From: a virus
Taxonomy: Duplodnaviria; Caudoviricetes
IMG/VR virus record: IMGVR_UViG_3300025018_000322
Location: 1 to 36,074 of that record
Reading direction: 5' to 3' (one strand)
Length of the DNA stretch: 36,074 nucleotides
A model generated the notes under the pieces. The model searched no databases. It was not told the origin of the DNA and saw only the letters and a program-made list of their open reading frames with translations. Positions 1 to 36,074 of the stretch are shown piece by piece. Made by a program: the position numbers and the translations under genes. Position 1 is the first letter of the stretch; each line of letters begins with the position of its first letter.

Positions 1-19
1 TTCTCCCACTCAGTGTGTA
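1..19. other. Fold-back tip: reverse complement of 46-64, probably a library/assembly artefact
   Basis: TTCTCCCACTCAGTGTGTA is the exact reverse complement of 46-64; bases 1-18 do not match the sequence preceding the terminal repeat at the right end. Confidence 0.75.
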
Positions 20-124
20 ACTAATAAGAGAACACCTTGATAAGCTACACACTGAGTGGGAGAATGACGAAGAGAATGACGGACACCATAAAAGCAATGA
101 GGGCTGGGTAGGTTACTCCGTTTC
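19..124 (+). repeat. Terminal direct repeat, left copy (106 bp; circular overlap)
   Basis: Identical to 35969-36074; implies a unit length of 35950 bp. Confidence 0.95.
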
Positions 125-293
125 ACTCGCTAACTGGTTTGAGTCAGTTGATTATGCGAACGAACCGCCCGAAATATACGATGTACAGGTTTACTCTTAT
201 CTTTTTGGGCCGAACCGACTACACGAGTTTAAGACACCCAAAGAGGCTTGGGAACATGTTAAAGACTGGCAGTACCAACAGGAGGACGAATAA
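21..293 (+). CDS. 3' part of a 97-aa hypothetical protein that starts at 35950 and spans the circular join
   Basis: Open frame LIREHLDKLHTEWEND...WQYQQEDE*; TAA 291-293 overlaps next ATG (TAATG). Confidence 0.8.
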   Translation, partial: LIREHLDKLHTEWENDEENDGHHKSNEGWVGYSVSLANWFESVDYANEPPEIYDVQVYSYLFGPNRLHEFKTPKEAWEHVKDWQYQQEDE

Positions 294-478
294 TGGCAGG
301 TAAACCAAACCCAAAAATCAACGCATGGGCTAAGAAAATGAAAGAGCAAGACCCAGACTACTTCAAGAAACTAGGCTCTAAAGGCGGAAAGAACTCCACC
401 GGATATGGCTTTGCACACGGCAAACTAGACCCAAGGGAGACAGCGAAACTTCGTAAGAAATTAAATAAGGAGAAATAA
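293..478 (+). CDS. Small basic KGG-motif protein
   Basis: GGAGG RBS; DYFKKLGSKGGK...GFA resembles KGG-repeat proteins. Confidence 0.6.
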   Translation: MAGKPNPKINAWAKKMKEQDPDYFKKLGSKGGKNSTGYGFAHGKLDPRETAKLRKKLNKEK

Positions 479-480
479 TT

Positions 481-927
481 GTGAAAGACATCAAGTTTGA
501 ACTAACAAGTGAATCAAACTATACACGTCACGGCATGAGAAATACTCGATTCTACGCTATATGGTCTGGCATGAAGTACCGATGTTCGAACAGTTCCAGT
601 AAAGATTTTCCTAATTACGGTGGTAAAGGAATATCATTATCTGAAAGGTGGCAATACTTCCCGAACTTCATGGTTGATATGTACGACTCGTATCTAGCAC
701 ACTCTGCAATTTATGGTGAGAACAACACTACAATTGACAGGCTAGACAACTCAGGAGATTATGAACTGTCGAACTGTCGATGGGCTACAAGGCAGATACA
801 AGGAAAAAATATGCGACACGACGTTTCGGGGAGGTGTCGAGATAAGAACGGTAAATTTATCGGTGGCAAAACCTACCAAGTATCAGACGAATTAAAAGAA
901 ACTCTTAAAGACCTCAAGGAAGCGTAA
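481..927 (+). CDS. HNH-type (homing-like) endonuclease
   Basis: HGMRNTRFYAIWSGMKYRC, NYGGKGI, TIDRLDNSGDYELSNCRWAT are typical of phage HNH endonucleases; AGGAG RBS, GTG start. Confidence 0.8.
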   Translation: MKDIKFELTSESNYTRHGMRNTRFYAIWSGMKYRCSNSSSKDFPNYGGKGISLSERWQYFPNFMVDMYDSYLAHSAIYGENNTTIDRLDNSGDYELSNCRWATRQIQGKNMRHDVSGRCRDKNGKFIGGKTYQVSDELKETLKDLKEA

Positions 928-1127
928 TGAAACTCTTTAGAAAAAAATATAAGCCATACAAACTCTTCACTGTAAAAGTGGAGTACACTGCACTAGTAAT
1001 GGCTAAGAATAAGATACACGCAGGTAATATGCTAGTAGATTTTGAAAATGACGTATATGATATGACCCGAAAATATATAGGCGAGAAGCCATTTGACGTT
1101 CATTTTAGTGGAAGGAAGGTGAGATAA
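927..1127 (+). CDS. Hypothetical protein
   Basis: TAATG coupling at both ends. Confidence 0.65.
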   Translation: MKLFRKKYKPYKLFTVKVEYTALVMAKNKIHAGNMLVDFENDVYDMTRKYIGEKPFDVHFSGRKVR

Positions 1128-1297
1128 TGCCCAACAACTTTGAACACCTCACCAACGAACAGCTCCCAGTTGAGCGTGAGTACCTACTAGCACAACGTGA
1201 GGAGCATTGGGAAGCAACAACCCTATCTATCAGTGCAATTAACAACCTAATACGACAGAGAGCTTTAGAGCGTGTCGAGGAGAATGGTAATGAGTAA
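1127..1297 (+). CDS. Hypothetical 56-aa protein (not in ORF track)
   Basis: GGAAGGTG RBS, TAATG overlap; MPNNFEHLTNEQLPVEREYLL...EENGNE*. Confidence 0.65.
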   Translation: MPNNFEHLTNEQLPVEREYLLAQREEHWEATTLSISAINNLIRQRALERVEENGNE

Positions 1298-1484
1298 ATT
1301 AGTATTAAGGAACAAACTAACAAAGAGCAATGGTGTAGAAATTATAGCGATTTTGTATTTCATCTTGGCAACACAGCTAGAGGGCTGGATTGTGTGGGTG
1401 GCATTTGCTTTTGGAGTATTGAATATTATCGAGAGTATCGTGTGGTCAAAGGTGTTCAAGAACCAAGATAAGGTGGAACTATAA
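1290..1484 (+). CDS. Small membrane protein
   Basis: GAGGAG before ATG 1290 (MSKLVLR); two hydrophobic segments. Confidence 0.65.
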   Translation: MSKLVLRNKLTKSNGVEIIAILYFILATQLEGWIVWVAFAFGVLNIIESIVWSKVFKNQDKVEL

Positions 1485-1762
1485 TGGCTAATCAACAACC
1501 AGAAGATGAACTGGACAAGCTATACAAAGAAATCGAGTATACCGTCACCATGGAATATAAAGCACCTAACGGCGAACCCGCTGTATCACGCATAAACAGG
1601 TTAATGAAGCTTATCAAAGAACGAGAAGCTCGCTTGATTAAAGAGGCTCGAATAGATGAGCTTGAGAGATTACCATTAGAAGACAATGGCGAAGGTGACT
1701 GGTTTGTACAAATGCACCACGGAGATGTACAAGACCGTATCAAACAACTAGAGGAGGAATAA
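1484..1762 (+). CDS. Hypothetical protein
   Basis: TAATG coupling, AAGGTGG RBS. Confidence 0.7.
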   Translation: MANQQPEDELDKLYKEIEYTVTMEYKAPNGEPAVSRINRLMKLIKEREARLIKEARIDELERLPLEDNGEGDWFVQMHHGDVQDRIKQLEEE

Positions 1763-1765
1763 GCT

Positions 1766-2422
1766 ATGAGTAGAAAGCTCATACTTCACCTTTGCGCTGA
1801 TACAGGCAGCGATACAAAGCCCTACCAAGAAGACCCAGACTATGAGGTGGTACTTATAGGTAGCGACATCGGCGTTGAGAACTTTCACCCCGGCCGACCC
1901 GTTTACGGTATTATTGCTAACCCACCTTGTACAGAGTTTTCTCGTGCCAGGACTGGTGGTAAACCTCGAAACCCAGAGGAGGGTATGTATCTAGTTAAGG
2001 AGTGTCAGCGAGTTATAGATGAAGCAAAAGCATTCGGCGAGCTGAAGTTTTGGGTAATTGAAAACCCTGCAACTGGCGCTTTACGCTCTTACCTCGGGAA
2101 GCCTCAATATGAATATCAACCGTGGTGGTACGGAAGCCCTTGGACAAAAAAGACGGCACTATGGGGAGAGTTCAATATACCCACTTGCTCCTTCATGGAT
2201 TGGCAAGATGTCCCCAAGAACAATAAGTTATGGGTCAGAAAAAGAAACAGGATCGTGGCAAACGATAGATATACTGGAAAGCCAGAGATGCACACACTAC
2301 ACAAAAGCGCTTATGATGTGATTGAGGAGTTTCATGTATTACCTCGACCAGACAGCGATATGGAGTTCCGCAGCACATGTTCACAAAAGTTCGCACAAGC
2401 GTTTAAGGAAGTAAACCCATGA
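1766..2422 (+). CDS. Short C5-cytosine DNA methyltransferase-like protein
   Basis: Degenerate motif I (LCADTGS), motif IV NPPC, motif VI IENP, motif VIII-like QPWWYG..WTKKT. Confidence 0.75.
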   Translation: MSRKLILHLCADTGSDTKPYQEDPDYEVVLIGSDIGVENFHPGRPVYGIIANPPCTEFSRARTGGKPRNPEEGMYLVKECQRVIDEAKAFGELKFWVIENPATGALRSYLGKPQYEYQPWWYGSPWTKKTALWGEFNIPTCSFMDWQDVPKNNKLWVRKRNRIVANDRYTGKPEMHTLHKSAYDVIEEFHVLPRPDSDMEFRSTCSQKFAQAFKEVNP

Positions 2423-2694
2423 ACACACCAGAGCAAATGGCAGACCTATTGGATGGTTCAAGTATTATAAGTAGCAAGTTCAACCGTTTTGACAAAGAGA
2501 TACTTGACACGTACTTCTCAGAAGAAGGCAAAGCCCAACTACTCTCACTTATTGAGCAGGAAGTGATTGGTAAAGATGAAGTGAGAACTGGTGATATCTA
2601 CCAAGATTACTTGTTGAAGCGTGGAAACGATTTACGAGCCGAGCAACGCAAAGCCCTAGCTAAACTATTTAATAGGGGAGGTACACCAAAATGA
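2419..2694 (+). CDS. Hypothetical protein
   Basis: ATGA overlap, AAGGA RBS. Confidence 0.7.
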   Translation: MNTPEQMADLLDGSSIISSKFNRFDKEILDTYFSEEGKAQLLSLIEQEVIGKDEVRTGDIYQDYLLKRGNDLRAEQRKALAKLFNRGGTPK

Positions 2695-3149
2695 CCGAGG
2701 CTGAAAAAAAGCTACACGATGAGGTGTCAAAAATAATTAAACAACCAAGCAATAGCCATATCATAGGGCTTTCAAGCAACGTACATAGAATAATCAAACT
2801 AATAAGAGGAGCAACAATAATGGAAACGCTACAAAATCTATACGACTCAGAAATTAACGTACGAATATCATGGAACTGGGATGGTGGCATCGACGTTCAA
2901 CTTGGTGGACTACCAGGGTATAACGAGAACACTGAGCCTGATGCCAAAGATAATGTTAGGACTTTAGACGAGGCTGAGGCATGGTTTATCGAAAAGGCGA
3001 AAGAGTTTTACCCTACAAGTACATTTGTCAAAAATCTACTCGACTACACCAAAGGCACTATATTCGATGAAGAGAAAATGAAAGACTCACTTGACAGCTT
3101 AAACATTCGCAAGTCCACCACCCCACAGAAGGAGAGCCAAGATGAGTAA
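2691..3149 (+). CDS. Hypothetical protein (possible second start at 2820)
   Basis: GGAGG RBS; internal GAGGAG before METLQNLYDSEIN. Confidence 0.7.
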   Translation: MTEAEKKLHDEVSKIIKQPSNSHIIGLSSNVHRIIKLIRGATIMETLQNLYDSEINVRISWNWDGGIDVQLGGLPGYNENTEPDAKDNVRTLDEAEAWFIEKAKEFYPTSTFVKNLLDYTKGTIFDEEKMKDSLDSLNIRKSTTPQKESQDE

Positions 3150-3225
3150 AGAAGATTTGACACGAGCCGAACAACGTCAACGAGCCAAAAAACTAGGCTT
3201 CATAGAGCCTGAAAGGAGTAAATGA
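3142..3225 (+). CDS. Hypothetical 27-aa peptide
   Basis: AAGGAG RBS; MSKEDLTRAEQRQRAKKLGFIEPERSK*; fills the gap between coupled genes. Confidence 0.5.
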   Translation: MSKEDLTRAEQRQRAKKLGFIEPERSK

Positions 3226-3228
3226 GAT

Positions 3229-3492
3229 ATGATGCCAATGTGCGACTTCTACGATTGTAATAAGAGTTCTATTTTTCTAGGCGCAGGTGAGCAACCAGCT
3301 TTTTGCAAAGAGCATTTCGAGTTAATGTTGAGAAGAATACATGATAATTATCAGGAAAGTGTACAGAACGCAGGATACAAGCTCATTAGGAATATGCCAG
3401 TTGACGATATACCTAACAGTGAAAAATGGCTCAAGCCAAGCGATATATCCAAGAGAGAATTGATAGTTAATTCTAAGGGGATAGACATTTAA
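3229..3492 (+). CDS. Hypothetical protein, possible Zn-binding (CDFYDC...FCKEH)
   Basis: AAGGAG RBS; Cys/His pattern. Confidence 0.65.
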   Translation: MMPMCDFYDCNKSSIFLGAGEQPAFCKEHFELMLRRIHDNYQESVQNAGYKLIRNMPVDDIPNSEKWLKPSDISKRELIVNSKGIDI

Positions 3493-3510
3493 TACCCCTC
3501 ATGCTATAAT
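3482..3510 (+). promoter_or_regulatory. Sigma70-type promoter containing the 14-bp box ATACCCCTCATGCT (3492-3505)
   Basis: TAGACA-17-TATAAT with extended -10 TG. Confidence 0.75.
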
Positions 3511-3531
3511 AAAGTAAACGAAAGGAACGTT

Positions 3532-3648
3532 ATGTTTAAACTAATCAAGCACAAACTAGGATTCTGCCACAAGTCACGATCTGGCTACAACTGCCATGGT
3601 CGTAGTAACTATAACGAATGTGGGGTATCATATGAAGCAACTCTATAG
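3532..3648 (+). CDS. Hypothetical 38-aa Cys/His peptide
   Basis: GAAAGGA RBS just after promoter; MFKLIKHKLGFCHKSRSGYNCHGRSNYNEC... Confidence 0.5.
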   Translation: MFKLIKHKLGFCHKSRSGYNCHGRSNYNECGVSYEATL

Positions 3649-3865
3649 GATAGAACTCAAGAAGGCCACAATAGCGCCTTATACTCTTAACGTGCAAATA
3701 CGAGACGGCCGCAAGAAAGAAGGCTCTGTAGGGTTTATGATTGCCGGTGATGATATAGATAAACTCATCTCATGGGCTGAGTGGAAAATAACCAACGAGC
3801 TTTGTGACTTTAACGAAGAAACGGTCGACATGACCGAATATAAAGAAGTCCCTTTACAAACATAA
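3632..3865 (+). CDS. Hypothetical protein
   Basis: Track ORF 3596-3865; GGGG-preceded ATG at 3632 preferred. Confidence 0.6.
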   Translation: MKQLYRIELKKATIAPYTLNVQIRDGRKKEGSVGFMIAGDDIDKLISWAEWKITNELCDFNEETVDMTEYKEVPLQT

Positions 3866-3923
3866 CCTAGATAGAGTACACTAGTCTTATACATAGTAAC
3901 CAAGACTAGGAGCTATAATTTCT

Positions 3924-4328
3924 ATGGGCAGGCCAACCATATTTAACGAAGAACTTGCCACAACCATTCTCAATCGCATAGAAGAAGGTGAAAGCCTACG
4001 TAAGATATGCCTAGACAAAGCTATGCCGAATAGGTCTAGTGTTAATAAATGGTTAAGTGAAGACAAAGTATTTTCCGACCAATACGCGCGTGCTTGCACC
4101 GTACGAAGAGAGAATAAGTTTGAAGAGATGTACAGTATTGCCGAGAACACGGACGATGTTCCAAGGGCTAGATTACTTGTTGATGTGCTTAAATGGCAAC
4201 TATCCAAAGAAGAGCCAAAGAAGTACGGTGATAAACTAGACATGACAACGGGTGGCGATAAGATAGAATCCAACACGATCGTATTTAAAGACTTTAGAGA
4301 CGGCACAGATGATTCAACAAGTAGGTGA
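3924..4328 (+). CDS. terS: Terminase small subunit (HTH type)
   Basis: MGRPT...ILNRIEEGESLRKIC..MPNRSSVNKWL and KWQLSK..PKKYGDK; directly upstream of TerL. Confidence 0.85.
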   Translation: MGRPTIFNEELATTILNRIEEGESLRKICLDKAMPNRSSVNKWLSEDKVFSDQYARACTVRRENKFEEMYSIAENTDDVPRARLLVDVLKWQLSKEEPKKYGDKLDMTTGGDKIESNTIVFKDFRDGTDDSTSR

Positions 4329-5571
4329 TGTCTACAAGCCTTTATTCACAGAAAACCCCCGGTATTTCATTCTTATGGGCGGGCGTGGTGCAGGGCGTTC
4401 AACGGTGGCCTCACAATACGCTAACGCAAAGTTAGTCGCACCAGAATACTTTAGGTGTGCAATCATGCGTTATATCTTGGGGGATATTCGCAACTCCATA
4501 TTCAGAGAGATTACTGACCGAGCCGAAGAGAACGGTGTGTATGACAACTACCATATCAGTGACATGAACATAGAGTACGGTAAGAACAGTATCAATGCAG
4601 TAGGGTTTAAGAAGTCAAGTGGCGACCAGAAGTCAAAACTCAAGTCTCTAGCATCTTATAACTGTGTCATTATTGAAGAGGCGGATGAAGTACCAGAGGA
4701 AGACTTTATGCAGCTTGACGACTCTCTCCGTACTATAAAGGGTGATATAACGATCATCCTTCTTTTAAACCCTCCAGCAAAAGACCACTGGATAATTCAA
4801 CGATGGTTCAACCTAGAGGAGAGTGGAGTACCAGGTTATTACATACCAAAGCTCAAACCAGAACACACGGACACGATAGCTATTCGGGCAGACTACCACT
4901 CTAACGAGAAGAACCTTGCCTCGGCCAGCATTAAGCAATACGAGAACTACCAATACACAAAGCCAGCCCACTACTACAATATGATTAAGGGATACGTACC
5001 CGAAACCGTACAGGGCCTTATTTATCCTAACTTTAAAATAATAGATGAATTACCCGATGAGGCACGCCTAAAGAGACGAGGACTAGATTACGGCTACACG
5101 AACGACCCAACGGCCATTGTTGATGTGTATGAGTGGAACAACGCCTTTATATGGGACGAGGTATTATATCGTAGAGGTGCAAGCAACAAAGACATAGCAG
5201 ACGTGATTAAAATGCAACCAGAGCAAGTGCTTGTTATACCAGACAGCTCAGAGCCTAAGAGCAACGATGAACTTGCAAGTTATGGGATTAGCCTTGTTCC
5301 AGCGCAAAAAGGCCAGGGGAGCGTCAACTTCGGTATTCAGCATTGTCAAGAGCAGACGATATTTATCACAAAGCGCAGCTTTAATATTATAGAAGAAAAG
5401 AACAATTACGCCTGGACAGTAGACAAGAAGACCGGAGATACAATCAACACTCCAGTAGATATGTTCAACCACGCAATGGACGCCGGGCGTTATGCTATGG
5501 AGTCATTAAGGCCAAGAACTAAACCAAAAACCCCTCGTCGCAGGGCAACTAAAGCGAGGTTTCACGTCTAA
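4309..5571 (+). CDS. terL: Terminase large subunit (PBSX/SPP1-like)
   Basis: Walker A GGRGAGRS, Walker B VIIEEADE, motif III LLNP, nuclease GLDYGYTNDPT and NHAMDAGRYA. Confidence 0.95.
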   Translation: MIQQVGDVYKPLFTENPRYFILMGGRGAGRSTVASQYANAKLVAPEYFRCAIMRYILGDIRNSIFREITDRAEENGVYDNYHISDMNIEYGKNSINAVGFKKSSGDQKSKLKSLASYNCVIIEEADEVPEEDFMQLDDSLRTIKGDITIILLLNPPAKDHWIIQRWFNLEESGVPGYYIPKLKPEHTDTIAIRADYHSNEKNLASASIKQYENYQYTKPAHYYNMIKGYVPETVQGLIYPNFKIIDELPDEARLKRRGLDYGYTNDPTAIVDVYEWNNAFIWDEVLYRRGASNKDIADVIKMQPEQVLVIPDSSEPKSNDELASYGISLVPAQKGQGSVNFGIQHCQEQTIFITKRSFNIIEEKNNYAWTVDKKTGDTINTPVDMFNHAMDAGRYAMESLRPRTKPKTPRRRATKARFHV

Positions 5572-5846
5572 TGTTATACGGAAAGGTGGTTACTACGACT
5601 ATGAATCAAGATGGATCAGAGAATATAAGAGAAGAGGGCTACCACAATGGTCTCAATTCAATCAAAGAAGAGACACGCATGAACGTCACCATAACGAGAG
5701 ATTCTATTCTTACAGAGCTTATTAAGTGCCTTGATCTTTTGAAGACAACCACCAATGATATAGAGATACGTATTACGAAAGATAAGTACGGAGAGCCTGT
5801 TTTACTCCAAAAGACGTGGACTACCCACAAAGAGAAGCTAAAATAG
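5571..5846 (+). CDS. Hypothetical protein
   Basis: TAATG coupling to terL. Confidence 0.65.
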   Translation: MLYGKVVTTTMNQDGSENIREEGYHNGLNSIKEETRMNVTITRDSILTELIKCLDLLKTTTNDIEIRITKDKYGEPVLLQKTWTTHKEKLK

Positions 5847-5925
5847 TTGTGCTTTTAATCTAAAAGTGATACGATACAAATAATAAGAGTAGATGCCGCA
5901 TCGTCGAACCTACGCAAGGAAACCA

Positions 5926-7863
5926 ATGGCATACCTTACGGACAAAGACGAAATCTACAAAATCTATACTGAGGCGAAGAGCCAATCTGATACGTGGCGT
6001 GAAGATTACCACGAGTTTGAACGTATTGCAAACAACGAATTACTTGACAACCTCGACCCATCACTTCCTGAAGTAAACGACGGCTCACTTGCTGCAGCAC
6101 TCTACAAGTTACCAAAGAGAATAGTAAACTCTAACCTTACGGGTAGGGCTGTATCGAGCGACCGTGACGAAGCATGGGTTACCGAACTTGCTAATATGGT
6201 ATGGGAGAAGAAGATTATTCCTAACGCCAACTCTCAAGCACCGTTCCACCGTAAATGGAAGGACGCTGTACGCAAGGCGGCTATTTATGGCTCAGTACCC
6301 CTTGTCTCTCTATTTGTTGAACGTGGGGACTATGTAGGTTCAGACTTCATCGTTGCACAGCCTCAGGATATCAAGCTTGAACCGGGCAAGGTATCTGATT
6401 ACGACTCGAATATTATTTTCTGGGACGTGTACTACGACAAACTTCAAGTGGAGTCAATGATCGAACAAGCTAAGGGCAGCGATATTGAAGCCAACGGCGG
6501 ATGGGACGTTAAAGCTCTCAAAGAGATACTAAAGAAAGATGAAGAGTCTCGTCGTGAACCACGTGAAGACTACAAAGAGAATCAAGACCAAGACACCGCC
6601 CAAAAGGGTTATAAGTTCTGTGTAATATTCCAACGAGGGGTAGACGCACCGTTCTACATGTACCACGCCGACACAAAAAGCGTTGTCCGTGAGTGGACAA
6701 ACCCAGACCCAACGGGCGACATTCCAGTTCATTTCCTCTACTGCTACCAAGACTTTGTAAACCCTTATGGTACGGGTATCGTTAAGCTTGCGGGTGGCAC
6801 GCAGAACGTCCTCGACTACATGCGACAGTCTGACGTACTCGCCACCCAACTAGGCTTCCGACCACCAGTATCTATTAGTGGGCCGAGCGATGATGTTGAC
6901 ATTGATTCTATTGTATACGAACAAGACGCCCTGTGGTTTCTCGGGGATAACCCAAACACTCGAGTTAAGCGTGAAGAGATTAGCTCACAGGTATATGCCC
7001 AACTCCCTACACGAATTGGCATGTACAAAACCTCACTCAACCAACTTCTTCCAGTGGGCGATACAAGTATTTCAGCAGAGTCAGGTGATCCTAGCTACTC
7101 TAAGACCCCTGCGGGTGTAAAGTTCCAAGCAGCCAATCTTTCGATTGATGACGAGGACTTCAAAGACAACCTTTATATGACCTATGAGTCCGTAGCCGAG
7201 TCTATGATTAACATTTACTTTGCCAACATGGAAGGCTCAGACCTTCTCAAGCTTTCTGATGATGAGCGCAAAATACTTATCAAGGCAGGACTAGACTGGC
7301 CGACTAACGAAAATGGTGAGCCAGAAGGCAATGAACTCGACATTGTATGGGAGACAGCACGTTCAACCTTCGACTTTGAGATAGATGCCGAATCAGACAA
7401 GAGCAAGGACGAAGAGGACAGACTACAGGGTCTTATGCAGGTACTCGAATTGAGTGGAGCAGACCCAACTTTCCTTCAAGAATTAGAAATGTCCGGCAAG
7501 AAGTTCAATAAGGGTGAGTTACTTGCCTCAATCATTCACCTTCTAACAGACAATGATAAGATTATCGAAAATATGAACCCAGAGGACGTAGACCAAATGG
7601 CACTACCACAGGGCGCAATGCAACAGATGCCTCAGGAAGTACCTCAGGCAATGCCTCAAGATATGCCTGTGCCAGAGGAGATGCCACAACAGCCAATGCA
7701 ATCTCCAGTACAAACACCGCAACAGTCCTCACCAGAAATGATACAGCAGATAATGCAAACCTATAACGTAGACCAGTCAACCGCAACTGCAATGATTGCA
7801 GCAGAAGCCCAAGGGTTTGAACCAGAAGAGATTTTAGCGGCGCTAGGTCGCCAAGGAGCGTAA
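5926..7863 (+). CDS. Portal protein
   Basis: Size and position after terL; AAGGA RBS before MAYL (5926); Q/P/M-rich C-terminal tail like podoviral portals. Confidence 0.8.
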   Translation: MAYLTDKDEIYKIYTEAKSQSDTWREDYHEFERIANNELLDNLDPSLPEVNDGSLAAALYKLPKRIVNSNLTGRAVSSDRDEAWVTELANMVWEKKIIPNANSQAPFHRKWKDAVRKAAIYGSVPLVSLFVERGDYVGSDFIVAQPQDIKLEPGKVSDYDSNIIFWDVYYDKLQVESMIEQAKGSDIEANGGWDVKALKEILKKDEESRREPREDYKENQDQDTAQKGYKFCVIFQRGVDAPFYMYHADTKSVVREWTNPDPTGDIPVHFLYCYQDFVNPYGTGIVKLAGGTQNVLDYMRQSDVLATQLGFRPPVSISGPSDDVDIDSIVYEQDALWFLGDNPNTRVKREEISSQVYAQLPTRIGMYKTSLNQLLPVGDTSISAESGDPSYSKTPAGVKFQAANLSIDDEDFKDNLYMTYESVAESMINIYFANMEGSDLLKLSDDERKILIKAGLDWPTNENGEPEGNELDIVWETARSTFDFEIDAESDKSKDEEDRLQGLMQVLELSGADPTFLQELEMSGKKFNKGELLASIIHLLTDNDKIIENMNPEDVDQMALPQGAMQQMPQEVPQAMPQDMPVPEEMPQQPMQSPVQTPQQSSPEMIQQIMQTYNVDQSTATAMIAAEAQGFEPEEILAALGRQGA

Positions 7864-7864
7864 C

Positions 7865-8188
7865 ATGGCACGAGATGAAGCACTATACACAGGAATGACA
7901 TCACAAAGCCGTTCCACTGAACGACGCAAAGAAGCCAAACAAGAGAAGGCAGAGAAGCGAGCGAAACTCTTGCCCTTTGCAGAGATTGTTAATGACATCA
8001 TCGAAAAAGAAAAGGTTACACAGTCAGACGTTAAAAGCTTTGTATTAGAGGGTGTTACTCAAGACGACCTACTTATCGAGATGAAGGTGCGTCAACGTCT
8101 TGTAGAGCGTCTTAGTAGCGTTCAGGGGCGTATTGCGAATATTATGCACTCGCCAGAGAAGATAAAAGAGGCACAAGATGACAAATAA
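7865..8188 (+). CDS. Small post-portal head-module protein
   Basis: AAGGAG RBS; helical, charged. Confidence 0.7.
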   Translation: MARDEALYTGMTSQSRSTERRKEAKQEKAEKRAKLLPFAEIVNDIIEKEKVTQSDVKSFVLEGVTQDDLLIEMKVRQRLVERLSSVQGRIANIMHSPEKIKEAQDDK

Positions 8189-8345
8189 CCACGTGAAAGT
8201 CGATGGGGACTTCGATATGGACAACCCTCCTCAGATGAAACATAACTGGATAGACCGAGGACTAAAGTTAAGCTGTGAGGATGCCGGACACCCCCAACAT
8301 GAAGTTTGGAAGACAAAGAAAAAAGACAAAAGCACAAAGGAGTAG
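8178..8345 (+). CDS. Hypothetical 55-aa protein with HxW..C..HxxH motif
   Basis: GAGG RBS; MTNNHVK...KHNWIDRGLKLSCEDAGHPQHEVW. Confidence 0.55.
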   Translation: MTNNHVKVDGDFDMDNPPQMKHNWIDRGLKLSCEDAGHPQHEVWKTKKKDKSTKE

Positions 8346-8397
8346 GTGACTCTGTGTGGTATCTGACCAAAACAGTCGGGTATCACACAGGCTTACC
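8345..8397 (+). promoter_or_regulatory. Long hairpin in scaffold/capsid leader
   Basis: 8352-8367 pairs with 8375-8390 (16 bp incl. three G-U pairs, so + strand), extended by GGTGA/TTACC. Confidence 0.7.
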
Positions 8398-8474
8398 TCC
8401 AAGCCTACAGCCACCGTCTGTATAAAAGCGAGAGGCTCGCCACCTTAATAGGCAGATAACGAAAGGAGTGACAT

Positions 8475-9302
8475 ATGGCGGAACAAACGTCAGATGCCCC
8501 AATACCAGAAGAGGTGCAAACCCCAGAGGTAGAGGAGCAAAACATCGAAGATACATCTCAAGATGTGTCGGACGATGAAAGTCTCGAAGATATGGACTTT
8601 TCTTTCGATGACGAAGAGGAAACCAAAGAACCAGAAGGTAAAGAGTCGCAAGACGAAGAACCTGAAGAGACCGAGGAAGAACCTGAATCTGAAGAAGAAC
8701 AGCAGTCTGAAGAGCATCCTGAAGAAGAGCCAGAAGCTCAAGAGCAGGAGGAGCAAAAAGATGACAAGGGAGAGCAGAAGCGTCGTAACGACGAGTTTGC
8801 ACGACAGCGCATCGCCGAGCGTCAAGCGAAGGAAAAAGCAAAGGCGGAAGCCCAAGACAAGTACCTTCAGCAGGCAGACGATGACAGAGACCTTGCTTTC
8901 AGACAGCTCCAAATTGACGCCTATAACAACAGAGTGGAAGCCAACTCGAATAAGTTGCAAAATAGCGTAGACAGAGCGCTCGCTACTATCGACCTATTTA
9001 AAGAAGGCTCACCAGAGGTTAAAGAAGCACTAGTTGCAGAGGTGGAAGCCTTTGAACGAGCTAATGTCGTCTATGACCGTAACGGTGACCCAGTCCAAGT
9101 TAAAGGTGATCTATACGAACACTTAACGCAAAAAGCAGACTCTATACGGAGGTTGATAGAGGTCGGAGCTAGACAGAGCGCCAAGAATAAACAGGTCACT
9201 AAGACTAAAACGATTCCAACGCCGTCACGAACACCAAAACAACCGAAGATCGACCCAGACCTTGCGGCCTTTGACGAGGAAGCCGGTCGCTGGGAAGAGT
9301 AG
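8475..9302 (+). CDS. Capsid scaffolding protein
   Basis: Very acidic N-terminus, coiled-coil middle, directly before capsid gene; AAGGAG RBS. Confidence 0.8.
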   Translation: MAEQTSDAPIPEEVQTPEVEEQNIEDTSQDVSDDESLEDMDFSFDDEEETKEPEGKESQDEEPEETEEEPESEEEQQSEEHPEEEPEAQEQEEQKDDKGEQKRRNDEFARQRIAERQAKEKAKAEAQDKYLQQADDDRDLAFRQLQIDAYNNRVEANSNKLQNSVDRALATIDLFKEGSPEVKEALVAEVEAFERANVVYDRNGDPVQVKGDLYEHLTQKADSIRRLIEVGARQSAKNKQVTKTKTIPTPSRTPKQPKIDPDLAAFDEEAGRWEE

Positions 9303-9336
9303 CAGTCTGAACCCGTAAGGGAGAAAGATAACTAAA

Positions 9337-10173
9337 ATGGCTATTAACGCAGCAACAAAGTTTGAGAAAAAGACTTCTGAGTTGCTTTACACAGTCCGCA
9401 AAACCAAGCTTGTAACCAACCAAGACTGGAGCTGGGACGGCGTAGAGACAATTAAGATCTATACTCTTACAGACCCAACAATCGGTAACTACGACCCAAG
9501 CGGTGGTGCTAACCGATACGGAAACCCTACAGAAGTAGAAGACACAGTACAAACATTTACATTGAGCCGTGACCGTTCATGGACAAAGACTATCGACAAG
9601 TCAAACTACCAAGACACTCAGATGATTCGAAAACCAGCTAAGTATCTTGCACAGGCTACCCGAAACGTACTTGTTCCTGAAATGGACACATACATCATTC
9701 AGTCAATCGTGACTGCTGGTGAAACTTACAGCCGTGACGACATCGTCAGTGACGCAGCTACAACTGCATCAAACGCTTACACTAACCTTACAGACATCGT
9801 TGCTGACATTGTTGACAACGACGGCCCAACTGAAGGTCTTGTGGCACTTGCAACACCTGCGTACATCGCAAAACTAAAGCAAGCAACGCTATTTGACTCA
9901 AGTGACGTAGGTCTTAAAGACCGTAAGTCTGGTGTTGTAGCTAAACTTGACGGCGTAAAGATTGTATCAGTACCAAGCTCACGTATGCCGACTAACACTG
10001 ACCTTGTGGTTACTCACCCAATGGTTTGTGTCGCTCCAGAAAAGCTTGTTGACTACACTCTACACGAGAACGCTCCTGGTATTTCAGGTCAACTTCTTGA
10101 GTACCGTCACCGTTACGACGCATTTGTTGATGTAAACAAGATCAACGCAGTCGGGATTCACAAGACCGCCTAG
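9337..10173 (+). CDS. Major capsid protein (HK97 fold, N4-gp56-like by recall)
   Basis: Position; GVETIKIYT, FTLSRDRSW, PEMDTY, GVVAKLDGVKIVSVP, GQLLEYRHRYDAFV. Confidence 0.85.
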   Translation: MAINAATKFEKKTSELLYTVRKTKLVTNQDWSWDGVETIKIYTLTDPTIGNYDPSGGANRYGNPTEVEDTVQTFTLSRDRSWTKTIDKSNYQDTQMIRKPAKYLAQATRNVLVPEMDTYIIQSIVTAGETYSRDDIVSDAATTASNAYTNLTDIVADIVDNDGPTEGLVALATPAYIAKLKQATLFDSSDVGLKDRKSGVVAKLDGVKIVSVPSSRMPTNTDLVVTHPMVCVAPEKLVDYTLHENAPGISGQLLEYRHRYDAFVDVNKINAVGIHKTA

Positions 10174-10212
10174 TACGTCTTCTACCTAAGTTTTAAACTA
10201 AGGAGATAAGAA

Positions 10213-10398
10213 ATGTCACTAAAAAAAGAACAAATAATTGAGATTCAGCTAGCCGCAAAACGCAACTTCGCCAAGAGGGAGCGTGAGCGACAAGAGGAGA
10301 AAGAGTACAAGGAAGAGCTTATTCAAGCAATCGCCGAGTCGAAAGCTCCAAAAGTAAAGGCTGAAAAGCCCGAAGCTGAATCAAAGAAAGGTAAATAG
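10213..10398 (+). CDS. Small charged post-capsid protein
   Basis: AAGGAG RBS. Confidence 0.7.
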   Translation: MSLKKEQIIEIQLAAKRNFAKRERERQEEKEYKEELIQAIAESKAPKVKAEKPEAESKKGK

Positions 10399-10400
10399 AA

Positions 10401-10775
10401 ATGGCTATCGATGCAACAGGTGTCAACATAGGCGGATTTGGATATCAGACAAAAGAAGATATCTCAGCCTCTACGTTGACTACCGATCTAAACGACAGTG
10501 GTAAAGTTCTTAACTTCACTGCTACTTGCGTAGTTACACTTCATGCTGTAGCTGACGGTGAAACACTAACTTTCCGAGTTGGCGCACCAGGAATCACATT
10601 AACACTTAGCCCAGCTGCTGCTGATGGCATTAAAGGATGTGACAACACTGGGACTGATAACAAGGATATCGTATTTACTAACCAACCAGTAGGCAGTTTT
10701 GTCACATTGGTCGGTGGTAATGCAGATGCTTGGGTCATATCAGCAGTCAGTGGTGCATTTACCGCTGAAGCATAG
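10401..10775 (+). CDS. Probable capsid decoration/structural protein
   Basis: Beta-rich, G/T/A-rich; DSGKVL..VTL..DG.TLTF pattern; position. Confidence 0.55.
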   Translation: MAIDATGVNIGGFGYQTKEDISASTLTTDLNDSGKVLNFTATCVVTLHAVADGETLTFRVGAPGITLTLSPAAADGIKGCDNTGTDNKDIVFTNQPVGSFVTLVGGNADAWVISAVSGAFTAEA

Positions 10776-10785
10776 GCAATAACGG

Positions 10786-10848
10786 GGATATTACACCCAC
10801 CGATAGCGTAGTTATTAAATTAACCAGAACGCTACGGGTGTACTATCC
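10786..10848. promoter_or_regulatory. Interrupted long hairpin at end of capsid operon
   Basis: GGATA/TATCC, TACACCC/GGGTGTA, TAGCGT/ACGCTA, GTTA/TAAC; no U-tract. Confidence 0.6.
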
Positions 10849-10872
10849 ACCATATAAGGTATAATAAAACTT

Positions 10873-11811
10873 ATGAATACACCTCTCGACCGGATAAAAC
10901 AAGCTAATGAATTAAAACAGCGCACGACCCTTGAGAACAAACGTCAAGAAGAAACTATTGACGCCATTATGAATACTCAAGAAACTATCCTGCGTTCTTT
11001 TAAGGCATTAGTAGACTACCTCGACCGAAAGGTCACAAAGACAGAGGTAGTCAATCAATTTAAGAGTATCCGCACCCCAGACGCCCTAGAGGTTGCCAAA
11101 TCTGTTGAATCACTTCACGAAACAATCAAGACTCACGAAAATACTGATTTAACCGAAACGGTTAAGGCCCTGAATGCTATTCTTGATGAAGCTAAGAAGC
11201 TACCAAAAGAAATTCCGACCGTTGATATACCTAAACCTTTAGACTTCTCTGACCAGCTAAAAGACATATCTCAGGCCATGAGTGACGTTGAGCAAGCCAT
11301 TAAGTCACAGGAGACCACCATAGAAGCGCCTGTGGTGAACATAGACGCTCCAGTCGTAAAAGTAGAAGCCCCAGACCTCAAACCTCTTCAGAAGGCCTCT
11401 AACGAGCTATTGAAGGCGGTAAAGGCAATCGTCATACCAGAAGTAAAACCTACCGACATTACGCCACTCCTTAAAGAACAGAAGAAAACCAACAAAATAC
11501 TTGAAGAACTCCCAATGGGCGGTGGTGGCGGTGGCAGTATTCCAACCACCTATCAAACTAGCGAGGGCGACCCAACTCAAGTCCAAACTACCCCCCAGGG
11601 TGAAGTACCTATAGCTACAGCCTCTCTCGACCTTCAGGTCGATGACACTGGAACATACACCTATCTAGGGAGTGCTTCGCCAGGTACTGCTACGTCTGAA
11701 AGTTTATGGCGCATTAAACGGGTAACAAATGCTAGCGGGGTGATTACACACGCTGACGGCACAAGTTTATTTAATAAAGAATGGGACGAAAGGATAGGCT
11801 ATACTTATTAG
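10873..11811 (+). CDS. Probable virion structural protein; probably leaderless
   Basis: TATAAT 10860-10865 lies 7 nt before ATG with no SD; coiled-coil, poly-Gly hinge, C-terminal YLGSASPG...WRIKRV module. Confidence 0.65.
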   Translation: MNTPLDRIKQANELKQRTTLENKRQEETIDAIMNTQETILRSFKALVDYLDRKVTKTEVVNQFKSIRTPDALEVAKSVESLHETIKTHENTDLTETVKALNAILDEAKKLPKEIPTVDIPKPLDFSDQLKDISQAMSDVEQAIKSQETTIEAPVVNIDAPVVKVEAPDLKPLQKASNELLKAVKAIVIPEVKPTDITPLLKEQKKTNKILEELPMGGGGGGSIPTTYQTSEGDPTQVQTTPQGEVPIATASLDLQVDDTGTYTYLGSASPGTATSESLWRIKRVTNASGVITHADGTSLFNKEWDERIGYTY

Positions 11812-11874
11812 TATGAAAGATATAATTTTACAACCCAAAGGCAAGAAAATAACAATAAAGAAAGGTAAATTATA

Positions 11875-12261
11875 ATGGCAGAATTACTACCAGACGCAAC
11901 AATAGATTCGTTTTTGGACATCATTGCAGACGGTGCAACACGAGTAGACGTATGTTCAACCCAACCAACAACCTATGCAGAGGCAACGTCAACCTACACA
12001 CTAGGAAACACTACCCTCACATCAGGAGGTGGTGGCGGTGACTGGACAATCGGAAACGGTGATACGAGTGGTCGAAAACTTACTCTCGCACAACAGACAG
12101 GCATATCAGCCTCAGGAACGGGCACAGCAGCACACATTGCCTTTACTGACGGCGTAAGCACCTTATACGCAGTAGCAACCTGTACGTCTCAAAGCGTAAC
12201 CTCAGGTAATACGATAACGATCAACTCATTCGACGTTCTTGAGATAAACGACCCTAGTTAG
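11875..12261 (+). CDS. Tail/appendage structural protein
   Basis: T/G-rich beta protein; GAAAGGT RBS. Confidence 0.6.
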   Translation: MAELLPDATIDSFLDIIADGATRVDVCSTQPTTYAEATSTYTLGNTTLTSGGGGGDWTIGNGDTSGRKLTLAQQTGISASGTGTAAHIAFTDGVSTLYAVATCTSQSVTSGNTITINSFDVLEINDPS

Positions 12262-12269
12262 GATTTGAC

Positions 12270-13400
12270 ATGCCAACAGATGTCTACATCTCAGGCGACA
12301 CCCTTACAATAACCACGCAAACAGGCGGCACTAGTGACGGTATTCTGATTATCTATGGTGAGCCTCACTTTAAGAAGGCTCGTTATTTATTAAACGTAGA
12401 CAACAGCACAGACTACTGGATAATCTCAAAAAATCTTCCAGTTAAATTAGGCGGGATTGGTGACCTACCAGAGATACTGATTCAAAAGTACCTCAATGAT
12501 ATAGTCTCAACCGAGATTAACCAAAACCACGTATTATCAGCTCAAGAGATGATTCTTGCTACCATCATGCGTAACGCAAGCCTTGTAGACAACGGGGTAC
12601 TTATTGACGGGGATGAACTTTCTTTGAGTACAATTATGCGCTCTACAATCATAGCTCAAGCCCACATGCTAACATCTCAAACCTTGGATATCTCAACACT
12701 TATAGATACAGGCACAATAAACCAACTTCACTACCTATCTAGCCAAACAGTAAATATTCAGACTTCACAAGACGGTACGACGATCAACCAAACCCATCTA
12801 TTATCTGGTCAAGCAATGTCCCTTGATACCCAAATTGACAGCACGTCGATAAGTCAGAACCACGTCATTATTGGCGGAACACTCGACCTACAGCTTATAA
12901 TGGATAACGCCTCAATCAATCAAGCTCTTACCCTACTTGCAAACGGCATGACAGTCGCCACCGAGATAGATCAAGCGTCGGTGAACATAATCAATATACT
13001 CACTCCTGAGGGAATGTCCGTAGCGGTAGCGATAGACGGCGGTGCTATTGCTCAGATACACAACCTATCCCCACAAACAATAGACGTTACCACTGACCAA
13101 GACGTCGCCAGTATTGCTCAGACTCACATCCTACCGCCACAAGACGCAACGGCTGGAACTAATATGGGGACAGGTACAATCTCTCAAACGCATGTGTTAA
13201 ATGGTGATAAAATAACCATAGCGACCATTCAAGACTCAACTACCGTGTCACAGATTCACATCATTATTTCTCAAACACTAGACAGTTCTACCGTAATAGA
13301 TTCAGCTACAATAGAGGAAACGATTAACAACCAACGTATCACCAGCAACGGAGACGGACGAATAACAACTAACGGAGACTTCCGAGTCTATAAAGGATAA
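12270..13400 (+). CDS. Repetitive fibre/appendage protein
   Basis: About ten ~26-aa repeats with I-x-Q-x-H-x-[LI] ... T-x-x-D periodicity. Confidence 0.65.
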   Translation: MPTDVYISGDTLTITTQTGGTSDGILIIYGEPHFKKARYLLNVDNSTDYWIISKNLPVKLGGIGDLPEILIQKYLNDIVSTEINQNHVLSAQEMILATIMRNASLVDNGVLIDGDELSLSTIMRSTIIAQAHMLTSQTLDISTLIDTGTINQLHYLSSQTVNIQTSQDGTTINQTHLLSGQAMSLDTQIDSTSISQNHVIIGGTLDLQLIMDNASINQALTLLANGMTVATEIDQASVNIINILTPEGMSVAVAIDGGAIAQIHNLSPQTIDVTTDQDVASIAQTHILPPQDATAGTNMGTGTISQTHVLNGDKITIATIQDSTTVSQIHIIISQTLDSSTVIDSATIEETINNQRITSNGDGRITTNGDFRVYKG

Positions 13401-13403
13401 ATC

Positions 13404-14282
13404 ATGGCCAACGTAGAGATCAGCGACCTAACAAACAAAGCAACACCCACTTCAACTGACGAGATTGAAATACAAGAAACCGCAGGGGGCGACTCCCAGA
13501 AGGCAACACTGGGTAGCCTTCCTGTCTCTACGACAACTCAAACAGCCCTAAACGCAAAACAAGCCACTCTGGTTTCTGGTACAAACATCAGAACTATCAA
13601 TGGTAACACCTTGCTTGGCTCGACAAACCTTACGACACCAAACACTACCTACGCTGAAATAACTGAAGCTGAAATTACTACAGGTACAGCCTCTACCCCA
13701 CGAGCAATATCGGGGCGTAGAGCTGAGTTTATTAAGACCAAAGCCGTAACTGAGGCGAACAGCTATACCGACACAGAGGTTGGCTCACTGACAAAATTAG
13801 ATCTAGGTCTTGAAAACGTCGATAACACTAGTGACGCCACAAAAAACTCTGCAGCGGTAACGCTTACAAATAAAACCATAAACGGTCCAGACAATACCTT
13901 AACAAATATATCTGGAGCTAGCCTTGACGGTACGTATAGGGTTCTACGGCAGAATGACACAACCAATACAACTAGCACCACATCTAAAATATTGACTGGC
14001 TGGGGAGCTTTCACATTTAGTTCGTCTGTAAGCGGTTTTATAGAGACAGTTACCCTTCCTGAGACTTTATCGGCAGTTCCTATAGTTAGTGTAACTTTTG
14101 GGGGTGACCAGACGTCTGGTAGTGTTGTACTGGGTAACGGCGGTAACAGCGTAAAAGCTGGTGGGTTTATTAAAGCCTACGATGTTACTACAACCAACTT
14201 CAAGGTTCGGTTTGTGACAAGTGACGGCACAAATTATTCAAGCGGGAACATTGCTTATTATCATTGGCAAGCGGTTGTTTGA
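13404..14282 (+). CDS. Tail fibre / receptor-binding protein
   Basis: KQATLVSGTNIRTING and LGLENVDNTSDATK fibre motifs; C-terminal beta domain ending YYHWQAVV. Confidence 0.75.
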   Translation: MANVEISDLTNKATPTSTDEIEIQETAGGDSQKATLGSLPVSTTTQTALNAKQATLVSGTNIRTINGNTLLGSTNLTTPNTTYAEITEAEITTGTASTPRAISGRRAEFIKTKAVTEANSYTDTEVGSLTKLDLGLENVDNTSDATKNSAAVTLTNKTINGPDNTLTNISGASLDGTYRVLRQNDTTNTTSTTSKILTGWGAFTFSSSVSGFIETVTLPETLSAVPIVSVTFGGDQTSGSVVLGNGGNSVKAGGFIKAYDVTTTNFKVRFVTSDGTNYSSGNIAYYHWQAVV

Positions 14283-14449
14283 CGTGGATAAGCCTCGTGG
14301 AGTATGGAAAAACAGCCAGAACTATGTTACAATGTAACCAATCAGCCGAAAGGCGAGGACCAACTGCATCGTCAGAAGTCACCATTTCTACCAAAATGAG
14401 GAAAATGGCAATCAAAACAATTGTTATTTAACTTATTAGGAGAAATTAT

Positions 14450-15607
14450 ATGTCATTTTTAGGAGACATAGCTAAAAACGTAGGAAACTTTACAGATGAT
14501 GTAGGCACCAATTTTAATCTGCCAGAAATCGGACTTTCCGAGTTTTATGCTGGAGGTAACCGAACGTCAAACACTGGTCGAATAGATTACGACAAAGACC
14601 TTGCAAATTTCTATGGTGGGGCAACGGGTAACATGGGCTACGGCACTATTTCAGACGCTGCGTTTCATAACGCCTCTATGCAACCAACAGGTCAAGAAAT
14701 ACTAGGAGAAGAAGATCAAAAAGAAGACCCAACATCACCATCTGGCGATACAGGTACTGGTCTCGGTGTCGGAACTGGCGGTGGAGGTACTAGCTACTCG
14801 GCTTCAGACCTAGCTTACCTCGACGACCAAATTAAAGAACTTCAACGTCAACAGGGTCGTTATGACTCCACGCTTAATCAAGGGCTTACAAGCCTTGGAG
14901 ACAGCTACAACAAACAATTAAGCCGTCAGAACCAGTCTCGTTCACGAGCCTTGGAAAACTTTGGCGTGCAACGCTCAGACACTGAAATGGGTAAGAACCA
15001 AGCAATTGGACAAGTAGACACTAACGCCCGCACTCTTGCAGATAGCGTACGACGCCTTTTAGGGCTTTCTGGCGGTACAGATTCATCTGCATACAACATC
15101 GCAGCACCAAACGCCGTAGCCCGTCAAGCAACCCAGCAACGCTCAGGTGTATTGAGTGATTACGGTCAGAACTTCCGTGACCTCGGCATGGCAGAGAACC
15201 GTGCAAAGACAGACTTTGAACAGCTACTCGACGATTTACTTGAACAACGCAACCAACGCGAAAGCTCGCTACGCTCAGGCGTACTTGAGGGTAAGAATCA
15301 AATTTCTACCCAACTCGCAGACGCAGCACGTGAGAAACAAGCGCTACTAGGTGGTGGATATGACCAAGCACGTCAAGCATCTCAGGGATACGTGGACGAC
15401 ATTCAAAGACGAGAGAGCGCCCTTGATAACCTATTTAACCAGTTCCGCACTCCATATAATGTCCAAGACGTAAACGTACAAACGCCAGAACTTCGGGACT
15501 ACACTGTAGACCGTGCAGCAATTAACGCCAACCGTGGTGGACAACAGAGTCCATATGCACCATACGCACAACTATTGCGACGACAAGAAGAAGAGGAACA
15601 ACGATAA
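14450..15607 (+). CDS. Probable ejection (DNA pilot) protein
   Basis: Q/G/A-rich helical protein; own promoter-like TGTTACAAT near 14325 and AGGAG RBS. Confidence 0.6.
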   Translation: MSFLGDIAKNVGNFTDDVGTNFNLPEIGLSEFYAGGNRTSNTGRIDYDKDLANFYGGATGNMGYGTISDAAFHNASMQPTGQEILGEEDQKEDPTSPSGDTGTGLGVGTGGGGTSYSASDLAYLDDQIKELQRQQGRYDSTLNQGLTSLGDSYNKQLSRQNQSRSRALENFGVQRSDTEMGKNQAIGQVDTNARTLADSVRRLLGLSGGTDSSAYNIAAPNAVARQATQQRSGVLSDYGQNFRDLGMAENRAKTDFEQLLDDLLEQRNQRESSLRSGVLEGKNQISTQLADAAREKQALLGGGYDQARQASQGYVDDIQRRESALDNLFNQFRTPYNVQDVNVQTPELRDYTVDRAAINANRGGQQSPYAPYAQLLRRQEEEEQR

Positions 15608-15990
15608 TGGATATCCTCAACTCTTTTATTAGCTTTCTAAAGGGTGAAAAGGAAGACCCAAGGGTTGAACAACCTCGCCAACCCCTTATGACTGGTCAGC
15701 CGATAACTCGAGAGTATATGCAAAGCTATACGCCACAGACACGTAGGCTTGCTGAAGCATACAACCAAAACCCTCAAGACGATCGTATGCTCGGGGTTGA
15801 CCCAAAGATATTTGGATACGAACCAGACGCAGAATCTAATGACCTACAACCTAGTGGTGGTCGATCTAACAATATGTACCAATTGAGACGACCAAACTCA
15901 TCTATTACCGGTGCAATTGACCCAAGGCTTCAGGTGATGAGAGGCCAGACACCGTGGTCTCCAGGTGAAGGTCCACGAACAAATTTTTAG
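15607..15990 (+). CDS. Probable small internal virion protein
   Basis: TAATG coupling; low-complexity P/Q; between ejection-like genes. Confidence 0.55.
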   Translation: MDILNSFISFLKGEKEDPRVEQPRQPLMTGQPITREYMQSYTPQTRRLAEAYNQNPQDDRMLGVDPKIFGYEPDAESNDLQPSGGRSNNMYQLRRPNSSITGAIDPRLQVMRGQTPWSPGEGPRTNF

Positions 15991-16000
15991 GAGGTTCTAA

Positions 16001-19000
16001 ATGGCGTACAGCCTTCGACCAGACCGCTTCAGAGATGAACTTGAAACATACAAGCCAAGAGTGGCTACTACTAGTGTTGCCCCAGTTCAACAACAAGTAG
16101 CTTCTACTGCACAGCCGTATAGTTTTAAACAGCGAGACGATAAAGGTTTTGACTTCTTTAAAGGTAACCAAAAAACAACCATAGAAGACTACGCAAAGGG
16201 AATAGGTCGAGAGACCTCCGAAATTAGAGGGGCGCTTGCAGGTGCTGAAGACAAGCAGTCTCAAGAAATACTTACAAAACGATACTACGAGAAGCAACCC
16301 GAAGTTCAGAAGTTTAATCAGTCTGACGTATACGACCAACGTAAAAGGCTCTCTGAGCTACAAGGGCTTGCAGGCCGTACCGAGTTTAACTCTCAAAAAG
16401 ACATCGACAACGCAAAGTGGGCGCAAGGGCAACTTTCTGCAATCGAACAAGCGGGAAAAAACCAAGCTGGAAACCCTATTACCTTCCTACAGTATATGGT
16501 TGGGCTTTCGGCTGATACTTACGGCAGGCTTGCTCAAGGTGGAGGTAGGGCGCTTGATGAGTTCACTGTTGGTTCTCAGAGAAAACTAGACGATTCTCGA
16601 ATAAAGAATATTGAGTCAATGAACCAAATGCGTAATCAGCTTATTCAGCGCTACTCTCAAGGCCCGGTAGTGGGAAATGTCACCGAAAGAATGTCGCCTC
16701 AAGACCGTCAACTTTATGAGGGATTGACCGAAAGACTCGCCGCTCAACAAGCCACAGTAAATGCAACTAGTCAGAAAATACAAGACGAAGCTGACCCAGT
16801 TAAATATGCAGCCGCGGCTGGAACTGCAGTCTTAGACCTTGCGACCCTTGGTGCTGGCTCAAAACTTCTCACTACAGCAGCACGTGGACTTGTGCCAGGA
16901 GCAACGCAAACAGGTAGCAAGTTATTGAACTTTGGACAAACTGTTCTTGCTCCTCAGGGGATTAAGCAAGGGCTTACGTCATATGCTACTCTAGGATTTG
17001 GCTATGGTACAGCGGGTACAGCCGAACAACTAGGCTCACAAGCTACACTTGGAGACTATGCGATGGGCGGTGCAACTGGAGCGTTACTTGGTTCAGCGCT
17101 CGGCACGGCAGTACCAACCGCAGCTAAACTCTTTAACGCTGGTCGCACGGCTTTAGGTAAGACTGGTACAAAAGCTCAAAGAATGATAGATATAGATAAT
17201 CAAGCAAGAACCGCAGCTCAAGAATATTCACGAGAACTCGCCCAAGCAGACCCACGAGTAGTCAATGCACTCGAAACCGCACAAACCAAAACAGCTCAAG
17301 CCAACCAACTCATAGACCGAGGCCTCAGCCCCAACTCCCCAGATGTACGCCTACTACAAAGAGAAGCGCAACAAGCTACCCAATTTGCAGACGACACCGC
17401 CAACCGTATAGCTAATGAACAATACCAACAGCAATACAACACTTTTGCAAAACAACTTGAAACAGAAGCTCGAGGCTCAGACCGACGAGCAGGTGTAGAA
17501 GAATTGCGTGACATTAACAGAGAAGTCCGACAACTTGTGCCGGGCGGTACACTTGATGCGCCGTTAGGTCGTACGCCGAGAGTTTTGACCGAAGAGCAGT
17601 ACCTAGCACAAAACGGTGCATCGTTTATGGATGGGGCTGAACCAGCCCTTCAACAGAACAGAATACCTACTAAAAGAGGACAGTCTGATGCTGTCAATTC
17701 TGCAATGGGGCGAATGTCTGAGAACAATGCAAGGCGTGAGGCGCTACGAGCCGAGTATAAGACTAAGATTGCAAGCGGTGAGATAGTAGAACCAAGCTCT
17801 ATCGAAAGATTGATAGAAAGGGCAAATGGTCTACCTGAAAACGAAAGTACTCAGGCGGCACGAAGGTTACTAGAAAAAAGAGGTATCAACCTCAAAGATG
17901 TTATAGGTAGTAAAACCCCAAAGACCGCTCGAGTATGGGTAAAAAGCAAGTTCTCAGACAAGGGTGGGTATAGTGACTATCCTATAATCAGGCAAGAGGA
18001 TAATATAACCTTGTATCAGGGCGGAAAGGCCAATGACAATAGGCAATTTTGGACGCCAAACAGAAAATATGCTGAACAGTTCGGAGACGTAAGGGAAAAG
18101 ACAGGTTCATTTTACAAAATTGACAATGGCAACAAGCTAACAGACGTATACGTAGAAGTTGCTAAAAGTGGTGATACCCCAACCACGCCATCAAGACTAA
18201 GTAGAGACACGTCACCAGAAGCACCAACAAACCAACAAGGCCAAAATACGCCACAACGCCAATTATCAGAAGACCTACCCCAAGAGGTAAAAACTCGCCT
18301 GAATACTTTAGCTGATACTTCACAACGTACTCCTAATGCTTATAATGATACACTAAACACTCCATTAGGTGAAGTCCTCGGGGACTTACGTATGGACGCT
18401 ACGAATAAAATGCCCGATTGGAACGCCCCGGCAGCTTCAGCACGTTCTAACAGCGCCCAGAGACTAGCGGACGACCTTAACCAGAACCAAAAACTTAACA
18501 AAGCAGCGGCAGACGCCCAGCAAAGTGGTGAAGAGATAAACTTCTACGCCAAAAAGGACAAAAACGATCGCTCAGTGGGAATTGAACGGTTCGACCCTCG
18601 TACCCAAAAGATTGAGTCTGGCTTTGTAACAGACAGAGACGGCAACGTACTCGGAAACCACATTAAAGTGGACAAGACGGGTATTCAGGTGAACGTTGGC
18701 GGTGAATTGATAAACATGGAGCGAGTTCTTGGAGACGCAAGTCAATGGAAGGGTAAGTACCGAGTAGGTGAAACAATCAGCCGAAACATCGACTCAAACG
18801 CCCCAAGTAAAGAGGTGGCTGATGCAACTAAGGACTTCTTGGTAGCAAACAAGAGAGCGGCCGAATCTAAATACAAGACAGAACTCAAGAAGACATACGA
18901 TGAGCTTGGAGAGAGAATTGATACGGTTAAATCAGCTCGCCCTAGTGGTGTATCGAAGAAAGACTTTAACGAGAACATATTTGCCCTTCTCAACGGAGAC

Positions 19001-21676
19001 ATAAAAGACTCCGCTATTACTAAGAAGTACCCACAATCATCAGCACAGACTATTCTAAAATACAAGAGTGAAACTCGTAACCTTTACGATTCCCTACTTG
19101 AACGCATTAACACTGAACGGATTAAGTTCGGCAAACAGCCTATCGAGGGACGAAAGGACTACATCACACACCTTCAGGAACTAAACAACAAGACCTCATT
19201 TACTGGTGAAGTTGCTCGAAGTATGCGAAACAGCTTCGTAGATGATGGACGTCAGACAACCCGTGGCGGTGTACCTGGTTCAATTGCTGGACGAACAGAG
19301 AACTTTAAACCAACTTCAAGCTATAACCCATTCTTGCAACGAAGGACTGGCACAAAGTCTCTCAGAGACCCATTCCTAGCCGTACAAGAGTACATTGAAC
19401 CTGCTTTATACAACATTCATATGACCGAGGCTACAGTACGAGCTAGAGCTGTCGAGGCGGCCTTTAGAACCGCAGCGCAACTACGAGAAATGAACCTAAC
19501 AGACGTCACTAAATACACAGACGACTTCTTGAAGAAATATAAAGATGCTGGAGCAGACGGCCGACTCGTAGCTGGTTTCCAAGAATACGCCAATGCTCTC
19601 GCAAAGAAGACCCAACGGTGGGATCGTCAAGTTATTGACTCAAGCGCAAGTGCAGACCTTGGGGTGCGTGGCTGGCAAGGTTTGCAAAGGGCTGGTGGCG
19701 CAGCAACTATTGTAGGTAACGTCAGCTCTGTCTTGGCGCAACCCCTTAACCAAGTCATTGGCCTTTCAGATGTAGGCGTAAAGAACTACCTATCAGGCAT
19801 TGCACGCTCTATAGGGCGAGACAAGGCTATTAAACAATCAGACTTCATTACCGCACGAAGGACTATCGCAGATAAGCCGATTACTCCCGCAACAGAGAGA
19901 ATCATAAACGCAGGTGGCGTACCACTACAAAAAGTGGAAATGGCGTCTATTGAGATTCTATGGAACTCACAACACGCTAAGGCGCTCTCTAAGGGCTTAA
20001 AGGGGCAAAAGGCGATACGTGAGGCGGACATGAACACAGAACGCCTCGTAGCGGGTCGTGGCATCGCAGACCGACCAGAATTATACCGAAGCACGCTTGC
20101 CAACGGTTTCTTGCAGTATACGCTTGAAGTTTCTGCTCAAAACAAAGCATTTTGGAAAGACCTTACACTGGGTCAAAAGGCTACCTTTCTAGTTGCGGCC
20201 GCTGGTGTAAACATGGTTTATTCTAAAGTTACTGGGTACGAACCACTCCCAGACTTCCTCAAAGCAGCCACAGACACTGGTGCAGACTTTATGGCCGAAG
20301 ACGATGAACGAAATATAGGCGATAAAGCCTTTGCAGCGGCGCAACGATTTGGTGGTGAGGTCGTAGGCATGAACCCTCTAGGGTCTGCTATTGCCAACGC
20401 AGGACTCGACCAGTATCAGCGTAAAGCGGTATTTGGTGATGAAAGCTCTCTTGGTAGATTCGAGGGTACGGCAGCACCTGTTCAGTTTATACGCAACGCC
20501 CAAAGCGGAGTACAGAACCTTTTTGAAGGCGATATGACCGAAGCTCGTAATGATTTCCTAAGAACTGTACCGTTTGGTAACCAGGCTCGCAAGACAATAA
20601 CCGGCGCTGAATCTCTCGACAAGGGATACGCCGTTGATCGTAGCGGAAATGCCACTTTTGCAGCTCCAGACGACTTTTACGGTCAGATGCAAGCACTTCT
20701 TTTTGGGCCTTCAGCGACAGGTAGCGCCCAAGAATACTACAATGGGAACAACCGAGGACTGTCTGAAAAGAAAACTGCTGTACTTGACGCCCTTCCAAAA
20801 GAGCAACGCAAAGAATACCTCGATATATTACGAGACAAATCAACTACTGAACAGTCAGAAGTTCTTGCTCAACTCGAAAAAGACACCGCCCAAAATCAAC
20901 TAGAGTTTGAAAAGTCATTCTCTCCTGAAGACTGGCAACTTTACGACACCACAAAGGCACAACGAGAAGCCCTTGTGAACGCAGGGTCTGTTGACGAGGA
21001 CAAGCTAAAGAGTCTTGATAGTTACGCAGACAAGATTAAAAGAGAGCTAGGCATGGATGTCACTGGCGGTATAGGTGAGACAAACTTAGACAGTGAAACA
21101 CCTGCTTATAAGTTCCTCGACACCCTACCTGATATGTCAGATGAAGAAAAGACCGACTGGAGAAACCAACAGGTTAGCGAAGAATATACTTCACTTATTT
21201 CACAAGCAAATGAGGCGGCTCAAAAGAACGACCTACCAGAACTCCCTGCGACTAACTCGGTTGCCGAGCTATACTCTAAGTTTCAGCAGAAACGAGCAGA
21301 CAACGATTGGTCTGACCTGCAGGAACAAAAAGAAACCACTAAACTATATTCAGAGATGTACGACACCTATCTTTCAGATAACGAGCAGTTTATTGCTTCA
21401 ATGTCAGATACCGCTATCTTAGAAGCAGCCGAAGCCGGGCAAGTACAGCAATCAGAAATAGACAACATTATTGCCATTGATGATATCAGGGTAAAGCTAG
21501 GACTTAGTCCACGTATTGGAAAGAAGGCAAGAGCCGCGCTCGGGTACGCATCCGCAAGCAGTTCGTCTAGTGGTACAAAAGGCAGTCGGAAGTCTTACAA
21601 GCTATACGCTTTCGGTGACCCATCACAGTCCACAACAAGCAATTTACGTAAACTCATTGAACAAGCACAGCTATGA
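16001..21676 (+). CDS. Large ejection / polyvalent protein (1891 aa)
   Basis: AGGAGG RBS; G/A-rich hydrophobic stretch around aa 270-380, helical body, C-terminal QALLFGP..T..AQEYY; no tail tube or tape-measure context. Confidence 0.75.
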   Translation: MAYSLRPDRFRDELETYKPRVATTSVAPVQQQVASTAQPYSFKQRDDKGFDFFKGNQKTTIEDYAKGIGRETSEIRGALAGAEDKQSQEILTKRYYEKQPEVQKFNQSDVYDQRKRLSELQGLAGRTEFNSQKDIDNAKWAQGQLSAIEQAGKNQAGNPITFLQYMVGLSADTYGRLAQGGGRALDEFTVGSQRKLDDSRIKNIESMNQMRNQLIQRYSQGPVVGNVTERMSPQDRQLYEGLTERLAAQQATVNATSQKIQDEADPVKYAAAAGTAVLDLATLGAGSKLLTTAARGLVPGATQTGSKLLNFGQTVLAPQGIKQGLTSYATLGFGYGTAGTAEQLGSQATLGDYAMGGATGALLGSALGTAVPTAAKLFNAGRTALGKTGTKAQRMIDIDNQARTAAQEYSRELAQADPRVVNALETAQTKTAQANQLIDRGLSPNSPDVRLLQREAQQATQFADDTANRIANEQYQQQYNTFAKQLETEARGSDRRAGVEELRDINREVRQLVPGGTLDAPLGRTPRVLTEEQYLAQNGASFMDGAEPALQQNRIPTKRGQSDAVNSAMGRMSENNARREALRAEYKTKIASGEIVEPSSIERLIERANGLPENESTQAARRLLEKRGINLKDVIGSKTPKTARVWVKSKFSDKGGYSDYPIIRQEDNITLYQGGKANDNRQFWTPNRKYAEQFGDVREKTGSFYKIDNGNKLTDVYVEVAKSGDTPTTPSRLSRDTSPEAPTNQQGQNTPQRQLSEDLPQEVKTRLNTLADTSQRTPNAYNDTLNTPLGEVLGDLRMDATNKMPDWNAPAASARSNSAQRLADDLNQNQKLNKAAADAQQSGEEINFYAKKDKNDRSVGIERFDPRTQKIESGFVTDRDGNVLGNHIKVDKTGIQVNVGGELINMERVLGDASQWKGKYRVGETISRNIDSNAPSKEVADATKDFLVANKRAAESKYKTELKKTYDELGERIDTVKSARPSGVSKKDFNENIFALLNGDIKDSAITKKYPQSSAQTILKYKSETRNLYDSLLERINTERIKFGKQPIEGRKDYITHLQELNNKTSFTGEVARSMRNSFVDDGRQTTRGGVPGSIAGRTENFKPTSSYNPFLQRRTGTKSLRDPFLAVQEYIEPALYNIHMTEATVRARAVEAAFRTAAQLREMNLTDVTKYTDDFLKKYKDAGADGRLVAGFQEYANALAKKTQRWDRQVIDSSASADLGVRGWQGLQRAGGAATIVGNVSSVLAQPLNQVIGLSDVGVKNYLSGIARSIGRDKAIKQSDFITARRTIADKPITPATERIINAGGVPLQKVEMASIEILWNSQHAKALSKGLKGQKAIREADMNTERLVAGRGIADRPELYRSTLANGFLQYTLEVSAQNKAFWKDLTLGQKATFLVAAAGVNMVYSKVTGYEPLPDFLKAATDTGADFMAEDDERNIGDKAFAAAQRFGGEVVGMNPLGSAIANAGLDQYQRKAVFGDESSLGRFEGTAAPVQFIRNAQSGVQNLFEGDMTEARNDFLRTVPFGNQARKTITGAESLDKGYAVDRSGNATFAAPDDFYGQMQALLFGPSATGSAQEYYNGNNRGLSEKKTAVLDALPKEQRKEYLDILRDKSTTEQSEVLAQLEKDTAQNQLEFEKSFSPEDWQLYDTTKAQREALVNAGSVDEDKLKSLDSYADKIKRELGMDVTGGIGETNLDSETPAYKFLDTLPDMSDEEKTDWRNQQVSEEYTSLISQANEAAQKNDLPELPATNSVAELYSKFQQKRADNDWSDLQEQKETTKLYSEMYDTYLSDNEQFIASMSDTAILEAAEAGQVQQSEIDNIIAIDDIRVKLGLSPRIGKKARAALGYASASSSSSGTKGSRKSYKLYAFGDPSQSTTSNLRKLIEQAQL

Positions 21677-21743
21677 TGTATAATAATAAACAGACGACAA
21701 ACCGTACCATCGAACTCGTTAGCGAAAACGCAAGGAGATTTCG

Positions 21744-22619
21744 ATGGAACTAGAAACAGCTTTAACTAAAATATCATATGCCATAAGGGGTCTTGATGAT
21801 GATGCACCAAGTTTTGGTGACGCAGAGGCCGTTTATTGGCTATCTATTTTAAATGACAAAAAAGACGAACTATACAGCAATCCAAATATAAGTTGGGACG
21901 TATCTTTTAAATCAACGCAACCCGATGAAGTAGGCACGGTGTCTACGGCGGGTGGAACGACCCTTACGGGAACTGGGACTTATTTCACTGATTATAAGGC
22001 GGGGGACACCATCCTCGTATCTGGTGAGACAGTCCGAACAATTGACAGTATCGCTTCGGACACTTCACTAGAAGTCACGGTGGCGTTCTCGAATACCGCA
22101 TCAGAACTTACCTTTACTCGTCAACCCATTATAGAGGCGGGCGTGCAGTCTTACTCTATCAACCGCAACCTTATCAACCCAAGTGACAACGTAAATGTTG
22201 TGGCCGACCAAACACGATACTTTGAGTTTGTTATACCAGCGGGGCGAGAAGATACAGAGCAAAAAGTCTATATTTCTGGGGTAAACCCGATGAAACTTAC
22301 CTTTACAAAGACAATAGACGCAACTGATGATATTGTCGATGGAGTATTAAATATCCCCGGTTATTATATGCCTAAGGATATTTCAGAACAGACAGACCTC
22401 CTACCGTTTTCAGACCCAAACTGGGGTATCATGGCAACCGCTGCACAGGTAGCTTTTAACGACATTGTATATGAAGACAAAGCCGGTGATCTACAGAACA
22501 AAGCCAATGACCTTTATAAACATATGATAAGGGCACAGCAAAAAGGTACATACCAGCGTGGCCGTCGCATTCCATATAACGTAAAAAACCGAATAATCAA
22601 CCCACGTAACGTTTACTAG
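21744..22619 (+). CDS. Head-tail adaptor with inserted beta domain
   Basis: Helical N- and C-termini flanking GTVSTAGGTTLTGTGTYFT..KAGDTI..TIDSIASDTSL insert; precedes nozzle. Confidence 0.6.
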   Translation: MELETALTKISYAIRGLDDDAPSFGDAEAVYWLSILNDKKDELYSNPNISWDVSFKSTQPDEVGTVSTAGGTTLTGTGTYFTDYKAGDTILVSGETVRTIDSIASDTSLEVTVAFSNTASELTFTRQPIIEAGVQSYSINRNLINPSDNVNVVADQTRYFEFVIPAGREDTEQKVYISGVNPMKLTFTKTIDATDDIVDGVLNIPGYYMPKDISEQTDLLPFSDPNWGIMATAAQVAFNDIVYEDKAGDLQNKANDLYKHMIRAQQKGTYQRGRRIPYNVKNRIINPRNVY

Positions 22620-22627
22620 GGGTCTTT

Positions 22628-24628
22628 ATGGCATATCAACTTAGTAACCAACGAAATAAACGAAAAGCCCGAAGAATTGTAAACATTCACCAGAATAAGT
22701 TTAACAAGGGCTACATTTCGACAATAGATAACTCTCGCCGACCAATCGAGAGCCTTTCTGATATGCAAAACATGGAGATTGTGCAGGACTTTGTGCCTCG
22801 CCCTCGACCGCCACTTGTGGCGTATGGCGACCAACCCCAGCTAGATGTTATTGGACGTGCCTTAACCCGCTATAACGGCACACGAAGTATTTACTGGGCG
22901 ATGGACGATTCCGGTACGGGCAAGTTGTATAAGCAAACAGACGGAGGGACAATATCAGCAACCCTTGGCGGAAGTTATGACGATGAGGCTTGGATGCAAG
23001 GTGTTCAGTCTAAGGCAAAACTATATGTCTACAACGGGGTTGATAACCTTTCATACGTAGACTTAACAGACGACTCAATTAACACCTATACAGCCCTCAC
23101 AACACCGTCAGCACCTTCAGTAACAATGAACGGCGCAACAAGCACAGGGTTCACCTATTACTACAGGATAACTGCCAACAACGAAGTCGGAGAGTCCATT
23201 GCCTCTGCCACGGGGTCAGATACGACAAACAAGAACCGTGACTCATGGATTGAAAATACAGACTTTATGGTGCTTACATGGTCAGCAGTCACAGACGCAA
23301 CAAGTTACACGGTATATGTAGGAGACGACCCTGCAAACTGTTATGAACTTTACACAGTAACGGGATTAACTTTTACAGACTACGGAACACTTGCCCCAAA
23401 CACCTTTAAGCTAGCTCCGGAGGGCAACTCTACTGAAGGTGCAATATTCACTTATATGTATGCTGATACAAAAAACTCTCAATTATTTGGAGTAACAGAA
23501 GATAACTACCTTTACTACTCTGCACCAGGAACGGGGGACTTCTCACCATATAATGGCGGTGGGTATGTGGGTATTGACGTAGACGGAGATACCCAACTTA
23601 ACTATGCTACAGGGTTCAGGAATGGTAAGGGTGATCCTGTTATCACGGTTTCGGCACGTGGCGCTGCTGGTAGGGGAAAGTTATATCACGTTACCTTCAG
23701 TAATTTAACTATAGGCGATCAAGTTATTGTTTATCCCGAAGTATACGAAGCCAACGGTCAATCGGGAACATACGCACCTAGGGCTACGGTGAAAGACGGA
23801 GATTCGATCTACTACCCGACAGGAATTGAGTTTAAATCAACAGGTACATCACAAAACATTGTAAACATTCTTACAACAGATAGCATTTCACAAGTCATCG
23901 AACCAGACACTATGAGGATTAGCCTTGACGCAATGAACAAAGCGGTAGGTGTTTCTTATCGTGATAGGATATACTTTGCACTTCCCGTTTCGTCAAGTGA
24001 AAATAACGAAATATGGTATCTTGACCGCTCACGCAAGAATCTATGGGTTCTTAGATGGACAGTCGCCGCCAAAGATATGTGGCTTTATGAAGACAACAAC
24101 GGCTTGACACACTTCTGCGTGCTTGTAGGAAATAGAGTGCTTGAGTTCACCCGTACAGGCGCACAGACCCACCAAGACGACGGGACACCGTTCACCTCTC
24201 GCCTTGCCTTTTCAAGCCTTAAATGGGACGACGACGGTATGATTTTGGGGTCGATTAGAAACCAATACTTTAAATTTCTATTTCCTAAGGGTTTGATTCA
24301 AGTAAACGCCACTGGACTCACAAGAGAGGGTGTATCTAACTCTGTAGGTTCAGACACCTTTACGGTCACCACCACTCCTACAGCCTGGGGTGAATACCAG
24401 TATGGCCCAGATTCGTTTACAGTTTCGGGTTCAGCCCATCAATATGGAGAAGCGGCGGGAACGATTAACTCATACGGCAAGAGTGTTGCGGTGCTTAAAA
24501 TTAAACCGAGGGGTCTCTTAAACCAACTGGACTGGGAGATAATTGGAGACACCGCAGGAACAGATTACACCTTGAGTGCAGTCAACACCAAGGGATTTGC
24601 ACTAGAAGACCTAGTACTTAAAGCATAA
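22628..24628 (+). CDS. Tail nozzle / DNA-stabilisation protein (P22 gp10 / T7 gp12 analogue)
   Basis: FNKG...MQNM..PRP N-terminus, propeller-like repeats, FN3-like insert YYYRITANNEVGES..LTWSAVTDATSYTVY. Confidence 0.7.
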   Translation: MAYQLSNQRNKRKARRIVNIHQNKFNKGYISTIDNSRRPIESLSDMQNMEIVQDFVPRPRPPLVAYGDQPQLDVIGRALTRYNGTRSIYWAMDDSGTGKLYKQTDGGTISATLGGSYDDEAWMQGVQSKAKLYVYNGVDNLSYVDLTDDSINTYTALTTPSAPSVTMNGATSTGFTYYYRITANNEVGESIASATGSDTTNKNRDSWIENTDFMVLTWSAVTDATSYTVYVGDDPANCYELYTVTGLTFTDYGTLAPNTFKLAPEGNSTEGAIFTYMYADTKNSQLFGVTEDNYLYYSAPGTGDFSPYNGGGYVGIDVDGDTQLNYATGFRNGKGDPVITVSARGAAGRGKLYHVTFSNLTIGDQVIVYPEVYEANGQSGTYAPRATVKDGDSIYYPTGIEFKSTGTSQNIVNILTTDSISQVIEPDTMRISLDAMNKAVGVSYRDRIYFALPVSSSENNEIWYLDRSRKNLWVLRWTVAAKDMWLYEDNNGLTHFCVLVGNRVLEFTRTGAQTHQDDGTPFTSRLAFSSLKWDDDGMILGSIRNQYFKFLFPKGLIQVNATGLTREGVSNSVGSDTFTVTTTPTAWGEYQYGPDSFTVSGSAHQYGEAAGTINSYGKSVAVLKIKPRGLLNQLDWEIIGDTAGTDYTLSAVNTKGFALEDLVLKA

Positions 24629-24649
24629 TTATTATAGAATGGAGACATC

Positions 24650-25537
24650 ATGGCAGCATCAGTAAACGATCAATTTATGAAAACAGGCGAGAACACCGCA
24701 ACAACCCTATCCGCACCGGGTCTTACGAGTGGTGGAACTTCTATCAACGTAGCTTCAACAACTAACTGGCCGACTGACACTAAAGTTACATTTGCAATCG
24801 ACTCAGTAACAACGGTTGCAGGAAAAGAAGTACAAACAGAAGGAACATATACAGAGTATGAAGGAATTGTTGCAAGCGGAACATCAATAACGAACATGAC
24901 TCTTGTTGAGGGCACAGCACAAAGCTATTCAGCAGGCTCTTCTACTCGTGTTTATATCCCGTTAAGCGCTTACCAAAATAACGAACTTGTAGACGGCTTA
25001 CTTGTCTCCCACAATCAGGATGGTACGCTAAAGGCCGACTCAGTAGATACCCAATCCGTTCAAGACGGTGCAGTAACTACAGCTAAGGTGGCAAACGATG
25101 CAGTAACTACAGGAAAAGTGGCAGACGGTGCAGTAACTACAGGAAAAATGGACTTAACTGATTACCCCGTGTTTTATAGGGAGTCAACAGCCAGTTATGA
25201 CGTGAATGCAGCGTCATTCGCTGCCACCGGGACATCTGCAAGTGTCGAAGTCCCAAGTTGGGCAACGTCAGCAGTTATTCAGGTTCAAGTTAGCGGTGCT
25301 TATCAAGTTAATACTTCAACCAGCGACTCAACCTTTAGGGTAACACTAGGAGGGACGGCAAGCACCGACTTCTACCACAGGAATAGTGGTTATGCGAATA
25401 ATGTCGTCGGAACTTGCTTGGTAACGTCTATGCCAACGGGGACGCAAACACTGGCCCTTCAGGCGTACAGAAACGGTGGCAGCGGATCCGTTCGACTAAA
25501 CGCCTCAGTTTTTAATGGTACTATATTTTTTAGGTAA
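24650..25537 (+). CDS. Tail fibre/spike protein
   Basis: T/S-rich; HNQDGTLK then DGAVTTAKVA repeats; C-terminal beta domain. Confidence 0.7.
   Translation: MAASVNDQFMKTGENTATTLSAPGLTSGGTSINVASTTNWPTDTKVTFAIDSVTTVAGKEVQTEGTYTEYEGIVASGTSITNMTLVEGTAQSYSAGSSTRVYIPLSAYQNNELVDGLLVSHNQDGTLKADSVDTQSVQDGAVTTAKVANDAVTTGKVADGAVTTGKMDLTDYPVFYRESTASYDVNAASFAATGTSASVEVPSWATSAVIQVQVSGAYQVNTSTSDSTFRVTLGGTASTDFYHRNSGYANNVVGTCLVTSMPTGTQTLALQAYRNGGSGSVRLNASVFNGTIFFR
25064..25147 (+). repeat. 30-bp coding tandem repeat (about 3 copies)
   Basis: TGCAGTAACTACAG recurs every 30 bp; DGAVTTAKVA/NDAVTTGKVA/DGAVTTGK. Confidence 0.9.
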
Positions 25538-25548
25538 TATCAGAAATA

Positions 25549-25806
25549 ATGAATAAAGACCAACACGACCCACCAAAGACCATACGAGAAGTCGGTATCC
25601 ACCTTTACAATATGAGTAGTGATATTTCTGATATAAAAGATTCTCTCAACAATACCCCGAACCGAACCGAGTTTGAAACCTTAAAGGGTAAAGTTATTGT
25701 CCTTGAAAGTACGCTTGATACCATTAAAAACAGAATTGTTGGTGGTGCTATTATTATCCTAGTCGGTCTTATACTCGCCCAATACGGGCTTAACACATAC
25801 TTTTAG
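25549..25806 (+). CDS. Holin-like coiled-coil + single TM protein
   Basis: C-terminal IVGGAIIILVGLILA; directly upstream of endolysin. Confidence 0.6.
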   Translation: MNKDQHDPPKTIREVGIHLYNMSSDISDIKDSLNNTPNRTEFETLKGKVIVLESTLDTIKNRIVGGAIIILVGLILAQYGLNTYF

Positions 25807-25813
25807 GAGTAAC

Positions 25814-26623
25814 ATGGCTATCCGAGTACCAGTAAACAACCCACGAATCACCCAAGGATTTGGGGCTAACCCTGCTTATTACAAGCAGTTTGGGCAGAAG
25901 GGTCATAACGGCATAGATTACGGTCAAAATACCGGCACTACTATTTACGCTGCTGAATCAGGAACTATTTATTTTGAAGGGTTTGGTCAGAATAACGCAT
26001 GGCTTGGAGCGGTTGCTGGAATCTCTGTTTTAATAGACCACGGCAAGTTCTACACAGGATACGCTCATATGCAGAATACTGTAATCAATAGAGGCCAGAA
26101 GGTATCGAAAGGGCAAGTCATCGGCTACGTTGGAGCTACAGGAACAGCCACAGGACCGCATTTGCACTTTGAAGTCCTACCTAAACCAGTTAATATAAAT
26201 AACGGATACTACGGCAGGACTAACCCTGCACCGTACTTCCTAGAGGAGAATAAGACAGTGGACAAGAACGACCTAAACTATATTTATCAATACGGACCCT
26301 TAGGACGAAAGAGGGGCGCTGGAGAAGGCGAAGATGTCTACTTAGGTAAGACAGCATCTTTTGTTATAAATGACCACGCTAACAGTGCAGAGGGTAAAGC
26401 CAGGGCTAAGGCTATTGCAGATGCTTTCAAGCGACCAGAGACAGTCGTCAAGGAAGTCGTCGTCACCAAAGAAGTACCAGTAGAAGTAGAGAAAATTGTT
26501 GAAGTGGAAGTCGAGGTGATTGTAGAGAAGGAAGTCATTAAAGAGGTAAACACCAACGATGATGACCGCACCTTTGGCGACCTTTTTATGTCCGCAATGG
26601 CTAAACTTTTCCGCATCAAATGA
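25814..26623 (+). CDS. Endolysin, M23 peptidase
   Basis: HNGID, YAHM, GATGTATGPHLHFEV; C-terminal V/E/K repeats. Confidence 0.9.
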   Translation: MAIRVPVNNPRITQGFGANPAYYKQFGQKGHNGIDYGQNTGTTIYAAESGTIYFEGFGQNNAWLGAVAGISVLIDHGKFYTGYAHMQNTVINRGQKVSKGQVIGYVGATGTATGPHLHFEVLPKPVNINNGYYGRTNPAPYFLEENKTVDKNDLNYIYQYGPLGRKRGAGEGEDVYLGKTASFVINDHANSAEGKARAKAIADAFKRPETVVKEVVVTKEVPVEVEKIVEVEVEVIVEKEVIKEVNTNDDDRTFGDLFMSAMAKLFRIK

Positions 26624-26700
26624 TATAATGTAATTGTAAAGAGGAGATAATACACAAAGCGGTCAAGAATCAAAACTTGATATAAAACACTTTGTACGTT

Positions 26701-26808
26701 ATGAGTAAAACCAATTCGTTAGACAAGTTCAGTATAGGGTTCGAGTACGACAGGACACTTGCCGAAATTAAACGAAACATCAAGGCGAGGACTTATGCGG
26801 AGTCTTAA
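26701..26808 (+). CDS. Possible 35-aa peptide
   Basis: MSKTNSLDKFSIGFEYDRTLAEIKRNIKARTYAES*; between two TGATATAAT boxes; no clear SD. Confidence 0.3.
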   Translation: MSKTNSLDKFSIGFEYDRTLAEIKRNIKARTYAES

Positions 26809-26851
26809 CCAACTACAAGATGATATAATTCCATATATAAAGGAGAAGAAG

Positions 26852-27103
26852 ATGAGCAAAACATTTGAGGCACTAAAAGCCTTAGACTACAAAGACATAG
26901 CTACAAGGGCGCTTTGGACGTTCATACAGGCCTTCCTAGCCACTTCTCTGCTAGCACTTGAGCAATTAGTCGATTTATTGTTCCTAGGCGACTGGGACAG
27001 CTTATACGCCCTCGGAGTTGTGACTGCGGTTGCAGGAGTCGCAGCCGGACTTTCAGCGGTTAAGACTATAATCGTTCAGACTATACGTTCTATAAAAGCC
27101 TGA
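26852..27103 (+). CDS. Holin (r1t-like, two TM)
   Basis: AAGGAG before MSKTF; RALWTFIQAFLA and AVAGVAAGLSAVK. Confidence 0.7.
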   Translation: MSKTFEALKALDYKDIATRALWTFIQAFLATSLLALEQLVDLLFLGDWDSLYALGVVTAVAGVAAGLSAVKTIIVQTIRSIKA

Positions 27104-27115
27104 TATAATGTAAGC

Positions 27116-27220
27116 GTGCCGTTGGGACACCACTACGTTCGTGTGAGACTTCGGTCACTCTCAATTGCACATGAACGGCAGTAGCAGAATATAAACCTTC
27201 GTACATGCGAGGGTTTTCTG
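27116..27220 (+). ncRNA. Structured small RNA 1 (pseudoknot) with own promoter and terminator
   Basis: TGATATAAT 27101-27109; P1 27116-27127/27159-27170, P2 27136-27142/27171-27177, UUCG hairpin; terminator 27194-27217. Confidence 0.65.
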
Positions 27221-27233
27221 TTATAATAAAATA

Positions 27234-27326
27234 GCGTATCGAGGCACAGAACACCGTTCATTCTCACCTCGTAGATATGCGTGAACGGCAGAATATAGCA
27301 CCCGTAATATACGGGTGTTTCTGTTT
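27234..27326 (+). ncRNA. Structured small RNA 2 (same pseudoknot topology)
   Basis: TGTTATAAT 27219-27227; P1 27234-27244/27267-27280, P2 27254-27261/27281-27288; terminator GCACCCGTA-ATA-TACGGGTGT-TTCTGTTT. Confidence 0.65.
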
Positions 27327-27361
27327 AGTACAAGTGCTAGTACAAGTCATGACACAAGTGC
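27326..27361 (+). repeat. Three imperfect 12-bp tandem repeats abutting a -10 box
   Basis: TAGTACAAGTGC TAGTACAAGTCA TGACACAAGTGC then TATAAT. Confidence 0.8.
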
Positions 27362-27373
27362 TATAATATAAAT

Positions 27374-27556
27374 ATCCGATAAGTTCACTGGAAACATAAC
27401 TGTCGGGGCAATTCTCGTGCAGAGATTTGGTTGTACGTCAGGGCGTCAGCCCTATGGAGCATTTATTGTCCCCTGCCCATAAAAGACTAGGGTATAAGAC
27501 TCGCGCAGGTTACCAATGAAAGACCTGCACCAAAGCACCTTCGGGTGTTTTTCTGT
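27374..27556 (+). ncRNA. Multi-stem small RNA 3 (~180 nt)
   Basis: TGCTATAAT 27359-27367; several stems; terminator AGCACC-TTCG-GGTGTT-TTTCT at 27534-27554; no convincing ORF. Confidence 0.6.
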
Positions 27557-27616
27557 TATTTTGCTTAAATTATTTGACGCATATGTTACAATAAAAACAT
27601 AACCATAAGGGCATAC

Positions 27617-27829
27617 ATGGAATACGACAGCTACATCAAGACCTTACCTGACGCCGAAGTCCAAAGACTATACGATGAGTCTGTCTACACCGCCAACACC
27701 CACCTTGAGACCGCACAGGAGCTTGCCAGTGAGCTTGCGATCAGAAATGTGCAAGTCGGTAAGGCTAGAGAAGAAATACAGCGCATATTCGCACAGGACT
27801 ACGTAAGTCCAGAAGTGGTCGAAGGCTGA
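27617..27829 (+). CDS. Hypothetical protein
   Basis: TGTTACAAT promoter-like box 27584-27592; AAGGG RBS. Confidence 0.7.
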   Translation: MEYDSYIKTLPDAEVQRLYDESVYTANTHLETAQELASELAIRNVQVGKAREEIQRIFAQDYVSPEVVEG

Positions 27830-27830
27830 T

Positions 27831-28199
27831 ATGCGAGGGGTTGTCCGTCGGGACAATCACCATATTCTTAATATCGCGAGCCAGTGGGAATCGACCTCAG
27901 CCGCTAAATCCCTCCGCCAAGAACCCTCCCTACAGGTCAGACTCGATAGAGAGCAACACGAACTTATCCACCGAGAGTGTCCCCCGATACCCCTACTCGG
28001 TCACCACGCTCTTATGCAGGTCAGGCGAGACTTTGAACCACACCACAACCACCAGAAGGCTATAGATAGCCTTCTTAGGTCTATAGAAAAAGCAGGACAA
28101 CACCCAAAAGCCCACGTCCTCGAAACCTCTTTAGCCCAACTCGCAATCTGGTCAATAGAAGAGCAGATACCGTACCTAGAACTACGAAGGTATCACTAA
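27831..28199 (+). CDS. His-rich protein, possibly degenerate HNH-like
   Basis: DNHHIL...LDREQHELIH spacing. Confidence 0.45.
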   Translation: MRGVVRRDNHHILNIASQWESTSAAKSLRQEPSLQVRLDREQHELIHRECPPIPLLGHHALMQVRRDFEPHHNHQKAIDSLLRSIEKAGQHPKAHVLETSLAQLAIWSIEEQIPYLELRRYH

Positions 28200-28200
28200 G

Positions 28201-29355
28201 ATGCGGTGGGTGGACGAACATCTAAAGAACTTACTCACGCTAGATATAGAGGAGCTGAAAAAACTATACCCAGAGCAAACAGAAAAGAACTTAATACGAA
28301 GGAAACAGGAGAAAAGAATGGAACATCAAGGCGGAAGATTATCAAAGCAATGGGAAGTCTCCGCTTTTGATCGTGAGGCGAACGAATGGACGACTACATT
28401 AAACAGCGCCTACGAATATGCCCCAGACCCAGAAGAGCTGTTTAAGGACTGGAAACCCGCAACTCCTGCTCGTATCACCCCGTCCCGAAGGAAACCTATT
28501 GAAAGAGACCACAAAACCCTGCTCGTATTCGGGGACATGCAGATTGATTATAGACGAATAGATGACGACCTCATCCCAATACACGACGAGAAAGCCATAC
28601 AAGCCCTCTTAGACTTTGCCAGAGACCTCCGACCCGATGAGTTGGTTAACTTAGGCGATACCGTAGATTTAAGCGCCCTAAGCCGTTTTAATAAGGATTC
28701 AGACCATTTCTATAGAACCCTTGGCCCTTCATTCCAACGTATACACGACATATATGCCCAACTAAGAAGCGATAACCCAGATGCAAAGATTACAGAGGTG
28801 GACTCAAACCACCACAAGAGACTGACGGACTTCGTATTAAAGCAAATGCCTGACTTCTACGGTGTGAGACAGGCAGGAAACTCCGACGACTATCCTGTCA
28901 TGACCTACCCCTATCTAGCAAACCTCCGCCATGTCGGAGTTGATTGGGTTGGTGGTTATGGCTCGGCGACTTACGAGTATGCACCAGACCTAGCTTTCAT
29001 ACATGGCCAATTCTCTGTTTCTAGCGGAAGTACCGCCTCTAAACTCTCAAGGGCGAACCCAGATAGGAATATCGTACAAGGTCACGCACATCGAATTGAA
29101 AGCCAGTACAGGACCACAAGAGAGGGAAAATATCTAGGAGCGTTCGTTGTCGGGGCAATGTGTCGGATAGACGGGATAGTGCCTAGCTATCACTCGTCAA
29201 TAAATGAGATGGGCAGGCCCCTTGTTCATAACGAGAACTGGCAGGCGGGAGTAATGGTGATTAGGGATTACCCAGATGGCAATCGTGAGTTCGACCAAGT
29301 GCCTATCCATAACGGCGTCTTGAGATACAAAGGCATGCAGTATGGAAAAGAATAA
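28201..29355 (+). CDS. Calcineurin-like metallophosphoesterase
   Basis: GDMQ, NLGDTVD, SNHH, FIHG, QGHAHR motifs. Confidence 0.85.
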   Translation: MRWVDEHLKNLLTLDIEELKKLYPEQTEKNLIRRKQEKRMEHQGGRLSKQWEVSAFDREANEWTTTLNSAYEYAPDPEELFKDWKPATPARITPSRRKPIERDHKTLLVFGDMQIDYRRIDDDLIPIHDEKAIQALLDFARDLRPDELVNLGDTVDLSALSRFNKDSDHFYRTLGPSFQRIHDIYAQLRSDNPDAKITEVDSNHHKRLTDFVLKQMPDFYGVRQAGNSDDYPVMTYPYLANLRHVGVDWVGGYGSATYEYAPDLAFIHGQFSVSSGSTASKLSRANPDRNIVQGHAHRIESQYRTTREGKYLGAFVVGAMCRIDGIVPSYHSSINEMGRPLVHNENWQAGVMVIRDYPDGNREFDQVPIHNGVLRYKGMQYGKE

Positions 29356-29488
29356 AATCATAGACGACCAAGTTCTTTTTAGGGACGAACTTTATAACCT
29401 AGAAGCCACGCCTGACGAGATAGAATACGCCACCGACAATATCCGGTGGGTTATGGCGAGGTTAGCAGTGGAGGCGAAAGATGAGTGA
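29342..29488 (+). CDS. Hypothetical 48-aa protein
   Basis: MEKNKIIDDQVLFRDELY...; overlaps both neighbours and fills the gap. Confidence 0.55.
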   Translation: MEKNKIIDDQVLFRDELYNLEATPDEIEYATDNIRWVMARLAVEAKDE

Positions 29489-29864
29489 ACGAATAGAATG
29501 GACACCCAGTGAGCAAGAGATTGAGTCAGCGCCGTCGGTAGGTTTTACTTGTCAACTTGGAAGGTTTGCTTTAAGACCGTGGGACACCTCACTTTTCACT
29601 TATCAAAGAGTCGGCGGAATGGATATGTTCAATCATATTTTTCACATCACGGAAGAATCAAACGGACTATATATACCTGAACACTACATAGAGACCAAAG
29701 AATACGCCGACGCCTACCATACGATTCAGGAATATATGTTTGAAAACGACTATCCAGCTCACCTTAACATGACCGAGGTGTCTGGGAGTGATGTCAGGAT
29801 TATAACCGCTATGATGGCATCTGATATGAACAGGGCGGACGAAGTACCAGAAGAGTGGACATGA
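29481..29864 (+). CDS. Hypothetical protein
   Basis: GGAGG RBS. Confidence 0.75.
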   Translation: MSERIEWTPSEQEIESAPSVGFTCQLGRFALRPWDTSLFTYQRVGGMDMFNHIFHITEESNGLYIPEHYIETKEYADAYHTIQEYMFENDYPAHLNMTEVSGSDVRIITAMMASDMNRADEVPEEWT

Positions 29865-29876
29865 TACTATAGAAGA

Positions 29877-29969
29877 ATGAAAGAAATGCGAACCTCTACC
29901 GCTGTGATGTTGTGGGTGGCGTGGTTCGTGGTGTTCTTTGTGTTTCTGGCTATGGTTGGTTACGTTTAA
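29877..29969 (+). CDS. 30-aa single-TM peptide, probably leaderless
   Basis: TGATACTAT 29862-29870 just upstream; MKEMRTSTAVMLWVAWFVVFFVFLAMVGYV*. Confidence 0.5.
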   Translation: MKEMRTSTAVMLWVAWFVVFFVFLAMVGYV

Positions 29970-30125
29970 CTACTGACAACCGAGGCACATAGTTAGGTCG
30001 GCAGGGTCGCTCTGAACACCATATTCTTTATTCTCTTTAACGGTAGCCTCGGCCATAATCTTATCTATAGCCTCTAGCTTTGCGTCTAAGCTCATCTCAG
30101 CGTCTATAATAGTGTTTGCGTTCAT
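29970..30125 (-). CDS. 51-aa peptide ending in CxxC (…DPADLTMCLGCQ)
   Basis: AAAGGAGG RBS; MNANTIIDAEMSLDAKLEAIDKIMAEATVKENKEYGVQSDPADLTMCLGCQ*. Confidence 0.75.
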   Translation of the reverse strand: MNANTIIDAEMSLDAKLEAIDKIMAEATVKENKEYGVQSDPADLTMCLGCQ

Positions 30126-30198
30126 TATACCCTCCTTTGGTTTAAGTCTTATTGTAGAGCCTCTCAGCGTGTTTGGATATTGTGGTTATTACAAGGCA

Positions 30199-30870
30199 TT
30201 AAAATAATGTTTCTTGTCTTAATCTTTTTTCAGCAATCTCGCAGTAAGGTTTGTGCAGCTCAGACCCTATATAGCTCCTCGAAAGATTCTTACAAGCCCT
30301 AGCGGTAGTTCCCGACCCGATAAAGGGGTCATATACAATATCTCCTTCTTTAGATGACTTTTGTATAAAATACTGATTTATTGATACTGGTTTTTCAGTC
30401 GGGTGTTCCATTATGGAAACACGGTCGTAGTATAGTACGTTTGTTTCCCTACCGCCATTTAGCTCTTTTCTACCCTTATGTGCGTACACTATAAACTCTG
30501 TCTTATTTGCATAATCTCCTAGCAAATCGCCGCTGGTATGATTATTCTTTACCCAAACAAGAGTTCTTTTTAGGGTAAAGCCTGCTTTTTCTAAACTATT
30601 CCTAAACCTACCAATACCATAGTCGTTGCAAAAAAGGTAAATATGACTATCGTTCTTTAAGATTCTATAAGATTCTTTAGCAAATTCATCAACCCAGCTC
30701 ATATCAACGTCATTTTTTATCTTCTCAAACTTATCTTTCCTCCTGGAGGAAAGATAATCCATTCCATAGGGCGGGTCAGTAAGTATTAAATCAACAAAGT
30801 TATCGGGCATACGCCTCATTGTTTCTAGGCAATCTTCGTTGTAGATTGTGTTTAGTTCTATCGTTTTCAT
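30199..30870 (-). CDS. DNA N6-adenine/N4-cytosine methyltransferase (beta class)
   Basis: TDPPY catalytic motif precedes HPTEKP and DPFIGSGTT. Confidence 0.92.
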   Translation of the reverse strand: MKTIELNTIYNEDCLETMRRMPDNFVDLILTDPPYGMDYLSSRRKDKFEKIKNDVDMSWVDEFAKESYRILKNDSHIYLFCNDYGIGRFRNSLEKAGFTLKRTLVWVKNNHTSGDLLGDYANKTEFIVYAHKGRKELNGGRETNVLYYDRVSIMEHPTEKPVSINQYFIQKSSKEGDIVYDPFIGSGTTARACKNLSRSYIGSELHKPYCEIAEKRLRQETLF

Positions 30871-31127
30871 TTATTACCCATCTTTATTGAAAATATCTTT
30901 ACGAACGCTCGCCCTTTACTATAAGTTGCTTTTGCTAAGCAGTATTCTATAACATTCATTACGTCTGCTTCACTGAAACCACTAGTAACTATCTTCTGTG
31001 TAAAGCCACGATCGTAAGTGCCGTCCTGTAGTTTATCCGATATTGTACTGTGTAACCTATCGATATATCGATTATCGATAGGTTTAATCTCTTTATTATC
31101 GATTATCGATTTAGTGGTCGAATACAT
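30867..31127 (-). CDS. Small protein, possible replication initiator / helicase-loader adaptor
   Basis: GGGGG RBS; repeat cluster inside its 5' end; helical C-terminus loosely DnaD-like; function inferred. Confidence 0.45.
   Translation of the reverse strand: MYSTTKSIIDNKEIKPIDNRYIDRLHSTISDKLQDGTYDRGFTQKIVTSGFSEADVMNVIEYCLAKATYSKGRAFVKIFSIKMGNK
31054..31110. repeat. Cluster of five ATCGAT palindromes; candidate replication origin
   Basis: ATCGAT at 31059, 31067, 31074, 31098, 31105; 12-bp inverted repeat 31054-31065/31073-31084; TATCGATTATCGAT twice. Confidence 0.8.
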
Positions 31128-31212
31128 ACTTAACCCCCTATTTTTAGTGACACTTCAATACACCTACTCGCCAGTAGTTTGCTTGTATTGAATCGTGCGT
31201 CTTGATTATTTG

Positions 31213-31262
31213 TATAAGAGAAACCGCCCTGTTGGGGGCGGCTTTCTACATCCATCTAAGCT
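31213..31262 (-). ncRNA. ~50-nt RNA B / attenuator terminator
   Basis: TTGTTT-17-TATTAT (31297-31269) with TG; CCGCCC-CCAACA-GGGCGG-TTTCTCTT. Confidence 0.5.
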
Positions 31263-31373
31263 GTATTCATAATACCACAGCTAGCGTATAGAAACAAGCC
31301 CCGAACACAATGTTTGGTTCAACTTATTTGGCAAGTTCCATCCGTGTGCTTAGATGGATGAAACTTATCTCTC

Positions 31374-31402
31374 AGTATACACAACTTAATGCTTACGTTC
31401 AA
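31374..31402 (-). promoter_or_regulatory. Promoter A for the leader of the rep-like/MTase operon
   Basis: TTGAAC-17-TATACT; transcript opens with an 11-bp hairpin (31333-31366) needing a G-U pair on the minus strand. Confidence 0.7.
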
Positions 31403-31445
31403 GGGTAAAGTTTATGCTTGTGGACAAGATGTGGACGAGTAGGGT

Positions 31446-31560
31446 AAAAACAAAACTCCCTCAATTAGTGTAGCCGAGGGAGAGTTGCCAGCACATCACA
31501 TAGTGTAATGTTTAATATGTTGTGGTGATACCACGGAAGGTGCGACGATCAAAACCGTAT
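31446..31560 (-). ncRNA. Small RNA C
   Basis: TGTTAAAAT (31575-31567); terminator CTCCCTC..GAGGGAG-TTTTGTTTTT. Confidence 0.5.
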
Positions 31561-31576
31561 ACGCTTATTTTAACAC

Positions 31577-31715
31577 AAAAAACACCCTGTTGAGATACGA
31601 AAGTGGAGGGTAGTTACTTGTCGTAAGGGGTGTCTCTTGCCTAACTTAGTTAGAAATAGGGAGGTATAATGTGCTTACCCGACCGTGGCTCTGCTCTATG
31701 CAGCGAACGGATAAT
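31577..31715 (-). ncRNA. Small RNA D with anti-SD segments
   Basis: TTGTAT-17-TAGTAT (31750-31722) with TG; TTATCCG/CGGGTAA stem; ACACCC..GGGTGT-TTTTT end. Confidence 0.5.
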
Positions 31716-31748
31716 ACCCAGATACTATCACGGTTGTGCTTAAAATAC

Positions 31749-31849
31749 AAGAAAAGCCTCGCAAGTGTAGGGTTAACTACGGCGAGGCTCTCTCTGTCAC
31801 CAAACAGGCTAGAAAGGTTCAACAAAAAGAAGAAGCACCCGTCTGGTTC
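31749..31849 (-). ncRNA. Small RNA E with pyrimidine loop antisense to early leaders
   Basis: TGGTATAAT (31864-31856); stem ACCAGACGGG/CCTGTTTGGT; terminator AGCCTCGC..GCGAGGCT-TTTCTT. Confidence 0.6.
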
Positions 31850-31882
31850 ATAAACATTATACCAGAAAGTCGCTAAAAAGGC

Positions 31883-31911
31883 TTGCATATAGGTAGCATT
31901 AGGGGTATAAT
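31883..31911 (+). promoter_or_regulatory. Early promoter with inverted 14-bp box (31895-31908)
   Basis: TTGCAT-17-TATAAT; AGCATTAGGGGTAT. Confidence 0.8.
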
Positions 31912-31941
31912 AAAGGACAACTAATAGAAAGGTTACACAAA

Positions 31942-32028
31942 ATGACAATCAACGTAGAACAGATTAAAAGTACATATCAACTAGGTACGACTGACGGACA
32001 GACGTACAGCATAGCAGTGAGGGCGTAA
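31942..32028 (+). CDS. 28-aa leader peptide coupled to erf
   Basis: GAAAGGT RBS; MTINVEQIKSTYQLGTTDGQTYSIAVRA*; TAATG overlap. Confidence 0.6.
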   Translation: MTINVEQIKSTYQLGTTDGQTYSIAVRA

Positions 32029-32603
32029 TGAAAGAACTATACAAAGCAATCGCAGACCTCCAACAAGAAGTCCCACACATCTACAAAGGCACTACTGGCT
32101 ATGGCTACAAGTACGCTCAATGGAGCGAGATACTACAAGTAATCAACCCATTATTTAAAAAGCACAAGCTAGGGTTCGTGCAACCACTAGATGGTACAAG
32201 TGTGAAGACAATCGTGTTTCATGTTGAGTCTGGCGAGTCTATCGAGGCTAGTTTTGAAATCCCCCAGGGTGTTCAATTAAAGGGAATGAATGACTTTCAA
32301 GTTCTCGGCTCTGGTATCACCTATATCCGCAGGTACGCTTTAAGCTCACTACTCGGACTCGTTACCGATGAAGACAAAGACGCAAGCGGTGAACAGGTAA
32401 GCAAGCTCAAGACCCGAGAAGACGGTCATGACGCTGAAATCCTTGAACGAGCGAAGTCGGTCATCAACACAACCCTAGAAGACCAGAGCTACGAAACCCC
32501 GGCTCAAAAACGTGCCTTCATTAAAAAGGTACTCGGCAAGGAAACAATCACCAACGAGCAAGAGGCGAACGAAATAATGGACGCTTTGGAAAATGAGGCA
32601 TAA
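32028..32603 (+). CDS. erf: ERF-family ssDNA-annealing protein
   Basis: GYGYKYA, QVLGSGITYIRRYALSSLLGLVTDEDKD signature. Confidence 0.9.
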   Translation: MKELYKAIADLQQEVPHIYKGTTGYGYKYAQWSEILQVINPLFKKHKLGFVQPLDGTSVKTIVFHVESGESIEASFEIPQGVQLKGMNDFQVLGSGITYIRRYALSSLLGLVTDEDKDASGEQVSKLKTREDGHDAEILERAKSVINTTLEDQSYETPAQKRAFIKKVLGKETITNEQEANEIMDALENEA

Positions 32604-32956
32604 TGCAACAGGTACAGTTCCCGGCTCAACTTAATAAGATTGAAACCCGTACAGACGGCTCAATTAAAGTGGTGCTTGAAACTCAAGAGCTTAACGGTGA
32701 TGATATGGCGGCACTCTTTGGATACCGAAACCTTCTGGGGTATATCACATTTACACCCAACAAAGTAGACCATGTAGAAGTACCCGAAAACGCCACCGCA
32801 CAGGATATGGGAAAGTCACCCAGCCAGCGCATGCGTGACACGCTGTATGTCCTATGGCAACAAAGCGGTAAAGAGAAGTTTGATACCTTCGAGCAGTTTT
32901 ACACAGTCAACATGGAGCGTATAATAAACCAGATAAAAGATAGATTGGAGAAATAA
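32603..32956 (+). CDS. Conserved-looking phage hypothetical protein
   Basis: TRTDGSIKV..TQEL and KSPSQRMR..LYVLWQQ; TAATG coupling. Confidence 0.75.
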   Translation: MQQVQFPAQLNKIETRTDGSIKVVLETQELNGDDMAALFGYRNLLGYITFTPNKVDHVEVPENATAQDMGKSPSQRMRDTLYVLWQQSGKEKFDTFEQFYTVNMERIINQIKDRLEK

Positions 32957-33258
32957 TGGCAAAACTATACGACATACGAGCAATAACAGGAGAGTACGAG
33001 AAAGAAGGTGAGACCAAGAAACGATACCAGACGATCGGTGCGGTTCTCGAAACCAAGAGCGGTGGTCAGATGATTAAGCTTGACGTTATCCCGATGAAGT
33101 GGGACGGGTTCGCATACCTTAACGAACCATATAAGGACGACTTCGACAAAAAAGAACACCAAGACCAGCACAACTTTAATAAGGCAAGCAGGGACGTGGT
33201 GATTGACGATATAGACGATAAGCCGATCGACTTGTCTGGCGTTGAAATTCCATTTTAA
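32956..33258 (+). CDS. SSB-like protein
   Basis: OB-like N-terminus GEYEKEGETKKRYQTIG; acidic tail ending IPF. Confidence 0.65.
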   Translation: MAKLYDIRAITGEYEKEGETKKRYQTIGAVLETKSGGQMIKLDVIPMKWDGFAYLNEPYKDDFDKKEHQDQHNFNKASRDVVIDDIDDKPIDLSGVEIPF

Positions 33259-33259
33259 T

Positions 33260-33625
33260 ATGAAGCTTGACCCGGCAGACCAATGGTTCTCAAAATACGT
33301 CCGTCTATCACAGGGCGAGTGCCAGCGATGTCATTCTCCGGTTAAGTTAAACGCTGCGGGCGACCCGGTGAGCCACCAAGCCTCGCACTTCCAAGGTAGG
33401 CGCAAAGAAGCCACACGGTACGACCTAGAGAACGTGGACTGTATGTGTTCCGGATGCCACAGGTATTTCACCGCTATGCCGTATGAGCATGTCCAGTGGC
33501 AAATACAGAAAAAGGGCGAGCAGACGGTCAACCAGATAATCCTACGATCAAACCAGTACAAGAAAAAAGACCGCAAGCTTGAAGCAATGATATGGAAACA
33601 GGCGTATTTAGACCTAAAAGCATAA
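33260..33625 (+). CDS. ninG: NinG/Rap-like HNH junction nuclease
   Basis: DQWFSKYVR, CxxC, HF..R...ATRYDLENV..MCSGCH; start at 33260 preferred. Confidence 0.75.
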   Translation: MKLDPADQWFSKYVRLSQGECQRCHSPVKLNAAGDPVSHQASHFQGRRKEATRYDLENVDCMCSGCHRYFTAMPYEHVQWQIQKKGEQTVNQIILRSNQYKKKDRKLEAMIWKQAYLDLKA

Positions 33626-33631
33626 TAGGTA

Positions 33632-33660
33632 TTGACATACCCCTCATGCTGTGATAGACT
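33632..33660 (+). promoter_or_regulatory. Early promoter with 14-bp box (33637-33650)
   Basis: TTGACA-17-TAGACT with TG; ATACCCCTCATGCT. Confidence 0.8.
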
Positions 33661-33666
33661 GTAATT

Positions 33667-33883
33667 AGAACCCAATAGGAAAGGTTCAACCAAGCCAGCG
33701 AGGGATGCAGACCCCCACGCCACACGGTATAAGGCATCGCATAACGGCTTACACAACTCAGTATCAGTCTTCTGGACAACAAACCTGCTAGAACGAGAAA
33801 TGCGTTCCAAGCCCTCCAGCAAAACAGCGTCAATGTGTCCGGACGTCTGGTACTGAGAAACCAAAATAACAAAAGGAGGCCTC
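33667..33883 (+). ncRNA. Highly structured ~215-nt 5' leader
   Basis: 33692-33696/33746-33750, 33704-33708/33734-33738, 33757-33767/33847-33857, 33771-33778/33836-33843, 33791-33795/33803-33807. Confidence 0.6.
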
Positions 33884-34090
33884 ATGGCTGACAAAGAAAA
33901 AAAGAAACCAGCAACCTTCACACGAACTCAGTTCGCACGAGCAATCACTCCGTGGGCTATCATCGTCATCTCAATCGCATTTTTTGCGGGGGCATACTAC
34001 GGTAACTGGTCAACCGAGAACTCACACAACCAAGTCAAGGCGGAAGCTAAGGCACTTGTGAGCGAGTTAAAATCCCAAGAACAGAATTAG
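33884..34090 (+). CDS. Single-TM membrane protein; N-terminal part of predicted frameshift fusion
   Basis: AAGGAGG RBS; basic N-terminus then AIIVISIAFFAGAYY. Confidence 0.85.
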   Translation: MADKEKKKPATFTRTQFARAITPWAIIVISIAFFAGAYYGNWSTENSHNQVKAEAKALVSELKSQEQN

Positions 34091-34121
34091 TTGTCGATCC
34101 TGTTCAGAAGCAAGAGACAAC
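34066..34121 (+). promoter_or_regulatory. Predicted -1 ribosomal frameshift signal
   Basis: G_TTA_AAA, 6-nt spacer, H-type pseudoknot S1 34079-34088/34096-34105, S2 34090-34095/34116-34121. Confidence 0.7.
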
Positions 34122-34506
34122 GCCAGAGCCTGTCCAAGAGCTAAAAGAGGCGGAAGTGGTAACTAACGCACCTGTAGTATCTCAACCGCCTCAGAGCGCC
34201 TCTAAACAAGCCACAGGCGACATAGAGCAGATAATTCGGACCGCAGCGAACAAGTATGGTATCGGCGAGGACTATTTTGTTCAGATTGCACGTTGCGAAA
34301 GCACCTTAAACCCTCTAGCGGTCAATTACAACTATTATGAGAACGGACACCCTAGCGGACTGTTTCAGCACATATCGGGGTATTGGCCATCAAGAGCAGA
34401 AAAATACGGCTATGCAGGAGCGAGTGTATTCGATCCCGTTGCCAACGCAAACGTAACCGCCCAGATGTTTCGAGACGGACACCAAGGGCTTTGGGAGTGC
34501 AGGTGA
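34072..34506 (+). CDS. Lysozyme-like lytic transglycosylase domain with P/E/Q linker (-1 frame)
   Basis: IARCESTLNPLAVN, SGLFQH, FDPVAN, WEC; frame open from 34051 without ATG before the domain. Confidence 0.8.
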   Translation: MPRTELVVDPVQKQETTPEPVQELKEAEVVTNAPVVSQPPQSASKQATGDIEQIIRTAANKYGIGEDYFVQIARCESTLNPLAVNYNYYENGHPSGLFQHISGYWPSRAEKYGYAGASVFDPVANANVTAQMFRDGHQGLWECR

Positions 34507-35122
34507 ACATACTAGAACTATTTGCAGGTACAGCTTCGTTTAGTAACGCAGCGAAAGGACACATAACCTTTACCTCAGACTTCGACTCTCAATTCAATAC
34601 TGATTACACGGTTGATGTTATGAAGTTTGACACAAACAAAGTTCCCTTTCAGCCTGACGTTATATGGGCTTCACCACCCTGTGAGACGTTTAGTGTAGCC
34701 AGTCTGGGTTATCACTGGACGGGGGGGTGGGGGCGTATATTCCCAAGACCCAAGCTTGCATAGACGGGATCGAGCGAGTTAAGAAAACCTTAGAAATTAT
34801 CCAAGAACTTAACCCGAAGTATTGGTTCATCGAGAACCCCCGTGGTGTACTAAGAAAAATGCCGTTTATGAATCAGGCAGGGGTCTATCGTTATACCGTA
34901 ACCTATTGTCAGTACGGAGATACAAGAATGAAGCCCACCGATATATGGAGTAACATACCAGACTTAGAGTTCAAGCCAATGTGCAAGAACGGACAACCAT
35001 GTCATATTTCAGCGCCACGGGGTAGCAGAACAGGCACTCAAGGAATAAAGACTTATAGGGATCGCTCACGAATACCGCAAGAACTTTGCGAGTCAATTAT
35101 ACAGCAGATACAGCACCGATAG
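34503..35122 (+). CDS. C5-cytosine DNA methyltransferase split by a frameshift at G7-T-G5 (34721-34733)
   Basis: ELFAGTAS and WASPPCE in frame 0 (GTGA overlap start); FIENPRG and YCQYG..MKPTDIW in -1 frame. Confidence 0.85.
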
Positions 35123-35133
35123 GGTGTCTTTTT
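35113..35133 (+). terminator. Probable intrinsic terminator
   Basis: GCACC..GGTGT followed by CTTTTT. Confidence 0.5.
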
Positions 35134-35135
35134 GC

Positions 35136-35164
35136 TTTACTTAGCACGAGGGGTATGCTACAAT
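35136..35164 (+). promoter_or_regulatory. Early promoter with inverted 14-bp box (35143-35156)
   Basis: TTTACT-17-TACAAT with TG; AGCACGAGGGGTAT. Confidence 0.7.
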
Positions 35165-35194
35165 AGACTCAGCAACCAAATAGAAAGGTTTATC

Positions 35195-35479
35195 ATGCAA
35201 GAATACTTCAACCAAAACATCAAGCCCCTAGCAGATGAGCTAGAGTGTCTAATGGAAGTAAAACACCTCTCAATTAAACAGGAAGGGGACGAAACAACCC
35301 TCTCGGTATGGGTAGACGACTTTTGCAACCACGCTGGAGCGGTAGACACCGAAGTCTCTGTTGCGGAATGGGACGCAGACACCCACGAGTACGCCTCTAC
35401 GGGTACAGACACACAGGTAGTTTGTTACCAGTGCGACCTTGCCTATTTTGAAACAGACCAGGGGGGTGAATGGCTATGA
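35195..35479 (+). CDS. Acidic hypothetical protein with CxH...CxxC
   Basis: GAAAGGT RBS before ATG 35195. Confidence 0.7.
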   Translation: MQEYFNQNIKPLADELECLMEVKHLSIKQEGDETTLSVWVDDFCNHAGAVDTEVSVAEWDADTHEYASTGTDTQVVCYQCDLAYFETDQGGEWL

Positions 35480-35790
35480 CCGACCTTAACCGTATACAGA
35501 AGAACGTCCTTCACATCTGCACCAAGTACCCAGAGGCAGTAGACGACCGCTCAATGCTCCTTGAGAAATACTGGCTAGAGTTCGATGGCTGGAGTGAATA
35601 CCGAAGCTTATACGATAACCTGAAGTATTCTACCCGACCCGAAACAATCACCAGACGATTAAGGGAGATTAGGGAGATGGGACTCGTACAACACTCACAA
35701 GAAGTAGCCGATCAAAATATTAAAGCGATGGAAAATGAGAAGATGCGAGTCAAGTACAACCACGCTCCGAAGGCAATCTCATGGCTGTAA
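35470..35790 (+). CDS. Possible winged-helix DNA-binding protein
   Basis: PETITRRLREIREMGLV resembles a wHTH recognition helix. Confidence 0.55.
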   Translation: MAMTDLNRIQKNVLHICTKYPEAVDDRSMLLEKYWLEFDGWSEYRSLYDNLKYSTRPETITRRLREIREMGLVQHSQEVADQNIKAMENEKMRVKYNHAPKAISWL

Positions 35791-35939
35791 AAGTCCACGA
35801 AGAACACAAAGCATTTATACGGGACTTATTCCGAGAAGGCTTTACCCTCTTAGAACTCCACCAAATGTATGAAGGCTTCATCACCTACGGACAACTACGA
35901 TATATAACGGGTAGCGTAAAGCGAAACCCACAACCATAA
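35781..35939 (+). CDS. 52-aa possible HTH protein (not in ORF track)
   Basis: MAVKVHEEHKAFIRDLFREGFTLLELHQMYEGFITYGQLRYIT... Confidence 0.55.
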   Translation: MAVKVHEEHKAFIRDLFREGFTLLELHQMYEGFITYGQLRYITGSVKRNPQP

Positions 35940-35949
35940 AGGAGAAGAT

Positions 35950-36074
35950 ATGACCACAGACTATATAAAACTAATAAGAGAACACCTTGATAAGCTACAC
36001 ACTGAGTGGGAGAATGACGAAGAGAATGACGGACACCATAAAAGCAATGAGGGCTGGGTAGGTTACTCCGTTTC
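35950..36074 (+). CDS. 5' part of 97-aa hypothetical protein continuing through the join to 293
   Basis: AAAGGAG RBS; MTTDYIKLIREHLDK... Confidence 0.8.
   Translation, partial: MTTDYIKLIREHLDKLHTEWENDEENDGHHKSNEGWVGYSV
35969..36074 (+). repeat. Terminal direct repeat, right copy
   Basis: Identical to 19-124. Confidence 0.95.

What the first reader, a model, noticed from the sequence alone, without database searches (positions are those of the whole stretch)
27101..27326. Two tandem, independently transcribed RNAs sharing an unrecognised pseudoknot fold
Seen: each unit is TGnTATAAT, then 7 nt later a G that begins P1, then CAC linker, CGTTCRT (P2 5'), variable insert (UUCG hairpin in copy 1, 5 nt in copy 2), P1 3', RTGAACG (P2 3'), GCAG, CAGAATATA and a terminator ending TTCTG whose end supplies the TG of the next promoter in copy 1. 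P1 sequences differ almost entirely (GTGC-C-GTTGGGA/TCTCAAT-T-GCAC versus GCGTATC-GAGG/CCTC-GTA-GATATGC) yet both pair: internal covariation. I do not recognise the family. Inference: trans-acting protein-binding or decoy RNAs, e.g. anti-defence mimics analogous to pseudo-ToxI or RNA anti-CRISPRs, or a new ribozyme.
Basis: partly seen in the sequence, partly recalled or inferred. Interest (0 to 1): 0.85.

Follow-up and report, generated by a model that had tools for sequence, protein, structure and literature searches.

The report
Knotted small RNA pair in phage
A phage that likely infects tiny Saccharibacteria carries two related, gene-free units, each with its own predicted promoter and terminator, that are predicted to fold into the same unusual knotted RNA matching no Rfam family, and that would most likely act as stable decoys for a host protein.

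Summary
Behind the holin-like gene of a 36-kb tailed phage genome lie two related units (27101-27222, 27219-27326), each with an extended -10 box, a G seven bases later, two interleaved helices and a terminator. P1 pairing beats shuffles in both copies (0 and 17 of 5000), as does the whole knot (5 and 1 of 3000). Rfam has no match. The knot is atypical: P1 and P2 would stack into a nicked ~18-bp helix with the 5' G at the nick. Caveats: the covariation rests on two sequences, and copy 1 has an equally good unknotted fold. Collection scans gave only one probable relative (L164, p about 0.01), which keeps P2 and lacks P1. The host is likely Saccharibacteria. The pair sits in a variable island of unrelated small-RNA cassettes seen in related phages. 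The HDV-like, pseudo-ToxI and CRISPR-repeat readings failed the tests I could run. Best reading (0.4): stable RNA 'morons' that present the conserved P2 helix to a host protein as a decoy; expression and target are untested. Interest 0.5.

The parts
27101..27109 (+). Predicted extended -10 promoter of copy 1 (TGATATAAT); its TGA is the stop codon of the holin-like ORF
   Evidence: the same promoter type precedes tmRNA in Saccharibacteria-class genomes
27116..27127 (+). Copy 1 P1 5' strand, starting at the predicted +1 G; pairs with 27159-27170 (11 bp plus one C-U mismatch)
27128..27135 (+). Copy 1 loop L1 (CACCACTA)
27136..27142 (+). Copy 1 P2 5' strand (CGTTCGT); pairs with 27171-27177; can extend 3 bp with 27143-27145/27168-27170 in competition with outer P1
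27143..27158 (+). Copy 1 insert with a weak GAC-UUCG-GUC hairpin (27147-27156; computed energy 0.0)
27159..27177 (+). Copy 1 P1 3' strand (27159-27170) running with no gap into the P2 3' strand (27171-27177)
27185..27222 (+). Terminator 1 (inner stem 27193-27216, outer CAGAA/TTCTG); its end overlaps promoter 2
27219..27227 (+). Predicted extended -10 promoter of copy 2 (TGTTATAAT)
27234..27244 (+). Copy 2 P1 5' strand from the predicted +1 G; pairs with 27267-27280 (7 + 4 bp, GTA bulge); the GAGG part can alternatively pair with 27262-27265
27245..27261 (+). Copy 2 loop L1 and P2 5' strand (27254-27261, 8 bp with 27281-27288)
27262..27288 (+). Copy 2 L2 (TCTCA), P1 3' strand and abutting P2 3' strand
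27289..27326 (+). Terminator 2 (inner stem 27297-27319)
27359..27556 (+). Third, unrelated promoter-terminator unit (~180 nt, several hairpins) of the same island; its 5' 46 nt are 89% identical to a cassette in a related phage (L182)

Best explanation
These are two related gene-free units of a tailed phage, each with its own predicted promoter and terminator, that likely make stable small RNAs (about 105 and 90 nt) predicted to fold into a knot, and would act as decoys that bind and titrate a host protein through their shared P2 helix. Steps: (1) shown in sequence: promoter-like box, +7 G, P1, P2 and terminator in each copy, and shared ancestry; (2) inferred: host RNA polymerase transcribes each unit separately; (3) predicted: P1 forms first, P2 then closes on its loop, and since the P1 3' strand runs straight into the P2 3' strand the helices stack into a nicked ~18-bp rod with the 5' triphosphate G at the nick; (4) inferred: the paired 5' end and the terminator shield both ends from the RppH/RNase J type of decay; (5) inferred: P1 is a sequence-free scaffold, while the sequence-conserved P2 with its CAC and GCA flanks is the recognition face; (6) untested: the partner is a host RNA-binding or defence protein, identity unknown.
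For: P1 pairing is specific to each copy and beyond chance. The knot ranks 2nd and 3rd among 643 promoter-downstream segments from the window and relatives; 23 and 2 of 25,720 shuffled segments reach those scores. P2 changes between copies keep pairing (G-U to A-U, U-A to U-G). The probable relative L164:17631-17714 keeps promoter, P2 (10 of 11 pairs) and the GCA flank but drops P1, which puts the conserved part in P2. A crude helix model says the loops are just long enough, and the knot is favoured by about 5 kcal/mol in copy 2. No ORF of 20 codons or more lies wholly within copy 2; the one 22-codon GTG frame in copy 1 starts at the predicted +1 and is not shared. The site is a variable slot: close relative L121 has a different small cassette here. 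RNase J is in 60 of 61 host-class genomes, and B. subtilis RppH needs at least two unpaired 5' bases (PMC3997798, passage). Hfq and CsrA were found in 0 of 61, with controls ringing.
Against: No expression or binding evidence, and no partner identified. Only two sure examples and one probable one (4 of 300 null sets reach the L164 score against copy 1; 70 of 1000 with the two-copy consensus alone; copy 2 shows no likeness to L164). In copy 1 the knot estimate (-15.2) is worse than the best nested fold (-17.1), and loop L1 must be almost fully stretched (55-57 of 58 A). No mimicry of host-class 16S rRNA or tmRNA beyond chance. Such rarity is also what a young, decaying duplication would look like.
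Confidence: 0.4

Rival explanations
1. Punctuation or decaying duplicates: the units matter in cis, as two-way terminators that close the lysis operon plus spare promoters, and the folds are by-products of a recent duplication.
For: Terminator 1 directly follows the lysis genes; the terminators have outer CAGAA/TTCTG stems typical of two-way terminators. The family is almost absent from all collections scanned.
Against: One terminator suffices in the close relative L121. P1 was kept in both copies through many changes, which drift would not do. Each promoter faces only its own terminator.
Confidence: 0.2
2. Two-state or plain hairpin RNAs that act by base pairing with a host or phage mRNA; P1 and P2 are alternatives, not a knot.
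For: The minimum-energy fold is P2-extended in copy 1 and P1 in copy 2; L164 is a plain hairpin.
Against: Conserved bases are paired with each other, not exposed as a seed. The longest match to the phage's own genome is 10-11 nt. No Hfq in 61 host-class genomes. Host mRNAs were not searched.
Confidence: 0.17
3. [quoted passage not shown]
For: Both are phage-encoded, promoter-driven small RNAs, and ToxI is a pseudoknot (PMC3475682, PMC10651486; passages). A 2026 preprint notes that rAcrVIA1 mimics a crRNA fold with negligible sequence similarity (10.64898/2026.06.03.729762, part 1 of 5), so sequence tests cannot exclude it.
Against: No 36-nt repeat array; ToxN in 0 of 151 genomes (no control rang); Cas1 in 3 of 201; no likeness of either copy to the 3 repeats recovered (best p 0.04 among 12 tests).
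Confidence: 0.12
4. A new small ribozyme that cuts or joins at the nick, where the 5' G would abut the last base of the P2 5' strand (joining would give a 27-28-nt circle).
For: The nicked-helix geometry resembles a ligation junction (inference); the strand order P1-P2-hairpin-P1 in copy 1 echoes HDV-like ribozymes.
Against: No Rfam ribozyme match; no J4/2 strand for a catalytic C; no hammerhead CUGANGA/GAAA core; conserved bases are mostly paired; L164 has no nick.
Confidence: 0.06

Closest known systems
Pseudo-ToxI of phage PhiTE / ToxI antitoxin (PMC3475682)
   Same: Phage-encoded non-coding RNA, pseudoknot, more than one copy, plausible role as a protein decoy.
   Different: ToxI-type units are 36-nt near-identical repeats in one transcript. 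Here each 90-105-nt copy has its own promoter and terminator, there is no loop before the P2 3' strand, and no ToxN was found in the likely host class.
RNA anti-CRISPRs (Racr, PMC10651486; rAcrIIA1, 10.64898/2026.06.03.729762)
   Same: Stand-alone, promoter-driven small phage RNAs in intergenic accessory sites that work by titrating host proteins.
   Different: Racrs resemble CRISPR repeats or tracrRNA; these two copies resembled none of 3 host-class repeats.
HDV-like (delta, theta) ribozymes (PMC10879173)
   Same: Starts with a paired G; order P1 5', linker, P2 5', hairpin, P1 3', P2 3' in copy 1; found in phages.
   Different: No J4/2 junction with the catalytic C, no second pseudoknot, no P4, no adjacent tRNA, and the G is a predicted transcription start with nothing upstream to cut off.
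Phage morons and prophage small RNAs beside lysis genes (recalled: staphylococcal SprD/SprX; not checked by a call)
   Same: Self-contained promoter-terminator cassettes at a variable site next to the lysis module.
   Different: The cargo is structured RNA only, arranged in tandem islands whose content differs between related phages.

Membership tests
Any Rfam 15 family | Covariance-model score at the gathering threshold | tested here: not met
   0 hits in the window; 4 sub-threshold chance hits, E 0.34-9.5, in 26500-28200
Type III antitoxin / pseudo-ToxI | Tandem near-identical ~36-nt repeats in one transcript | tested here: not met
   Units of 118 and 108 bp, diverged, each with promoter and terminator; definition from PMC3475682 passages
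Type III antitoxin / pseudo-ToxI | Pseudoknot fold | tested here: inconclusive
   Knot supported statistically, but with no loop before the P2 3' strand and a rival fold in copy 1
Type III antitoxin / pseudo-ToxI | Cognate toxin in the host | tested here: inconclusive
   PF13958 in 0 of 151 genomes, no control rang; TenpN and CptN not searched
Type III antitoxin / pseudo-ToxI | Neutralises the toxin | not testable with these tools
   needs a bench assay
RNA anti-CRISPR (Racr) | Similarity to a CRISPR repeat of the host | tested here: not met
   12 comparisons with 3 repeats from the 3 of 201 genomes with Cas1: best p 0.04, rest 0.18 or more; the true host's repeat is unknown
RNA anti-CRISPR (Racr) | Own promoter, no cas genes nearby | tested here: met
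   (predicted promoter; 37 phage proteins scanned, no Cas hit)
RNA anti-CRISPR (Racr) | Blocks CRISPR interference | not testable with these tools
   needs a bench assay
HDV-like ribozymes | J4/2 junction starting with the catalytic C | tested here: not met
   0 nt between P1 3' and P2 3' in both copies; definition from PMC10879173 passages
HDV-like ribozymes | Nested double pseudoknot | tested here: not met
   one pseudoknot only; copy 2 has no P3 hairpin
Hammerhead ribozyme | CUGANGA and GAAA core (motif recalled) | tested here: not met
   neither motif in either copy
tRNA / tmRNA | Cloverleaf or tmRNA detected by ARAGORN | tested here: not met
   0 genes in the window
CsrB-type sponge | CsrA in the host and repeated GGA loops | tested here: not met
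   CsrA in 0 of 61 genomes, controls rang in 3 of 14; one GGA in copy 1, none in copy 2

The most novel reading that the evidence does not exclude
Phages of Saccharibacteria carry swappable arsenals of RNA-only morons, and this pair is a new decoy fold: a pseudoknot that hides its own 5' triphosphate at the nick of an ~18-bp rod and presents a fixed helix face to titrate a host defence or RNA-processing protein.
Probability: 0.3. Interest if true: 0.8.

Novelty: new variant of a known kind. Interest (0 to 1): 0.5.

Why it matters
Known phage RNA decoys are few (pseudo-ToxI, Racrs) and were recognised by their likeness to a known host RNA. These units resemble no host RNA tested and sit in islands of several unrelated small-RNA cassettes that differ between related phages. 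If they are decoys, a pull-down would point to host RNA-binding defences in a lineage where Hfq and CsrA were not found and CRISPR is rare. A knot that buries the 5' end in a nicked helix would also be a compact way to stabilise an RNA. The RNAs are about 100 nt, so probing and cleavage tests are easy; the uncultured host and the tiny family limit the impact for now.

Tried and rejected
Pattern scans. IMG/VR loose pattern: 120 loci from half the collection, none with the promoter-terminator context. Strict pattern: 0. With promoter: 10 loci, none convincing. Hairpin pattern from copy 1 plus L164: 20 loci, none promoter-terminator bounded; L300 shares both arms with L164 but lies inside a larger hairpin of another phage, so I set it aside as probable chance. 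JGI metagenomes: 14 loci, only the window's own record L162 real. Host-class genomes: 0 of 401. 50 relative phage records with a relaxed pattern: 12 matches against 15 for the reversed control; the one I opened (L254) was the end of a coding frame. GenBank phages: 3 chance DNA matches and no relative of the tail protein. blastn and nhmmer on 28 relative loci: nothing. Covariance models were weak: R1 (copy 1 plus L164) did not report copy 2; R2 (copy 2 alone) found copy 1 at 21.3 bits through promoter and terminator only, below an unrelated cassette at 24.4, so neither is evidence about the core. MAFFT misaligned the copies, so no covariation count was run. Sequencing runs: no RNA holder listed. 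16S and tmRNA mimicry: chance level in 28 comparisons on both strands. No spacer of 28 matched the phage. A DNA inverted-repeat binding site was rejected because the arm spacing varies (28, 19, 17 nt) and G-U pairs are kept. Literature: searches listed no paper on such RNAs (listings only). In Fremin 2023 (PMC10690425) the readable tables held none of the motifs, but the alignment archives could not be read, so an entry among its ~10,000 candidates is not excluded.

Full report
Setting. The window is a whole 36,074-base virus record. It encodes terminase, a major head protein, tail proteins, an M23 endolysin (25814-26623), a metallophosphoesterase (28201-29355), an Erf recombinase and methylases; the short hydrophobic ORF ending at 27103 had no family hit and I call it holin-like from its position. 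The host is likely Saccharibacteria. One of 5 genome-collection loci with the 666-aa tail-region protein is a 43-kb contig in a record titled Ca. Saccharibacteria; the other four are titled otherwise. Capsid relatives occur in 6 of 401 genomes of that class, one deep in a 333-kb contig. The phage's TGnTATAAT boxes (7 against a shuffle mean of 1.8) look like the sites upstream of tmRNA in several of the 5 genomes read. No spacer match confirms the host (0 of 28).

Observation. All elements are present. Copy 1: box 27101-27109, G27116, P1 27116-27127/27159-27170, P2 27136-27142/27171-27177, terminator to 27222. Copy 2: box 27219-27227, G27234, P1 27234-27244/27267-27280, P2 27254-27261/27281-27288, terminator to 27326. 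The P2 pattern occurs twice, against 0.01 by chance. Each 5' strand pairs with its own adjacent 3' strand at -12.6 and -11.5 kcal/mol (0 and 17 of 5000 shuffles); against the whole middle segment the counts are 216 and 64 of 5000, and cross-copy pairings give -4.1 and -7.9. A descriptor for 'P1 starting at the predicted +1 and abutting P2' gave 9 hits among 643 promoter segments, with these copies 2nd and 3rd; 1 and 5 of 3000 own-composition shuffles matched them. The descriptor was written from these copies, so this tests pairing, not discovery. The copies share ancestry (6 of 2000).

The P1 strands share GCGT..CG in a shifted register, and both copies keep TCTCA, which in copy 2 could itself pair with GAGG; the covariation is therefore register-dependent and rests on two sequences. 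CAGAA belongs to the terminator. Copy 1's minimum-energy fold extends P2 to 10 bp and gives up outer P1, while copy 2's is P1 alone. A rough penalty model favours the knot in copy 2 (-18.4 against -13.1) but not in copy 1 (-15.2 against -17.1).

Shape. In a classical H-type knot the short junction lies between the second helix's 5' strand and the first helix's 3' strand (own knowledge). Here the zero gap is between P1 3' and P2 3'. That strand would be continuous, and its partners, P2 5' and P1 5', would meet at a nick, with the 5' G beside the last base of P2 5'. A crude A-form model needs 53-57 A for loop 1 (58-72 A available) and 31-44 A for loop 2 (39 A available in copy 2): feasible but tight. 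This is a prediction, not a result.

Relatives. The exact motif was found nowhere else in IMG/VR, JGI metagenomes (only the window's own record, L162) or 401 host-class genomes. In 137 overlapping loci from related phages (1.39 Mb) my finder listed 37 distinct promoter-to-terminator stretches without a ribosome site (no null was run for that count, and the finder missed some). One, L164:17631-17714, matches 9 of 10 bases of copy 1's extended P2 5' arm and 11 of 13 of the 3' arm plus flank, forms 10 of 11 pairs, and lacks P1. Its significance is modest: 4 of 300 null sets against copy 1, none against copy 2, and 70 of 1000 with the two-copy consensus. If real, it says that P2 and its flanks are the conserved part and P1 is optional.

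Island. A third unit follows at 27359-27556; its 5' hairpin recurs in L182 (89% over 46 nt). The close relative L121 holds one different short cassette at the same site. L132, L136, L164 and L182 hold three or four cassettes in a row near the phosphoesterase gene, and some families recur between phages. Eight of these loci gave no Rfam hit. The pair is thus one cargo of a variable RNA-only accessory slot.

Mechanism. The simplest reading of a promoter facing only its own terminator, with no shared ORF, is a small RNA acting in trans. RNase J is in 60 of 61 host-class genomes, and B. subtilis RppH needs two or more unpaired 5' bases (PMC3997798, passage), so a 5' end paired from its first base would be protective. 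Conserved bases are paired with each other, not exposed; Hfq and CsrA were found in 0 of 61 genomes; self-genome matches stop at 10-11 nt. That favours recognition of a helix face by a protein over base pairing. Duplication would raise the dose or widen the range, as repeat expansion does for pseudo-ToxI (PMC3475682, passages). The partner is unknown: 16S rRNA, tmRNA and three CRISPR repeats showed no likeness beyond chance. I put this reading at 0.4, cis punctuation or decay at 0.2, base-pairing RNA at 0.17, a specific antitoxin or guide mimic at 0.12 and a ribozyme at 0.06.

Known families. No Rfam match. Not HDV-like, since J4/2 with its catalytic C (PMC10879173, passages) has no room. Not a type III antitoxin array; ToxN was seen in 0 of 151 genomes, without a ringing control. 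Not a repeat-like Racr (PMC10651486, passages; Cas1 in 3 of 201), though fold-only mimicry cannot be excluded (10.64898/2026.06.03.729762, part 1 of 5 read). It may work like these decoys without being a member of any. PMC12283969 and PMC13059738 (passages) added nothing on such RNAs. Five literature searches listed no description; the alignment files of PMC10690425 could not be read.

Verdict. A real, apparently undescribed RNA motif with two sure members and one probable one, a predicted but unproven unusual knot, no expression data and no target. New variant of a known kind (stand-alone phage small RNAs). Interest 0.5. The island of many RNA cassettes in this phage family may be the larger finding.

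Noticed in passing
window 27359-27556 (+); L182 7021-7065 (-): Third small-RNA unit; its 5' hairpin with a GAAA loop is shared with a cassette in another phage. Its middle also aligns weakly with a host-class type II CRISPR repeat (0 of 300 shuffles, one of 18 tests), but no tracrRNA-like part was seen.
   Followed up: partly
window 27331-27361: Three ACAAGT direct repeats at 12-bp period just upstream of and overlapping promoter 3; could be an operator.
   Followed up: no
window 31663-31864: Two more convergent promoter-driven units share a two-way terminator near 31765-31805. The minus one has an 11-bp 5' helix and tops the knot descriptor, but its second helix is low-complexity, G-U rich and too long for its 5-nt loop. 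No Rfam hit.
   Followed up: partly
window 31215-31566 (-): Gene-free, strongly folded stretch with two terminators upstream of the 86-aa ORF; may hold further small RNAs or the origin.
   Followed up: partly
L121 435-520; L125 ~16150; L123 ~16920; L134 ~14380; L132/L136 ~17100-17500; L164 17600-17900; L182 6800-7300: Islands of small promoter-terminator cassettes in related phages, with recurring families (L121/L125; L132/L136/L182); none in Rfam for the 8 loci scanned.
   Followed up: partly
L260 7936-8025 (+): Cassette in a close relative that by eye can form a classical H-type pseudoknot (GAGCA/TGCTC and CCCCAC/GTGGGG), unrelated in sequence.
   Followed up: no
window 29970-30125 (-): 51-aa ORF ending in a C-x-x-C motif, also present beside the RNA islands of L164 and L132/L136.
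   Followed up: partly
window 26621-26850: Two more extended -10 boxes between lysin and holin-like gene, around a possible 35-codon ORF.
   Followed up: no
window 1-80 and 35995-36074: The two ends share a short identical stretch, consistent with a circular or terminally redundant genome.
   Followed up: no
L337, L338, L339: CRISPR arrays in Saccharibacteria-class genomes: a 36-nt repeat ending like a Cas12a handle (label recalled), a 36-nt repeat with an anti-repeat beside an 1101-aa ORF, and a 25-nt repeat with ~19-nt spacers.
   Followed up: partly
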